A stretch of DNA of 64,000 bases from Candidatus Cloacimonadales bacterium (GCA_963667035.1 OY762964.1:960001-1024000), one strand, 5' to 3'. Counted from the first letter of the stretch, positions 1-64,000 are shown. The notes: generated from the letters alone by a model not told the origin. A program made the numbers and translations.

Positions 1-868
1 TCAACTTTATTTCTTTAAATTGCCTTCTAATGGTATTGCATGTATATTCAACGACTTAACCTTTACTGTGAAAGCAGAAGAGAAGATTGCCTTCTTGAAT
101 AAAGACCTTGAGAAAAGGATTCATGAGAGAACTGCCGAATTGGAATTAGCTAATCAAGAGTTGTATGCATTTGCTTATTCAGTATCGCATGACTTAAAAG
201 CTCCATTAAGAGCAGTTATTGGATTAACGGAAGCAGTGATTGAGGATTACAAGAATGTACTTCCTGAAGCAGGCTTGGATTATCTATCAAGGGCAGCAGA
301 CGAAGGACGTAGAATGTCTTCTCTTATAGAGAATTTGTTGGCAATGTCGAATTTAAACAGAATCGACATGAGTATTGATGTATTCAATATCTCAGAGTTA
401 GTACTAGAGGTGTTTTCAGAAATTGTAGTAGTATTTGGTGAGCATATAGTCTGCTTGGATATCGACCAAAATCTATATGCCAAAGCGGACTATAGTTTAA
501 CTAAGCAATTGCTGGAAAATTTGATTAGTAATGCCATCAAGTTCTCAAGTAAGAACGATAAACCTTATATTAAATTCACAGGAAAGATTGTAAGTGATAA
601 CATTGTTTATAGTATTGAAGATAATGGGGTTGGATTTGACATGAATTATATCCATAAAGTATTTGCTCCATTCCAGAGATTACATAGTAGGTCTCAATTC
701 GAGGGAGATGGAATAGGATTAGCAATTGCTAATCGAATAATATCAAGACACAATGGACGTATCTGGTGTGAGAGTGAATTAGATAAAGGGAGTAAGTTTA
801 GCTTTACTCTGGGTGAATTCAATTTCCTAACGGATAAGGATAGACTAGGTATTGATACTAAGTCATAA
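1..868 (+). CDS. Sensor histidine kinase, C-terminal part (HisKA + HATPase_c); 5'-truncated by the window edge
   Basis: H-box FAYSVSHDLKAPLR, N-box ENLISNAIKF, G boxes DNGVGF and GDGIGLA. The frame is open back to the window start. Confidence 0.9.
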   Translation, partial: QLYFFKLPSNGIACIFNDLTFTVKAEEKIAFLNKDLEKRIHERTAELELANQELYAFAYSVSHDLKAPLRAVIGLTEAVIEDYKNVLPEAGLDYLSRAADEGRRMSSLIENLLAMSNLNRIDMSIDVFNISELVLEVFSEIVVVFGEHIVCLDIDQNLYAKADYSLTKQLLENLISNAIKFSSKNDKPYIKFTGKIVSDNIVYSIEDNGVGFDMNYIHKVFAPFQRLHSRSQFEGDGIGLAIANRIISRHNGRIWCESELDKGSKFSFTLGEFNFLTDKDRLGIDTKS

Positions 869-882
869 CATATAATATAAGA

Positions 883-906
883 AAGCCTCGTTTACAAACG
901 AGGCTT
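883..906. repeat. Left copy of 24-bp target-site duplication (palindromic terminator hairpin AAGCCTCGTTT-AC-AAACGAGGCTT)
   Basis: Identical 24-mer at 883-906 and 2569-2592, each directly abutting an IS terminal inverted repeat. Confidence 0.92.
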
Positions 907-2568
907 CAGACTGTTGACAAAGCTATGAGTAAGATTTCATAGCTTTGTCTTTTTTTAGCTTAAAATAAGAACATCAATCATTGACAAAAACCCCCTTAGT
1001 TTATACTTAAACCATCATAATTAGAGGTGGTTATGCTTAAAAAAGTTTCTGACACACAGTCCCAAATGGAATTTGTAATAATAGATGATCTTGTCCCGGA
1101 AGATCATATTCTACGCAAGATTGACAGGGTAATAGATTTTAGTTTTATTATGGACCGAACTGCTCATTTGTATTGCCCCGACAACGGTCGTCCCCCAGTG
1201 CATCCCATAACTTTCTTCAAAATGCTTTTTATTGGTTATCTATTTGGTATCCGTTCTGAGCGACAACTAATCAGAGAGATTCAGGTCAATGTAGCATATC
1301 GCTGGTTCTTAGGGTATGGGCTTACTGATAAAATACCGAGTCATTCTCTCTTCAGCCAGAATCGTCGCAGACGCTTTACTGATAGCACTGTTTTTGAAGA
1401 GATTTTCATTGATATTGTAAAACTTGGTATCGAGAATGGTTTGGTAGATGGCAAGGTTCTTTATAGCGATTCAACTCATCTGAAAGCTAATGCTAATAAA
1501 GGCAAATATGAATCAATTAAAGTAGAGACCACACCTCAGAGTTATCTTGAAGATCTAAATAAAACAGTGGATGAAAACCGAAAAGCTCACGGTAAGAAGC
1601 CACTCCCACCTAAAGACAATGACTTTAAAGGCGGTTCGTCACCCAAAGTTAAAGAGATTAAGTCTAGTAAAACAGATCCTGACAGTGGTTTCATGACGCG
1701 AGACAAGAAACCACAAGGTTTCTTCTATCTTGATCATAGAACCGTAGATCCTAAAGTAAACTTCATAACAGATGTTCATATTACCGCCGGCAATGTGAAT
1801 GACAGTTCTTGCTATATTGATAGGCTAAAAGTGCAGCAAGAGCGTTTTGGTTTTGATGTCCTGGCAGTAGGTCTTGATGCCGGGTATGATACAGCTAATA
1901 TATGCAAAGAATTAGTAGATATGGGAATCATGGGAGTAATAGGTTATCGTCGACTTGGAGGTAAAAAAGGTCTTTTCAAGAAGCGTGATTTTAAGTTCAT
2001 TTCAGATAGAGACATATACATCTGTCCAGAAGGGAAAGAGCTTAAATATCGAACAACAAACCGTAACGGTTATGATGAATATGCATCCGAGAGTAGCTAT
2101 TGTAAAAACTGTCCAATGCTTAACAAATGCACCGAGAGCAAGAACCATCAAAAAGTTATCATGCGTCATGTATGGGAAGACAGTAGAGAGATTATCCATA
2201 AAAACAGGTTAACCTTTTGTGGCAAAGAGATATACAAAAAACGAAAAGAAACCATTGAGAGAAGCTTTGCAAATGCAAAGCAACTTCATGGTTATCGGTA
2301 TGCGAAATATCGAGGTATAGAACGAGTTCGAGAACAAGCATATATGACATCAGTAGTTCAAAACATAAAGAAACTGGTTAAATACCTTTTCAATGGCATA
2401 TCAGGGAAAGTGGCATCAATGTTATTAGCTTTTTATGTTAATATATGCTCTGGTTTAGACGAATATAGAGCTAAATCTCATTATCCTGATATTGTACTCA
2501 ACTAATCAGAAATAAACTTACAATGTAAAAACCCAGTCATTTTCATAACTGGGTTTGTAAACGGTCTG
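907..2568 (+). mobile_element. Complete IS1182-family insertion sequence (~1.66 kb)
   Basis: Terminal IRs CAGACTGTTGACAAA (907-921) and TTTGTAAACGGTCTG (2554-2568) match 13/15. Subterminal hairpins at both ends, 24-bp direct repeats and one DDE transposase. Confidence 0.92.
1033..2505 (+). CDS. IS1182-family DDE transposase
   Basis: DUF772-like N-terminus (LVPEDHILRKID, GRPPVHP, GIRSERQL, AYRWFLG), DSTHLKANA, LDAGY, Cys-rich insert, RKETIERSFA. RBS GAGGTGG precedes ATG 1033. Confidence 0.93.
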   Translation: MLKKVSDTQSQMEFVIIDDLVPEDHILRKIDRVIDFSFIMDRTAHLYCPDNGRPPVHPITFFKMLFIGYLFGIRSERQLIREIQVNVAYRWFLGYGLTDKIPSHSLFSQNRRRRFTDSTVFEEIFIDIVKLGIENGLVDGKVLYSDSTHLKANANKGKYESIKVETTPQSYLEDLNKTVDENRKAHGKKPLPPKDNDFKGGSSPKVKEIKSSKTDPDSGFMTRDKKPQGFFYLDHRTVDPKVNFITDVHITAGNVNDSSCYIDRLKVQQERFGFDVLAVGLDAGYDTANICKELVDMGIMGVIGYRRLGGKKGLFKKRDFKFISDRDIYICPEGKELKYRTTNRNGYDEYASESSYCKNCPMLNKCTESKNHQKVIMRHVWEDSREIIHKNRLTFCGKEIYKKRKETIERSFANAKQLHGYRYAKYRGIERVREQAYMTSVVQNIKKLVKYLFNGISGKVASMLLAFYVNICSGLDEYRAKSHYPDIVLN

Positions 2569-2592
2569 AAGCCTCGTTTACAAACGAGGCTT
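2569..2592. terminator. Right copy of target duplication; probable original bidirectional terminator between the kinase and hppA
   Basis: 11-bp perfect stem lying between convergent genes. Confidence 0.75.
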
Positions 2593-2617
2593 ATCAATAT
2601 CTATAATGCTTATTAAT

Positions 2618-5083
2618 CTAATGTTTTCCACTACTACATGATTCATCACAACCACCCTTAGCTTTGCAATCATCGCACATTTCTCCGGTAGTCTCTAATG
2701 TACAAGTATGGTTATGCTGATGGTCAAGCTCTTGTTCATTATGGTGTTGTAACTGTCCTTCAAAACATTCTGAATCACAACCGCCTTTAGCCTTACAGTC
2801 GTCACACATCTCGCCTGTAGTTAAAATAGTACACTCTTTCTCAAGATTATGAGAACTTAGCCAATCACTTGATACCGAGTAGTTATCATTAACCGGTGAG
2901 TAAGTTGATTCAATTATAGGTGAATATGCTACAATAAGCCCTGCGAAGACAATGCTTACCATACTCATAAGCTTTATAAGAATGTTAATTGAAGGTCCTG
3001 CTGTATCTTTAAACGGATCTCCAACAGTATCACCAACAACTGTAGCTTTGTGAACATCAGAACCTTTACCACCAAAATTACCTGCTTCAACAAATTTCTT
3101 GGCGTTATCCCAAGCTCCACCCGAATTGTTCATCATAATAGCAAGAACAAGACCACTGGAGAGAGAACCAGCTAAGAGTCCTAGTACACCTGAAACTCCA
3201 AGAATCAAACCAAGAATGATAGGAGTTATGATACCAATCATAGCAGGTAACAGCATTTCCCTCTGAGCACTCTTTGTCGAAATCATTACACAACGCTTAT
3301 AATCAGGAGTTGCTTTACCTTCTAAAATACCTTTTATCTCTTTAAACTGTCTTCTTACTTCTGCAACCATATCACCTGCTGCATTTCCAACAGCCTTCAT
3401 AGTATAAGCTGAGAATAGATAGGCAGTCATAGCACCAATAAAGATACCGATAAGGAATTTGGGATTCATTAGATTCACATCATAATGATTAATAAAATTC
3501 TCAACGGAAGCCATGGCAATTGGAACACCGTCAATAGCTTGGCGTCCTAGATGTACGAATCCTGCTCTAACTTCTTCAAGATAAGCAGCTAACAGAGCCA
3601 TAGCAGTAAGAGCTGCTGAACCAATAGCAAAACCCTTACCGGTAGCAGCTGTTGTATTACCAACTGAGTCAAGAGCATCAGTTTTCTTTCTAACATCCTT
3701 AGGAAGATGACACATTTCTGCATTACCACCGGCATTATCTGCGATTGGGCCAAATGCGTCCATAGCTAGAGTCACACCTAATGTTGCCAGCATACCAACA
3801 GCACCGAATCCTATTCCGTAAAGTCCGCTTTCGATACTATTCCATCCACCGCTAACACTAAATGCTATGAGGATTGCAATACCGATTATTACCACTGGAG
3901 CAAATGTGGATTTCATACCTACAGCAAGACCGTCTATTATGACTGTTGCAGGACCATACTGACCTTGTTTGGAAATACCCTGAGTGGGCTTATAACTATC
4001 AGAAGTAAATCTTTCTGTGAAATACCCAATCAGAATTCCGGCTAATAAACCGACAACTGAGGATATAAATACACCCAAGGCAATCTCTTTAGGTAACATT
4101 TGTTTTGTTACTATGTAAGAAGCAATGGCAATTAAAACTGAGCTTCCATAAACACTTTTATTAAGTGCAAACATAAGCTCTTTAGTACCGGCAGATTCTT
4201 TAGATGAAACTAAAAAGATACCGAGAATAGATAAGAAAGCTCCGATACCTGCAAGAACCATGGGAGCTGTAACAAACTTAACAGCATAAGCAGCCCACTC
4301 TGAGTTCTGAGTTACTGCAGCCATACCTAGAGCTGCAGTAGCAAGAATTGATCCTGCATAAGATTCATATAAATCTGCACCCATACCTGCAACATCACCA
4401 ACATTGTCTCCAACATTATCAGCTATTGTTGCCGGATTACGAGGATCATCTTCAGGAATACCGGCTTCAACTTTTCCTACAAGATCGGCTCCAACATCAG
4501 CCGCTTTAGTAAATATACCGCCACCTAATCGTGCAAAGAGTGCTTGAGTGGATGCACCCATTCCGAAACTAAGCATAATAACTGTAATAGTGGCGAGATC
4601 TACTTTGAAAAGGTTCAATATATAGAACCATAATGAAATATCGATTAAGGCAAGACCAACAACTACAAGTCCCATTACACTACCGGCTCTGAAAGCAACT
4701 TTCAAACCTTGGTTCAAACTTTTAGTACAAGCCTGAGCGGTTCTATTTGATGCCATTGTGGCTGTGTTCATTCCGATAAAACCTGCTAATCCCGAGAAGA
4801 AACCACCTGTAAGGAAAGCAACAGGCACAAGAGGGTGCAACACATGTAACACATGTGCCATAATGTTGAAAATAACAAATGCAATGATAAAGAAGATAGT
4901 AACACCTTTATATTGCTGTTTCAAATAAGCAAATGCACCTTCTCTAACGTGTGAGGCAATAGTTTGCATCTCTTTAGTTCCTGGATCACTGCTCTTTACT
5001 TGCTTGAAGAAAATCCAAGCAAAGATTAAAGAGATAATTGCTCCTGCCGGGGCAACAAACCAAATAGCAGGAATTGTTGACAT
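2618..5083 (-). CDS. hppA: Membrane-bound ion-translocating pyrophosphatase, K+-dependent, probably Na+ or Na+/H+ type, with Cys/His-rich C-terminal extension
   Basis: [30 protein letters not shown] motifs. GNTTAA marks K+ dependence; ADLYESY carries the gate Glu. RBS AAGGAG precedes ATG 5083. Confidence 0.95.
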
Positions 5084-5186
5084 ATCCACTCCTTTTGACT
5101 AAATTTAGTTTATAAAATAGAACAAGTCCATTTTGTAAAGTTTATAATCATTGTTATGTGTTTTAAAACATAGAGTTAACAGAAAA

Positions 5187-5209
5187 AAAGACCGGAATAA
5201 CCGGTCTTT
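5187..5209 (-). terminator. Rho-independent terminator of the PEP carboxykinase gene
   Basis: AAAGACCGG-aataa-CCGGTCTTT stem with an A-run upstream on + (U-tract on -). Confidence 0.7.
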
Positions 5210-5223
5210 GGTTTTATATAAAT

Positions 5224-6954
5224 TTATCTGTGAATGTTAAGAGAGGTTAAAAGCTTTAATAATAAAGCCGGTTTCTCTCTAAGATCAGAAGAATCGAGGA
5301 ATTCTCTTCTCTGTTTGAAACGCTCTTCTACGTGATTAAGATAATCAGTATAATGCTCTCTTTTGTATGGATTATATCTGTCGTAATATCCGGGTAACAA
5401 TTTATCTATAGATTCTTTACTCGGAATCATTGCTCCCGGAAGAGTTTCCCATGCTTCCCACTCAATAGTGTCCATAAGGATGCCGGTTTGAAGAGTAAGA
5501 GAAGCTTGTAATGGAATAGCTTCAAGTTTAGAATCAGATGATTTCCAGTAACCTCTTGAGTTAAAGCAGTATACTGCGGCACCGCTTTCGATGAGGGAGA
5601 GGAAAGCTTCAACGTCTTTGTAAAGCTCATAAACCCTAAATGGATTGGCAAAAGGCTCGAAAACAAGTTTGTTTAGTTCTTCTTCTTTAACGTTTTCAGC
5701 TCTGTTACGCATTGTAGCCAGAGCAGCACCCATAGCTACTGCAAGATATTTATCAGTGAACTTGATAACAGGAGGTAAGATTGCATCCTTCATAAGCCAG
5801 CACAAAGCTTTTGGGAATGAGCATCTGTTAACCCAAGCCCCCAACAAATCTCTATCAAGGAGGGCTCTTCCGTTACCGTTTCTCAAATCTAAACCTACAG
5901 GGATGTTCTTCCCTCCGATGTTAATCTGAGAGTGATTCATCAATGATAATACATACTTCCAATCCGGATGATTAGGTTCTCTACTATCGGTTTTATCGAA
6001 TAACGAAGGCTCCCAAACACGACAAATTCTTTCCATAGGATCTATCTGGAAGGCATCATCGTGTAGAACAACTTTTGATACGCCTTCCGGAAGGGTTTTC
6101 CCGTTATCAATACTGTTTGTGTGAGATGATTTACCTGTACCTGATAAACCATAGAAAGCTATTGAACGCTTTCCTAATGCTTTATGTTCAGGATTTTCAC
6201 AGTTAATGAAATCCATCTCTTTAATACCTCCGTGACAAGCAGCCATACCAAGACGCATTCCGGAAGTCCAAGCAAGAGTAAGAGTTCCCTTTTTTCTTTC
6301 TCCGAAGTATCTCATACCGAAATTAAAGATAACGTTCTGTTTCTCATCAACTAGAGCAAGCTGAGGAGCTCCTACATTGTGGTAGAAGTTATCTTCGATT
6401 GTCCATTCATTAAAAGCAACTATAATTATGTCCTGAATTGGGAGAGGTTTACTATGCTTATACTCCTCCTCAAGCTGTTCAAAAGGAGTGAAGTTACTCA
6501 ACCAATTGAAAACATTCATAGCATCAGATTCGGTTGTAATGTAGGTTGCTTTAATCATTAAATCTTTATCTCTACCTAAAACGGCTTCAGCTTTTATCAA
6601 TTTCTGATGTTGCAGTTGCCATAAAGCTTCCCTGATATCTTTACAAACCTTAAGTTGGTCTCTTTCTTCCAGTCGATTATAAAATCTTCTGGCCTTTGCA
6701 GTCCTACCGATTATCTGCCCATGACAATCATTTAGTACTTTTGCACCCTTAGGTAATCCCATCTTCTCAACAAAAGGAGGGTAAATCTCTAAATCAGTTT
6801 CAGATACACCCGGTTGAGTTCTTCCCATTTCATAAGCTTCGGCGATTGTTACTTTACGAACATTAGAATTATTTAGTAAGGTCTCAGCCATTGCTCTAAT
6901 GGGTGAAACATCCTTTAAATTCTTGTAATATTCGGATGTGGAACGACTTGCCAT
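5224..6954 (-). CDS. Phosphoenolpyruvate carboxykinase (ATP), divergent anaerobe-type
   Basis: YFGERKKG, P-loop GLSGTGKS, LHDD metal motif, FDKT, PFANPFR. Confidence 0.8.
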   Translation of the reverse strand: MASRSTSEYYKNLKDVSPIRAMAETLLNNSNVRKVTIAEAYEMGRTQPGVSETDLEIYPPFVEKMGLPKGAKVLNDCHGQIIGRTAKARRFYNRLEERDQLKVCKDIREALWQLQHQKLIKAEAVLGRDKDLMIKATYITTESDAMNVFNWLSNFTPFEQLEEEYKHSKPLPIQDIIIVAFNEWTIEDNFYHNVGAPQLALVDEKQNVIFNFGMRYFGERKKGTLTLAWTSGMRLGMAACHGGIKEMDFINCENPEHKALGKRSIAFYGLSGTGKSSHTNSIDNGKTLPEGVSKVVLHDDAFQIDPMERICRVWEPSLFDKTDSREPNHPDWKYVLSLMNHSQINIGGKNIPVGLDLRNGNGRALLDRDLLGAWVNRCSFPKALCWLMKDAILPPVIKFTDKYLAVAMGAALATMRNRAENVKEEELNKLVFEPFANPFRVYELYKDVEAFLSLIESGAAVYCFNSRGYWKSSDSKLEAIPLQASLTLQTGILMDTIEWEAWETLPGAMIPSKESIDKLLPGYYDRYNPYKREHYTDYLNHVEERFKQRREFLDSSDLREKPALLLKLLTSLNIHR

Positions 6955-7187
6955 TATTCCTCCTGCTTTAATGTTTTACATCTATTTTATCACAAAAAAC
7001 TCTGTCTCAAAAAAGAGATTTAGAACTTAAGAAGTCACAAACGCTTGTCAATGATAATCTTCTATTTTCTAACAATTTCTTAACCCGTAAATGGAATTAT
7101 TGCCAAGTGTTTATTGTTTGAATGTATAGTGCAACCATATATAAAACAATGAGATAAACTTCATTAGTTATAAATGTATATATGTAA

Positions 7188-7221
7188 AAACTGCTATCGG
7201 AAATTTATCCGATAGCAGTTT
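7188..7221 (-). terminator. Terminator of the purF-rfaE1-rfaE2 operon
   Basis: 14-bp stem AAACTGCTATCGGA / TCCGATAGCAGTTT. Confidence 0.75.
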
Positions 7222-7240
7222 ATTAAATTTTAATTTTAAC

Positions 7241-7717
7241 TTATTGCTTAATTCTTTCAATTATCCCGGTTGATGAATAACCTGTTTCAAAACGAAGACT
7301 TTTAACTTCTCCGCCATTCGCCAGAACTATATCAGAGCCAACAATTTGTTCAGGTTTCCAGTCTCCTCCTTTAACGAGGATGTCAGGCATAACTTCCTTG
7401 ATTAAATTGTAAGGAGTATCTTCTTCGAAGATTACCACATAATCAACAAATGCTAAAGCCGCTAATAAAAAGGCTCTATCTTCTTGTTTGTTAATCGGTC
7501 GTTCCTCACCTTTCAAGCGTTTAACTGAAGAATCGCTATTTAGTCCAATAACTAGAATGTCGCCTTGCTCATAGGCTTGATTTAAATAGGCAATATGACC
7601 TCTATGCAAAATATCGAAGCAACCGTTAGTAAACACTATACGCTTATTATTTAATCTTACACTTTTAATAGATTCAGCTATCTTATTAAAAGGGATTATT
7701 TTAGAATTAATGTTCAT
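7241..7717 (-). CDS. rfaE2: D-glycero-beta-D-manno-heptose 1-phosphate adenylyltransferase
   Basis: VFTNGCFDILHRGH, GLNSDSSV, LVKGGDW, SST. The likely start ATG 7717 overlaps the rfaE1 stop. Confidence 0.93.
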   Translation of the reverse strand: MNINSKIIPFNKIAESIKSVRLNNKRIVFTNGCFDILHRGHIAYLNQAYEQGDILVIGLNSDSSVKRLKGEERPINKQEDRAFLLAALAFVDYVVIFEEDTPYNLIKEVMPDILVKGGDWKPEQIVGSDIVLANGGEVKSLRFETGYSSTGIIERIKQ

Positions 7718-8684
7718 ATCGTTTAATGTAATCCAAAATCTCGGATGGTTGGGTAGTTGAAGTACCAATTTTACCGCAAACTACTCCTGCCGCATAGTTA
7801 GCAATTTCAGCAGCAGTTTCTATTGACGCTCCGGCAGCTAAAGCCAAAGTTAGAGTACTTATTACAGTATCACCTGCTCCCGAAACATCAAAAACATCTC
7901 TTGCATAAGATGGAATAGAGTGAGTCTCTCCATTGGATTTAAAGACGGTAAGTCCTTTTTCTCCTCTAGTAACCATTACGCTATTAGCATTAAGCTGGTT
8001 ACGTAATTCTTCACCTGCTTTTAAGAACTCTTCTTCTGTATCTTCCGTTAGATTCATGTTGTTCATAAGCTCTATCAGATTAGGTTTGAAGATGGTTACG
8101 TTCCTATATAGGAAAAAGTTTTTGTATTTCGGATCTACAGTTACAGGTTTATTATGTTTATCGGCAATATTCAGGATTGTCTCAATAACTCTCTGAGTTA
8201 AAAGACCTTTATTATAATCTTCAATAATCACAGCGTCGCAATTGTCTATACTCTTCTCGAATTTTGATATAATTTTGTCTTCAATCTCTGTTTGAATATC
8301 AGCTCTATCCTCACGGTCAATTCTTACAATCTGCTGTTGACCTGCAACGATTCTTGTTTTTAGAGTTGTCATTCTGGATGCATCAGTTACAACATTCTCG
8401 AATGAGATATCCTCTGATTCCAGGAGGTTAGACAGAATGTTCCTACTTTCATCGTCACCACAGACTCCGATTATGATTGGGTTTGCTCCCATTGTTTTTA
8501 TGTTTAAGGCAACATTGGCTGCACCGCCAAGTCTATAATCTTCCTTTTTCATATCAAGTAATGGAACAGGTGCTTCAGGTGAAATTCTGTTAACTTTACC
8601 ATGAATATAATGATCTACCATTATATCACCGATAACAATAATAGTTTTACCGAACATTGAGTTAAGAGTACTTTCCAATTTCAT
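7707..8684 (-). CDS. rfaE1: D-glycero-beta-D-manno-heptose-7-phosphate kinase (PfkB family)
   Basis: RISPEAPVP, GGAANVA, DVSGAGDT. Confidence 0.93.
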   Translation of the reverse strand: MKLESTLNSMFGKTIIVIGDIMVDHYIHGKVNRISPEAPVPLLDMKKEDYRLGGAANVALNIKTMGANPIIIGVCGDDESRNILSNLLESEDISFENVVTDASRMTTLKTRIVAGQQQIVRIDREDRADIQTEIEDKIISKFEKSIDNCDAVIIEDYNKGLLTQRVIETILNIADKHNKPVTVDPKYKNFFLYRNVTIFKPNLIELMNNMNLTEDTEEEFLKAGEELRNQLNANSVMVTRGEKGLTVFKSNGETHSIPSYARDVFDVSGAGDTVISTLTLALAAGASIETAAEIANYAAGVVCGKIGTSTTQPSEILDYIKRYEH

Positions 8685-8685
8685 A

Positions 8686-10059
8686 TTAATCCTCTATTGG
8701 AACAGGATAATCACCATTAAAACAAGCATAGCAATATGCCTCAGGTTCGGACACACATTGTCTTAAATCATCTATCGGTATGTGTTTAAGGCTATCAGCT
8801 CCACAGTGCTGTCTTATCTCTTCCAAGCTTTTTCTGTTAGCAATCAATTCTTCGCTGGTTGGTGTATCAATTCCGTAGAAACATGAATTTTTAACTTGAG
8901 GAGAACCTATTCTCAAGTGAATTTCTTTAGCTCCGGCTCTTCTAAGCATAGTAACGATCTTTCGAATAGTTGTACCTCGTACTATGGAATCGTCAACCAG
9001 GACTACCTTTTTGTCCTTGAAGTAGTTAGGTAATGTATTAAACTTTTGGCTCACACTCTCGTCTCTAATTGTTTGTTCGGGTTTGATGAAAGTTCTACCT
9101 ACATAATGGTTACGAATCAATCCGAAGTTAAATTCGATGCCTTTGGCTTTTGCATATCCGGTAGCCATGAAGTTTGATGAATCAGGTACAGGGACAACAC
9201 AATCAGGTTGCATATCATTATCGGCTTCCGCCATTTTAGCACCGATTCTTTCTCGTATTTCATACACATCTTCATTGAAATGATGACTATCGGGACGAGA
9301 AAAATAGATATGCTCAAAAATACAGTGTTTATCATTATTGCTTTTACGATAATCCTGAGGATTATTTTCAAAGACTTCAATTCCGTTAAAGTCTACTTTT
9401 ATAATTCCACCGGCTTTCATTTCCTGTCTGTTATTAACACAGAGAATATCCAGAGCACAACTTTCAGAGGCTACAACATAAGTACCGTCTTCACGTTGTC
9501 CCCAAACCATAGGTCTTATAGCATGCGGATCACGGAACATATACATGGAGTTATTAGTAGCAAGTACAGTAGAATAAGCTCCTTGAACATTTGCCATGAA
9601 CTTACGGATTGCGTCCGGAATGCTCAGATTCTCTTTTTTTACGGAATAGATTATATACTTTAAGATGAGTTCACCGTCATTCTCACTGTTGAAATAAACT
9701 CCTTTGTCCTCAAGTTCACGTCTAATGGAACGGTAATTAGTAATATCTCCGTTACTTGCCAGCGAGTATCCCGGACCTGAAAGAGTTGCAACTATATGAG
9801 GTTGTGAGTTATAAGCAGTCGCTGACCCTTTAGTCGGGTATCTTACATGCCCTACTGCTATTTTACCGGGTAAATCAGCTAATACTTCAGGTGGAAAGAC
9901 CTGCTTAACAAGTCCCATCATCTTTCTGAGTTTAAATCCTTTTCCGTCAGTTACTGCCATACCGCAACTTTCTTGTCCACGGTGTTGTTCTGCAAACATT
10001 CCTAGAGCTGCCAGTTCGGCCGCTCTGTCATGATTAAAAATGCCGAGTATTCCGCACAT
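8686..10059 (-). CDS. purF: Amidophosphoribosyltransferase
   Basis: N-terminal CGI nucleophile, QHRGQES, PRPP motif VDDSIVRGTT, Fe-S Cys (YCYAC). Confidence 0.96.
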   Translation of the reverse strand: MCGILGIFNHDRAAELAALGMFAEQHRGQESCGMAVTDGKGFKLRKMMGLVKQVFPPEVLADLPGKIAVGHVRYPTKGSATAYNSQPHIVATLSGPGYSLASNGDITNYRSIRRELEDKGVYFNSENDGELILKYIIYSVKKENLSIPDAIRKFMANVQGAYSTVLATNNSMYMFRDPHAIRPMVWGQREDGTYVVASESCALDILCVNNRQEMKAGGIIKVDFNGIEVFENNPQDYRKSNNDKHCIFEHIYFSRPDSHHFNEDVYEIRERIGAKMAEADNDMQPDCVVPVPDSSNFMATGYAKAKGIEFNFGLIRNHYVGRTFIKPEQTIRDESVSQKFNTLPNYFKDKKVVLVDDSIVRGTTIRKIVTMLRRAGAKEIHLRIGSPQVKNSCFYGIDTPTSEELIANRKSLEEIRQHCGADSLKHIPIDDLRQCVSEPEAYCYACFNGDYPVPIED

Positions 10060-10277
10060 CCTTATCAGTCTCCCATCTATTTTTTTTATTATTTTATGCT
10101 CTTAAGGGAAAAAACAACATATCTGAGTCATAGTTTATGTCAATTTGATTTTGTAAAAGTTCCCATATAACACTATCCATCTCTCTTTCATTAATTCATT
10201 CATTCTTCATGAGTGTTAACTATCTCATTCCATTCTTTCTAGTATACCGACAACTACTTATTTCTCTGGTATTTTTA

Positions 10278-10363
10278 TCTTGTTTCTCTCTCGTTTTTAT
10301 CCCGTTGCGAGCAACGGGAGACCAACGGGAGAGCAACGGGAGACTAACCCGAGAGAAACCCGT
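10278..10363. repeat. 11-bp-periodic palindromic intergenic array A (core CAACGGGA)
   Basis: Reverse units at 10278, 10289, 10300; forward units at 10312, 10323, 10334, 10345, 10356. Confidence 0.8.
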
Positions 10364-10402
10364 GGTTGGTGGACGAGTAAAAGGACCCCGGAAGGAACCA
10401 AT

Positions 10403-10620
10403 TACAGCGTCCTAAATAAAGTAGACACATAGATTACTTAGAAAAATTAAAGGTTTACAGAAAATGAAACGGAAACCAGCATTATGTTATAGTGAAATAT
10501 TTAAACGAAAAGTAGTTAAAGAAATCGAAGATGGAGTCCTAACTATTACCCAAGTAAGAACTATCTAGAGCATGGGTGGCACCTTTACTCTTAAGCAATG
10601 GATTGGTGAACAAATATTAG
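10403..10620 (+). pseudogene. IS3-family left-end remnant with truncated OrfA (HTH) pseudogene
   Basis: ATG 10464 gives MKRKPALCYSEIFKRKVVKEIEDGVLTITQVRTI*SMGGTFTLKQWI, which resembles IS3 OrfA. In-frame TAG at 10566. Degenerate IR-like GTCCTAAATAAAGTAGACAC lies upstream. Confidence 0.65.
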
Positions 10621-10722
10621 GTTTATCTTTTACTTGACATGTTAACATAAAAACTTATATCCTTACCTTATCAAATGTACGGGTCTAAGTCCTGAGTACA
10701 ACTATAAATAAAGGAATTCGAT

Positions 10723-11193
10723 ATGAAAGATATGCAGGAGAGTTTCGGAAACTATCTGGAGGATTTTGAAGTAGGTACAATCTACAAGCATTTTCCTTCA
10801 AAAACAATTACTGAAAGTGACAATAATCTCTTCACTCTGCTTACAATGAATCATCATCCTGTACATCTGGATGTTGAATATTGCAAAAAGCACCAACACG
10901 GGAAAATCCTCGTTGTGGGAACTCTAGTGTTTAGTCTGGTTGTTGGAATGACTGTGTCAGAGATAAGTGGAAAAGCCATTGCCAATTTGGATTACGAGAA
11001 AGTAAATCATGACGGTCCTGTATTCATAGGCGACACATTAACTGCCCAAACAGAAGTGTTAAGCGTTAAAGAATCAAAAACAAAACCGGATAGAGGTGTT
11101 GTATATGTTGAAACTACCGCTTATAACCAAAATAATGAGAAAGTCCTTACTTTCAGAAGACATGTATTAATACCAAAGAAATATGCAAAATAG
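10723..11193 (+). CDS. MaoC/FkbR2-like hotdog-fold acyl-CoA (de)hydratase
   Basis: YLEDFEVG, TITESDNNLFTLLTMNHHPVHLD, PVFIGDTL, AYNQNNE. Confidence 0.88.
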   Translation: MKDMQESFGNYLEDFEVGTIYKHFPSKTITESDNNLFTLLTMNHHPVHLDVEYCKKHQHGKILVVGTLVFSLVVGMTVSEISGKAIANLDYEKVNHDGPVFIGDTLTAQTEVLSVKESKTKPDRGVVYVETTAYNQNNEKVLTFRRHVLIPKKYAK

Positions 11194-11992
11194 AAGCTTT
11201 CACTTTATACCGGCAGATAAAGAAGAATTATATGCAAGAGTTGAAGAACTCTCTGCAGACCATGTCATCTTTGATCTTGAAGACGGAGTTTCCGAGGCAG
11301 ATAAGATGTCTGCTCGAATTTTATTGCAAAACTATCTTGAGAATAACTCTCGTGATCGAATCTGGGTAAGAATCAATAGTGATAATAATCTTCCCGAAGA
11401 TATGGAGGTTGTAGGTCGTTTCCCTGAAGTAGGGGTAGTTATTCCAAAGTATAAAGAAAAAGGTCAACTTGATATTCTTCATCATAAGCAGAGAGCTTTA
11501 GTGTTGATTGAAGACTTCTTATCCTGTCAGAGGTTATTGGAAATAGCAGATGATAAGAGAATAGTTGCCGTAGGATTGGGATTTGAGGACATGCTTAGCA
11601 CAATTCCCATAGCTAATGCCCGATTAACAGAATTCATGAAACATATTCGTATGCAAGCTTCGATGAAAGCAAAAGCTTTAGGCAAAATCTCAGTTGATGG
11701 CATCTCTATGATATTCCATGATTTACTCTCACTTAAAGAAGAGTGCGAAGTGGCAAGAGATGCTGCTATTGATGGGAAACTTACTATTCATCCAAAGCAA
11801 ATTGCAGTTGTGAATCAAGTGTTTGGTATTGAGCAGGAATTATACAATCATGCTAAGCGAATCCAGGAATTGAGTGGTCTTGAATCTAATTTTGGTTACC
11901 AGATGATTGACGGAGAGTTGATAACACCACCGAAAGTGGAAAAAGCGAAAAAGATAATTGAATGTATTGAGGATAAAAATGGAAAAATATAG
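11183..11992 (+). CDS. CitE/HpcH-family acyl-CoA lyase (divergent copy)
   Basis: IFDLEDGV, WVRIN, LIE, GFEDM, GKLTIHPKQI. Confidence 0.82.
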   Translation: MQNRSFHFIPADKEELYARVEELSADHVIFDLEDGVSEADKMSARILLQNYLENNSRDRIWVRINSDNNLPEDMEVVGRFPEVGVVIPKYKEKGQLDILHHKQRALVLIEDFLSCQRLLEIADDKRIVAVGLGFEDMLSTIPIANARLTEFMKHIRMQASMKAKALGKISVDGISMIFHDLLSLKEECEVARDAAIDGKLTIHPKQIAVVNQVFGIEQELYNHAKRIQELSGLESNFGYQMIDGELITPPKVEKAKKIIECIEDKNGKI

Positions 11993-12887
11993 CTATCTTC
12001 TTAGAAGTCTGATGTTTGTCCCCGGACATAATGAAAAGTTGATGAAAAGTGCTAAGAAATCAATAGCAGATGCTCTTTTATTGGATCTTGAAGATTCCGT
12101 ACAGCCTGCAGAAAATAAAGCCGTGGCAAGAGCCCTAATAAAAGAACATGTTTCTCAGGGAGACTTCAAGAATTACCACGTTTTCCCAAGAGTAAACGAT
12201 AGAGAAAGCGGATATCTGTTAAAAGACGTTCATGAACTCTCGATTGAAGGAATTACAGGATTTATGTATCCTAAAGCACATAAAGGTGAGGATATCTACT
12301 TCTTTGATAAGTTACTTGAGACAATTGAGTATGAAAAAGGCTTTGAGATAGGTAAATTTAAGATCATCCCTCTCATAGAAACAGCTGCTGCCGTATTGAA
12401 TGCCCAGGAAATATGTCAGGCGTCCGATAGAGTTATTGGTATAGCTTTCGGATGTGAAGACTTTATTACTGATTTAGAAGGTATTCACGATAAGGATGAG
12501 AACAGTTTGTCGACACCTAGAGCAATGATTGCTATGGCGGCAAGAGCAAACAATGTGATTCCGATAGATACGGTGCATATAAATCTTCACGACCTTGATG
12601 ATTTGGAAAAGAACCTGATTATTGCAAAGAACTTCGGGTTTGAAGGAATGCTTATTCTTCATCCTAAAGAACTGGAACTTGCTCATCAATACTTCAGTCC
12701 TACTCAGAAAGAAATCGATGATGCCAGAGAAATGCTATATCTTTTCAACGAATCTCAGAAAGAGGGTAAAGGTGTGGCTTTAATGAATGGTAAGTTCATA
12801 GGACCTCCAATGGTGGCTACAGCTAAGAAGATTCTAAAGAAAGTAGAGTTGATTGAATATAAAAGGAAAAATCGCGATGATGGATAA
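11979..12887 (+). CDS. CitE/malyl-CoA-lyase-family acyl-CoA lyase
   Basis: LRSLMFVPG, DLEDSV, PRVN, LIET, FGCEDF, ILHP. RBS precedes ATG 11979. Confidence 0.88.
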   Translation: MEKYSYLLRSLMFVPGHNEKLMKSAKKSIADALLLDLEDSVQPAENKAVARALIKEHVSQGDFKNYHVFPRVNDRESGYLLKDVHELSIEGITGFMYPKAHKGEDIYFFDKLLETIEYEKGFEIGKFKIIPLIETAAAVLNAQEICQASDRVIGIAFGCEDFITDLEGIHDKDENSLSTPRAMIAMAARANNVIPIDTVHINLHDLDDLEKNLIIAKNFGFEGMLILHPKELELAHQYFSPTQKEIDDAREMLYLFNESQKEGKGVALMNGKFIGPPMVATAKKILKKVELIEYKRKNRDDG

Positions 12888-13671
12888 AGAGAAGACAATT
12901 GAAGAGGAATGGAACCTGTTTAATGAAGCAAAAGCTAAGTCTTTGATAAACAAATTAAAAAAGAAACGACTAAACGGTTATTATGCAGAGACAAGAGAAG
13001 ATGCTCAGAAGCTGGTTCTAGGTTTAATAAGCTCCTTTTCAATTGAATTGGAAGACTGGGAAGGAAAAATAGGAATCGCAGATAGTTTATCGTTACACCA
13101 GATAAATCTTTTTGAAGAGCTGTATGCTGATAATAAATTAGAGATAATAAATCCCTTTAAGCGTTTGGAAGACGGAAGATATAGTGTCTTTGAAGGGCAA
13201 CCTAACGAATGGATCCCTAAAGAGATATATGTACCACTTTTTAAGAAAGTATTTGATTTAGCACGGGAAGCATTGCTATCAGATGTTTTTATAACTAGTG
13301 CTAATGCTTTGACCTGGGAAGGAGAAATAGTCTCAACAGATGGTGTAGGGAATCGTATAGCGGGTGTTATATTCGGACCTAAGAAAGTAATTCTAGTTAT
13401 CGGTATGAATAAAATTGTGAAAGATAGAGATGCTGCTTTTGAAAGGATAAAACATATCTCTGCACCAATGAATCATATCAGACACTACAATAAGCATGAT
13501 ATTCAATTCAAGCGATTGGCTGATTTACCATGCGTTAAACAAGGATATTGTGTCGATTGTAATAGTCCTAATTGTACAAGAAGAGCATCAATTATTGTGC
13601 ATGGTCCTGTAGAAGATTTATACAAAGATAGAATACATATTGTTCTGGTTGGAGAAGAGATAGGGTTATAA
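12877..13671 (+). CDS. LUD-domain (lactate utilization C-like) protein with C-terminal Cys cluster
   Basis: SDVFITSANALTWEGEIVSTDGVGNRIAG, GPKKVILVIGMNKIV, PCVKQGYCVDC. Confidence 0.82.
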   Translation: MMDKEKTIEEEWNLFNEAKAKSLINKLKKKRLNGYYAETREDAQKLVLGLISSFSIELEDWEGKIGIADSLSLHQINLFEELYADNKLEIINPFKRLEDGRYSVFEGQPNEWIPKEIYVPLFKKVFDLAREALLSDVFITSANALTWEGEIVSTDGVGNRIAGVIFGPKKVILVIGMNKIVKDRDAAFERIKHISAPMNHIRHYNKHDIQFKRLADLPCVKQGYCVDCNSPNCTRRASIIVHGPVEDLYKDRIHIVLVGEEIGL

Positions 13672-13693
13672 GAGAGCATTCTGTTTAGGAGGT

Positions 13694-14992
13694 ATGCAAA
13701 TGAGTTTGCCATCCCATTTTACAATGGCATCAGCTATAATAAAGAATTTCATTTTCTATACTCGAAGTATTAACTGGAGTAAGGAAAGATTAAACGAGTA
13801 TCAAAACAAGAAGCTTGTAGAAATAGTGCAATACGCAGGGAAGCATGTTCCGTATTATAGAAACTTGTTTAAAGAAATAGGTCTGGATACAAAAAACTTT
13901 AAAGGGATAGAAGACATTGAGTTAATCCCTTTACTCGATAAGGATACCCTACGAACCCGAAGTAAAGAGTTTATCTCGGATGTTAGTAGTCATTACAAAG
14001 TAAGTATTAATACGACTAGTGGTTCAACAGGTACTCCATTAAACCTTCATATTGATAATGTTAGCAGTTCTCACAAGTATGGAGCTTTTGCGACAGCATA
14101 TATATGGAGTGGATATAAAATTGGAGGGTTAAGATTTGTAATTAAGGGATTCTCAGAATCAAAATCAGAGCCTTATGGGTATGATTTACTCAGAAACATG
14201 ATATTCTTAAATTCAAGCAAGATGACTCGTGAAAATTGCTTGGGTGTATTGAAACTACTAAATAAAAAGAAAATTAACATATATGAAGGATATGCTCGCT
14301 CTTTTATTGATTTCTATCAATACATCGAAGAGTCGGGCGTGAAAATAATTCCCCCTAAAGGTCTTATTTGTTACGGGGAGACTGTTACATCTACAATGAG
14401 AGAGTTTATTGAAAAATCATATAAGACAAATCTATATGATTTTTACAGTCACGCAGAAAATAGTGTTATGATATGCCAAGCAAGTGATTGTAACTTGTAC
14501 TTTATGGAGAGTTATTTTTACCCAGAATTGATTAATAGTGACGGTTCACAATCTGAAAGTGGATTTGGTGAACTAGTAGGAACTAGTTTCAATAACTATG
14601 CAATGCCACTGATAAGGTATAAGACAAGAGATTATATAAAAATGTGTCCCAATCAATCTGATTCAACTTTTAGAAGAGTTGAATCAATTGAAGGGAGAAT
14701 GGATGATCATATACTTTTACCTGATGGAAGAAAGATTTATTTTGCTGAGGGAGCAATAAACTATGCAACAGGAGTCATTGCTGCTCAATACATTCAAGAA
14801 GATAGAGAGAGTCTGATTGTTAATCTAATAACAGACAGTAGCTTTGATGAAAGATCATATACAGGAATTCAAGCAGGACTTGAGAAGAGAATAGGTGATA
14901 GTCTGAAATTAGTATTTAGAAGAGTTAACGAATTGGAAAAGAAGAAATCAGGTAAAGCACCTTTTATAATTAATAGAATAAAGGAGAATTAG
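13694..14992 (+). CDS. Phenylacetate-CoA ligase-like adenylate-forming enzyme (CapK type)
   Basis: HVPYYR, TTSGSTGTP, YSHAE, MPLIRYKTRD, IEGR, KSGK. Confidence 0.85.
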   Translation: MQMSLPSHFTMASAIIKNFIFYTRSINWSKERLNEYQNKKLVEIVQYAGKHVPYYRNLFKEIGLDTKNFKGIEDIELIPLLDKDTLRTRSKEFISDVSSHYKVSINTTSGSTGTPLNLHIDNVSSSHKYGAFATAYIWSGYKIGGLRFVIKGFSESKSEPYGYDLLRNMIFLNSSKMTRENCLGVLKLLNKKKINIYEGYARSFIDFYQYIEESGVKIIPPKGLICYGETVTSTMREFIEKSYKTNLYDFYSHAENSVMICQASDCNLYFMESYFYPELINSDGSQSESGFGELVGTSFNNYAMPLIRYKTRDYIKMCPNQSDSTFRRVESIEGRMDDHILLPDGRKIYFAEGAINYATGVIAAQYIQEDRESLIVNLITDSSFDERSYTGIQAGLEKRIGDSLKLVFRRVNELEKKKSGKAPFIINRIKEN

Positions 14993-15966
14993 TGTATAAA
15001 AAGATTCTGATATTCATAGTGGTATTAGCGATTGTTAGTGTTTCGGTAATAGGAGTGATATATAAAAAATATATCAGCTATTCCTATAAATTTATTCCTC
15101 GTTGGTCGATTGGTGTAGCAAACTATGATGGTGAGATTAATAGTGATACAAACGAATATGCATTAGCTTTTACAAAAGATAATATCTTATATGACAATTC
15201 TTGCTTTGTAGCTGATCCTTATGTGTTGAAAACCGATAGTTTATACTACATGTTCTATGAGAATGGAATTGCAACTGAGAATTACTGGAAAGGCGTAATT
15301 AATTTAGCGGTTAGCAAGGATAAAGTAAACTGGAAGGATTGCGGAACAATTATCAATGAGAAGAATACAATTGCTTTTCCAATTGTATACAAGAATGATA
15401 ACGATTACTATATGACAATTGATAGTTCCGGTTTGGGGGAATTGATAATTTACAAAGCGTTAGAATTTCCTAATAAATGGGCTTGTGTAGATACTCTAAT
15501 ACACGGAGAATGGAGTGATCCGGTTATTCATTACGAGAAAGGACGTTATTATCTATTTACTTCCGAAAGATATACTCATAATGCTCATCTTTTTACATCT
15601 GATGATATTTTAGGTCCATATAAAGAGCACCCTGATAGTCCGATTGTCATGAATAACAAGGCAGTTGGAAGAAACGCAGGAAAGATATTCAGTTATAAAG
15701 GAAATACTTACAGACCGGTACAGGACTGCAGTGAGTTATATGGTAAACAAGTTCGCCTATTGAGAATAGAAACACTTAATGAAAATGACTACATTGAAAA
15801 CGAAGAGAAGAATTCTCCGGTTTTGATCCCTAACGGAGATAGTTGGTACAGTAAAAAGATGCACACATTTAATGTGATTGAAACAGAAGGGGATAAAATA
15901 AGTTTTATAATAGATGGAACCTATGTGGATTATGATAAGACATTAGTAGTTAGGAAGAGGTTATAA
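14992..15966 (+). CDS. Membrane-anchored five-bladed beta-propeller glycoside hydrolase-like protein (GH43/32-like, GINT1 N-terminal type)
   Basis: N-terminal TM; FVADPY, AFP, WSDP, EHPDSPI, RNAG, YRPVQDC..YG. Confidence 0.7.
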   Translation: MYKKILIFIVVLAIVSVSVIGVIYKKYISYSYKFIPRWSIGVANYDGEINSDTNEYALAFTKDNILYDNSCFVADPYVLKTDSLYYMFYENGIATENYWKGVINLAVSKDKVNWKDCGTIINEKNTIAFPIVYKNDNDYYMTIDSSGLGELIIYKALEFPNKWACVDTLIHGEWSDPVIHYEKGRYYLFTSERYTHNAHLFTSDDILGPYKEHPDSPIVMNNKAVGRNAGKIFSYKGNTYRPVQDCSELYGKQVRLLRIETLNENDYIENEEKNSPVLIPNGDSWYSKKMHTFNVIETEGDKISFIIDGTYVDYDKTLVVRKRL

Positions 15967-17022
15967 ATGATAGAGAATTTGGGCTTTTTATCAATGAGGT
16001 TTGAGAAGAATGAGAAAAGAGATTTTAGACCCGAGTTTTTTAGTAATTTAGCTGATTTACCGCAGAAAATAAAACTTGATTACGGATATGGCGAGAAGCT
16101 GGGTTATACAAGAGAGGATTATCTTAGATTAGCTGATAATATTGAGTTTTGTAATAGAAGAGAAGTTTTACAAACAGACTGTCTTGTAGCTGTGAGAACA
16201 CCGATATTGGAAGAGTTAGAGATGATGAAAGAAGGAGCTACAATCTTTTCAATGCTTCATTTCTCAACTCGTTCAAGTAGAAATAGTTTTCTTAAAGCGA
16301 AAGAAATACACATGTATGCTATGGATTCTGTTACTGATGATTTTGGACAAAGAATGATTCAAGATTTCTCTGGAACAGCAAAGAATGCAATCGAGAGTTG
16401 TTTTAATATTATTGATAGAGATAGTATACCAAGTCAATGTAGAACATTAGTACTAGGCTCCGGTGAACTAGGAAAAATCTGTGCTGATAGTGCAATCCGA
16501 TTGTCTCCAATACCTTCAATAGCAGCTACTGTAGGGAAGAGAATTACTGCCGACCAGAAAGAAATGGAATTCTTACTCCGTCAGACTGATATTTTAATTG
16601 ATGCAACTAAGAGAGTAGAAACAAGCAAATATATTATTCCAAATGAATGGATAAGTTATCTGCCTGAGCATGCCGTTATTGTTGATATATCAGCTGATGA
16701 TTACGATACTTCCATTCAGCCCATTCAAGTTAAAGGTATTGAGGGGATACCTACAGGATGTTTAGATAAGTATGTTTTTGATGTGGATGATCCAATATAT
16801 GAATTGATACCAGAATCTGTAAGTACAGAACACAGAAGAAAAGTAGTGAGTTGTAATGCATGGCCCGGAGTTAATGCCTGCTATTGTTTAAACAAGTATG
16901 AGAAACAATTGCTGCCTTTCATATACTTATTGTCAAATAAGAATGAATTCTTAGAAAGTAGTGCTGATGTTTTTGAGAGAGCTTTGTATAGAAGTAGGTA
17001 TTGTAATAATTGTTGGAAATGA
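15967..17022 (+). CDS. Alanine dehydrogenase/PNT superfamily NAD(P)-dependent oxidoreductase (AlaDH / carboxyethyl-amino-acid synthase-like)
   Basis: NEKRDFRP, GYGEKLG, SMLHF, Rossmann LVLGSGELG, DILIDA, IVDISAD. Confidence 0.72.
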   Translation: MIENLGFLSMRFEKNEKRDFRPEFFSNLADLPQKIKLDYGYGEKLGYTREDYLRLADNIEFCNRREVLQTDCLVAVRTPILEELEMMKEGATIFSMLHFSTRSSRNSFLKAKEIHMYAMDSVTDDFGQRMIQDFSGTAKNAIESCFNIIDRDSIPSQCRTLVLGSGELGKICADSAIRLSPIPSIAATVGKRITADQKEMEFLLRQTDILIDATKRVETSKYIIPNEWISYLPEHAVIVDISADDYDTSIQPIQVKGIEGIPTGCLDKYVFDVDDPIYELIPESVSTEHRRKVVSCNAWPGVNACYCLNKYEKQLLPFIYLLSNKNEFLESSADVFERALYRSRYCNNCWK

Positions 17023-17253
17023 TAATATGAATTGACTTTTACACATAAATAAAACAGTTTTCTCAGAATATAATTTGACGAGTTTGCAAATTATTAAACT
17101 CATCTCTTGATGAAGAAAGAATTCTCTTTTCTACATTGAGAGATTTTTTGTTTACTAAATGCGAAAGTCTTTTACTTCTAAATTTGAGTAACAGCACAAG
17201 CATTCGAAATGAAGTTGTCGATGAAGAGACGATTATTAAGGAGTAACCGATTA

Positions 17254-18732
17254 ATGGGTAATAGTAACCAGTTTACGAAGAATGTGTTTATTGTATCTTT
17301 AGGTCCAATTATAGCAGCAGTTATCTCTTTGCTGGCGGAACCAATTATTTCCCGATTATGGCCACCCTTTGACTTTGGTATGATATCATACTTTAATGCC
17401 TTGGTTGCTTCCGTTTCTCCAATTATCTTTCTAAGATACAATTTTGCTATAGTTCAAGCCGGAGATAAAGAAGAAAGGCATAGCTTATTAGTTTTATCAT
17501 TAATGGTTATGGTTCTGTTTATTATCCTTGCATATTCAATATTTCCCATGATTTCACATCTATTTAAGAGTGACTTCCCATTCGCTAAATATCGTCTATT
17601 ACTCTTTACTACAATAGTTTTTGCAGGACAATACACCCTTTTTAGATTTTGGTCGACTAGTGAGAAAAGATTTTCGAGTATTGCATTGTCAGTGATTATA
17701 CTGCAGAGTTCGAACACAATACTGATGCTTTTGTTTGGGTACTTGGGTAAAGCTACTTATGATTATGGTATTATTGCCAGATCATTGTCTTATATTCTTT
17801 GTCCATTAGTAATGTTAGTGATATATCTAAGAAAAGATTTTCCTACTACTTTGAAGATTGTCAGTTGGAAATCAATATTAAAAGTGATGACTAAGTATAA
17901 GAAATATCCTTTGTTAGATTTATGGGGTATTTGGGCTAGCACTTTATCATATCATATCCCGACAGTTTTTATTGCAAAGTATTGGGGACAAGAGATTACC
18001 GGTTTATTCTCGAAAGCTTTTGGGATTCTATATATGATAGTGCTGTTTTTAGGAGATGCCGTAAATAGAGTATTTCATAAAGAAATAGCGGATATGGTTA
18101 ACTCTAAGAGAGATATCTCTGAGTTTCTCAAGAAGGTTGTTGCAACTCTATCGCAGTTATCTCTTCTTCCATTTATACTTCTAATGTTGATAGGACCTGA
18201 AATATTTAGCTTTGTCTTAGGAGAAGTATGGGTTGAAGCAGGTAAGTTTGCAGGAGCAATCTCATTGTGGATGTATTCAATTCTGATTTCAACTGCAGTA
18301 ATACCTCTATATGGAGTTTTAAACAGGCAAGGTCAGATGACTACTTTCTCGATTACTAATGCAGTGTTGAAAGTTGGAATGCTTGTCTTTCTTGGTGGCA
18401 TAGGGATGTCAGGGTTAACTGCTGTATCTATATTCTCAGTAATTAGTACAATTATGATGATAATCCAGTTCTCTATTATTATAAGAATTGCTGGAGTTTC
18501 TTTAATCTCACTGCTTAAAGTGATAGTAAAACCTATATTGCAATTAGTACCACTGATAGTAGTTGTGTTTTCATTAAAACACTTTACTGTACTTCTGGGG
18601 AATAGATTGGTAATTGTTACCGGAATACTTTCTTTACCGTATGCTTATTGGTTCTATTATAAGCAAAAAAACATTCAAAGCATAATAAAGCATGGAATTG
18701 CAATAGTAAAATCCAGGTTACCAAGAAGATAA
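17254..18732 (+). CDS. Wzx-type oligosaccharide flippase
   Basis: Many TM segments; ISRLWPPFDFG, LRYNFAI, KYKKYP, VLGEVWVEAG. RBS AAGGAG precedes ATG 17254. Confidence 0.85.
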   Translation: MGNSNQFTKNVFIVSLGPIIAAVISLLAEPIISRLWPPFDFGMISYFNALVASVSPIIFLRYNFAIVQAGDKEERHSLLVLSLMVMVLFIILAYSIFPMISHLFKSDFPFAKYRLLLFTTIVFAGQYTLFRFWSTSEKRFSSIALSVIILQSSNTILMLLFGYLGKATYDYGIIARSLSYILCPLVMLVIYLRKDFPTTLKIVSWKSILKVMTKYKKYPLLDLWGIWASTLSYHIPTVFIAKYWGQEITGLFSKAFGILYMIVLFLGDAVNRVFHKEIADMVNSKRDISEFLKKVVATLSQLSLLPFILLMLIGPEIFSFVLGEVWVEAGKFAGAISLWMYSILISTAVIPLYGVLNRQGQMTTFSITNAVLKVGMLVFLGGIGMSGLTAVSIFSVISTIMMIIQFSIIIRIAGVSLISLLKVIVKPILQLVPLIVVVFSLKHFTVLLGNRLVIVTGILSLPYAYWFYYKQKNIQSIIKHGIAIVKSRLPRR

Positions 18733-18744
18733 TCTATGATTCTG

Positions 18745-19884
18745 CTATTGTTCTCCGTGAAGTATGTTTAAAATATCTTCTCTACTATCTGATGTTACAA
18801 TTATGTAACCGTATCTTTCAGCACTGTTAGTGACAGCATCACGAATATCATTGCTAAAAATCTCGAATTCTTTAACTATCTCCGGATGCTTCAATTGTAT
18901 ATCTTTGAAGTAATGTAAATCATTACTATTTATTATCCATTTAATGGATGAATAGCTAGTTGGTTTTACGGGAGGAATTGTCACGATCATTCCAATTGCA
19001 TTCTTAACAACTAATTCCACGATATCAATGCCAGTTGATAGTTTTATGAGTTTATTTCTGAAGTCACCACCTAGACGGGCTCCTATTTCGACAAAGAAAA
19101 CATTATTGTCGTTGACTCTTATCTCTGTATGTGAGGCACCACTAACTACTCCTAGAGCGGTAAGTGCTTCTTTGGTTAATCTGATTGCTTTTTGAAGAAT
19201 ATCACCGTGTAGATTACCAGGTATAATATTCATTCTTTCAACAAAAGATGGAGCACCGGTATGGAACTCATCTGTAATAGCAATAAAATGATGTTCTCCA
19301 TTTTGTGTAAACATTTCAACACTAAACTGCTTCCCTTCAAAGTATTCTTCAATAAGTACTTTATCTTTAAAAGAAACACTTAAAGCATCTTTTATAGCAA
19401 AATCCAATTCCTCAATAGAGTTTACAAGATTTACTCCTCTAGCTCCTGATCTGTCTGTTGCTTTAATCATAAAGGGGAAATGCCACTTGGTTAAATCGAT
19501 ATCTTTAATCGAAGAGATAAACTCAAATCTAGGAGATGGGAGGTTATTCTCAGCTAGTTTCCTACGCATTAGATACTTGTTGGTTGTTGATTCGGTACAA
19601 TCCAGAGAATTGCCTATTAATCCTAGTTTATTTGCTATGTAGTTTACTGTTGGCATCGCTAAATCTGATGCTATGGAAACAACTCCATCCGGTGAAATAG
19701 CCTTGCACTGCTCTAATATTTTATCTTTGTCTGTAATCGATATTGGGTAGAAGAAATCACAATATTCTTTTGCAATTGCACCGTCTTCCCAAGCAAATAC
19801 GTGAGACTCCAGTCCAAGCTCTTTTGCTTTCAAAACTAATGGTAGCTGCAAGAAAGAAGCTCCAATAATTACCAATTTCTTCAC
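18745..19884 (-). CDS. ATP-grasp ligase (amino-acyl sugar amide ligase type)
   Basis: IIGASFLQLPL, TNKYLMR, IKATDRSGARGV, IEEY, GASHTE, EIGARLGG. Confidence 0.85.
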   Translation of the reverse strand: MKKLVIIGASFLQLPLVLKAKELGLESHVFAWEDGAIAKEYCDFFYPISITDKDKILEQCKAISPDGVVSIASDLAMPTVNYIANKLGLIGNSLDCTESTTNKYLMRRKLAENNLPSPRFEFISSIKDIDLTKWHFPFMIKATDRSGARGVNLVNSIEELDFAIKDALSVSFKDKVLIEEYFEGKQFSVEMFTQNGEHHFIAITDEFHTGAPSFVERMNIIPGNLHGDILQKAIRLTKEALTALGVVSGASHTEIRVNDNNVFFVEIGARLGGDFRNKLIKLSTGIDIVELVVKNAIGMIVTIPPVKPTSYSSIKWIINSNDLHYFKDIQLKHPEIVKEFEIFSNDIRDAVTNSAERYGYIIVTSDSREDILNILHGEQ

Positions 19885-20534
19885 TATTTTGCCATCCTTA
19901 AGAATTTTGCCGGATTTCCTACCCAGATTTCGTTGGCATTAACATTTTTAGTTAAAACCGCTCCCATTCCTATCGTGGCATTATCACCAATAACCAAATT
20001 CTCTCTAATCGTTGAGTTCAAGCCAATATGGACACCTGTTCCGATGCTAAGATAGGCTCCGACACATGCTTGAGCAGCAACATGAGTGTATTCTCCCAGA
20101 GTAGTGTCATGTCCTATAGTACAAGATACCATCAGAAGAACTCCTTTTTTAAGTACTGCTCCTGACGATATAGCAACATAGGGCATTATAACACTTCCGG
20201 GTGCAACTTTAACATTAGGTGCTACATAAGCTAAAGGATGAATAAAGGTTGCAAGTGATGATTGCGGTATGTTTAACTTCTCAAACATATCAATACGTTC
20301 TTGTTGTCCATCAATTCTAAGTATAGTATTGATGAAATAATAGCCTTTAGCTACAAAATCTGAAGCTTCAGAAATTTTGCCAAGAACCGGGAAACCTTGT
20401 ATCTCATTTGATTCTCTATCATTTAAGTACCCGGCAAACTCCCACTCGGTTTGCCCACGTTTATTTGCATCTACTATGGCATTAGCAATGACTGAGCCAT
20501 TACCAAGACCTCCGAGGATTATAATTTTTTTCAT
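19884..20534 (-). CDS. NeuD/PglD-family sugar O/N-acyltransferase (hexapeptide repeat)
   Basis: N-terminal Rossmann-like IILGGLGNG, ATFIHP, IGHD, left-handed beta-helix repeats, VGNPAK. Confidence 0.87.
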   Translation of the reverse strand: MKKIIILGGLGNGSVIANAIVDANKRGQTEWEFAGYLNDRESNEIQGFPVLGKISEASDFVAKGYYFINTILRIDGQQERIDMFEKLNIPQSSLATFIHPLAYVAPNVKVAPGSVIMPYVAISSGAVLKKGVLLMVSCTIGHDTTLGEYTHVAAQACVGAYLSIGTGVHIGLNSTIRENLVIGDNATIGMGAVLTKNVNANEIWVGNPAKFLRMAK

Positions 20535-20550
20535 TTGAGCTCCTATTAAG

Positions 20551-21474
20551 CTAGATAATTTTCTCTATTACATAATTGGGTCTATTCTTTGTTTCAAGAT
20601 AAACTCTTCCCAAATACTCTCCAATAACTCCTAAAAAAACAAAAAGAATACCGAACAAAAAGAGTTGGATTACAATAATTGAAGTCCAACCCGGTAAAAG
20701 AGAATTAGAGAAGATTCTATTAACTATCAGTAAAATCATACATAAAAAACTAATAATTGCCAGTATAATACCACTTACGGTTGCCATTTTAATCGGAAAA
20801 AGAGAGTATGAGAATATACGTTGAGCAGTTAAAGAAAGACTCTTCTTCAATGTGTAACCGGATTTCCCTGCAAACCTTGAATCTCTATTAAGAGGTACCG
20901 GAGTATAACTTAATCCTGACCAGTATAGTAAACTTAGTACAGTTCCGGTAGATTCATTGATTGTTAGTAATGGCTTTATTGCTTCTGCTCTCATTATTCT
21001 AAATACACCCAAACCTCTTTCATAGTGTATATTCGTAACTTTTTGTGAAAAATTATAGAAGAGGGCAGATGCAAGCTTCTTGCTTAAAGAGTCATCTCTT
21101 GACTCCCATAGAGCAATAGCCATTACCGTATCTTTCGTTAACATCTCACGAAGTAATGTTGGAATATCTTCCGGTCTGTCCTGTAAATCCGAATCCATGA
21201 GTACAATGAAATCATTCTTTACTTGATGTAATCCGGCCGCAATAGCAGATGCTTGTCCGAAGTTTCGTGCGAGTTTTACTAACTTAAGATTGGGATTTTC
21301 TACTTTATGCTCAATAATAACATTAACCGATTTATCTTTTGAACCATCATCAACAAAAATAATCTCATAATCATCAGTAATGCTCTCACAAACAGGAACA
21401 AGTCTCTTAAGAAGTTCAGATAGCACTTCTTCGTCATTGTACACAGGAATTACAACCGAGATACTTTCTTTCAT
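20551..21474 (-). CDS. GT2 polyprenol-phosphate glycosyltransferase (GtrB/ArnC-like)
   Basis: VVIPVYN, VDDGSKD, RNFGQ, MDSDLQD, two C-terminal TMs, IGEYLGR, RPNY. Confidence 0.9.
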   Translation of the reverse strand: MKESISVVIPVYNDEEVLSELLKRLVPVCESITDDYEIIFVDDGSKDKSVNVIIEHKVENPNLKLVKLARNFGQASAIAAGLHQVKNDFIVLMDSDLQDRPEDIPTLLREMLTKDTVMAIALWESRDDSLSKKLASALFYNFSQKVTNIHYERGLGVFRIMRAEAIKPLLTINESTGTVLSLLYWSGLSYTPVPLNRDSRFAGKSGYTLKKSLSLTAQRIFSYSLFPIKMATVSGIILAIISFLCMILLIVNRIFSNSLLPGWTSIIVIQLFLFGILFVFLGVIGEYLGRVYLETKNRPNYVIEKII

Positions 21475-21479
21475 ATAAA

Positions 21480-22538
21480 TCACCTATTCGAATAATTTGT
21501 TTCAATCCAAGTAAGGTATTCACCGCTTTTTATATTATCCATCCAAGCTTTATTTGCTAAATACCATTTAATTGTTCTTCGAATTCCTTCTGCAAAATCT
21601 ACGCTTAACTCAAAACCTAGCTCTGTTTTCAATTTATCCATATTGATAGCATATCTCCAGTCATGTCCCGGTCTGTCCTTAACGTAAGTAATCAAGTTTT
21701 TAAAGTATTCTTTCTCTTCATTCATTTCTTCAGCCATGAGTTCGCAAAGAGTGTTCACAATATCAATGTTCTTAATTTCATTCTCACCACCGATATTATA
21801 TGTTTCTCCTCTTTTGCCTTTAGTTATAATTGTCCATATAGCTCTACAGTGGTCTTCTACATAAAGCCAGTCTCTAACATTGAGACCTTTACCATAAACC
21901 GGAAGTGGCTTACTTTCTAACATGTTGTTAATCATAACAGGAATAAGCTTCTCAGGGAATTGATACGGACCATAATTGTTTGAGCAATTTGAAATTGTCA
22001 CAGGTAACCCATAAGTATGATAATAAGCACTCACCAGATGGTCACTAGAAGCTTTCGAAGCTGAATAAGGTGAATGGGGATCATAAGCCGTTGTTTCATA
22101 AAAGAAACCCTCGTCAGTCAATGAACCATATACTTCATCAGTAGATACATGATGAAACAGGACATCTTTTTTGTCATTCCAATACTTTCTAGCACATTCC
22201 AATAAATTAAAAGTTCCATTTATATTTGTGTCTATAAATTCCTTAGGACCTGTTATCGAACGATCAACATGGCTTTCTGCAGCAAAATGTACTACTATAT
22301 CCGGATTATATCTCATAAACACTTTATCAAGAGAATCATAGTCGGCAATATCTACTTTCTCAAAATGATAATTCTCTGGGAAGCGATTACTAATATCGTT
22401 TAAACTAAGCGGATTCCCTGCATAGGTCAATTTGTCAACATTCACAACGTTGAGATTCTCTCCATTCAATGAAAAAAGGTAATGGATAAAATTTGAACCG
22501 ATAAATCCGGCTCCTCCTGTAACTAATAATGTTTTCAT
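21480..22538 (-). CDS. rfbB: dTDP-glucose 4,6-dehydratase
   Basis: [55 protein letters not shown]. Confidence 0.96.
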
Positions 22539-22539
22539 G

Positions 22540-23925
22540 TTACCTCAATTTCTTTTCTTTTATCATTTTGTATAGCGTTAATATATTAATCAATAAGCTA
22601 CCAAGGATTATAGCTTGGGCACTATATGTAAATCTATTAGAATCATGTAAAGTAATTGTTAGAGCATTTGCCAATGGAAAGTATCCTATAAAGAATATGA
22701 GTGTTAAGGAATAGATGTTTTTGAGTATAGATTTTCTTATTACAGCAAGTATCAACACTATTATTGTTGTAATTAGCCAGCCAAAACTAACCATAAGATA
22801 CATTAATTTATAGGCAAGTATAATGATTGATGGTAGTACAATGTTTTGAGGCTCAGCATCGTAAGTTACACTACTAAATCTGAAGCTGTTTAAAAACGAG
22901 AAGACTCTTAAAGGGAATAAATCAGCTTGCGTTAATCTTGAGCTAATCCATGTATAGTAGCCTTTCAAAATTTTATATGCTTCTTCATTACTATGACTTT
23001 TAAGAAGCTTATTGTATACTTTTTGTTTTGTAGAGTATCCATTTTGATATTGTAACAGATTTCTTCCTACATATTTCAATAATGAACCTTCAGTTATCGA
23101 TTCTTTACTTTTCCCTAATAGCTCTTCTTTTGTTTCAATACCCAATCTGTTTACTTCTTCATATTCTACAGGGACAACAAGAGTTGAATCAATAAAAATA
23201 GAGCAGTGATTAGCTCCGGGAACACCTCCAACTATCGGGATTAGCTTAAACTGATTATGTACGATTTGATTTCTCAAGCTCCAAGAAAATAATATTATAG
23301 TAAAAGGAAGAAGAAATAAAACTAAGTTTATCAGAGTTCTCTTAAAATCCTTTTGTTTAACCCCAAACAGAATAAGCGATAAAACACCGGCAAAACAGAC
23401 ACCTATTGTATTGTATCTTGCTAAAAATGTTAATCCGAATAAAGTTCCAGATAATATAAGCTCAGTCCTACTAGAGCTTCTTAAAAAGCAATACAGAGAA
23501 TACAATCCGCACATAAATAGGAATATTGTTAATGTTTCAGTAAGAATGAAGAATCCGTTGTTTATTACGGTTAAGTTTAAAAAAAATGTTATAGATGCTA
23601 AATAACTTAACCAAGGTTTACTTGTAATTCCATATACAAGCAAGAAGATTAAAAAGCCGGTTATGGCAATCATAACAAATTGTATGACAACTACATACTT
23701 TAGATAATGATTCGGTGCTATTTTCTGAATAGGAGCCATCATAAGAGGATATAGAGGAGAACGTCTTGGGGTGTCATTCTCGATACCAAGCTCGCCATTA
23801 AAAACTTTAGCTTGTCTTATGTAACTAACGGCATCTCCTTCTATTACGGGTTCAAATTTGATTGCAGTGATAACGAAATACACTAGGGCAATAACTAGGA
23901 AGATTAAACTGTGTTTTTTCATCAT
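22540..23925 (-). CDS. GT-C fold (ArnT/PMT-like) lipid-linked sugar transferase
   Basis: Multi-TM; first-loop GDAVSY, RSPLYP, ILTETL, LARY, late RF motif. Confidence 0.7.
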
Positions 23926-24134
23926 ATTCCTTTACATATATGCATATCTCAAGACAAATGATAGATTACATATAGTCAATTTATTTCTCAGTTAATATTT
24001 ATGCTTTACATATTAGGAATGTTTTACACAAATGAATACTTAACATGACATATATGAGAAATATTGAAACAGGATTTGCGAAATTGCTCATAAACACTAT
24101 ACTTTAGTTATTACACACACAAAATACTACATGG

Positions 24135-26540
24135 ATGATGAAGATTATGCAGCAAAATAAAAGTTTTTTAAGGATTATAATTGTTATTTTCCTGTTAACG
24201 GTAGCTATAACATCAACTTTGCAACATATTAATTTAAAGAGAAACTTAAACTCTTGGTTAGATGAGAACCTACAGCACAGTGTTTTAGCTCTTACTTCAA
24301 TTGAAGAAGACTTTGATGCTTTTAGCTCAAAGACAATTAATGTAATTAATGCTGATGAAGAAGTATCTAAACTAGTTGAGAAAGCAAACATATTGCACAA
24401 AGTTTCTGTTGAATCAATAAATAGTATCCAATCAATATTGGATTCAGACTTGAATACTTATCTTGCAAGTGAAAATAATCAATACAGTTATATTAATTCT
24501 TATCAAGAAAGTGAGTACTTAATTAAGCTTTTTGCAAAAAAGGCTGATAGTAATTTACTTGAGAATGCAAAGGCATACAATAGGGCAGAGACAAGTCTTA
24601 ATTCAATCAGACAACAGATATTTAAATTAATTCTTCCTGTTTATCAAATCAGCTATCCAAACAACATAGACCAGATAAGAGTTTTTCTATATGACATGAC
24701 AGTACTGGTTTCTATCAGTGATGAGAGTGGATTTAACCCGTTAGTAAATAGATTTGGTTATCAATCCGATATCCCTGAGTTAAATAAACTTACCTGTGAT
24801 AAGGGATTAAACATAAAAGCAAATGACCACGATTATCTAGCCTTAAGAAATATTGTCCCATTCCATGAAAATAATACCATTATTGGAGCAATTGAATGTA
24901 GTCTGGGATTGATAAGTGTTAATGAGTTGTTGCATAAACGTAGTAGATCTTCTTCGAATATTTTATGGCTTAAAGATGATTCCTTTGGTCACTCTAATAA
25001 TATGGCATTTTTAGAGAAAACAAAGTTTAAAGATGGATTCTCTTTATGTCAGGCGTCATCAGAACATGATGGAAAGCTTTCACTTGTTTCTTCTGCTTTA
25101 GAGAGAAATTATTACGGTGAGATTAGAGATAAGTTTTATGATTACAATTCATTTGTAATTATGCTGAAAATCGATAATGAAAGTAATTTTGCCACATTCC
25201 TACCCATTACAGACAGTGTGAATGAGCATTACGGGTATTTCATCAGCTTGATTAATAGCGACTACTTTAGAACGATTTCTCATAAAAAATATACATCAAT
25301 ATTGTTAACTTCCGTTTTTATTGCAGCTATTCTAATGATATTATATTTCATTCAGTGTAAGAGGAATGAGAAATCCAGGGTAAACCAAGCTTTAGGAACT
25401 GTTACTGAAAAGCTCTTGGAAGGATTGTTTGTTGTAAATCGAAACGGCAAGGTAAGATTTGTTAATAAGGCCGGTACTTTATTCCTAGGAATGCAAAAAG
25501 ATAACATTATAGATTCTAATGTAAGCGAGTTACTAAGAAAAATTGAGTTTGCTGATAGTGTAAACTGGGAAACAATTATCAATGATATTGATAAGAACGG
25601 GTACTACACAAATGATGAAGGAATCATTGAATTAGAACAAGTTACGATAGCCGCTAGTATAATGGCTATATATATAGCCCCACATGAAGAGATCATACAT
25701 GATTTTCAAGATAGTATAGTTCTGATGTTAAATGATATAACCCATCATAAACTCTATGAACGTCAGTTGTTATATGCGAAACAGGATGCTGAGACTAGTG
25801 ATAGACTTAAATCAACATTCTTGAATAACTTCTCACATGAGATTAGAACACCTCTTAACTCTATTGTTGGTTTCTCATATCTTCTCAAGAACGAAGAAAC
25901 CCCTCAAGAAACTGTTGATAGATATGTGGATATTATTCATACTAATTCTGAATATCTCCTTAAAGTAGTACAGAATATCATAGAGATATCTCAACTTGAA
26001 CAGGATGAATATAAGCTTTATCCTGCTGAATTTAGCCTTAATGGCATGATGCATGATTTGTTTAGAGACTTCGAAAGAAACATCAATGATTCAAGAAAAC
26101 CAATTAAACTAATCTGTAAAACAGGTCTTGATAATAATGAAGATATGGTATACAGTGATTCTAAACGCTTAAAAGCAGTTCTAGAGCACTTACTAGATAA
26201 TGCTGTTAAGTTCACAGAACTAGGAGAGATAGAGTTTGGTTATAAACAACAGTACGAAGGTACACTCATGTTTTGGGTTCGTGATACAGGAATAGGAATT
26301 GATTCATCTGAGCAATGCAGAGTTTTCAAACCATTCTATCAGATTAAAGATGGTAATCATATCAAATTTTCAGGTACAGGGCTTGGATTGTCAATTGCTT
26401 CCAGAGTTGTTCAGTTAATGGGTGGTAATCTATGGTTGGAATCTGAATACACTCAGGGTAGTACACTGCAGTTTGAGATACCGTTAATTACAAAGAAAGA
26501 TATTGAAGATGAGTTAAATCTTTTAGGAATTGAGAGTTAA
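24135..26540 (+). CDS. Membrane PAS-domain sensor histidine kinase (no adjacent response regulator)
   Basis: Two TMs around a large periplasmic domain, PAS (EGLFVVNRNGKVRFVN), SHEIRTPLN, DNAVKFT, DTGIGI, GTGLGL. Confidence 0.9.
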   Translation: MMKIMQQNKSFLRIIIVIFLLTVAITSTLQHINLKRNLNSWLDENLQHSVLALTSIEEDFDAFSSKTINVINADEEVSKLVEKANILHKVSVESINSIQSILDSDLNTYLASENNQYSYINSYQESEYLIKLFAKKADSNLLENAKAYNRAETSLNSIRQQIFKLILPVYQISYPNNIDQIRVFLYDMTVLVSISDESGFNPLVNRFGYQSDIPELNKLTCDKGLNIKANDHDYLALRNIVPFHENNTIIGAIECSLGLISVNELLHKRSRSSSNILWLKDDSFGHSNNMAFLEKTKFKDGFSLCQASSEHDGKLSLVSSALERNYYGEIRDKFYDYNSFVIMLKIDNESNFATFLPITDSVNEHYGYFISLINSDYFRTISHKKYTSILLTSVFIAAILMILYFIQCKRNEKSRVNQALGTVTEKLLEGLFVVNRNGKVRFVNKAGTLFLGMQKDNIIDSNVSELLRKIEFADSVNWETIINDIDKNGYYTNDEGIIELEQVTIAASIMAIYIAPHEEIIHDFQDSIVLMLNDITHHKLYERQLLYAKQDAETSDRLKSTFLNNFSHEIRTPLNSIVGFSYLLKNEETPQETVDRYVDIIHTNSEYLLKVVQNIIEISQLEQDEYKLYPAEFSLNGMMHDLFRDFERNINDSRKPIKLICKTGLDNNEDMVYSDSKRLKAVLEHLLDNAVKFTELGEIEFGYKQQYEGTLMFWVRDTGIGIDSSEQCRVFKPFYQIKDGNHIKFSGTGLGLSIASRVVQLMGGNLWLESEYTQGSTLQFEIPLITKKDIEDELNLLGIES

Positions 26541-26563
26541 TCAGTATAGACGATGAAATAGAG

Positions 26564-26589
26564 AATCCGGTCAGAAAACTGACCGGATT
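26564..26589. terminator. Bidirectional terminator between the kinase and hslU
   Basis: AATCCGGTCAG-aaaa-CTGACCGGATT. Confidence 0.8.
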
Positions 26590-26607
26590 TGTTTATCACA
26601 TTATAAA

Positions 26608-27981
26608 CTAGAGGATATATTTTGATAAATCTTCATTATGAACTAATTCGCCCAATCTCTCATTAACCATTTCAGTGGTAACTACAACCTTCTTAATTTT
26701 CTTATCAGGCATCATGAATTGATAATCTTCAAGTAGTTTGTTAAGGATTGTTTGCAGACGTCTTGCTCCAATATCTTCCATCATTTCGTTTGCTTGGAAG
26801 GAGTATTCTGCAATGGCACTTATTGCTTCTTTCTCGAAAGTCAGCTTTACTTTCTCTGCACCGAAGATAGCCTGATACTGCTTTGTTAGAGCTGTCTCCG
26901 GTTCAACAAGAATTCTTTCAAAATCTTCTTTTGTGAGACTTTTCAATTCTTCTCTAATCGGGAAACGGCCTTGAAGTTCAGGGATCAAGTCAGAAGGCTT
27001 AGCTATATGAAAAGCACCTGCAGCGATAAAAAGAATATGGGATGTGTTAATCATTCCATGTTTTGTCGGGACATTTGAACCTTCTACTATAGGGAGTAAA
27101 TCGCGTTGAACACCGCTTCTGGATACATCAGCTCCATGCCTTTCTTTATTTTCAGCAATCTTATCAATCTCATCAATAAAGATGATTCCGTTACTTTCGA
27201 CTCTTTCTTTGGCTATTTGAATAACTTCTTCTTTCTTCACAAGATTGCTTGCTTCAGATTCAGTAAGTATTCTCAGAGCTTCTGATATCTTAGATTTTTT
27301 ATTTTTCCTTTTATTTCTTCCAGGCATGATATTGTTAATCATATCATTGAAGTTAAAGTCCATTGTTTCCATATTAACATTGGAAAAAACCTCAATATGA
27401 GAAGCTTTAGGACCTTCATCTACCTGTATCTCAATTTCTTTATCATCCAACTCGCCATTTTCAAGTCTCTCAGCCATCTTATCTCTGGAGCGCTTAGCTC
27501 TTGCTAATCTCTCTTCATATTCTTCAGTTGTTTCTGAGTCCCGTCTACTATTATCAGGGGGTGTAAGTAATTTGTTTAAAACTTTTTCAAAAGCTATTTT
27601 CTTAGCTTTACCTTGAACTTGCTCTATTAACTCAGCTCTTACTTGATTAATAGCTATATCAAAAAGCTCTCTTATCATTGATTCAACATCACGACCAACG
27701 TAACCGATTTCTGTGAATTTGGAAGCTTCAACTTTTATAAAAGGTGCATTCGCTAATCTAGAGAGTCTTCTAGCTATTTCTGTTTTACCTACTCCGGTAG
27801 GTCCAATCAATATAATGTTATTTGGAACAATCTCGTTTTGCAATTGTCCTTCAACTTGTTGTCTTCTCCATCTGTTTCTTAATGCAATTGCAACAGCCTT
27901 CTTAGCATTTGTTTGTCCTATAATATATTTATCTAGTTCCTCAACAATACGCTTAGGGGTTAAATCACTGACTTCTACCAT
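26608..27981 (-). CDS. hslU: ATP-dependent protease ATPase subunit HslU
   Basis: AIALRNRWRR, GPTGVGKTE, GYVGRDVES, FIDEIDK, ELQGRFPIR. Confidence 0.97.
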   Translation of the reverse strand: MVEVSDLTPKRIVEELDKYIIGQTNAKKAVAIALRNRWRRQQVEGQLQNEIVPNNIILIGPTGVGKTEIARRLSRLANAPFIKVEASKFTEIGYVGRDVESMIRELFDIAINQVRAELIEQVQGKAKKIAFEKVLNKLLTPPDNSRRDSETTEEYEERLARAKRSRDKMAERLENGELDDKEIEIQVDEGPKASHIEVFSNVNMETMDFNFNDMINNIMPGRNKRKNKKSKISEALRILTESEASNLVKKEEVIQIAKERVESNGIIFIDEIDKIAENKERHGADVSRSGVQRDLLPIVEGSNVPTKHGMINTSHILFIAAGAFHIAKPSDLIPELQGRFPIREELKSLTKEDFERILVEPETALTKQYQAIFGAEKVKLTFEKEAISAIAEYSFQANEMMEDIGARRLQTILNKLLEDYQFMMPDKKIKKVVVTTEMVNERLGELVHNEDLSKYIL

Positions 27982-28515
27982 TTATAACTCCTCTACTACC
28001 AGATTATGGTTTGTGTAAATACAGATATCGGCTGCAATATGGAGAGATTTCTCAGCTATCTCTCGAGCTGAAAAATCAGTATTATCATATAGTGCTCTTG
28101 CCGATGATAAGGCATAATTACCTCCTGACCCTATAGTGATTATATTGTCATCTGATTCCAACACATCACCAAGTCCGCTGATTAATAATAAACCATCTTT
28201 ATCGCCAACAATTATCATGGCTTCCAATTTTCTCAAAACTCTATCCGATCTCCATGCTTTTGCTAGTTCAACAGCTGCTTTTTTCAGATTCCCTTTTGTT
28301 GCTTTTAAATTCTCTTCAAAGCGTTCGAAAAGAGTAAATGCATCAGCTGTTGCTCCTGCAAATCCGGCAACTACATTACCATTGTATAATTTTCTTATTT
28401 TTAGAGCTTTACCTTTTATGACAGTATTGCCAAGAGTAACTTGTCCGTCTCCGGCAATGACAGTTTTCCCATTCTTTCTAACACCGATTATGGTAGTTCC
28501 ATGAAAAGCTTCCAC
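27982..28515 (-). CDS. hslV: ATP-dependent protease subunit HslV
   Basis: TTI nucleophile after a short MEAFHG leader, [28 protein letters not shown]. Confidence 0.97.
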
Positions 28516-28819
28516 TTATCACCTCCATGATGAGTTTTATCAATCAAACACTACGACTGCTAATTTGTCAAGGAATATTCTATTTATACTCTTGTTATGA
28601 ATACAATCAAAAGAAGTTGATTACTTCTTCAAGTTATTTCTATGGATTACTTTAAATTAACTTGAATAACTTCACTCATTTTCCGTTTTGCCTTGTGATT
28701 TGATATACAGCAAGTTACAAAAGTTTCATTATTTATAAACGCTATTTATTTAGTATATAAATGTTGACAAAGTTGTTTACGGTTAATAATAAAGACTAAC
28801 TGGATGGGAGGTTACAAAT

Positions 28820-30616
28820 ATGAATATATTAGGAATTAATGCTTTTGATCAAAATCCTGCTGCTTGTTTAGTTATCGATGGTAAATTAGTAGGCTTCTCA
28901 CATGAAGAAAGATTTAACAGGTTAAAGTGTTCTCATAAAATGTTTCCATCATTGGCAATCAATTGGTTATTGAAAAGTAATAGAATGACGTTGTCTGATA
29001 TAGATATAATAGCATTTGGCTGGAATGTAGATAAGTATCCTTATAAAATGTTAGGTCACTTGGCCAAGCAAGCAGTTAAATCAAAGTTTATAAATTCACC
29101 ATATAAGCATAAAAACTATAAAAATGCAAGTATAGTTGCAGGACTGGAGGAATTGTTACATTTTAATAGAAAAGGATTATCTCAAAAGATACGAGATAGT
29201 CTTAGAGAAAGTGGACATAGTGGGGATATACCAAAAATAGAATTCAGAGATCATCATCTCTCGCATGCCTACCAATCATTCTATCAATCTTCGTTTGAAA
29301 AATCAATAGTGTTAGTAGCCGATGGTCACGGGGAGGAATATTGTATATCAGGATATTTAGTAGATAAAGGTGAGTTTAAGAGAATTTATTCCAAGGTTAT
29401 ACCTTACTCATTAGGGTGGTTTTACAGTGGATTCACAGCTTATCTTGGTTTCCATCCTAACAGAGATGAAGGTAAATTGATGGGGCTAGCTGCATATGGT
29501 GAGTATAATAGAGATAATAATCCTTGGTTAGAAAGACTAGATAAAATACTTAAGATAAACGAGACCGGTTTTGAGATGAATCCTTATTACTTTAAAATGG
29601 GTAACAACTCTTTCCATTCAAGATATACTGATAATTTATATAAATTCATTACGGATTATGATTCAACAATGACACCATTACATGTTAATGAAATTTACAA
29701 TAAAACAGGTAAATATAAGTATTTGGAACAGAAATACATTGATTTGGCTTTTGCTTCTCAAACAAAGCTCGAGGAAGCTCTATCTTCAATAGTGTCTTAC
29801 ATGGTAAAGCAGACAGGAGTTACTAACCTTTGCACTGCCGGAGGTGTATTTATGAATTGTAAAGCAAATAGAGCAATATTAGATAATAGTGGAATAAAAA
29901 ATATATTTATACATCCTGCTTCTTCTGATGATGGTTCAGCAATAGGAGCTGCATTTATTCTGGCAAAGGAATGTGGTGATAATCCGAGAAACATTCTTAC
30001 AAATGTACAGCAAGGAGCATCTTTTTCCAATGACGACGTTCTTAAAGCTGTAAAATCTGCGGGACTCAAATTTTTAACACCAGAAGATATTACTTCTGAT
30101 ACTGCGAAATTGTTATCGGAAGGTAAATATGCTGGATGGTTCCAAGGAGCTTCTGAAATGGGGGCAAGAGCTTTAGGAGGAAGATCAATAATTGCTTCTC
30201 CTCATGATGTTGAAACTAAAACTAACATCAACAGAAGAGTTAAATTTAGAGAAGAATGGAGACCATATTGTCCGTCAATGCTTTATGAAACAAAAGATAA
30301 ATATTTAGTAAATGCAGTAGAATCTCCATTTATGATACTTGCTTCTGAAGCAACTGAAGCTCTTAAGAAGTGTGCAAAAGCTACTGTACATATAGATGGT
30401 ACAGTCCGCCCACAGACTGTTAGGAAAGAGTACTTACCTAAGTGGTACGAGATGATTAAAAATGTCGGTGAATTTACCAATAATCCTGTAGTACTAAATA
30501 CTTCCTTTAATGTCAGAGGAGAGCCTATTGTGAATTCTCCTTTCGATGCAATAAGAACTTTTTATTCAACAGGGCTTGATTTTCTTGCTATCGAAGATGT
30601 ATTGATAATGAAATAA
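28820..30616 (+). CDS. Carbamoyltransferase, CmcH/NodU family
   Basis: HEERFNR, HHLSHA, DGHGE, EGKLMGLAAYG, AGGVFMN, KFREEWRP, LNTSFN. Confidence 0.93.
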   Translation: MNILGINAFDQNPAACLVIDGKLVGFSHEERFNRLKCSHKMFPSLAINWLLKSNRMTLSDIDIIAFGWNVDKYPYKMLGHLAKQAVKSKFINSPYKHKNYKNASIVAGLEELLHFNRKGLSQKIRDSLRESGHSGDIPKIEFRDHHLSHAYQSFYQSSFEKSIVLVADGHGEEYCISGYLVDKGEFKRIYSKVIPYSLGWFYSGFTAYLGFHPNRDEGKLMGLAAYGEYNRDNNPWLERLDKILKINETGFEMNPYYFKMGNNSFHSRYTDNLYKFITDYDSTMTPLHVNEIYNKTGKYKYLEQKYIDLAFASQTKLEEALSSIVSYMVKQTGVTNLCTAGGVFMNCKANRAILDNSGIKNIFIHPASSDDGSAIGAAFILAKECGDNPRNILTNVQQGASFSNDDVLKAVKSAGLKFLTPEDITSDTAKLLSEGKYAGWFQGASEMGARALGGRSIIASPHDVETKTNINRRVKFREEWRPYCPSMLYETKDKYLVNAVESPFMILASEATEALKKCAKATVHIDGTVRPQTVRKEYLPKWYEMIKNVGEFTNNPVVLNTSFNVRGEPIVNSPFDAIRTFYSTGLDFLAIEDVLIMK

Positions 30617-30826
30617 CTACTTTGAAGATAGTAAAATGGGTATTTATTACAGAATGTTTGATAATAGCTGTTATATGTAAGGAAGAGGTATTTGTGTGTT
30701 GGGTATGAAACGGTTTCATAACGAAAATATTCACATTTATGATATAATCAATGATTCCGATTAAAAAATTAAGAGAGTCATTTGGAACAGTTTTACTCAA
30801 GCACATACTTATATACTGGAGGAGAA

Positions 30827-31915
30827 ATGATAAGATGTTCAAAGTGCTTACTACCTCAAGATTTACCGGGAAGCAATTTCAATAGCGAAGGTGAATGTTA
30901 TTGGTGCCAGACTAATTTTCCCGGTTATAGTCCTGTAGGAAATGAGAAATTAAGAGAGATGTTGGCAAAGAATAGAGTTAATGATGATAATGCGGATTGT
31001 CTTGTTGGTTTTAGTGGTGGAAAAGATAGTACTTATGCTTTGTTAAGACTAAAGAATGAATATGGAATGAAGGTTGAAGCTTTCACTTACGTGCATGAAG
31101 GCACGAAATCTTTTTCTTTGGAGAATGCTAAAAATATATGCAAGAGTAATGGCATAAAGCATCATATTGTGAGCTTGAAGAATGAAGCACATTTAAAATC
31201 TTTTAAGGATTACTTTAAGGCATGGATTAATAATCCTACACCTACTAGTGCAAACATGACTTGTGTAGCATGTAAGCATTTGCATGTTTTAGGTTCCCAA
31301 ATTGCTGTTGATAGGAAAATACCAATGATAATATGGGCTAGTAGTCCATTGGAGTACGCTCCATTTCTAGCTATAAAGCATAAGACGGGAGCGAGTAACT
31401 TTCAAAGAGATGGGATGAGTAAAAGTGGTGTTCTTATGGTTAAGGAAATGCTCAGTTCTCCTACGTTCACAAAAGGTGTGTTGAAAAATTTCAATACAAC
31501 TCTCTATGGATGCCTTTCAGTCTTCCCCTCTTCGTCTTATTTAAAGAAGAGATTTCCTACTGTAAAACCTGTTATGTTTTTTGAGTTTGAGAATTGGGAT
31601 CCTCCTATGATGATAGAGTATATTAACTCATGTTCAGAATGGATTAAGCCTAAAGAAGTAAAAGAGGACTGGCATTCAGATTGTGTCTTCAATATTTTTA
31701 AAGAGTATATGTTTCAAAAGATGTATGGAGCAAGTTATACAGATGCTTTTCTTAGTAATCAGGTACGCTATGGCATGATTAGCAGAGAGAAGGCTTATGA
31801 GAGGTTACTACAAAGTAAGAAATACTTTGCTAAGGCAGTTATAGAAGAACTTAAAACTCTTGATTTGATGGAACTTGAATCAAAGATTGATTTATCGTGC
31901 TTTGATGTAGATTAG
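30827..31915 (+). CDS. PP-loop N-acetyl-sugar amidotransferase-like protein (WbuX/WbpG-like)
   Basis: N-terminal CSKC...CYWC, SGGKDS PP-loop, CVAC, QVRYGMISRE. RBS GGAGGAG precedes ATG 30827. Confidence 0.75.
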   Translation: MIRCSKCLLPQDLPGSNFNSEGECYWCQTNFPGYSPVGNEKLREMLAKNRVNDDNADCLVGFSGGKDSTYALLRLKNEYGMKVEAFTYVHEGTKSFSLENAKNICKSNGIKHHIVSLKNEAHLKSFKDYFKAWINNPTPTSANMTCVACKHLHVLGSQIAVDRKIPMIIWASSPLEYAPFLAIKHKTGASNFQRDGMSKSGVLMVKEMLSSPTFTKGVLKNFNTTLYGCLSVFPSSSYLKKRFPTVKPVMFFEFENWDPPMMIEYINSCSEWIKPKEVKEDWHSDCVFNIFKEYMFQKMYGASYTDAFLSNQVRYGMISREKAYERLLQSKKYFAKAVIEELKTLDLMELESKIDLSCFDVD

Positions 31916-32071
31916 ACTAAAACATGTCGGTTATTGAAAATTTATGGAAGACGAGATAGCCAATATTACTGATTTGCATTTTATCAACGTGGAATTTATC
32001 AATTGTAATATGTTGCAATTATGGAGGTTATAGTACTGTTTAGTATGTGTTAAGCTCATCATTAAGTTTAA

Positions 32072-32089
32072 TTGTGAAAATCATCACAG
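32072..32089. promoter_or_regulatory. Putative Rex (NADH/NAD+ sensor) operator upstream of PFOR
   Basis: TTGTGAA-aatc-ATCACAG versus consensus TTGTGAA-N4-TTCACAA (12/14), just upstream of TTGACA at 32106. Confidence 0.5.
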
Positions 32090-32200
32090 GAAAAGCGGAA
32101 AATAATTGACACTTTATTGTTTATAATTTCGCTGTCATAAACGAAAGTTCAGATGATTTTTTGATATAAATAGACAAATAAACTCGAAAAGGAGATGAGA

Positions 32201-35200
32201 ATGGCACAATTCAAGAAACAGACAATGGAAGGAAACATGGCCGCTGCTCACATCGCTTATGCATTTAGTGAAGTCGCAGCTATTTACCCCATTACTCCAT
32301 CTTCAACCATGGGAGAATTAACCGATACTTGGTCTGCCAATGGTTTAAAGAATATCTTCGGCACAGAAGTAGATGTCGCTGAGATGCAATCAGAAGGTGG
32401 TGCTGCAGGTGCTGTACACGGTTCATTATCAGCCGGTGCTTTAACAAGCACATTCACTGCTTCTCAAGGACTCATGCTTATGCTTCCTAATATGCATAAG
32501 ATTGCCGGTGAGATGCTTCCAACTGTATTCTACGTTTCAGCTCGCTCTTTAGCAGCACAATCTCTTTCTATTTTTGGTGATCACTCTGATGTGATGTCAG
32601 CCAGAAATACAGGTTATGCAATGCTTGCATGTAACTCAGTTCAAGAAGTTATGGACCTCTCAATAGTAGCTAACCTTGCTACACTAAAAACAGAGATTCC
32701 TTTCTTAGTATTCTTCGATGGTTTCAGAACTTCAAATGAAATCCAGAAAGCAGAAGTTATCGACTATGAAACATTAGGCTCAATGCTTGATATGCAGTAT
32801 GTTGAAAGATTCAGAGCAAGAGCTCTTAATCCTGAAAGTCCTCGCGTAAAAGTTGGAGCACAAAATCCTGACGTATATTTCCAGGGTCGTGAAACAACCA
32901 ATAATACTTATGATGCAGCTCCTGCCGAAGTTCAAGCTTACATGGATGAAGTTGCCGCTAAGATAGGTCGTAGCTATCATTTATTTGATTACATCGGTGC
33001 TCCTGATGCTGAATCAATAATAGTAGCAATGGGCTCAGGTTGTGAAACAATAGATGAAACAATCGAATATCTTAATGCAAACGGTTCTAAATACGGCTTG
33101 TTAAAAGTTCGTTTATACAGACCATTCTCAATTGATGCTCTCATTAATGCAATTCCTGCTTCAGTTAAGAGAATTGCTGTTCTTGATAGAACAAAAGAAC
33201 CGGGTTCAATCGGTGAACCTTTATATATTGATGTAGTAGCTGCTCTTAAGGGTAAAGATATCACTATCATTGGTGGACGTTACGGTTTATCTTCAAAAGA
33301 GTTTACACCTTCAATGGTTAAAGCTGTTTACAAACATCTTGATAACGATGGTTTCCACGGATTTACAGTAGGTATCACAGACGATGTATCTAACCGTTCA
33401 ATTCCTGTTACAGAAAGGATTAACACAATTCCTAAAGGAACTATCGGTTGTAAATTCTGGGGTCTTGGATCAGACGGTACTGTCGGTGCTAATAAGAATA
33501 GTATCAAGATTATCGGTGACAACACTGACAAATATGCTCAGGGTTATTTCCAGTATGACTCTAAGAAATCCGGTGGTATCACTCGCAGTCACTTAAGATT
33601 CGGTGATACTCCTATCCGTTCACAATATCTTATCCAGAATGCTGACTTCATCGCATGTCATAATCCTGCTTTCATCGGTAGATATGATATCCTTGAAGGA
33701 ATCAAAGAAGGAGGTGTATTCCTTCTTAACTCACATTGGACTCAAGAAGAAATCTTTGCTAATCTTACCGAAGACATGCAGAAGACTATTGTTGAGAAGA
33801 AAGTTAGATTCTATAACATCAATGCACTTGAAATTGCTAAAGGCGTAGGTCTTGGCGGTAGAATCAATACAGTTATGCAAGCTGCTTTCTTTATAATCTC
33901 CGGTGTTCTTGAAAAAGAAAAAGCTATCGAACTTATCAAAAATGCAATCAAGAAATCTTATGCTAAGAAAGGCGAAGAGATTGTTAAGATGAATATCGAA
34001 GCTGTAGATAAAACAGAAGCTGCTCTCGTTGAAATAACAATTCCTGCTAAAATGGATGGTACTTTCGTTGAAATGAAGAAACTCATCCCTGATAATGCTG
34101 ATGAATTCACTAAAACAGTTATCGAGCCAATCATGAGAGAAAAAGGTGACGACATCAAGGTCTCTGAGATGCCTTATGACGGTTTTGTACCTTCTGCTAC
34201 AACTAAACTTGAAAAACGTGGTGTTGCGCCGTTTGTTCCTCATTGGATTCCTGAAAATTGTATCCAATGTAACCAGTGTTCATTCGTATGTCCTCACGCA
34301 GCTATCAGACCTAAATTGATTGCTAATGATGATATGGCAAATGCTCCTGAGGCTTTCAAAACACTCAATGCTATGGGTGATTCGGACCTTCAGTATAAAC
34401 TTCAGGTTTACATTGATGACTGTCAGGGTTGTCGCGTATGTGTTAACGAATGTCCTAAGGGTGCACTTGTAATGAGCCCTATCGATGAAGAAAGAGCTGC
34501 CGGCGAACAAGCTAACTATGAATTCTTCGAAACTCTTCCTGAAGACAAATTTGGTAAGATGAAGAATATCAATGTTAAGACTTCTCAGTTCAAACAACCG
34601 TTGCTTGAGTTCTCTGGTGCTTGTGCAGGTTGCGGTGAAACACCTTATGTAAAACTTCTTACTCAATTGTTTGGAGACAGAATGCTTATTGCAAACGCTA
34701 CAGGTTGTACTTCAATCTGGGGTGGCACATTCCCAACAATTCCTTATTGTAAGAATCAGAACGGTCATGGTCCTTCATGGGCAAACTCACTGTTTGAAGA
34801 TAATGCTGAGTACGGATTTGGTTTCCGCTTAGCTGTTGATTCCAACAGAAAGATTCTCAAGATGAACCTTGAAAAGGCTACAGCCCTTCTCACTTGTGAC
34901 AGTTGTATTGAAGTATTCAACAGAAGACTTGATAATTGGGATTCAGTTGATGATCAAGCTAAAGCTGATGCAGCAAAGATTAAAGAGCTTCTTCCTAAGC
35001 TTCTTGAGAAAGCTGATGACAAAACAGCTCCTATCGTACGTAAGTGTATCGAATTGCAGAACTATCTTGTTGATAAGAGTGTTTGGTGCTTCGGTGGTGA
35101 CGGTTGGGCTTATGACATCGGTTATGGTGGACTTGATCACGTAATGGCTTCTAACAAGAATGTTAATATCCTTGTTGTTGATACAGAAGTTTATTCAAAT

Positions 35201-35713
35201 ACAGGTGGACAGGCTTCTAAATCTACTCCTCTTGGTTCAGTTGCTAAGTTTGCAGAGTCAGGAAAAGCTACGGTTAAGAAAGACCTTGGTATGATGATGA
35301 TGAGCTACGGATATGTTTATGTTGCATCCATTTCTATGGGTTCAAACAAAGCTCAAGCTCTCAAAGCTATCCAAGAAGCTGAAGCTTATCCGGGACCATC
35401 AATCATTCTTGCTTATGCTCCATGTATCAATCACGGTATTGATATGGGTATGAGCCAGAAAGAAGAAAAAGCAGCTGTTGATAGCGGATACTGGATTAAT
35501 TACAGATACAATCCTCAACTCAAAGCTGAAGGTAAGAATCCGTTTGTTATGGATTCAAAAGAACCTACTGCTGACCCTCTTGACTTCATAGACGGTGAAA
35601 AGAGATATACATCACTCAAGAGAACTTTCCCTCAGAAGTTTGAGCAATACCATGCCGAACTTAAGAAGTTCCTCGAAGCAAGATACGAAAGATACAAAAA
35701 AATGGCCGAATAA
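32201..35713 (+). CDS. nifJ: Pyruvate:ferredoxin (flavodoxin) oxidoreductase, single-chain
   Basis: IYPITPSS, EMQSEGGAAG, YDSKKSGG, two CxxCxxC ferredoxin motifs, GACAGCGE, GGDGWAYDIG. RBS AAGGAG precedes ATG 32201. Confidence 0.97.
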   Translation: MAQFKKQTMEGNMAAAHIAYAFSEVAAIYPITPSSTMGELTDTWSANGLKNIFGTEVDVAEMQSEGGAAGAVHGSLSAGALTSTFTASQGLMLMLPNMHKIAGEMLPTVFYVSARSLAAQSLSIFGDHSDVMSARNTGYAMLACNSVQEVMDLSIVANLATLKTEIPFLVFFDGFRTSNEIQKAEVIDYETLGSMLDMQYVERFRARALNPESPRVKVGAQNPDVYFQGRETTNNTYDAAPAEVQAYMDEVAAKIGRSYHLFDYIGAPDAESIIVAMGSGCETIDETIEYLNANGSKYGLLKVRLYRPFSIDALINAIPASVKRIAVLDRTKEPGSIGEPLYIDVVAALKGKDITIIGGRYGLSSKEFTPSMVKAVYKHLDNDGFHGFTVGITDDVSNRSIPVTERINTIPKGTIGCKFWGLGSDGTVGANKNSIKIIGDNTDKYAQGYFQYDSKKSGGITRSHLRFGDTPIRSQYLIQNADFIACHNPAFIGRYDILEGIKEGGVFLLNSHWTQEEIFANLTEDMQKTIVEKKVRFYNINALEIAKGVGLGGRINTVMQAAFFIISGVLEKEKAIELIKNAIKKSYAKKGEEIVKMNIEAVDKTEAALVEITIPAKMDGTFVEMKKLIPDNADEFTKTVIEPIMREKGDDIKVSEMPYDGFVPSATTKLEKRGVAPFVPHWIPENCIQCNQCSFVCPHAAIRPKLIANDDMANAPEAFKTLNAMGDSDLQYKLQVYIDDCQGCRVCVNECPKGALVMSPIDEERAAGEQANYEFFETLPEDKFGKMKNINVKTSQFKQPLLEFSGACAGCGETPYVKLLTQLFGDRMLIANATGCTSIWGGTFPTIPYCKNQNGHGPSWANSLFEDNAEYGFGFRLAVDSNRKILKMNLEKATALLTCDSCIEVFNRRLDNWDSVDDQAKADAAKIKELLPKLLEKADDKTAPIVRKCIELQNYLVDKSVWCFGGDGWAYDIGYGGLDHVMASNKNVNILVVDTEVYSNTGGQASKSTPLGSVAKFAESGKATVKKDLGMMMMSYGYVYVASISMGSNKAQALKAIQEAEAYPGPSIILAYAPCINHGIDMGMSQKEEKAAVDSGYWINYRYNPQLKAEGKNPFVMDSKEPTADPLDFIDGEKRYTSLKRTFPQKFEQYHAELKKFLEARYERYKKMAE

Positions 35714-35729
35714 GTCATTAAGATATATT

Positions 35730-35762
35730 AAGGGAAGGTTGATAATCAGCCTTCCCTTTTTT
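35730..35762 (+). terminator. Rho-independent terminator after nifJ
   Basis: AAGGGAAGGTTGA-taa-TCAGCCTTCCCTT followed by a T-run. Confidence 0.85.
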
Positions 35763-35886
35763 ACATACTCAAATTCTTCTTATACTTTTAGAAATATCGC
35801 TTGACGTCTATTGTACATATTAATCATTTATAGTAACGTTTACCTTTAACGATGATTCTACTAATCGTAGCAATGAGGAGTATACT

Positions 35887-36450
35887 ATGAAACAGAGATG
35901 CCAATGGTGCGAATCTAATCCCATAAACATAAAATATCATGATGAAGAGTGGGGAACTCCTGTACACGATGATAGATTACTTTTTGAATTCTTGATTTTG
36001 GAAGGTGCTCAAGCAGGACTTAGTTGGACTACAATTCTCAAGAAAAGAGAAAACTACCGTAAAGCATTCGATAATTTCGACTTTAATAAAATAGCTCTCT
36101 ACACAGATGATGATAAAGAGAGATTACTTGCAAATGAAGGGATTGTCAGAAACAGAAGAAAGATTGATTCAACGATTAGGAATGCTGCAGTCGCTATTGA
36201 TATTATCAAAGAATTCGGTTCTCTTGATAAGTATTTCTGGAATTATGTCGATGGAAAGCCAATTATAAACTCCCGGAAATCATTATCGGAAATCCCTGCC
36301 AAAACCGAACTGGCAGAGAAGATGAGCAAGGATCTTAAGAAAAGAGGCATGAACTTTGTAGGTCCCACGATTTGCTATGCCTTTATGCAGGCGATAGGAA
36401 TAGTAAATGACCACACTGTAGATTGTTATAGATATAAGGAATTGAGCTAA
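35887..36450 (+). CDS. tag: DNA-3-methyladenine glycosylase I
   Basis: RCQW, YHDEEWG, LEGAQAGLSW, FVGPT, NDH...C. Confidence 0.95.
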   Translation: MKQRCQWCESNPINIKYHDEEWGTPVHDDRLLFEFLILEGAQAGLSWTTILKKRENYRKAFDNFDFNKIALYTDDDKERLLANEGIVRNRRKIDSTIRNAAVAIDIIKEFGSLDKYFWNYVDGKPIINSRKSLSEIPAKTELAEKMSKDLKKRGMNFVGPTICYAFMQAIGIVNDHTVDCYRYKELS

Positions 36451-36559
36451 GGCATTTCTTCTTAACATAATTATGTAATTTATCCGGATAGTTGTGTTAT
36501 TTTATGCAGGGAATACTAAGTTAATTTGTATATAATGTAGAAACAGGTATGGAGGAATT

Positions 36560-37024
36560 ATGAAAAGAATTCTATTGTCACTTATGGGTTTGATATTGTT
36601 GTTTTCATTAACAGCAACGGAACCGACTTTGACAACTCCGGCTCCCAAGGATAAGAAGACACCTCGTGAACCTAAAGCTTTGGAAGCTCCTGAGGTCTCG
36701 AAAGCTGTGCTTGATAGAACTGATAATCAGATGAAGGTCTATACTGAAGAGTTAGATCTGACACCAGAGCAAGTTACAGTAATCAGAGAGATTATTCTTG
36801 AAAGAAACCGCATTATCCAACAGCATAAAAACGTTGGAAATGATGATTTTGAGAAGAACAGAATAGCCCGAAGTAAAATCAGTACTGCTAACCGGAAAGC
36901 CGATGAGAGAATTATCAAGCATTTGAATGAAGAGCAGGTGGTTAAATTTAAACATCTACAGAAACGTACATTGGAGAATAGAAAGAAACCGATGAAAAGT
37001 CAAAAAAAACCTTCAAAATTCTAA
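36560..37024 (+). CDS. Secreted helical protein (Spy/CpxP-like repeats), function unknown
   Basis: Signal peptide; LDLTPEQ and LNEEQ motifs; basic and helical. Confidence 0.6.
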   Translation: MKRILLSLMGLILLFSLTATEPTLTTPAPKDKKTPREPKALEAPEVSKAVLDRTDNQMKVYTEELDLTPEQVTVIREIILERNRIIQQHKNVGNDDFEKNRIARSKISTANRKADERIIKHLNEEQVVKFKHLQKRTLENRKKPMKSQKKPSKF

Positions 37025-37078
37025 AGTAGGTTTGAATTGACTTAAACTAAGTTCATCAGGAAATCCAATATAAATCTC

Positions 37079-37124
37079 AAAGCAGAAAGCGATGTTTATT
37101 AAAACAAGCTTTCTGCTTTCTTTT
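37079..37124 (+). terminator. Terminator after the secreted-protein gene
   Basis: AAAGCAGAAAGC ... GCTTTCTGCTTT followed by a T-run. Confidence 0.7.
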
Positions 37125-37262
37125 GTTAATATAGTTTATACAGTTCCGGGGACTATATGATTTGATCTCAAATCCATAGCAATATGAATCTACAGTGGCA
37201 TTTATCAGTGTCTAGATGATTTCAGTTCATTTACTGTCCTCCTTTTCTGCTTATTCTACCAA

Positions 37263-37356
37263 CCCGCTGTTTTTGCACTGTGCAGGCAGTGCTATCGCAC
37301 TGCCCACGCACTGAAACACCGGGTTGACAGTGCATTCACAGTGCAAAAACAGTGGG
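37263..37356. repeat. 11-bp-periodic palindromic intergenic array B (core GCACTG/CAGTGC)
   Basis: Units at 37264, 37275, 37286, 37297, 37308; inverted units at 37328, 37339, 37350. Outer 20-bp arms match 19/20. Confidence 0.8.
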
Positions 37357-37540
37357 AAACATCCGCTTTGTTGAAGAGTTTACAGAATGTTTGATGTTTG
37401 AAAAAAGAAATTGTAAATTTTATGGGAATTCAGGATATGGAAATATATAAAAAACTATTTTGTCTAATTAATCATTGAGAAAAAAGTGATTGACATAAAC
37501 AATCCGTTAATACTAACTATCAATCAAAATGGAGGATTTT

Positions 37541-37792
37541 ATGGCAAGGGAAACTAAAGTATACAAGTTTAAATGTCCTGATTGTGACCACGAAATAGAA
37601 TTCAAGATAGAGATTAAAACTTCCTCGGAGGGTAAAACTACTAAAGAAGTAGTTGTGTATTGCCCTTTTTGTGATAAAAAATATGTAGCAGAGATACCTG
37701 CGAAACCGGCTAGTAATGCAACTGTTTTAAGATCATATGAAAATGGAGATAAGGATGAAATGGGTCAAGATACCTCTGATTTTAGAATCTGA
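37541..37792 (+). CDS. Small zinc-ribbon protein (CPDC...CPFC)
   Basis: Strong RBS GGAGGA before ATG 37541, two CxxC motifs, overlaps the start of the next gene. Confidence 0.75.
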   Translation: MARETKVYKFKCPDCDHEIEFKIEIKTSSEGKTTKEVVVYCPFCDKKYVAEIPAKPASNATVLRSYENGDKDEMGQDTSDFRI

Positions 37793-40700
37793 ACAGGAGA
37801 CGGAATTAGAAAAGCTTTGGGATAATATTGTTCGGTATCATTCCAATTCACTAACAATTGAGCCGAAGAATACATCTATTGAAAGAATGTTTACGATTAT
37901 GAGCGAAGTAGCAAAAGCTAATCCACAAATTCAAGTTGCTATTAATCAATCGGAGAACGGGAGTGAGCATATAGTTCTAAACTTACAGCATGATAACAGA
38001 ACTATTCTTAACCTTCCGTGGCATGGATTAAAGGATTGCACCGGAAAATCACTTTCATCACTAAGTCAACTTACCTGTGTACGCTCATTTCCAGAATGCT
38101 TTAGTGACCTGAAATTTAAACCTCGAGCACTACCTATGAAGGTTCTTGTTGTAGTATCGTCACCGGATGATTTGACATTTGAAGGTAGATTGGATTATGA
38201 AACTGAGATGAGTAATATACTCACCATTTTCTATCCCTTGATGAAAAGGGGGGAGATAATAGTTGATATCGCAGATGATGCTTCTCTAATAGGAATCGAA
38301 AAGAAAATAATTCAAGTTAAATACGATATACTTCATTTCTCCGGTCATGGTTCATTCAACAAAGATACAGGAGAGGGTCATATTCTGTTGGAAAATGAAG
38401 ATGATATGAATATGAATTTTGTAAACGCAAAGGAGTTTGCTGAAGTCTTGAATAGTCATCCTGAGCATAGGATACCTCTCGTTGTAATGTCCTCATGCCA
38501 TACTGCTCATAGTGACAGTAGTTTTAAAGGTGTTACCGATCAACTGATACGTGTTGGCACTCCTGCCGTTATCTCTATGGTTATGTCTGTCGGTGATGAT
38601 TACGCAACTGAGTTCTCTAACAAGTTTTACGAGAATATCTGTAACAGATATACGATCCCACAGAGCTATCGAAAAGCTGTTGAAGCACTAAGAGTCTACG
38701 AATATGATAGGCATAGTGCAAAAAAAACATCTCACATACCTACTCAATGGATGATTCCCAGTCTGACAGTATCAGAAGAGATTGAAAAGCTCACAGATTT
38801 TGATTTGGTTAATGAGATAAGAGATTATGAATCTCAAGATGTATTTTCAGGAAAGAGATATATAAGTAAGCCTGATAAAGAATACTTGTTTATTGGCAGA
38901 TGGAGAGATGTAAAAAGATACTTTGGAGAGCTTAAATCAAAGGGATTTGTACTGATAACGGGACAGGGTGGAATAGGTAAAACTTATCTGGCAGAAGAAC
39001 TTATCCGAAGATATTGTTTGAAACAACTTGAGGCAATTGTATTTGCCTTTGATGAGAAGAATTTGAGTGGTGTTAATATATTGGATAAAGGTATATCCTA
39101 TCTGAAGGATGATGGAGATTTTGATTTTCTAAAGACCTATAAAGATGTGAAGTCTATTGAAGATAAGTTTTTGTTTCTTTTTAACCTGATTGCTAAACAG
39201 GGAAAGTATCCGATTTTTGTTTTTGATAACTTAGAGTCTTTTATGGATGATGATTGCCGAACCTTTAAACCGGAGCATAGCGAAATAGTAAATCTAATCA
39301 CTTTATTACAAAGAATTGAAAAATTTCCTCTTATCATGACTTCCCGATATGCTTTTGAAACGGAATATTATGACATAAATCAGCATGTGGATTTAAAATC
39401 GGTTTCTTTTACCGATTATTGGAGGAAAGCAAAAGATACGAAAAACATTATCTCAGAACTTGGAGACACAAGAGAGGATTTCAAAGATAATCTGTTTTTG
39501 TTATACAATAAACTGGGAGGGAACTATAGAGCACTAGAATTTATTGATACTTTGCTATCTACTGTTAAGTCTGACGACTTAATGAAAGCAATTGAATCCG
39601 TTCAAGATAAAATGGTTGAGAATCTGTTGTTTAATAAGATAATTGAATTATTGGATGATAGTTTGTATATATTCCGGTTTCTTATGCACTTTGATGTGCC
39701 TGTTACTACATTAGCTTTGGAGTTACAAGGATTAGTAAAAGAGAAGATTGAAACTGCTCTCAAACGAATTAATTCATTAACTCTTTGCGAAAGAATGAAA
39801 CAAGATGAAACGGATTTATATTACATCACTCCGCTTATAAAAGACTTATACAAAAAGAACTACCTTAACGAAGATATTATTTTTTCTCATGAAATGGCAG
39901 GGAGATATTTTACTTATAGAATCAACAATGGTTTTGATTCAGGAATGACGAGTCTGATAAATGCTTTTGAACATTTTTGCCTTTCCGATAATAAAAAGCA
40001 AATCAATGATTTAGGGAATAGAATAAGCTTCATTTTTGAGGAAAAATTCATGTTTGAGATGGCTCATTATTATGCTGATAAAAGTTATAGTATACTTGGT
40101 GATGAATGCAATGTCTATTTAATCCATAGATTAGGCTTTATTGAACTAAACATTGGGAGATATGATAATGCTTTAACTCATTTCAATAAGTGCTTGAAGA
40201 TATTTGAGGAAATAGGCGATAAATCTGGAGAAGGAACTTGTCTCAACAATATAGGTCAGATTTACGCTTCACGAGGAGATTATGATACAGCTTTATCTTA
40301 TCTCGAGCATAGTTTGAAGATAAGACAAGAGATAGGCGATAAATCGGGAGAAGGACAATGTCTTAACAATATAAGCCAGATTTACGCTTCACGAGGAGAT
40401 TATGATACAGCTTTATCTTATCTCGAGCATAGTTTGAAGATAAGACAAGAGATAGGCGATAAATCGGGAGAAGGACAATGTCTCAACAATATAAGCCAGA
40501 TTTACGATTCACGAGGAGATTATGATACAGCTTTATCTTATCTCGAGCGTAGTTTGAAGATAAGACAAGATATAGGCGATAAATCTGGAGAAGGAACTTG
40601 TCTCAACAATATAAGCCAGATTTACGATTCACGAGGAGATTATGATACAGCTTTATCTTATCTCGAGCGTAGTTTGAAGATAAGACAAGATATAGGCGAT

Positions 40701-41015
40701 AAATCCGGAGAAGGACAATGTCTCAACAATATAAGCCAGATTTACGCTTCACGAAGAGATTATGATACCGCTTTATCTTATCTTGAGCGTAGTTTGAAGA
40801 TATTTGAGGAGATAGGAGATAAATCGGGTGAAGGATACACATTATACAATTTAGCTTTTATGCTACTAATCAATTTGAATGAACCAGAAAAGGGAATGAA
40901 ATGCTTAATTGAAGCACTTAAAATCAATCAAAAAGTTGGAGATGCCGAGTTGGGAAAGCATTTATCGGAATTGTTTACATGGAAGAAACAGCAAATGGAG
41001 GAACAAGATGCCTGA
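37755..41015 (+). CDS. CHAT (caspase-like) protease - STAND/NB-ARC NTPase - TPR repeat protein
   Basis: LPW, VLVVVSSP, catalytic His in LHFSGHG and Cys in VMSSC; Walker A GQGGIGKT, Walker B FVFDNLE, MTSR; 40-aa TPR repeats. The start could be 37737, 37743 or 37755. Confidence 0.88.
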   Translation: MKWVKIPLILESEQETELEKLWDNIVRYHSNSLTIEPKNTSIERMFTIMSEVAKANPQIQVAINQSENGSEHIVLNLQHDNRTILNLPWHGLKDCTGKSLSSLSQLTCVRSFPECFSDLKFKPRALPMKVLVVVSSPDDLTFEGRLDYETEMSNILTIFYPLMKRGEIIVDIADDASLIGIEKKIIQVKYDILHFSGHGSFNKDTGEGHILLENEDDMNMNFVNAKEFAEVLNSHPEHRIPLVVMSSCHTAHSDSSFKGVTDQLIRVGTPAVISMVMSVGDDYATEFSNKFYENICNRYTIPQSYRKAVEALRVYEYDRHSAKKTSHIPTQWMIPSLTVSEEIEKLTDFDLVNEIRDYESQDVFSGKRYISKPDKEYLFIGRWRDVKRYFGELKSKGFVLITGQGGIGKTYLAEELIRRYCLKQLEAIVFAFDEKNLSGVNILDKGISYLKDDGDFDFLKTYKDVKSIEDKFLFLFNLIAKQGKYPIFVFDNLESFMDDDCRTFKPEHSEIVNLITLLQRIEKFPLIMTSRYAFETEYYDINQHVDLKSVSFTDYWRKAKDTKNIISELGDTREDFKDNLFLLYNKLGGNYRALEFIDTLLSTVKSDDLMKAIESVQDKMVENLLFNKIIELLDDSLYIFRFLMHFDVPVTTLALELQGLVKEKIETALKRINSLTLCERMKQDETDLYYITPLIKDLYKKNYLNEDIIFSHEMAGRYFTYRINNGFDSGMTSLINAFEHFCLSDNKKQINDLGNRISFIFEEKFMFEMAHYYADKSYSILGDECNVYLIHRLGFIELNIGRYDNALTHFNKCLKIFEEIGDKSGEGTCLNNIGQIYASRGDYDTALSYLEHSLKIRQEIGDKSGEGQCLNNISQIYASRGDYDTALSYLEHSLKIRQEIGDKSGEGQCLNNISQIYDSRGDYDTALSYLERSLKIRQDIGDKSGEGTCLNNISQIYDSRGDYDTALSYLERSLKIRQDIGDKSGEGQCLNNISQIYASRRDYDTALSYLERSLKIFEEIGDKSGEGYTLYNLAFMLLINLNEPEKGMKCLIEALKINQKVGDAELGKHLSELFTWKKQQMEEQDA
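40194..40838 (+). repeat. About 5.4 near-identical 120-bp tandem repeats encoding 40-aa TPR units
   Basis: Units in register at 40261, 40381, 40501, 40621 and 40741 differ at only a few positions. Confidence 0.95.
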
Positions 41016-41409
41016 TGAATCATTGAAAGTTAAACCAATCTCACAAGAAACAACACAATGGCAAGAGTTCATGATAAAAGAGCAACAGGAAACTCCTCAT
41101 AGGCTTGAAACGGTAGGGAAGTCATTGTCAGGGATGATATCTGTTACATTATCTATTATATTGGTATTTAGTGCAAATATCCTTAAAACTAATACAATTC
41201 CTGTATATGTACTAGTAATTTGGATTATAGCTTTATTTCTATCATTTCTGGTTATATTTCCATTCCCATACAGGTATAACACACAGAGTCCTCAAACATA
41301 TAAAGAAGCTCATAAACGTATAACAGTAGTCAAGTATACGATACTGATATTAAGCGTGATTGCATATCTGATAGCTGTATCATGGCTAGCGATAGAGCTA
41401 TTCGGATAG
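41008..41409 (+). CDS. Small membrane protein (133 aa, about 3 TM), coupled to the CHAT gene
   Basis: RBS GGAGG; ATG 41008 lies just upstream of the CHAT stop (41013-41015); three hydrophobic segments. Confidence 0.75.
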   Translation: MPDESLKVKPISQETTQWQEFMIKEQQETPHRLETVGKSLSGMISVTLSIILVFSANILKTNTIPVYVLVIWIIALFLSFLVIFPFPYRYNTQSPQTYKEAHKRITVVKYTILILSVIAYLIAVSWLAIELFG

Positions 41410-41612
41410 TATAGAAGTCTATTCACAGATGTGAATTGCCTTATTACGTAGTTAATGGTAAAACTTCAAAATACAATAATTCCAATTCATACATAATCAT
41501 TCTTATCTTGACGTATATATTACCTTTCTGAATATCAAACATTATGATGTCATAAAGTTGTATAGTAGTATATAAAGATTATCATATTTAAAATAAAGAG
41601 AATAGAGGAGGT

Positions 41613-44330
41613 ATGATGAAGAAAACCCTGAATCTTTTTTTGTTATTAATCATTAGCGTTTCATCTATGTGGGCTTACATGACCAGATATGAAACGGTCC
41701 TGACTCAACCTGACGGTAGTAAGTTTAGTGCTGTTATTGAAGGTGACGAATACTTTCGAGTTGTGTCGGATAAGGATAACTATACCCTGATGGTAGACCC
41801 TAAGACAGGATACTGGATGTATGCGGTTAAAGGAAACAACGGTTTAGAACCGGGAATGTACAGACAGGGAACTGTCAATCCTGCGTCAATAGGCTTGGAC
41901 CCCGGATTAACATATTCTTCCGGCCAGATTAATAAAAGAGTGGAGGAGATGAAAGAGTTATTCTCCGCTAATAGCATAAATAGAACTCCCAATACGGGAA
42001 CATTCAATAACCTTGTTGTGTTTATTCGTTTCGCAGGTGAGAGTGAATTCGGACAGAACATTAGTACTTATACAAATATGATTAGCGATACAACACCCGG
42101 AGCTAACTCCATGGTGAACTACTTTGAAGAAGTGTCCTATAATCAATTAACCATAGACTCTCATTACTATCCACCGACATCAAACAACATGGTTGTTTCT
42201 TATCAGGATAGCTATGCAAGAAACTACTTTCAACCGTACAGTGGTTCTAATCCAAGCGGATACAGCGGAGATGACGAGAGAAAAGATAGAGAATTTGCTT
42301 TATTGGATAGAGCAATAGACTATGTAGATGCCTATATCCCTTCATCATTGAATATTGATGCTGATAATGACGGTTATGTTGATAATGTAGTATTCATAGT
42401 GAAAGGTGATACCGACGGTTGGTCTGATTTACTATGGCCTCATCGTTGGGTTCTTTATGATAGAAACGTGTATCTGAACGGTGATAGAGTTTGGGATTTC
42501 AATTTCCAGTTGCAATCGCATCTTGTCAGTAGCGGAACAGGCGTTATGTGTCATGAAATGTTCCATTCATTAGGTGCACCCGATTTATATCATTATAACT
42601 ATGACGGTTTGACGACTGCCGGAGAATGGGATGTTATGGAGAATTCTACCAATCCTCCTCAACACATGCTAATGTACATGAAATACAGATATGGATTGTG
42701 GCTAAACAGTATACCTGAGATAACTTCAAGCGGGACATACTCGTTAAACCCGACAACTAACAATACAAACAATTGCTATAAAATAGCTTCGAATGATCCT
42801 GACGAGTACTTTGTTATTGAGTATAGAAGAATGACCGGAACCTTTGAATCAAGTCTACCCGGAGAAGGGTTAATAGCTTATAGAATAAACACGACTCTTG
42901 ATGGAGAAGGAAATGCAGACGGACCACCGGACGAGCTTTATGTGTATAGACCGGGAGGTAGCCTCACTCAAAGCGGTAGCATTAGTCAGGCAGTATTTAA
43001 TCCTGCTTACGGAAGAACCGAGTTAACAGATTATACAGACCCTAATGGATTTCTTTCCGATGGTTCATTAGGTGGGCTGTTCGTTACGAATATCGGTACT
43101 GCAGGAACAACAATCTCTTTTACAGTTAATATTGGAGGTGCAGGTGATCCTGATATTGCTGTGACTCCTTCATCTTATTCGATTAGCTTACCCCCTGAGA
43201 CAACAGCAAACAGAAGTTTGAGAATAAGTAACAATGGCACAGCTCCTTTAAACTATTCCCTTAACTTACAGAATGTAACAAGAGATACAGGTGGTCCCAC
43301 TGCAAGCGGATACTATTGGATTGATAGTTCTGAAGCAAATGGTCCTGATTATATATGGGAAGATATCTCTTCTGTTGGAACCGAGATTAATTATAACTCT
43401 GATGATCAGCTATCCGCTTCGCTTAACCTAGGTTTCACATTCCCGTTTTACGATAACAACTATACTTCTCTTGCCGTATGTAGTAATGGTTTCTTGAGTT
43501 TTTCAGGTTCGGATACGCAATGGGATAATATGGATATTCCCAATAGTATTACACCAAACAACTTCATTGCACCTTTCTGGGATGATTTAAGTCCTCAAAA
43601 CAGTGGCTCCGTTTACTATTACAGCGATGTGGCTAATCAACGCTTTATTGTGCAATTCACTGATGCACCTCACTATAGTACTGTTAGCGGTACTTATACT
43701 TTCCAAGTTCAGTTGTATTCTACCGGTGAGATATACTATTATTACAATAATATGCGAAATACTATAAATAGTGCTACAATAGGTATTGAGAACAATGACG
43801 GTTCGGAAGGATTAAAAATAGCTTATAATGAGAACTATGTTTCTAACGGTAAAGCAGTATTAATAAACAATGTTAACTTTATACAGGATGATGTTGATTG
43901 GGCGGATGCAACACCTATGAACGGAACGGTTAATCCTGGTGCTTATACCGACGTTGCTTTAAATATTGATACAACAGGATTGATTGCGAATAATGATTAT
44001 ACAGCTAATGTAGTTGTTAATTCCAATGATAATGACCTGCCGTCTATCAGTATCCCATTATATTTATCGGTAATCGGGGCACTTGATGCTCCTGAAAATG
44101 CTACTGCTTCTGTAGTTAACGGAAGATTAGAGATAAAGTGGACTCCTGTAACGGGTGCAAGTTCTTATAATATCTATATGCAGAATCCAAGTAACGGGAT
44201 TTACTATAATAGAAACAGTTACGGGACATTCGGCACATCCGGAAGTTATATTACTTGGACAACTACTTTTGAATTGGATAGTTTATCATGGCCAAGAGCT
44301 TTCTTTTATATTAAAGCTGTTGCAGAATAA
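41613..44330 (+). CDS. Secreted M6-family (immune inhibitor A-like) metalloprotease with C-terminal beta domains
   Basis: Signal peptide, QPDGS..GDE propeptide, HEMFHSLGAPDLY zinc motif, WDVM Met-turn, EYFVIEYR, IAPFWDDL. Confidence 0.88.
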   Translation: MMKKTLNLFLLLIISVSSMWAYMTRYETVLTQPDGSKFSAVIEGDEYFRVVSDKDNYTLMVDPKTGYWMYAVKGNNGLEPGMYRQGTVNPASIGLDPGLTYSSGQINKRVEEMKELFSANSINRTPNTGTFNNLVVFIRFAGESEFGQNISTYTNMISDTTPGANSMVNYFEEVSYNQLTIDSHYYPPTSNNMVVSYQDSYARNYFQPYSGSNPSGYSGDDERKDREFALLDRAIDYVDAYIPSSLNIDADNDGYVDNVVFIVKGDTDGWSDLLWPHRWVLYDRNVYLNGDRVWDFNFQLQSHLVSSGTGVMCHEMFHSLGAPDLYHYNYDGLTTAGEWDVMENSTNPPQHMLMYMKYRYGLWLNSIPEITSSGTYSLNPTTNNTNNCYKIASNDPDEYFVIEYRRMTGTFESSLPGEGLIAYRINTTLDGEGNADGPPDELYVYRPGGSLTQSGSISQAVFNPAYGRTELTDYTDPNGFLSDGSLGGLFVTNIGTAGTTISFTVNIGGAGDPDIAVTPSSYSISLPPETTANRSLRISNNGTAPLNYSLNLQNVTRDTGGPTASGYYWIDSSEANGPDYIWEDISSVGTEINYNSDDQLSASLNLGFTFPFYDNNYTSLAVCSNGFLSFSGSDTQWDNMDIPNSITPNNFIAPFWDDLSPQNSGSVYYYSDVANQRFIVQFTDAPHYSTVSGTYTFQVQLYSTGEIYYYYNNMRNTINSATIGIENNDGSEGLKIAYNENYVSNGKAVLINNVNFIQDDVDWADATPMNGTVNPGAYTDVALNIDTTGLIANNDYTANVVVNSNDNDLPSISIPLYLSVIGALDAPENATASVVNGRLEIKWTPVTGASSYNIYMQNPSNGIYYNRNSYGTFGTSGSYITWTTTFELDSLSWPRAFFYIKAVAE

Positions 44331-44353
44331 TTAATCGTATATAAAACAATAAA

Positions 44354-44390
44354 AGATAAGCTTTCGCAATGCGGAAGCTTATCTGCTTTT
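44354..44390 (+). terminator. Terminator after the M6 protease gene
   Basis: AGATAAGCTTTCGC-aat-GCGGAAGCTTATCT followed by GCTTTT. Confidence 0.75.
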
Positions 44391-44481
44391 ACAACTAGTA
44401 TCAATGACCGGACCAAATAGTTAGCAATCACAAAGAATAAATTGATTGACAATTTAGCTTATTCTCATAATTTCACATTAA

Positions 44482-44514
44482 ACCTTTAATCGAGTCCAGA
44501 GAGGCTGAAAGGAG
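44482..44514 (+). promoter_or_regulatory. PyrR-binding RNA stem-loop
   Basis: CCTTTAA-tcg-AGTCCAGAGAGGCT-g-AAAGG matches the PyrR consensus (UUUAA ... ARUCCNGNGAGGYU) and lies directly upstream of the pyr operon. Confidence 0.9.
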
Positions 44515-44520
44515 ATAAAT

Positions 44521-44625
44521 ATGAAACTAACTTTAATAATGCTAAATAAGCATAAATCCCCCAATTCTTTAAACACCATTACTATACCCAATCATTTAAG
44601 GAGTATTTCATGCAAAGCAATTTAA
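44521..44625 (+). CDS. Putative 34-aa leader uORF overlapping the pyrB start
   Basis: RBS AAAGGAG (44508-44514) then ATG 44521; MKLTLIMLNKHKSPNSLNTITIPNHLRSISCKAI*; the stop lies inside pyrB. Confidence 0.45.
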   Translation: MKLTLIMLNKHKSPNSLNTITIPNHLRSISCKAI

Positions 44626-45548
44626 ACTTCCTGGGACGATGTATGTATGATCTCGATGACTATTCGGCAGAAGAGATTATTCATATTCTTGAAGCATCCA
44701 AGATTATGAAGGAAATCAATCAGAGGGAATACAAGAAAGTTCCAACTCTGAGAGGTAAAACTGTTTGTACTCTATTCTTTGAAAACAGTACAAGAACACT
44801 TATGTCTTTTGAGCTTGCTGCCAGTCGTTTAAGTGCTGATTTAGTCAGTTTCAATTCAAGTACTTCATCTTTAGCAAAAGGTGAAAGCTTACAAGACACT
44901 GTTTATACTCTTGATGCAATGGGTATTGACTGCTATATAATTCGTCACAGTTATCCCGGAAGTCCGCAGTTAGTGCATAAATACTCACAGAAACCTGTAT
45001 TAAACGGGGGAGACGGACGTCATGCTCACCCGACTCAAGCATTGCTTGATATGTTCTCAATATATGAGAAGAGAGGCTCTCTGGATGGTATGAAGATTGC
45101 TATTGTAGGTGATATTGCTCACAGTAGAGTTGTTCGTTCTAATCTTATCGGAATGAAGAAGCTTGGAGCTGAAGTTACTATTTGCGGTCCAAGAACTCTT
45201 ATGCCTGGTAAAATGGAAGAAGTTTACGGATGTAAAGTAAGCTATAATCTTGAAGAAGCACTCAAGGATGCTGATGTTGTTATGGGACTTAGAATGCAAC
45301 TTGAAAGACAAGCTGAAGGTTTATTCCCTAATCTTGAAGAGTATACAAAGCACTATGTACTTTCAAAAGAGACTTTGAAATTTGCCAAGAAAGACGCTTT
45401 AATAATGCACCCAGGTCCAATGAATAGAGGTGTTGAAATTTTACCTGAAATAGCAGACAGTGATCGTTCATTAGTGTTACAACAAGTTGCCAATGGTGTT
45501 GCCGTGAGAATGGCATTGTTGTATCTCATGCTCGGTGGAAAGATGTAG
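44610..45548 (+). CDS. pyrB: Aspartate carbamoyltransferase catalytic subunit
   Basis: FFENSTRT, HPTQALLD, GDIAHSRV, LRMQLER, MHPGPMNRG. Confidence 0.97.
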   Translation: MQSNLNFLGRCMYDLDDYSAEEIIHILEASKIMKEINQREYKKVPTLRGKTVCTLFFENSTRTLMSFELAASRLSADLVSFNSSTSSLAKGESLQDTVYTLDAMGIDCYIIRHSYPGSPQLVHKYSQKPVLNGGDGRHAHPTQALLDMFSIYEKRGSLDGMKIAIVGDIAHSRVVRSNLIGMKKLGAEVTICGPRTLMPGKMEEVYGCKVSYNLEEALKDADVVMGLRMQLERQAEGLFPNLEEYTKHYVLSKETLKFAKKDALIMHPGPMNRGVEILPEIADSDRSLVLQQVANGVAVRMALLYLMLGGKM

Positions 45549-45557
45549 GAGGAAACC

Positions 45558-46838
45558 ATGAAGATATTGATTCAAAACGGAAAGATTTATCAAAACGGAA
45601 CTTTCGAAAGAAAAGATATATTGATTACGGATGATAGAATAGAAAGAATAGATACAGCTATTATTGCTGCTGATGCGGATAAAGTAATTGATGCTGAAGG
45701 ACAGGTCGTTCTTCCGGGTTTCATAGACTTGCATGCACACTTAAGAGATCCGGGTCAGGTTTATAAAGAGGATATAGTAACAGGTACCAGAGCTGCTGCC
45801 AAAGGCGGGTTCACAACTGTTTGTGCTATGCCTAATACAGAGCCTGTTGTTGATAGTGTTGCAAGTGTTGAATACATAAGTAGAAAAGCTGCTGAGCTTG
45901 GTTTTGCCAGAGTTAAAGTTATAGGTGCAATGACCAAGAAATCCGAAGGTAAAGAAATTGCTTTAATGTCTACTATGAAAGATGGTGGGATTGTTGCAGT
46001 TAGCGATGATGGGAAATGCGTTCAAAATGCAAAGTTAATGCAGAACTGTATGAAATATGCAGTTAATTATGAGCTCCCGGTAATTATTCATCCTGAAGAT
46101 TATAATCTTGCAGGAAAGGGACAAATCAACGGTGGACGCTACTCAACTCAGTTAGGACTTGGAGCAATACCGGGTTTAGCAGAAGATATTATTGTTTCAA
46201 GAGACATAATGTTAGCTCGTAGTACAGGTTGTCACTTACATGTGGCTCACGTTTCAACTGCCAGAAGTATTCAGATGATAAGAGAAGCAAAAGCTGAAGG
46301 ATTAAATGTTACAACAGAAGTTACTCCTCATCATTTGACTCTAACCGATGCAAGCCTTACATCTTTTGACACTAACTACAAATGCAAACCTCCTCTAAGA
46401 GGCGAGCAGGACAGAATGGCATGCATCGAAGGTTTGATTGACGGTACAATTGATTGTATTGCTACAGACCATGCTCCTCATGCAGACTACGAAAAAGAAC
46501 GTGAATTTAATCTTGCTCCATTCGGTATAAACGGCTTTGAAGCAGCTTTCGGCTCTATGTATACCGAGTTAGTACTCAACAATATATTACCGATTAATGT
46601 GATTATAGATGCTCTAACCAGCAAACCTGCAAAATTCCTGAAACTTAATTCGGGGGAATTGAAAGAAGGACTTCTGGCGGATGTTACCGTTATTGATTTA
46701 GACCGTGAGTTTACACTTACCGTTGATAACATGCAATCAAAATCAGCCAATACACCATATTTGAATATACCGCTAAAGGGGACGGTTACTCATACAATAT
46801 GTGGTGGCAAGTTAACCTGGGAATTAGAGAATGTATAA
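45558..46838 (+). CDS. pyrC: Dihydroorotase (type I)
   Basis: DLHAHLRDPG, AMPNT, SDDG, EVTPHHL, ATDHAPH. Confidence 0.95.
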   Translation: MKILIQNGKIYQNGTFERKDILITDDRIERIDTAIIAADADKVIDAEGQVVLPGFIDLHAHLRDPGQVYKEDIVTGTRAAAKGGFTTVCAMPNTEPVVDSVASVEYISRKAAELGFARVKVIGAMTKKSEGKEIALMSTMKDGGIVAVSDDGKCVQNAKLMQNCMKYAVNYELPVIIHPEDYNLAGKGQINGGRYSTQLGLGAIPGLAEDIIVSRDIMLARSTGCHLHVAHVSTARSIQMIREAKAEGLNVTTEVTPHHLTLTDASLTSFDTNYKCKPPLRGEQDRMACIEGLIDGTIDCIATDHAPHADYEKEREFNLAPFGINGFEAAFGSMYTELVLNNILPINVIIDALTSKPAKFLKLNSGELKEGLLADVTVIDLDREFTLTVDNMQSKSANTPYLNIPLKGTVTHTICGGKLTWELENV

Positions 46839-47586
46839 AACAAGTAGAATAACCAACTACCGAGAAATGGGAGTTGATTACTTCGTACTGACAATTAGCG
46901 AAACTGACCTGGCACAGAAGTCTGTTGCCGGTCAGTTTTATAATCTTGGTTACTCTAGTGGCGAGATACCAAGACTTAAAAAGCCTATCAGTATCTATGA
47001 CATTAATGGAGATGAAATCTCCTTCATGATAAAGAGAATTGGCAAAGGGACTAGTGAATTATCTAAGCTGAGACCAGGTGATGAGATAAAGATCTTGGGT
47101 CCATTAGGTAACGGATTCCCTCTTTTAAAAGATAAAAAAGTTCTTCTCATCAGTGGAGGTGTAGGTTATCCTCCCATGGTGCATCTTAAAAAAGAGTTAA
47201 AAGACTGTGTAGCAATTCATTTGCATGGCGGAAGAACAAAAACCGATATCTTTCCCTGTGATATTGCCTATACTGAAGACGGTAGTTTCGGTAAAAAGGG
47301 ATTTGTTACTAAAGACCTTGATTTCATAATCAGAGAGAATGAGATAGACCTTATCTATACTTGCGGTCCTGATGTAATGATGAAAGCAGTAGGAAAAATT
47401 GCAAAGGACAACGGAATAGAATGCTATCTGTCTTTAGAAGAGTATATGGCTTGCGGGATAGGAGCGTGTTACGGTTGTGCAGTAAGAATTAAGGCCGATA
47501 ACTCGGATGGTTTTGTGAACAAACGTGTCTGTAAGGACGGTCCTGTGTTTGAAATAAATGAACTTTGGATGGCGGAAGATGAATAG
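46831..47586 (+). CDS. pyrK: Dihydroorotate dehydrogenase electron transfer subunit
   Basis: GPLGNGF, GGVGYPP, CGP, MACGIGACYGC...VCKDGPVF. Confidence 0.93.
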   Translation: MYKTSRITNYREMGVDYFVLTISETDLAQKSVAGQFYNLGYSSGEIPRLKKPISIYDINGDEISFMIKRIGKGTSELSKLRPGDEIKILGPLGNGFPLLKDKKVLLISGGVGYPPMVHLKKELKDCVAIHLHGGRTKTDIFPCDIAYTEDGSFGKKGFVTKDLDFIIRENEIDLIYTCGPDVMMKAVGKIAKDNGIECYLSLEEYMACGIGACYGCAVRIKADNSDGFVNKRVCKDGPVFEINELWMAEDE

Positions 47587-48484
47587 ATTAGAAACAAGAT
47601 TGGGAAGACTTAAACTAAAGAATCCCGTGACCGTAGCATCCGGTACATTTAGCTATGATTATTCTGAATATGTTGATTTCAATAAACTTGGGGCATTAGT
47701 AACAAAAACTATAACCAAAGCTCCAAGAGCAGGAAATCCTACTCCTCGTTTATATGAAACTGAAGCGGGACTTCTGAATTCGATAGGTCTACAGAATCCC
47801 GGACTAGAGACATTCATCAGTAACGAATTACCAAAGTATAATACTTGGGATTCTCCGCTGCTAGTTAGTCTATCCGGTTCCAGTATTGATGAGTTCTGTG
47901 AAATTGTCCAAAGAATGGAAGATGAAAAATGTGAAGGCTATGAAATCAATGTTTCATGTCCGAATGTAAAGAATGAAGGAATTGCTTTTGGAGTAGATCC
48001 TATTATTGTTTCTGAACTTACCTCTAAACTAAGAAAAATAACCGAGAGAGAGCTTATTATCAAATTGTCACCTAATGTTACCGACATAGTGTCTGTCGCT
48101 AGAGCAGCAAGAGAAGCAGGTGCTGACAGCTTGGCGTTAATAAATACTTTACTTGGAATGGCTATAGATTGGAAAACAGGTAGGAGCAGAATTGCCAAAG
48201 GTGTTTGTGGATATAGCGGTATTGCTATTAAACCTGTTGCCCTAAGCAATGTTTACAGAGTTGCAAAAGCGGTTGATATCCCGATTCTAGCAATGGGTGG
48301 TATCTCAACTTATGAGGATGCCATTGAATTTTTCTATGCGGGAGCAAGTGCTGTTGCAGTGGGAACTGAGAACTTTATGAATCCTAAAGCAACCGTCGAT
48401 TTGATAGAAAACCTTGACAGACATTTAACTAAAAGCAATAAGTTGCTTCATGAAATTATTGGTAAGATATCCGGTATTGTTTAA
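47579..48484 (+). CDS. pyrD: Dihydroorotate dehydrogenase, class 1B catalytic subunit
   Basis: KNPVTVASGT, NSIGLQNPG, EINVSCPN, KLSPNV, LINT, MGGI. Confidence 0.95.
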   Translation: MNRLETRLGRLKLKNPVTVASGTFSYDYSEYVDFNKLGALVTKTITKAPRAGNPTPRLYETEAGLLNSIGLQNPGLETFISNELPKYNTWDSPLLVSLSGSSIDEFCEIVQRMEDEKCEGYEINVSCPNVKNEGIAFGVDPIIVSELTSKLRKITERELIIKLSPNVTDIVSVARAAREAGADSLALINTLLGMAIDWKTGRSRIAKGVCGYSGIAIKPVALSNVYRVAKAVDIPILAMGGISTYEDAIEFFYAGASAVAVGTENFMNPKATVDLIENLDRHLTKSNKLLHEIIGKISGIV

Positions 48485-49235
48485 AGTAACAAATATATTG
48501 ATTAAATACAGATTAGGGTTAGTAATAACCCTAATTTTACTTTGTAACAACTTGATTGTTGTAGCAAAGACTCTACCCGATTTTAGTCAGTTCCCGATTG
48601 GAGAAGCAAGAAAAACAGCCTTTTACAATTTCTTCAGACCTATTATTAAAGATGAGAATGCAAAGATACTGAAAGAACGTGATTTCATGCTTTCCTTTAA
48701 ATTCAAGTATGATAATGGAATTGAGATTCCTGAAGAAGATATCAAGATATTTCATGATTTAGCTAAGAAATATAAACTAGATTCTGATAATTTTGAGAAA
48801 GAGTATTTCTGGGATAGAGTTAACAGAAGAGTTGACCATATTCCTTTTGAAATTGCAATGGCCCAAGCTGCGGTTGAGTCAGGATGGGGAACATCAGGCT
48901 TTGCAATTCAAGCTAACAATATATTTGGAGTTTGGACTTATGAGCAAGGTACCGGTATTGTTCCCAAAGAGAGAATACAGGGAGCAACACACGAGATTAG
49001 AATTTATGATAATGTGGAATCCTCAATTGCAAGCTATATGCTGAATCTTAATACGAATAAAGCTTATCGTAGATTTAGGGATATCAGATGGGAATTAAGG
49101 CTTGAGGGTGTTGCTATGGAGCCGATTCTTATGTGCGAGGGACTTAAATATTACTCCCAAAGACGAATGGAATATGTGAATCTGCTCCAGAAGATGATAA
49201 GAAGTGATAGAGATATCATGGTGGGTGAAGATTAA
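48450..49235 (+). CDS. GH73 glucosaminidase-domain protein (Bax-like); start uncertain
   Basis: N-terminal hydrophobic segment, AQAAVESGWGTSGF, NNIFG, YMLNLNT, YYS. Confidence 0.85.
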   Translation: MKLLVRYPVLFKVTNILIKYRLGLVITLILLCNNLIVVAKTLPDFSQFPIGEARKTAFYNFFRPIIKDENAKILKERDFMLSFKFKYDNGIEIPEEDIKIFHDLAKKYKLDSDNFEKEYFWDRVNRRVDHIPFEIAMAQAAVESGWGTSGFAIQANNIFGVWTYEQGTGIVPKERIQGATHEIRIYDNVESSIASYMLNLNTNKAYRRFRDIRWELRLEGVAMEPILMCEGLKYYSQRRMEYVNLLQKMIRSDRDIMVGED

Positions 49236-49272
49236 CCCAAAGAATTAATAAATAATAAAAGAAGATAAATTT

Positions 49273-50238
49273 ATGGAGATTATAAAAGCTTTAAAAGCTG
49301 AAATGAAATTGGAAGCAGAGGCAATAATAAAGGCTTCCGAGCTAATAGATGAACAATCAAAAAAGGCATTCGAGTTAATTCGAGATTGTAAAAATAAAGT
49401 TGTTGTTACCGGAATGGGGAAGACCGGTTTGATTGGTAGAAAAGTTGCTGCTACTCTTGCAAGCACAGGAACAACCTCAATCTTTCTGCATGCAGCTGAA
49501 GGTATACATGGAGATTTGGGAATGTTAGCCGAAGGCGATGTAGTAATTGCGATATCATATTCAGGTAATACGAAAGAAGTTCTTGATCTTATCCCATATT
49601 TAAAGTTTTTAAAATTACCAATAATAGCTATAACAGGAAAACCAGAGTCACAATTAGCCACCTCTGCAGACGCTGTAATTAATGGATATGTTCCTTCAGA
49701 ATATGAACCGCTAGGACTCGTTCCCACATCTTCAACAACAGTTGCTCTTGCTATATGTGATGCTTTGGCAATAGCACTTCTTAGAGCCAGAAAATTTGAG
49801 GAAAAAGACTATGCTTTGTTTCATCCGGGTGGAACTATCGGAAAGAAGTTACTCTTAAGGGTTAGAGACTTAATGCACAAGGATGCAGACCTTCCTAAAG
49901 TGAGTGAATCAACAAAGCTTTTTGAAGCAATCTCGATTATAACAGAGAAGAAACTTGGATGTACTACAGTTATTGCAGATAAAAAGATGATTGGTATTAT
50001 TACTGACGGTGATTTAAGACGCATTATGCAGAAGAGAAGAGGTGAGCTTCTTGAACTTCCGGTTACAGAAGTAATGACAAAGAATCCTATATCGGTTAGT
50101 CAGGAGATGCTTGCCGTTGAGGCAATCAATATTATGGAAGAGCACAATATCACTATGTTGCCTGTAACAGATGAGGATAATCATCCTATTGGACTCCTAC
50201 ACATGCATGACCTTATTAAAGCCGGAGTTGTAGGCTAA
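49273..50238 (+). CDS. kdsD: Arabinose-5-phosphate isomerase, KpsF/GutQ family (SIS + CBS)
   Basis: VTGMGKTG, STGT, HGDLG, PTSST, HPGG, CBS pair. Confidence 0.92.
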   Translation: MEIIKALKAEMKLEAEAIIKASELIDEQSKKAFELIRDCKNKVVVTGMGKTGLIGRKVAATLASTGTTSIFLHAAEGIHGDLGMLAEGDVVIAISYSGNTKEVLDLIPYLKFLKLPIIAITGKPESQLATSADAVINGYVPSEYEPLGLVPTSSTTVALAICDALAIALLRARKFEEKDYALFHPGGTIGKKLLLRVRDLMHKDADLPKVSESTKLFEAISIITEKKLGCTTVIADKKMIGIITDGDLRRIMQKRRGELLELPVTEVMTKNPISVSQEMLAVEAINIMEEHNITMLPVTDEDNHPIGLLHMHDLIKAGVVG

Positions 50239-50249
50239 GATAGATTTCA

Positions 50250-50687
50250 ATGAGATTGGTTGTTCAAAGAGTCAGCGAAGCATCCGTAAGAATCAATGGT
50301 GAACTCATTTCTTCAATTAACAGAGGTTTATTGGTTTTATGTGGGGTAGGCAAAAATGATGGTAAAGAGGCACTGACTTGGCTTGCTAATAAACTAGTGA
50401 ACCTGAGGATTTTTGAGGATGATAACGGCAAGATGAATAAATCACTACTTGATATATCCGGTGAAATCATTATTGTTTCTCAGTTTACTCTCTATGCTGA
50501 TTGTTCAAGAGGTAGAAGACCGGATTTTCTTGATTCCGCAAAACCTGAAATTGCTGAGAAATTATACGATAGATTCTGTGAAGAGGTCAGTTTCTTTGGT
50601 GTTAATGTTAAAAAGGGAATCTTCGGAGCGGATATGAAGGTTAGTTTACTCAATGACGGACCTGTTACTATCATCTTGGAAAGGTAA
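50250..50687 (+). CDS. dtd: D-aminoacyl-tRNA deacylase
   Basis: MRLVVQRV, LRIFED, SQFTL, NDGPVT. Confidence 0.96.
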   Translation: MRLVVQRVSEASVRINGELISSINRGLLVLCGVGKNDGKEALTWLANKLVNLRIFEDDNGKMNKSLLDISGEIIIVSQFTLYADCSRGRRPDFLDSAKPEIAEKLYDRFCEEVSFFGVNVKKGIFGADMKVSLLNDGPVTIILER

Positions 50688-50822
50688 AACTCTCAGTAAA
50701 ACCTTATTAATACTCATTTAATATACGAAAATAGTAGACAACTTAGCTATTTTGATGTCTTTTGAGCTAAAATTAAAAATAGCGGAGTATATGCCATCAA
50801 AAAGGTAATACTATTATCTATA

Positions 50823-52712
50823 ATGTGGATCATAATAACACTCAGTATAGCTGAAATAAATCATTATGCCACAATAGATACATTGAGAACAGCAGCTTAT
50901 AAAGCACTAAAAGAGAATAACTGGGAAAAGACAGCCGTAAAGTATTTGGATATATCTTCTTACTTCCAGTTAACAGGCGATGTGGATAGTCTTCTATTCT
51001 ATTCGGAAGCTGCCTATGAACTAGCAGACAAGTATAAATTAACTAATTATAAAGCTCACTCTCTTAATCACATCGGAAGTTATTACAATTATACAGGCAA
51101 CTATGACCGAGCATTAGAATACTTTCATCGAGCACTACCATTCTACATGGCAGAAAATGATAGCCTTAGAATCTCTACTGTTTATGAGAATATCGGAAAA
51201 ACACACAAAGATTTAGGTAACTATAAAGAAGCTATAACCTATCTGTTAAAAGCCGCCGACATAATGGAGAAGCAAGATAATGTTGATATCAGACCTTCAA
51301 TCTATATAACTCTTGGAACTGTATTCTATAAAGTAAAAGATTTTGAGAGCATGTATAAGTATCTGTGCTATGCCAGACAACTGATAGAAGAGAGTGATGA
51401 CCTGACATTGGAGCATGCAATTCTCTACAATGAACTGGGAAATTATAATGATGTTACAGGGGATGTTAAGGCATCAGAGATTTGTTACAAAAAGGTCGTT
51501 GATGTCAGTAGGAGAATAGGTTGGACTCTAGGGGAATCCACCGGACTTAGTAATCTGTCCGACATTTATTATCAGAGGGGAGAACTGGATAAGGCTTTAA
51601 GCAATCATTTAAGAATACTTGATATTGACAAGGATATCGAGAGTAGTTACGGCATAGTTAAGGATTTCTCTTTTATAAGCGAGATATATCTAGATAAGAA
51701 TATGTATAAAACTGCAGAATCTTATGCTGACTCGGCACTTGCTATTGCTGAAGAGAAAAGTATGGCTTCCGAAGTGACATCAGTACTGAATTTGCTGAGT
51801 AGAATCTATTATGAACAAAACCGCATTAAAGATGCTTTTGATACATTCTATCTCTACCACACTTATCAAGATAGTTTAGAGAATCTTGACTATAAAAAAC
51901 ACATTAGCGATTTATCTGAGAAGTATCAACTTGCAGTTAATGAAAGAAGACTACTTGAGGAGCAGACTGAAAAGAAGATTTTAAAGCAAAGATCACTAAT
52001 ACTTTTATATGCTCTAATATCATTAATACTCATAGTACTTACTTTTGTCATTCTAAGCTTCCAAAGATCCTTGAAAAGTAGATATAAAAATCTGATTCTT
52101 AAACAGCAATTGTTTAGAGCTCAAATGAATCCTCATTTTATGTTCAATACTTTGAGTGCCATACAGCACTATATTCTAAAGAATGAAACCAAACTTGCTG
52201 CGGAATACTTGGGTTCGTATTCAAGGCTGATGAGACTAATACTCGAAAGCTCCGATAGTGAATTGATAACTCTTGAAAAGGAGCTTGATATCGTAAATAT
52301 TCAGTTACAACTTGAACAGTTAAGATTTGGAGATAAATTCGTATATGAGTTTAAAGTTCAAGAAGATATAGAGCTTGATGAGGTTTATGTACCGCCAATG
52401 CTTCTTCAGCCTCTTGTAGAAAACTCTATTAAACATGGTTTTACCGGACTTGACTATCAAGGAATAATTGAGATTGAAGTCACTATGGATGATAAGCATT
52501 TAAGACTCATAGAAAGAGATAACGGTTCTGGTAAGTTTACTAGTGATTTCTATGCAAAATCCCATGCTCTAAAAATTATGAAGCAACGTTTAGAGGTGTT
52601 AAAAAACGTAAAAAATATTGACACGGAATTAACGGTTTCATCAAATAAGACTAAGGGAATCACTACTGAGATTATTATACATAATCCAAAAAAACTTACA
52701 CCGGAGCTATAA
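50823..52712 (+). CDS. TPR-containing LytS-type sensor histidine kinase (true start probably about 9 codons upstream)
   Basis: TPR repeats, TM, RAQMNPHFMFN, LEQLRFG, PPMLLQPLVENSIKHG, DNG. Confidence 0.9.
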   Translation: MWIIITLSIAEINHYATIDTLRTAAYKALKENNWEKTAVKYLDISSYFQLTGDVDSLLFYSEAAYELADKYKLTNYKAHSLNHIGSYYNYTGNYDRALEYFHRALPFYMAENDSLRISTVYENIGKTHKDLGNYKEAITYLLKAADIMEKQDNVDIRPSIYITLGTVFYKVKDFESMYKYLCYARQLIEESDDLTLEHAILYNELGNYNDVTGDVKASEICYKKVVDVSRRIGWTLGESTGLSNLSDIYYQRGELDKALSNHLRILDIDKDIESSYGIVKDFSFISEIYLDKNMYKTAESYADSALAIAEEKSMASEVTSVLNLLSRIYYEQNRIKDAFDTFYLYHTYQDSLENLDYKKHISDLSEKYQLAVNERRLLEEQTEKKILKQRSLILLYALISLILIVLTFVILSFQRSLKSRYKNLILKQQLFRAQMNPHFMFNTLSAIQHYILKNETKLAAEYLGSYSRLMRLILESSDSELITLEKELDIVNIQLQLEQLRFGDKFVYEFKVQEDIELDEVYVPPMLLQPLVENSIKHGFTGLDYQGIIEIEVTMDDKHLRLIERDNGSGKFTSDFYAKSHALKIMKQRLEVLKNVKNIDTELTVSSNKTKGITTEIIIHNPKKLTPEL

Positions 52713-53452
52713 TGCGTGCAATAATTATTGATGACGAACAACTTACGAGGGAGTTAATAAAAGAGATTCTTACCTCTGAGTTCCTGGGTATTGAGATTGT
52801 AGGGGAAGCTGACAACTATCAATCAGCAATTGATTTAATTGAAACAACAAGTCCCGAGTTAATGTTACTTGATATTAATCTCGGGAATAGAACAATTTTT
52901 GAAGTATTAGAACAAGTTCCAAACATTGATGCTAGACTTATCTTTATTACTGCATATTCTGATTATGCAGTAAAAGCTATTAAATTCAGTGCTTTTGATT
53001 ATATTTTAAAGCCCATCATTCCTTCCGAGCTTATTAAAGCTGTTAACAAAGCAGTGCAGTTGAATAAGGAAGAGCAGGACGAACAATTATCCTTATTATC
53101 TAAGAATATTAGTAATCCTGAGAAAATAGTTCTTAAAACCTCTGATAAGATGTATATTGTTAATTTGAAAGATATTGTATACTGCGAAGCTGATAACAAC
53201 TACACAATCTTCCATCTTAAGGACGGAAAAGATTTGATTCTTTCCAAGAGCTTAAAGATTTATGAAGAGCTTCTCAGCGATAACTCTTTCTTCAGGGTTC
53301 ATCAATCTTATCTGGTTAATCTAAATGCAATTGTTACTTTCGAAAAGCATGACGGTGGCTATCTTGTGATGTCTAATAAGCAGAGTGTACCTGTATCTAC
53401 TACAAAGAAAAAGAAACTCCTTAATCATCTGCAGAAGATTTATATGAGTTAA
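52712..53452 (+). CDS. LytTR-family response regulator
   Basis: IIDDE, LLDI, FITAY, DYILKP, FFRVHQSYLVN. Confidence 0.95.
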   Translation: MRAIIIDDEQLTRELIKEILTSEFLGIEIVGEADNYQSAIDLIETTSPELMLLDINLGNRTIFEVLEQVPNIDARLIFITAYSDYAVKAIKFSAFDYILKPIIPSELIKAVNKAVQLNKEEQDEQLSLLSKNISNPEKIVLKTSDKMYIVNLKDIVYCEADNNYTIFHLKDGKDLILSKSLKIYEELLSDNSFFRVHQSYLVNLNAIVTFEKHDGGYLVMSNKQSVPVSTTKKKKLLNHLQKIYMS

Positions 53453-53576
53453 TAGTTTTAAGTGTTTACATTGTTCTTCGAACAAGATAGTACATTCTTT
53501 TAAACTGAATATATTTTTGGGCATAATTTAGTATGCCCTTTTTGGGTAGCTAAACCACCTGCTTTGCAGGTGGTTC

Positions 53577-53628
53577 CAGACTATTGACAAAGCTATGAGG
53601 GTATTTACATAGCTTTGTCAATAGTCTG
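53577..53628. mobile_element. 52-bp palindromic miniature element derived from an IS1182 left end
   Basis: Perfect 21-bp arms CAGACTATTGACAAAGCTATG / CATAGCTTTGTCAATAGTCTG; the arm is 20/21 identical to IS positions 907-927. Confidence 0.8.
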
Positions 53629-53655
53629 AAGAGTGCCTTATCTAAGACACTCTTC
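53628..53655. terminator. Probable terminator hairpin between convergent lytTR and gcvPB
   Basis: GAAGAGTGcCTTA-tc-TAAGaCACTCTTC. Confidence 0.6.
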
Positions 53656-53678
53656 CAATATATCTACAATACTCTGAA

Positions 53679-55139
53679 TTAATCTTCAGGTACGTATCTT
53701 ACATTAAGTTGTCTTGCTGCAAGCACATCATCAACACGTCTTACAGGTGTTGAGATAGGAGCATGATGCAATAACTCGGCATCAGTTTCACATTCCTTAG
53801 CAATCTTAATCATAACGTCAACGAAATGATCGAGTGTCTCTTTACTCTCGGTTTCTGTAGGCTCAATCATCATAGCTTCTTTGATAATGAGAGGGAAGTA
53901 GACTGTAGGAGCGTGCATATTGTTATCAAGAAGTCTCTTAGCAATATCAAGAGTTATAATACCATACTTCTCTTTCTGCCAAGTTGCATCAGCAACAAAC
54001 TCGTGCATACAATATGTATTTTTGTATTGAATATTATAGTAAGGAGCAAGTTTTGCTTGAAGATAGTTAGCATTAATGATAGCATTCTCTGCAACTGCTC
54101 TGATTCCTTTAGCTCCAAGCATTTTGATATAAACAAATGCTCTTACATTCACAGCAAAGTTACCGAAGAAGGTATGTACTTTACCGATAGAAGTTTCTTT
54201 ATGGCTATAATCAAGGAAGTATGTCCCGTCATCCTTTTTACCTACCATTGGTACAGGAAGATAAGGGAGAAGTTTTTCAACTACACCAACAGGACCTGAA
54301 CCCGGACCACCGCCACCGTGAGGGGTAGAGAAGGTTTTATGTAGGTTATAATGCATAACGTCAAAACCTATTTTTCCAGGTTTCACAAGTCCTAATAAAG
54401 CATTAAGGTTTGCTCCGTCCATATACATCAAACCATCAACACTGTGGATGATTTCAGCAATCTCTTCAATTCTTCCTTCAAACAATCCAAGAGTGTTAGG
54501 ATTTGTAAGCATGAATCCTGCAGTGTTCTCATCAACCAATTCACGAAGATGGTCAATGTCCACTTTACCGTTCTCATTGGATGCTAATTCAACTACTTTA
54601 AATCCTGCAAGACTACAACTGGCCGGATTGGTACCGTGAGCTGAGTCAGGCATAATAATAGTATCTTTATGAGTATTACCTTTAGCTTTATGGTAAGAAG
54701 AGATAACTTTTAGTCCGACAAACTCGCCTTGAGCACCTGCAACAGGTTGAATTGTTACATTAGCCATTCCTGAGATTTCTGCTAAGTCATTTTGTAACTC
54801 GTACATTATTTCCAAAGCACCCTGAACTGTTTCTTCCGGCTGGTAAGGATGTACATTACCAAGTCCTGAATTACGTACAGCAACTTCATTTACTTTAGGA
54901 TTATACTTCATAGTACATGAACCTAAAGGATAGAAACCTTTATCAACCGAGTGATTCTTTTGGGCTAGATTAAGGAAATGACGCATAACATCAAGTTCGC
55001 TAACTTCGGGAAGTTCAGCATTTTCTTTTCTAGTAAACTTCTCAGGAAGAATAGAGCCTAATTTAACATCTACATCATTCTTAGGAAGTGTATATCCCTT
55101 GCGACCTTCGCGACTGATTTCAAATATAGTCTTAGACAT
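53679..55139 (-). CDS. gcvPB: Glycine dehydrogenase (decarboxylating) subunit 2
   Basis: YPLGSCTMKYNPK, SAHGTNPAS, PLP lysine in NLHKTFSTPHGGGGPG, IEPTETE. Confidence 0.97.
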   Translation of the reverse strand: MSKTIFEISREGRKGYTLPKNDVDVKLGSILPEKFTRKENAELPEVSELDVMRHFLNLAQKNHSVDKGFYPLGSCTMKYNPKVNEVAVRNSGLGNVHPYQPEETVQGALEIMYELQNDLAEISGMANVTIQPVAGAQGEFVGLKVISSYHKAKGNTHKDTIIMPDSAHGTNPASCSLAGFKVVELASNENGKVDIDHLRELVDENTAGFMLTNPNTLGLFEGRIEEIAEIIHSVDGLMYMDGANLNALLGLVKPGKIGFDVMHYNLHKTFSTPHGGGGPGSGPVGVVEKLLPYLPVPMVGKKDDGTYFLDYSHKETSIGKVHTFFGNFAVNVRAFVYIKMLGAKGIRAVAENAIINANYLQAKLAPYYNIQYKNTYCMHEFVADATWQKEKYGIITLDIAKRLLDNNMHAPTVYFPLIIKEAMMIEPTETESKETLDHFVDVMIKIAKECETDAELLHHAPISTPVRRVDDVLAARQLNVRYVPED

Positions 55140-56482
55140 TATTTCACCTCCTGAATTGCTCTAACAAGTGCATCCATTTGAGCTTTGGTTTTCTTTTCGG
55201 TTACTGCAACCATAAGTTGATTAGGGTTACCGAAAGGAGTCATATCAATACCTGCATAAATGTTCTGTTTTGCAAGTTCATGAACAATCATACTTGCAGG
55301 AACAGGAGTATTAATAACAAACTCTCTAAAGAATACAGCATTAGGATAAGCCATACTGAAACCTTCCAGCTTGCTTAACTCATCTGCAAGATAATGAGAT
55401 TTTGTCATTGAAAGAGTAGCAACTTCTTTAAGTCCTTCTTTTCCCAAGATACACATGTATACGGTTGCAGCAAGAACACAAAGTGATTGATTGGAGCAGA
55501 TATTAGAAGTAGCTTTCTGACGTTTAATGTGCTGTTCTCTAGCCTGAAGAGTCAAGCTATAAGCTTTCTTTCCTTCTGCATCAAGAGTAGCACCAACAAT
55601 TCTGCCAGGCATTGTTCTGGCGTTCTTTATACTATTGGTAGCAAAGAAACCGAACAAAGGTCCACCATAATTAACGGCATTACCCAATACTTGACCTTCA
55701 CCAACAACTATGTCTGCATTATATTCGGCAGGGGAGTTGAGGATTGATAAGCTGATAGGGTCAGCAGATACGATGAACATAGCTTTAGGATTGGAATGAG
55801 CAATTTCCTCAATTGCAAATACTTCTTCCAGATTACCAAAGAAGTTTGGAGTCTGAAGAATCACGCATGCAGTTTCAGAGTCTACTTTAGCTTTTAAATC
55901 GTCGAGGTCTACAAGACCGTCTTTAACATTAGTATAAACTATTTCTGTGTCTATACCTTCAGTGTATACTTTAATTACTTCTTTATAGTTAGGATGGATA
56001 GTGCCTGCAACTATTGCTTTATTCTTACGAGTTTTACGTACTGCCATAAGAATAGCTTCTGCTATTGCAGTTGCTGCATCGTACATGGATGCATTTGCAA
56101 CTTCCATACCGGTAAGATTACAAATCATTGTTTGATATTCATAGATATACTGCAAAGTTCCTTGGCTTACTTCAGCTTGATAAGGAGTATAAGCAGTAAA
56201 GAAATCAGGTTTGGAAACAACTGAATCAACAGCTGATGGAATAAAATGGTCATAAACACCACCACCCAAGAATGAGTTAGCTCCGAATGAGCAAGTATTC
56301 TTGTTGGAAAGTGTGTTAATCCTGTTAAGAATTTCAAGCTCAGATACAGGATCTGAAAGGTCTAGTAATTCTTTTAATCTGAACTTCTCAGGTATTGGGG
56401 CTAACAAGTCTTCAAACTTGTCTACGCCAATTGCTTTTAACATTTCCTGACGTTCTTTGTCAGTATTGGAAATATACGGCAT
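55139..56482 (-). CDS. gcvPA: Glycine dehydrogenase (decarboxylating) subunit 1
   Basis: FLGGG, TAYTPYQAEVSQG, NASMYD, QAREQHIKRQKATSNICSNQ. Confidence 0.97.
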   Translation of the reverse strand: MPYISNTDKERQEMLKAIGVDKFEDLLAPIPEKFRLKELLDLSDPVSELEILNRINTLSNKNTCSFGANSFLGGGVYDHFIPSAVDSVVSKPDFFTAYTPYQAEVSQGTLQYIYEYQTMICNLTGMEVANASMYDAATAIAEAILMAVRKTRKNKAIVAGTIHPNYKEVIKVYTEGIDTEIVYTNVKDGLVDLDDLKAKVDSETACVILQTPNFFGNLEEVFAIEEIAHSNPKAMFIVSADPISLSILNSPAEYNADIVVGEGQVLGNAVNYGGPLFGFFATNSIKNARTMPGRIVGATLDAEGKKAYSLTLQAREQHIKRQKATSNICSNQSLCVLAATVYMCILGKEGLKEVATLSMTKSHYLADELSKLEGFSMAYPNAVFFREFVINTPVPASMIVHELAKQNIYAGIDMTPFGNPNQLMVAVTEKKTKAQMDALVRAIQEVK

Positions 56483-56766
56483 ACATATCTCCTTTTAGTT
56501 TATTATTTTGCCTGCATTGATTGTAATTATCTTTTTTTGTCAATAATAAAGAAACAGCCATTACACGATTTATTGTATCTATATGATAATCAAATTGATA
56601 AGAATTGAAAACTTATTACTCATTCGTACAGCTGTTTTTGTATATTGTGATGAGTCTAACGATTTCTTTTGTCTCGATCAGGTTGTTTATTGTCAAAAAG
56701 GCATTAACTGCATAGGAAATTCTTATTGACAAATTAACATAGCCTAATTTCCTCATTCCTACATGC

Positions 56767-56858
56767 GGAGAAGTGTCCGAGCTGGCCGAAGGAGCACGGT
56801 TGGAAACCGTGTGTACGTCACAAGCGTACCTAGGGTTCGAATCCCTACTTCTCCGCCA
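56767..56858 (+). tRNA. tRNA-Ser (anticodon GGA)
   Basis: Acceptor GGAGAAG/CTTCTCC, anticodon arm CACGG-TTGGAAA-CCGTG, long variable arm, T arm TAGGG-TTCGAAT-CCCTA, discriminator G, encoded CCA. Confidence 0.97.
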
Positions 56859-56980
56859 CTATTCTATCTATCTACCTATCTTATAATTATCTACCCAAGA
56901 AATACTATTATCTAACTATCTATTATTTAGGAATATTATGTGAATCCAAGATGATTTTTCTCATTGTGCCCGAATTAAAC

Positions 56981-57089
56981 ACACGGGACTTACTCGGGAA
57001 TCACACGGGAATCTCTCGGGAATCACTCGGGACTTTGCCCGAGAAATTCCTGCGATATTCTCGTCAAATTCACGGAAAATTCCCGAGTG
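56981..57089. repeat. 11-bp-periodic palindromic intergenic array C (core ACTCGGGAAT)
   Basis: CGGGA at 56984, 56995, 57006, 57017, 57028; inverted TCCCG-like units at 57037, 57048, 57059, 57070, 57081. Confidence 0.85.
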
Positions 57090-57206
57090 TTGAAAGAGAT
57101 TGCGAAGAGTGAGCTATTTTAATAAACAAAATGAAATGTATTCTTGACAAGAATATGATAAATTCTACCTATACTGAATAAACAAAAATGCAAAAGTGGA
57201 GAGTAG

Positions 57207-58823
57207 ATGTCCTATACAGTTCTAGCGAGAAAATACCGTCCTCAAACTTTTGAAGAAGTCTATGCACAAGACCACATTACAAGAATTCTAATCAATGCAA
57301 TTGAAATGAATCGAGTTGCACAGGCCTATTTATTTGCAGGTCCAAGAGGTGTTGGTAAAACCTCAATGGCACGCATTCTTGCGAAGAGTCTTAACTGTGA
57401 AGTAGGAACTTCAGCCCATCCATGTAACGTTTGTTCCAATTGTATTCAGATAACCAATGGAACATCTCAAGATGTTGTTGAGATTGACGGAGCATCCAAT
57501 ACAAGTGTGGATGATGTTAGGGATTTACAGAAAGATTTGATATACATGTCAGCAACATCCGATTACAAGATATACATTATTGATGAAGTTCACATGCTTT
57601 CTAAAAGTGCTTTTAATGCACTCTTGAAAACTTTGGAAGAACCTCCTGAGAAAGTAATATTTATTTTTGCGACAACCGAACCTCATAAAGTATTACCAAC
57701 AATTATATCTCGTTGCCAGAGATTCGATTTCAAAAGCATACCTGTTTACGATATAGTTAGACGTTTAAAAGATATTGCCGAGAAAGAAGAAATTAAAACA
57801 GACGAGGAGTCCTTGTACATAATCGCCCAGAAGGCCGAAGGAGGTATGAGGGATGCTTTATCTTTGTTTGATCAGGTAATATCATATTGTAATGACGATA
57901 TAACTTATGATAAGGTTCAAGATATATTCGGAATTCTGCCTTATGATTTGTTTATCGAGATTATGAGAAACATTGTAACAAGTTCCTACAAGGATTTGTT
58001 AATAAACTTTCATGGCGTTGTTGAAGCTGGTAAGGATTTACAGGAATTTCTAAATGGGTTGATGGAATTCATTAGGAAGTTATTACTTATAAAAATAGGT
58101 GTAAAGCTTACTGATGTCCCTGAATCCATGCAGGATATGTTTGCTAAAGTTGCTTCTGCTTTTGCTGAGAATACGCTTCTTTACTACATTACAATGTTAA
58201 TGAAACTGAAAGAAGACATTAAATCCGGTTCAAACTCCGTAATGTTGACAGAGATAACTCTCCTAAAGATGAGTAAAGCGGAAGATATGATCGGAGTTGC
58301 GGAACTTGTTGAAAAGATAGACAAAGCTCCGGGTAATGATTACCAACCTCAATCAAAACCTATGATTCCCGATTATTTTCCTGAGAAAAGTAATGAGATG
58401 CCTTCTCCGGTTGTAAGAGAAATAGTGGAACAAACTATTAATGAGTCCAATCAGCCACAACCTCAGAAAGTCCTATCTGTAGAAGTGCTGAGAAAAAACT
58501 GGGAAGATGTGATTGAAGTTGCTAAGAAAAAGAGTTTTACGGTAGGTAGTTATCTTAGTGATATAAAGCTAACCTCAATAAGTGCAACGGTTCTTGAAGC
58601 GACTGCAGATAATAAGTTGGTAAAGCAGAAGATAGATGAGTTTGGAAGTGAGCTACTCACAATTATAAACAACAAATATAATTCTGATTTGAAAACCTTG
58701 AAAATAGCTTTGATTGAGAAGAAGGAGACAACACAAGAATTTAACATGTCTACTTTAAAGGAGAAATCTCCCCACTTGGCAGAATTTATCAAAAAGACCA
58801 ATTCGGTTGTGAAGCAAGCATGA
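57207..58823 (+). CDS. dnaX: DNA polymerase III subunit gamma/tau
   Basis: LARKYRPQTF, GPRGVGKT, Zn Cys cluster, IIDEVHML, LLKTLEEPP, SRCQ. Confidence 0.97.
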   Translation: MSYTVLARKYRPQTFEEVYAQDHITRILINAIEMNRVAQAYLFAGPRGVGKTSMARILAKSLNCEVGTSAHPCNVCSNCIQITNGTSQDVVEIDGASNTSVDDVRDLQKDLIYMSATSDYKIYIIDEVHMLSKSAFNALLKTLEEPPEKVIFIFATTEPHKVLPTIISRCQRFDFKSIPVYDIVRRLKDIAEKEEIKTDEESLYIIAQKAEGGMRDALSLFDQVISYCNDDITYDKVQDIFGILPYDLFIEIMRNIVTSSYKDLLINFHGVVEAGKDLQEFLNGLMEFIRKLLLIKIGVKLTDVPESMQDMFAKVASAFAENTLLYYITMLMKLKEDIKSGSNSVMLTEITLLKMSKAEDMIGVAELVEKIDKAPGNDYQPQSKPMIPDYFPEKSNEMPSPVVREIVEQTINESNQPQPQKVLSVEVLRKNWEDVIEVAKKKSFTVGSYLSDIKLTSISATVLEATADNKLVKQKIDEFGSELLTIINNKYNSDLKTLKIALIEKKETTQEFNMSTLKEKSPHLAEFIKKTNSVVKQA

Positions 58824-59929
58824 TAGTACTGATAATTCTCTCTTACATATTATCCTTTGCTTATGCAGGATTCTTCATTGCTCTACTTGTAGGACTCTAT
58901 AAGATTGCTAAAAGAAAGCCTTATAAAGGTGAAAAGCAGAAAATATCAGTAATTGTTGCTGCACGTAATGAAGAAAAGAATATTGCTTCACTTCTAGATT
59001 CACTTCTTCTTCAAAACTATCCTAAGGAAAAGTTTGAAGTTATAGTAGCAAATGACAGGTCGACCGATAAAACACTGGATATTCTTAGTAGGTATTCAGT
59101 CACAAATTTTGGATTAATAAAATATGTTCCTGTTGAAACTCAGAAACCCGGATTAATAGGGAAGAAGAATGCACTAACAGAAGCTATTAGGCTATCTGAA
59201 AATGAAATACTTGCTTTTACAGATGCTGATTGTACTCCTGATCCGGAATGGCTGAATAAGATAAATGAGGCTTTTACGGAAGATGTGGATTTTGTTGGGG
59301 GATACTCACCGTTACAACTTGATAGCAAGTTTAACCAGGATATTAAAAATCTGGAAAGAGCATTCTTTTTCGGAATAGCGGCAGGTAGCTTCGGATTGAA
59401 CATCCCTATTACTGTTACGGGACGAAATATGGCATATAGAAAAAGACTGTTCACAAAAGTGAACGGATTCCAAGGAATAGGGACAATAAGATCGGGTGAT
59501 GATGATCTTATGATGTTTAAACTAAGTCCTCATATTAGAAATTACGGATATCTATTGGGGGAAGAAGGGACTGTTCCTTCTAAAGACAGGTCATCGATTG
59601 ATGATCAAGTTAATCTTGAAACCAGACGCTATTCAAAGCTAAAGCATCACCCTCAATACATACAAATCCTTAGCATTTCTATCTTTGCTTATTTTCTATT
59701 GTTATTGATTGATACTATTATGCTGATTATGGGATTAATGAGCTTTGATATATGGTATCAGTTCATTATAATAAAATGCTTAAGTGAGATTTTATTCATA
59801 ACAAATTATCTTGGTTTCATCGGAAAGACAAAGCTATTAGTTACTTATCCGATACTCGGAGTTTACTATATATTCCATTTTATCTGGTTCGGTATAAAAG
59901 GGACCTTTGGTAATTATAAATGGAAATAA
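58820..59929 (+). CDS. Membrane GT2 glycosyltransferase
   Basis: N-terminal TM, VAARNEE, NDRSTD, TDADC, SGDD, C-terminal TMs. Confidence 0.88.
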   Translation: MIVLIILSYILSFAYAGFFIALLVGLYKIAKRKPYKGEKQKISVIVAARNEEKNIASLLDSLLLQNYPKEKFEVIVANDRSTDKTLDILSRYSVTNFGLIKYVPVETQKPGLIGKKNALTEAIRLSENEILAFTDADCTPDPEWLNKINEAFTEDVDFVGGYSPLQLDSKFNQDIKNLERAFFFGIAAGSFGLNIPITVTGRNMAYRKRLFTKVNGFQGIGTIRSGDDDLMMFKLSPHIRNYGYLLGEEGTVPSKDRSSIDDQVNLETRRYSKLKHHPQYIQILSISIFAYFLLLLIDTIMLIMGLMSFDIWYQFIIIKCLSEILFITNYLGFIGKTKLLVTYPILGVYYIFHFIWFGIKGTFGNYKWK

Positions 59930-59995
59930 CATATTTCTTTACTAAAACAAATACTCTTACTATACTACACTCAAGGAGTACTACAGGGAAAAACT

Positions 59996-61465
59996 ATGAT
60001 TAATACATTAATGAATAAATATGGATTTAAGGATGCGTTTCTTAACTTTAAGAATGTCAGCTACTTTTTGCTGGATGAAACTAGTACACAGAAGCTTGGA
60101 GTCAAGGTTCATCATCACAATATTGGTTCTTATATACCGGCATTACTTGAGAGATACAAAAGGACTCAAGGCTTAATCGGTGGAATGGAGTTAATCGAAT
60201 ATACTCAAGAGGGTAGTTCCATATTCCTTGTAATTGAAGCTAAAAACCTTATTCCATTATTCGAAGTGACAAGTAAAGAATCTCTTATCTCGGGGAATAG
60301 ATTAATTCCATCCTTATATACAATGACCGAGGTGTTATGTCATAACGGTGAAGAATTTAACTTTAATTATACTCATTACAAGCTGATATTAATTGATACA
60401 GCAGTTTATGGATTACAGTATTGGACCATAAATGATGCCATTAGTCATGTTTTTCCAGAACCTGAGGAAATCTTCGGAACAGACGAATTCCTTATATATC
60501 GATCGCCGGAAGAGTTAAGGGGATTGGTTCCTAATGAGAAGTCGTTAATATACAAATACTCAATGATGCTGTATCAGATATTTACTGATGGCAGGATTCC
60601 ATTTTCATCCGTGCAGAAAGAAGTTATTCTAGATGAGATTAATAATGGTACATATATAAGGCCAAACTATTATAATGTGAGTATAAACTCGTCTATTCGT
60701 AATGCTATTCAGAAGAATCTTTCAGTGGACCCTAATAGTAGAATAGATAGCCTTAACAAACAACTCAATATCATTGATGATATTAACCAAGGATTTATCT
60801 ATCACAATGAGTTTGACTTGAAAGATGAGCAATTTGTTGGTGACGATTTTAAACGTAAGTTTGTATCCAAAATGATTATTGATGTGATTATAGCTTTACT
60901 GATTATTGGGGCTATAACATATTTCGTTATAAGACTCAGTGATGATTCGGAAGAAACAGATATTGAATATAGTATGAAAGATAAACAGACAATGGAGCCA
61001 ATCTCTACAAAAACTGTAACGGAAGAGAGGGTTCTTCCGATTACTCAAAGGAAGAAGTCATTTGTAAATACTGATGAATTGGATAAGCTCGTAGGACAAG
61101 ACTTGGATTCGGTAACTCATCAATTAAAGGGTTACGGAATATACATAAAAAAGATTGATTATAAACGTAAGGGTCGTAACAATCATCACGAACTGATTGA
61201 TTATATCTACAACAAAGAAAACAAGTCTATAATTCTTACATTTACTCAGAAGGGATTTACTATGCCAGACTACCAGAATAACTATCTTGATGCTGTTAAA
61301 ACAGACTTTACAAGAAGAAAGTTAAGAGTTGGAAATGTCTCTTACATCTGGACAAGTCAAGACAAGGTTGATAGAATATTGAAGACATATCCACCGGCTG
61401 GAGGATTTGTGTATGAGAATGATAGCATTAACCTTGTTGTGGGTAAAGGAGAGAATGTTAGATGA
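59996..61465 (+). CDS. Degenerate Ser/Thr kinase (pseudokinase) - TM - two PASTA domains
   Basis: Kinase C-lobe remnants YRSPEE, LYQIFTDGRIPF and DPNSR, but no Gly loop, HRD or DFG. One TM. PASTA-like KLVGQDLD and MPDYQN...YPPAG...INLVVGKG. Confidence 0.7.
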   Translation: MINTLMNKYGFKDAFLNFKNVSYFLLDETSTQKLGVKVHHHNIGSYIPALLERYKRTQGLIGGMELIEYTQEGSSIFLVIEAKNLIPLFEVTSKESLISGNRLIPSLYTMTEVLCHNGEEFNFNYTHYKLILIDTAVYGLQYWTINDAISHVFPEPEEIFGTDEFLIYRSPEELRGLVPNEKSLIYKYSMMLYQIFTDGRIPFSSVQKEVILDEINNGTYIRPNYYNVSINSSIRNAIQKNLSVDPNSRIDSLNKQLNIIDDINQGFIYHNEFDLKDEQFVGDDFKRKFVSKMIIDVIIALLIIGAITYFVIRLSDDSEETDIEYSMKDKQTMEPISTKTVTEERVLPITQRKKSFVNTDELDKLVGQDLDSVTHQLKGYGIYIKKIDYKRKGRNNHHELIDYIYNKENKSIILTFTQKGFTMPDYQNNYLDAVKTDFTRRKLRVGNVSYIWTSQDKVDRILKTYPPAGGFVYENDSINLVVGKGENVR

Positions 61466-62175
61466 GAATAATTGTACTCTCTATTCTGGTACTAATACTG
61501 TTGTCAGGATGTGTTACTATTAGTAAAGAGTATATCTCGGAAGTACCGGTAGAAAAGCAGATTGAAGTTCCTGTTAAAGAGATTGTGACTAAAGTTAAGT
61601 ATGAGCAAGATAATCTCTTTGCTCAGAAACCGGGAACTGTAGAGGTAGCACTTGTTAAAACCCAAGAGTTCAGTACTAATGCAGATTTAATTATAAATAA
61701 CATATATCAGTATTTAACAACCATACCGGACCTTAATAGAAAGTATATTATCTATGATGAGAAAACACTTAAGCAGTTATTCAGTTTAAATGATTTCACT
61801 ATTGAAGATGACGCCGATATCAATGTTCTCAAGGAAAACCATATAGACTATGTCATATATATATCTGATATAGGTGTACTTGGTAATCAGTTTAAACTTC
61901 ATATTTTAGACTTGGTAAACGAGAGCGAGAAAAAAAGTATTCAGTTTAAGAACTCTTTTGAGTCTAACTATTTAAATGACTTAAAGTTTTTCTTTTTACA
62001 ACAGGAAGTACCGGTGTATTATGATGAAGAAATTACTACCGGAACTACCTACAAAACAGTTACAGAGCTTGTTGAAAGAAAGATAACTCACGACTATAAA
62101 GCAATGCCATGGGGAGGACGTATACTTTTGGCTGCAGGAATAATAGGAGTCGTATACATTCTAGCTAATCAATAA
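61462..62175 (+). CDS. Lipoprotein of unknown function with C-terminal hydrophobic segment
   Basis: Lipobox LLSGC; ATG overlaps the upstream stop; hydrophobic C-terminus. Confidence 0.7.
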   Translation: MRIIVLSILVLILLSGCVTISKEYISEVPVEKQIEVPVKEIVTKVKYEQDNLFAQKPGTVEVALVKTQEFSTNADLIINNIYQYLTTIPDLNRKYIIYDEKTLKQLFSLNDFTIEDDADINVLKENHIDYVIYISDIGVLGNQFKLHILDLVNESEKKSIQFKNSFESNYLNDLKFFFLQQEVPVYYDEEITTGTTYKTVTELVERKITHDYKAMPWGGRILLAAGIIGVVYILANQ

Positions 62176-62190
62176 TTCAGGAAGGGGGCT

Positions 62191-64000
62191 ATGCAAAGTA
62201 GGTTAGTATTATTTGCATATTTATTTTTATTTGTTTCCATAAACGTTTTTTCGATTACTGTTGATGAGATTATGAACGCCGATAACTATCTCTTCGGAAG
62301 AGGTGAAGATAGTAGCTATAGGGATGCAGAACTTGAAGCATTACAGAACCTATCGGAACAATTCTCTGTGCTTGTGAAATCCAATTTCGAAGAAGATGCC
62401 GAAGAAACCAATGGTAATGTCAATGAGTATTCCCGATCCGTTATTCAAACTTTCTCCTCCGCTTTCCTTGATAATACCGATAAGAAAGTAATTGAGACTG
62501 ATGATGGATTCATCATATTTAAGTACTTACCCAAATCAGATAAAGAAAGAATATTCACTAATAGAAAGAATAAGGTTTATGATTATGCTTCCAGGGGACA
62601 GGCATATCTTGAGGATTTAAACATTGGTCTGGCTATGAGGGATTTTTATTGGGCCCTAATACTTCTTAAGAGCATCCCCTGCTATGATAGTTTTGTAATC
62701 ATGGACGATAACAAATCTGTGGAAGTAAACTTAAAGTTATATCTACAAAGGAAACTGGAGACAATTCTAGCTAATATCTCATTCAATATAACAAAAGAGG
62801 AACAGCTATCTAATTGTGTGACGTTATATATTGAAGCAGATTATAATGGCGATATTATTAACGATTTGTGCTTTAAGTATTTTGATGGAGAAGAGCAAAT
62901 CCTTAGTAACATTATTGATGGGATAGGTATCATTAACTTACCTAACTCATATTATTCAGTGAATGACAGGTTTGTGATATCACTTGATTATAAATACCTG
63001 GAAGTGTTGCAAAAGGATCCGTTGGATGAAGAAGTTAAAGCTTTGATTGATATTGTAAATCCAGGTAAGTTCAAGAACAGAAAGTATTTGTGCAAGGATA
63101 GAATCACCAAATCACATAATGAACACATGATTAAAACTAATGTAGTTGATTTGGCTCCGGGTAGTATTGATAAAAAGAGAATGAATTCAATGCTGGAAGA
63201 TATTATTGATGCTATAAAGACGAAAGAATATGAAAATATTCACCATTACTTTACTGAGATTGGTTACACTCAGTTTTTAAATCTAATGAATTACGGTGAA
63301 GTTAGTATTTATGAACAGAATTTTGAAGTTGATTATTACAATCTTGATCATAGAGTACAAATTAAATCAATCCCAATCATAGTTACGCTAAAGGATAAAC
63401 AAAAGAGGACCTTACTTGATAAGCTGTCTATAACTTATGAGGATGGTAGGATAACTTGGATAAGTTTTGCTCTTGATGACAGTTATATGAACGTAGCAAT
63501 CAAACAGGCGGCTAAAGCTAACGATTTAAAGGAACGATTACAATGTATTAGTTTTCTTGAATACTACAAAACTATCTTTGCTTTAAAAGATGCTTTCAGA
63601 ATTGAGCAGATATTTGCCGATAGTGCAGCTATTTTTATAGGGTATGTGAGCAAGAATCAAGAAGTTCCGGCAGGACTTAAAGATGCAATAGACGTTCAGA
63701 TTGGAGATCAAACTATTATAAAAAGAGTTACTAAGTATGAATACATAGATAGACTAAAGAATAAAGTATTCATGGATAATGATTGTGTAAACATACAATT
63801 TACTGATCATGAGATAATTCGCAGGTCTTCAAGCAGACCCATTTATGCTATTCAATTACATCAGGAATACTATTCTACTAATTATTCAGATGAAGGATAT
63901 CTAATGCTTTTTATAGATTTTACAAATCCTAGAGAGCCTAAAATATTCTTCAGATATTGGCAGCAGGAACATATTGGAGAGGAGAAACAAAGGAGTATAG
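62191..64000 (+). CDS. Exported protein with LPP20-like N-terminal domain; 3'-truncated by the window edge and absent from the ORF track
   Basis: ATG 62191 after GGAAGGGGG; signal peptide; YLFGRGED...AELEALQNLSEQF; no stop seen in the parts read, frame runs to 64000 (...YSDEGYLMLFIDF...YWQ). Confidence 0.75.
   Translation, partial: MQSRLVLFAYLFLFVSINVFSITVDEIMNADNYLFGRGEDSSYRDAELEALQNLSEQFSVLVKSNFEEDAEETNGNVNEYSRSVIQTFSSAFLDNTDKKVIETDDGFIIFKYLPKSDKERIFTNRKNKVYDYASRGQAYLEDLNIGLAMRDFYWALILLKSIPCYDSFVIMDDNKSVEVNLKLYLQRKLETILANISFNITKEEQLSNCVTLYIEADYNGDIINDLCFKYFDGEEQILSNIIDGIGIINLPNSYYSVNDRFVISLDYKYLEVLQKDPLDEEVKALIDIVNPGKFKNRKYLCKDRITKSHNEHMIKTNVVDLAPGSIDKKRMNSMLEDIIDAIKTKEYENIHHYFTEIGYTQFLNLMNYGEVSIYEQNFEVDYYNLDHRVQIKSIPIIVTLKDKQKRTLLDKLSITYEDGRITWISFALDDSYMNVAIKQAAKANDLKERLQCISFLEYYKTIFALKDAFRIEQIFADSAAIFIGYVSKNQEVPAGLKDAIDVQIGDQTIIKRVTKYEYIDRLKNKVFMDNDCVNIQFTDHEIIRRSSSRPIYAIQLHQEYYSTNYSDEGYLMLFIDFTNPREPKIFFRYWQQEHIGEEKQRSI

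What the first reader, a model, noticed from the sequence alone, without database searches (positions are those of the whole stretch)
37541..41409. Coupled zinc-ribbon / CHAT-STAND-TPR / membrane-protein module: candidate caspase-based immune or cell-death system
Seen: three overlapping, translationally coupled genes between a terminator plus repeat array and an unrelated protease gene. They encode an 83-aa protein with two CxxC motifs, a ~1090-aa protein with an intact CHAT His/Cys dyad, Walker A/B and TPRs, and a 133-aa protein with about 3 TMs. Established: effector-STAND-repeat is the NLR-like layout of bacterial Avs/NACHT defence proteins, and CHAT proteases cleave neighbouring gene products in bacterial gasdermin loci and in Csx29/Csx30. 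Inference: TPR sensing oligomerises the NTPase and activates the protease, which cleaves the zinc-ribbon protein or the soluble N-terminus of the membrane protein to release a membrane-disrupting effector. I do not recognise this trio as a named system.
Basis: partly seen in the sequence, partly recalled or inferred. Interest (0 to 1): 0.85.

Follow-up and report, generated by a model that had tools for sequence, protein, structure and literature searches.

The report
Caspase-like sensor with two small partners
Three overlapping genes encode a caspase-like sensor-protease, a small zinc-binding protein and a small three-pass membrane protein that travel together in several bacterial phyla, most likely as an undescribed immune or cell-suicide module whose mechanism is untested.

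Summary
An 83-aa zinc ribbon (ZR), a 1086-aa CHAT-STAND-TPR protein and a 133-aa three-helix membrane protein (TM) overlap on one strand.

- Of 62 loci holding a CHAT-STAND homologue, 33 have both flanks. Of these, 30 have ZR and 27 have TM, always on the same strand.
- Starting instead from TM in metagenomes (50 loci), 34 hold ZR and 22 hold CHAT-STAND.
- Four gene orders occur.
- No fourth conserved gene was found.

In this genome the trio is a ~4.2-kb indel relative to a same-genus genome. TM was found in 1 of 232 genomes sampled from the phylum, the window's own.

Neither small protein matches a Pfam, NCBIfam or PADLOC family.

The best reading is an NLR-like, caspase-family conflict module with TM as membrane effector and ZR as its cytoplasmic partner or substrate. 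Cleavage, toxicity and phage defence are inferred, not shown. I rate it a new variant of a known kind, of moderately high interest.

The parts
37541..37792 (+). ZR gene: 83-aa soluble zinc-ribbon protein with a disordered C-terminal tail that carries a conserved basic residue (R64).
   Evidence: ORF and translation. Three Cys are invariant in 41 aligned family members (C12, C41, C44). The AF2 model shows four beta strands, a tail of low confidence (pLDDT under 50 at residues 67-77) and mean pLDDT 65. The column of R64 is R or K in 78 of 81 distinct sequences. No Pfam or NCBIfam match is above cut-off.
37755..41015 (+). CHAT-STAND-TPR gene: 1086-aa soluble NLR-like caspase-family protease.
   Evidence: Pfam CHAT, nSTAND3 and TPR_12 matches. 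The start is taken from the 1086-aa record and the homologue N-termini. There is no hydrophobic segment (maximum KD19 1.3).
37950..38693 (+). CHAT protease domain, with catalytic His at 38346-38348 and Cys at 38496-38498.
   Evidence: Pfam CHAT covers residues 72-319 of the 1092-aa form. His and Cys are invariant in 9 of 9 homologues.
38925..39347 (+). STAND NTPase core, with Walker A at 38961-38984 and the Walker-B Asp at 39225-39227.
   Evidence: Pfam nSTAND3 covers residues 397-537 at 30.0 bits (cut-off 27.2). GxGGxGKT and the Asp are invariant.
40110..40952 (+). TPR sensor region, including a 120-nt tandem array of 5.2 copies at 93% identity (40212-40835).
   Evidence: Pfam TPR families, Tandem Repeats Finder and the 40-aa units printed in register.
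41008..41409 (+). TM gene: 133-aa three-pass membrane protein. The N-terminal 41 residues and the 24-residue TM2-TM3 loop are predicted to be cytoplasmic.
   Evidence: Translation. Three hydrophobic segments, and a loop 87-110 with 5 K/R against 1 D/E. AF2 helices 13-55, 64-83 and 95-132. W18, R32, E34, K38, P85 and K109 are conserved in 75 to 77 of 78 sequences.
37395..41560 (+). Approximate extent of the ~4.2-kb segment present here and absent from the same-genus genome G001. It holds the trio, about 145 nt upstream and about 150 nt downstream.
   Evidence: blastn against L118 and the three-way junction alignment. The borders are good to about 20 nt, and I saw no direct repeats at the junctions.

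Best explanation
The three genes form one horizontally mobile module of the NLR-like (STAND) conflict-system kind.

Proposed mechanism:
1. The large cytoplasmic protein senses a trigger through its TPR array.
2. It oligomerises through its NTPase domain, which switches on its N-terminal CHAT (caspase-family, His/Cys) protease.
3. The protease acts on the ZR/TM pair, and TM is the membrane-acting output (depolarisation or lysis, an abortive-infection-type outcome).
4. ZR is a cytoplasmic partner of TM, either a safety catch or an adaptor. Its C-terminal tail, with a near-invariant Arg/Lys, is a candidate cleavage or docking site. R32 in the cytoplasmic N-terminal helix of TM is a second candidate.

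Shown: the domain identities, the intact catalytic and Walker motifs, three-way linkage across phyla with shuffled gene order, and the accessory, indel-like nature of the locus.

Inferred: the sensing, the oligomerisation, the proteolysis of ZR or TM, the membrane damage and the anti-phage role.
For: Domains:
- CHAT, nSTAND3 and TPR match above Pfam cut-offs.
- The His/Cys dyad and the Walker A and B motifs are invariant in 9 of 9 homologues.

Linkage starting from CHAT-STAND (62 loci from one genome per species):
- ZR is present in 46 of 62 and TM in 30 of 62, all on the same strand.
- Median gaps are 35 nt (ZR) and 67 nt (TM).
- Among the 33 loci with at least 600 nt on both sides, ZR is in 30, TM in 27, neither in 3, ZR only in 3 and TM only in 0.

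Reverse test starting from TM in metagenome contigs (50 loci):
- ZR is in 34 of 50 and CHAT-STAND in 22 of 50.
- Among the 19 loci of at least 6 kb, CHAT-STAND is in 12.

Behaviour as a unit:
- 38 complete trios show four gene orders: ZR-CHAT-TM 27, ZR-TM-CHAT 5, CHAT-ZR-TM 4 and TM-ZR-CHAT 2.
- On the CHAT-STAND tree, ZR-TM-CHAT needs at least 2 origins and CHAT-ZR-TM at least 3.
- Pairwise distances of the three proteins correlate at r 0.68-0.77. None of 2000 permutations reached this, on 36 of the 38 trios.
- No fourth gene family recurs apart from TPR-only ORFs.

CHAT-TM link without STAND:
- A divergent TM branch lies beside a 400-aa stand-alone CHAT protease (Pfam 9.4e-54) in L109 and L108.

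Accessory nature:
- The module is single-copy in its own genome.
- No CHAT-STAND homologue was found in any of 40 relatives.
- TM was found in 1 of 232 sampled genomes of the phylum, the window's own.
- The locus is a ~4.2-kb indel relative to a same-genus genome.
- The nearest CHAT-STAND relative is from a Bacteroidales metagenome-assembled genome (MAG), at 41% identity over 750 columns and with SH-aLRT 99.

Conflict-system flavour:
- 14 of 113 neighbour proteins within 2 kb, in 13 loci, hit PADLOC models at E <= 1e-10. They include PtuA and PtuB (Septu) in L010, a type III restriction enzyme, a type I methyltransferase and PDC-S01, -S02 and -S27.
- A second PtuA-like neighbour occurs in L095.
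- The whole trio is tandemly duplicated in L090.
- The 120-nt TPR units are near-identical.

Topology:
- The conserved soluble parts of TM are on the predicted cytoplasmic side, where the soluble protease and ZR are.

Precedent:
- CHAT proteases fused to TPR or NACHT domains lie beside bacterial gasdermins and cleave them (passages of 10.1101/2021.06.07.447441).
Against: - There is no experimental or expression evidence of any kind.
- The window's own locus lies among housekeeping genes (PFOR, tag, pyrBCKD), not in a defence island.
- The PADLOC neighbour count has no baseline and covers only 113 of 226 near neighbours.
- TM has no significant structural or family match to any known pore-former or effector. 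The best Foldseek hit is NINJ1 at E 0.29. VIA-align gives only generic helical bundles with Z <= 10.3. The PycTM profile comparison has probability 14%.
- ZR-TM pairs exist without CHAT-STAND in cis (L082/L085, L095), so the protease is not always needed nearby.
- Three well-flanked CHAT-STAND loci lack both partners (L016, L020, L067). TM was not found anywhere in 3 of 5 such genomes searched.
- The Mantel correlation is what any co-inherited neighbours would show.
- No TM relative was found on viral contigs. That neither helps nor hurts a defence role.
Confidence: 0.5

Rival explanations
1. ZR-TM is a self-sufficient two-gene module. TM would be a membrane toxin or effector, and ZR its cytoplasmic antitoxin, sensor or gate. 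CHAT-STAND-TPR would be an optional upstream regulator that can act in cis or in trans, for example by destroying ZR. In some genomes several sensor-proteases would then feed one ZR-TM pair.
For: - ZR is adjacent to TM whenever the order departs from ZR-CHAT-TM, in 11 of 38 trios.
- ZR-TM pairs occur without CHAT-STAND despite kilobases of flank in L082/L085 and L095.
- Genome G232 has four CHAT-STAND paralogues (L016, L026, L027, L029) and one TM gene, on another contig.
- TM never occurs without ZR in the 33 well-flanked CHAT-anchored loci.
Against: - In five Bacteroidota genomes, TM and the CHAT-STAND gene are each single-copy and adjacent. One of these genomes has a second, 26%-identical paralogue.
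- G232 is a 10.4-Mb metagenome-assembled genome (MAG) and may be a mixture.
- In L108 and L109, TM pairs with a CHAT protease and no ZR.
- No ZR-TM fusion appears among the top 150 TM-family representatives or among longer proteins searched with the ZR alignment.
Confidence: 0.2
2. The module is a regulatory, non-lethal proteolytic switch in the manner of Craspase or DdvA. TM would be a membrane anchor or a sensor of envelope state. It would recruit or activate the CHAT-STAND protein, and cleavage of ZR would release a signal, for instance a nucleic-acid-binding zinc ribbon.
For: - CHAT/TPR proteases do serve as signalling switches. The abstract of PMC11506125 describes DdvA, a zinc-bound anti-sigma domain, a membrane helix and a periplasmic TPR-CHAT. 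Craspase is recalled from memory.
- Earlier notes from this scan report CHAT proteases paired with zinc-ribbon membrane proteins. Those notes are unchecked.
- ZR gives weak sub-threshold matches to transcription-related zinc ribbons (Brz, Elf1).
Against: - No sigma factor, transcription factor or other fourth gene is conserved nearby.
- The protease is cytoplasmic and carries a STAND NTPase, unlike DdvA or Csx29.
- ZR is a beta ribbon in the AF2 model, not a helical ZAS domain.
- The patchy, indel-like distribution fits a conflict system better than a housekeeping regulator.
Confidence: 0.15
3. The module acts in programmed cell death or kin discrimination in filamentous or aggregating bacteria, not in anti-phage defence.
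For: - Most of the genome-derived loci come from Saprospiraceae and related Bacteroidota.
- NLR-like proteins with small membrane-targeting partners are reported as enriched in multicellular prokaryotes (passages of 10.1101/2020.01.06.895854; abstract of PMC7159879).
Against: - The module also occurs in Aminicenantes, Nitrospirota, Calditrichota, Ignavibacteriota and an anammox metagenome-assembled genome.
- It also occurs in this 3.1-Mb genome, whose sampled phylum otherwise lacks it.
- Neighbours include restriction and Septu genes.
- I did not test the cell habit of the hosts.
Confidence: 0.1

Closest known systems
Bacterial gasdermin operons with CHAT or C14 proteases fused to TPR, LRR, WD40 or NACHT domains (passages of 10.1101/2021.06.07.447441)
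   Same: A caspase-family protease, often with repeat or NACHT modules, is encoded next to a small membrane-acting protein. The logic is the same: a sensor-protease licenses a membrane effector.
   Different: The partner here is a 133-aa three-helix integral membrane protein, not a gasdermin fold. It has no gasdermin Pfam match and no structural match. A third dedicated zinc-ribbon protein is present. No cleavage has been shown.
Avs, bNACHT and other bacterial NLR-like STAND defence proteins (names recalled; the 2026 STAND survey 10.64898/2026.01.04.697583 was read in passages)
   Same: The tripartite effector-NTPase-repeat layout, the patchy distribution and the single large sensor-effector polypeptide.
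   Different: No Avs or NACHT PADLOC model matches at E <= 0.1. The effector domain is CHAT, and there are two conserved small partners. The caspase-bearing bacterial Apaf-1-like proteins in that survey have beta-propeller sensors, not TPRs.
Bell-domain protein / NLR gene pairs of filamentous bacteria (passages of 10.1101/2020.01.06.895854)
   Same: A protein of about 120-140 aa, predicted to act on membranes, is encoded collinear with an NLR-like TPR protein and often overlaps it.
   Different: Bell is modelled as a soluble five-helix bundle with a C-terminal amyloid motif shared with the NLR N-terminus. TM here has three hydrophobic membrane helices. The NLR-like protein carries its own CHAT effector. 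I saw no shared motif by eye and ran no formal test.
DdvA/DdvS of Myxococcus xanthus (abstract of PMC11506125) and type III-E Craspase Csx29/Csx30 (recalled)
   Same: TPR plus CHAT in a proteolytic switch of a defence locus. A zinc-binding element and a membrane element are involved.
   Different: DdvA is one polypeptide with a periplasmic, catalytically incomplete CHAT and a helical zinc-bound anti-sigma domain. In the module studied here the CHAT domain is intact and cytoplasmic and is fused to a STAND NTPase. The zinc ribbon and the membrane protein are separate genes. No sigma factor or CRISPR-Cas genes are linked.
Pycsar PycTM effector (PF18967)
   Same: Similar size and layout: an N-terminal cytoplasmic helix, a TM hairpin ending in Phe-Pro, a cytoplasmic helical linker and a C-terminal TM helix (sequences). 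The protein-atlas feature search placed TM nearest to clusters in which 11% of members carry PycTM (score 0.93).
   Different: The window's TM has no PycTM hit at E <= 1, and only 2 of 28 family members hit it, at a best E of 0.12. The profile-profile probability is 14%. There is no cyclase or cNMP-binding partner.

Membership tests
CHAT peptidase (Pfam PF12770, clan CD caspase-like) | Match to the family model above the curated cut-off | tested here: met
   88.5 bits against a cut-off of 24, E 6.9e-25, residues 72-319.
CHAT peptidase (Pfam PF12770, clan CD caspase-like) | Catalytic His and Cys present | tested here: met
   SGHG and SSCH motifs are present. The His and Cys are invariant in 9 of 9 homologues.
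CHAT peptidase (Pfam PF12770, clan CD caspase-like) | Proteolytic activity | not testable with these tools
   Needs biochemistry.
STAND / NLR-like NTPase | P-loop NTPase of a STAND family, with Walker A and B motifs | tested here: met
   nSTAND3 scores 30.0 bits against a cut-off of 27.2. GQGGIGKT and the FVFD Asp are invariant. The precomputed domain lists show NACHT on 4 of 9 homologues.
STAND / NLR-like NTPase | Tripartite layout: N-terminal effector, central NTPase, C-terminal repeats | tested here: met
   CHAT at 72-319, NTPase at 397-537 and TPR at about 792-1072.
STAND / NLR-like NTPase | Ligand-induced, NTP-dependent oligomerisation | not testable with these tools
   Not addressed.
Known anti-phage system in PADLOC-DB v2 (Avs, CBASS SAVED-CHAT and others) | Significant match of the components to a system's models | tested here: not met
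   The large protein gives only a generic TPR model (1.5e-42) and weak hits: PDC-S39 1.6e-4, mad8 2e-4, SAVED_CHAT 8.6e-4. ZR and TM give nothing better than E 0.018. DefenseFinder was not available.
Bacterial gasdermin system | Partner protein with a gasdermin fold | tested here: not met
   TM is 133 aa and all-helical, with three membrane segments. There is no gasdermin family hit and no gasdermin among the Foldseek rows shown.
Bacterial gasdermin system | Adjacent caspase-like protease that cleaves the partner | tested here: inconclusive
   Adjacency is met. Cleavage was not testable.
Pycsar PycTM effector (PF18967) | Homology to the PycTM domain | tested here: inconclusive
   The window's TM has no hit at E <= 1, and 2 of 28 members hit at E >= 0.12. 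hhalign probability is 14%, E 0.0019, over 62 columns. The atlas lead scored 0.93.
Pycsar PycTM effector (PF18967) | Linked pyrimidine cyclase | tested here: not met
   No further conserved neighbour family was found, and the window's flanks are housekeeping genes.
DdvA-type anti-sigma / Craspase-type switch | Linked sigma factor (and, for Craspase, type III-E cas genes) | tested here: not met
   Neighbours in the window are PFOR, tag and pyr genes. No recurrent fourth family appears across 112 loci.
DdvA-type anti-sigma / Craspase-type switch | Membrane-anchored or exported TPR-CHAT | tested here: not met
   The large protein has no hydrophobic segment (maximum KD19 1.3) and carries a cytoplasmic NTPase.
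Bell / NLR amyloid-signalling pair | Short motif shared between the small protein's C-terminus and the NLR N-terminus | not tested
   I compared the three sequences by eye only and saw no shared motif.

The most novel reading that the evidence does not exclude
The 3-TM family (550 clusters at 50% identity in public data) is a new class of caspase-licensed membrane executioner. It would be a bacterial functional analogue of gasdermin or NINJ1, held in check by a dedicated zinc-ribbon 'safety catch'. Its conserved Arg/Lys tail would be the protease's target. One ZR-TM pair could serve several NLR-like CHAT sensors in trans, as in G232, as well as short stand-alone CHAT proteases, as in L109.
Probability: 0.3. 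Interest if true: 0.8.

Novelty: new variant of a known kind. Interest (0 to 1): 0.62.

Why it matters
Caspase-family proteases coupled to NLR-like sensors are central to cell death in animals and fungi. In bacteria the known outputs are gasdermins, indiscriminate proteolysis or sigma-factor release.

The trio in this window adds two unannotated protein families as dedicated, co-inherited partners of such a protease. It therefore offers a compact three-gene, 4.2-kb test bed for two questions. How does a bacterial NLR-like caspase pick its substrate? And how does a very small helical membrane protein execute, or transmit, the response?

The module spans at least five phyla. It appears to have moved into a lineage that otherwise lacks it, so it is likely to work in heterologous hosts.

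Tried and rejected
- **Complex prediction of ZR with TM** (own alignments): score 0.01 against a mark of 0.32, no verdict, so it says nothing either way.
- **Expression**: no RNA holder is listed for the 4.2-kb segment.
- **Fold of TM**: Foldseek against PDB gave nothing at E <= 0.001. The top hit was NINJ1 at E 0.29 with TM-score 0.40-0.48. VIA-align wide gave only designed or generic helical bundles, with Z <= 10.3. This is below the roughly 13 that the tool's own note gives as common for helical models.
- **PycTM homology**: not supported.
- **ZR fusions**: none were found among proteins of 147-2000 aa (which the tool itself calls weak evidence). None were found in the top 150 TM representatives.
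- **Viral contigs**: 98 pattern matches, none confirmed as a TM relative.
- **Plasmids**: only distant CHAT-domain matches at 24-29% identity, with none covering 80% of the query.
- **Rfam on 36000-42000**: only sub-threshold miRNA-model hits on the palindromic repeat. Rejected as chance.
- **Promoter and terminator scans**: counts do not differ from shuffles (27 against 23.2 +/- 4.8, and 3 against 1.9 +/- 1.7). No promoter claim is made.
- **Left-flank synteny**: the tag orthologue lies about 530 kb from the peptidase orthologue in G001. Only the repeat-to-peptidase interval defines the indel.
- **Archaeal SSU model on the own genome**: not discriminating, since it also matched all 14 control genomes. 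I make no claim about the organism's identity.
- **RAYT-like transposase in L058**: I considered this for the ORF inserted at L058:8977-9645, but Pfam found no family, so the label is dropped.
- **Earlier notes of this scan**: nothing near this place or like the TM sequence.

Full report
**1. The observation**

The + strand carries three overlapping ORFs.

- ZR runs from 37541 to 37792 and encodes 83 aa. A GGAGGA lies 4 nt upstream of the ATG. An alternative ATG at 37529 would give 87 aa.
- The large gene's database form is 1086 aa and starts at 37755. That start aligns with the N-termini of the homologues, so it overlaps ZR by 38 nt.
- TM starts at the ATG at 41008, which is 8 nt inside the large gene, and ends at 41409 (133 aa).

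Pfam places three domains on the large protein:
- CHAT at residues 72-319 (88.5 bits, cut-off 24);
- nSTAND3 at residues 397-537 (30.0 bits, cut-off 27.2);
- TPR families over roughly residues 792-1072.

In an alignment of 9 of the 10 proteins (the 24%-coverage hit P0013 was left out), the catalytic His and Cys, GxGGxGKT and the Walker-B Asp are invariant. The TPR region holds 5.2 copies of a 120-nt unit at 93% identity.

TM has three hydrophobic segments. The large protein and ZR have none. So the description is correct.

Two side statements need adjusting:
- The 'repeat array' at 37255-37390 is one copy of a dispersed palindromic element with 54 matches in this genome.
- The downstream 905-aa gene has only a borderline Peptidase_M6 match.

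**2. Is it a unit?**

I first tested linkage starting from the large protein.

A word-indexed search with residues 1-780 found nine homologues at 29-34% identity. Their alignment seeded a scan of one genome per species, which returned 62 loci. These come from Bacteroidota (mostly Saprospiraceae and kin), Aminicenantes, Nitrospirota, Calditrichota, Ignavibacteriota and an anammox planctomycete.

HMMs built from the first phmmer hits gave these results:
- ZR was found in 46 of 62 loci and TM in 30 of 62.
- Every hit was on the strand of the CHAT gene, at median distances of 35 and 67 nt.
- Many contigs end inside or right after the large gene. Restricting to the 33 loci with at least 600 nt on both sides gives ZR in 30, TM in 27, neither in 3 (L016, L020, L067), ZR only in 3 (L014, L042, L061) and TM only in none.

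I then turned the test round. The TM alignment held 28 sequences: 27 of the 30 TM hits plus the window's own, with three dropped for doubtful starts. A scan of metagenome contigs with it gave 50 loci.
- ZR is present in 34 and CHAT-STAND in 22.
- Among the 19 loci of at least 6 kb, CHAT-STAND is present in 12.

Further signs that the three genes behave as a unit:
- 38 complete trios show four gene orders: ZR-CHAT-TM 27, ZR-TM-CHAT 5, CHAT-ZR-TM 4 and TM-ZR-CHAT 2. Each minority order arose more than once on the CHAT-STAND tree.
- Distances among the three proteins are correlated (r 0.68-0.77). None of 2000 permutations reached this, using 36 of the 38 trios. Co-inheritance alone would give this result, so it shows that the genes travel together and no more.
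- Clustering of 371 neighbour ORFs found no recurrent fourth family other than TPR-only ORFs.
- Where TM is separated from the large gene, the intervening DNA is an insertion: a PIN-domain gene in L065, a TPR gene plus a 139-aa ORF in L052, and an ORF without a family in L058.

**3. Variations that bear on mechanism**

- ZR-TM pairs occur without a CHAT-STAND gene nearby in L082/L085 (the same sequence twice) and in L095. L088, L091 and L092 probably belong here too, but their flanks are shorter.
- Genome G232 holds four CHAT-STAND paralogues (L016, L026, L027, L029) and one TM gene on another contig. G235 holds a full trio (L013) plus a ZR-CHAT pair (L014). In G233, G234 and G236, TM was not found. 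These are metagenome-assembled genomes (MAGs) of unknown completeness.
- In five large Bacteroidota genomes, TM and the CHAT-STAND gene are each single and adjacent.
- A divergent TM branch (L108, L109, L111, L112, all from one sample series) lies in L109 and L108 directly downstream of a 400-aa stand-alone CHAT protease (Pfam 9.4e-54) with no ZR.

TM is thus the common element. It pairs with ZR, with CHAT-STAND-TPR and, rarely, with a different CHAT protease.

**4. The small proteins**

Neither small protein reaches any Pfam, NCBIfam or PADLOC threshold.

ZR:
- The alignment held 41 sequences: 40 of the 46 hits plus the window's own.
- It keeps three invariant Cys. The fourth ligand position varies between CxxC, CxC and C...H.
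- AF2 gives a four-stranded ribbon and a tail of low confidence, with mean pLDDT 65.
- Its best-conserved non-Cys position is a basic residue in the tail: R in 63 and K in 15 of 81 sequences. It is preceded by Leu, and in most homologues it lies only a few residues from the C-terminus.

TM:
- AF2 models it with mean pLDDT 83 as three long helices.
- The N-terminal 41 residues and the TM2-TM3 loop are predicted to be cytoplasmic. The loop has 5 K/R against 1 D/E.
- These cytoplasmic parts carry the near-invariant residues W18, R32, E34, K38, P85, Y88, S94 and K109.
- A profile search of 1.84 billion representatives found 550 family members at E <= 0.001. The top 150 have a median length of 141 aa and a maximum of 310 aa, and none carries a ZR domain.
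- Structure searches gave no informative match.
- An atlas lead to the Pycsar PycTM effector did not survive a profile-profile test, which gave a probability of 14%. The two families nevertheless have a similar layout.

**5. The locus in its own genome**

- The trio is single-copy.
- No CHAT-STAND homologue was found in 40 relatives.
- TM was found in 1 of 232 genomes sampled from the phylum, the window's own.
- In the same-genus genome G001, the dispersed repeat lies about 100 nt upstream of the orthologue of the 905-aa peptidase gene (72% identity). In this window, about 4.2 kb (roughly 37395-41560) sits between them.
- The nearest CHAT-STAND relative is from a Bacteroidales MAG, at 41% identity and with SH-aLRT 99.

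Acquisition by horizontal transfer is the simplest reading. Deletion in G001 cannot be excluded from this pair of genomes alone.

**6. What it most likely does**

The architecture is that of NLR-like conflict proteins.

The following features fit a defence or cell-death module:
- the patchy distribution;
- paralogue bursts and tandem duplication (L090, L103);
- internally near-identical TPR units;
- neighbours such as Septu PtuA/PtuB, restriction-modification genes and PADLOC candidate systems. These make up 14 of the 113 neighbour proteins scanned, in 13 loci, with no baseline. A second PtuA-like neighbour occurs in L095.

The gasdermin precedent shows CHAT proteases with TPR or NACHT modules cleaving an adjacent membrane effector (passages).

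I therefore favour this sequence of events:
1. The TPR array senses a trigger.
2. The NTPase drives assembly.
3. The CHAT protease is activated.
4. The protease acts on the ZR/TM pair.
5. TM delivers a membrane-level output.

The basic residue in the ZR tail and R32 of TM are the obvious candidate sites. Clan CD proteases such as separase and the metacaspases cut after Arg or Lys, but I state that from memory and did not test it here. Every step after domain identity is inference.

The rival readings are:
- ZR-TM is an autonomous pair with the protease as an optional regulator;
- the module is a non-lethal proteolytic switch of the DdvA or Craspase kind (abstract of PMC11506125);
- the module has a developmental or kin-recognition role.

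**7. Comparison and novelty**

The module is not a member of any of the following:
- the gasdermin systems, because the partner has the wrong fold;
- Avs or other PADLOC systems, because no model matches;
- Pycsar;
- DdvA or Craspase, because there is no sigma factor or cas gene and the protease is cytoplasmic with a STAND domain;
- the Bell/NLR pairs, whose small partner has a different character (passages).

Literature searches:
- Searches for nSTAND3 with CHAT and for CHAT domain, STAND, zinc ribbon, transmembrane and TPR together found nothing relevant.
- Searches for CHAT, STAND, anti-phage, TPR and transmembrane, for NLR-like with CHAT and for bacterial gasdermin with CHAT, TPR and NACHT found no description of this trio.
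- In the two Aravind-laboratory surveys I read only passages. Zinc ribbons are mentioned there with GTPase systems only.
- Their supplementary neighbourhood tables were not read and could list this context.
- Earlier notes of this scan describe other CHAT modules with zinc-ribbon membrane proteins. Those proteases are exported and lack a STAND domain, and I did not check the notes.

Verdict: this is a real, conserved three-gene module. It is a new variant of the NLR-like caspase theme, with two unannotated dedicated partner families. The mechanism is open.

Noticed in passing
window 37255-37390: An imperfect palindromic element of about 100-135 nt, rich in CACTGTGCA/CAGTGC motifs, is dispersed through the genome, with 54 matches counting both strands. 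A copy also lies upstream of the peptidase orthologue in the same-genus genome. It is a REP/MITE-like repeat of unknown role.
   Followed up: partly
window 41613-44330: This 905-aa protein has a borderline Peptidase_M6 match plus weak NIDO and BACON_2 matches. It belongs to a large paralogous family, with 27 matches in G001 and ORFs of up to 8208 aa in relatives.
   Followed up: partly
L109:26-2461 and L108: A divergent branch of the TM family lies downstream of a 400-aa stand-alone CHAT protease, with no STAND, TPR or ZR. In L109 a 229-aa hydrophobic protein sits between them.
   Followed up: partly
L090 (2107-11627) and L103: L090 carries two complete ZR-CHAT-TM trios in tandem plus a third ZR-TM pair. 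L103 carries two CHAT-STAND genes flanking one ZR-TM pair.
   Followed up: no
G232 (L016, L026, L027, L029, L144): One large Aminicenantes metagenome-assembled genome (MAG) has four CHAT-STAND paralogues without adjacent partners and a single ZR-TM pair on another contig. This may be a many-sensors, one-effector arrangement, or the bin may be a mixture.
   Followed up: partly
L010:2588-4524 and L095:127-2078: Septu-like PtuA/PtuB gene pairs lie directly beside the module in two unrelated loci.
   Followed up: partly
window 40212-40835: The TPR sensor is built from 120-nt units that are 93% identical at the DNA level. Homologues P0006 and P0007 also show near-identical 40-aa units. This suggests ongoing repeat turnover.
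   Followed up: no
P0073, P0155, P0161: A few TM-family members carry an extra C-terminal, presumably extracytoplasmic, domain of about 80-170 aa. P0155 and P0161 share one such domain.
   Followed up: no
L095:3171-4277 and L026:2537-3652: The same ATPase_2 (PF01637) family protein of about 370 aa lies next to a stand-alone ZR-TM pair in L095 and next to a partner-less CHAT-STAND gene in L026.
   Followed up: no
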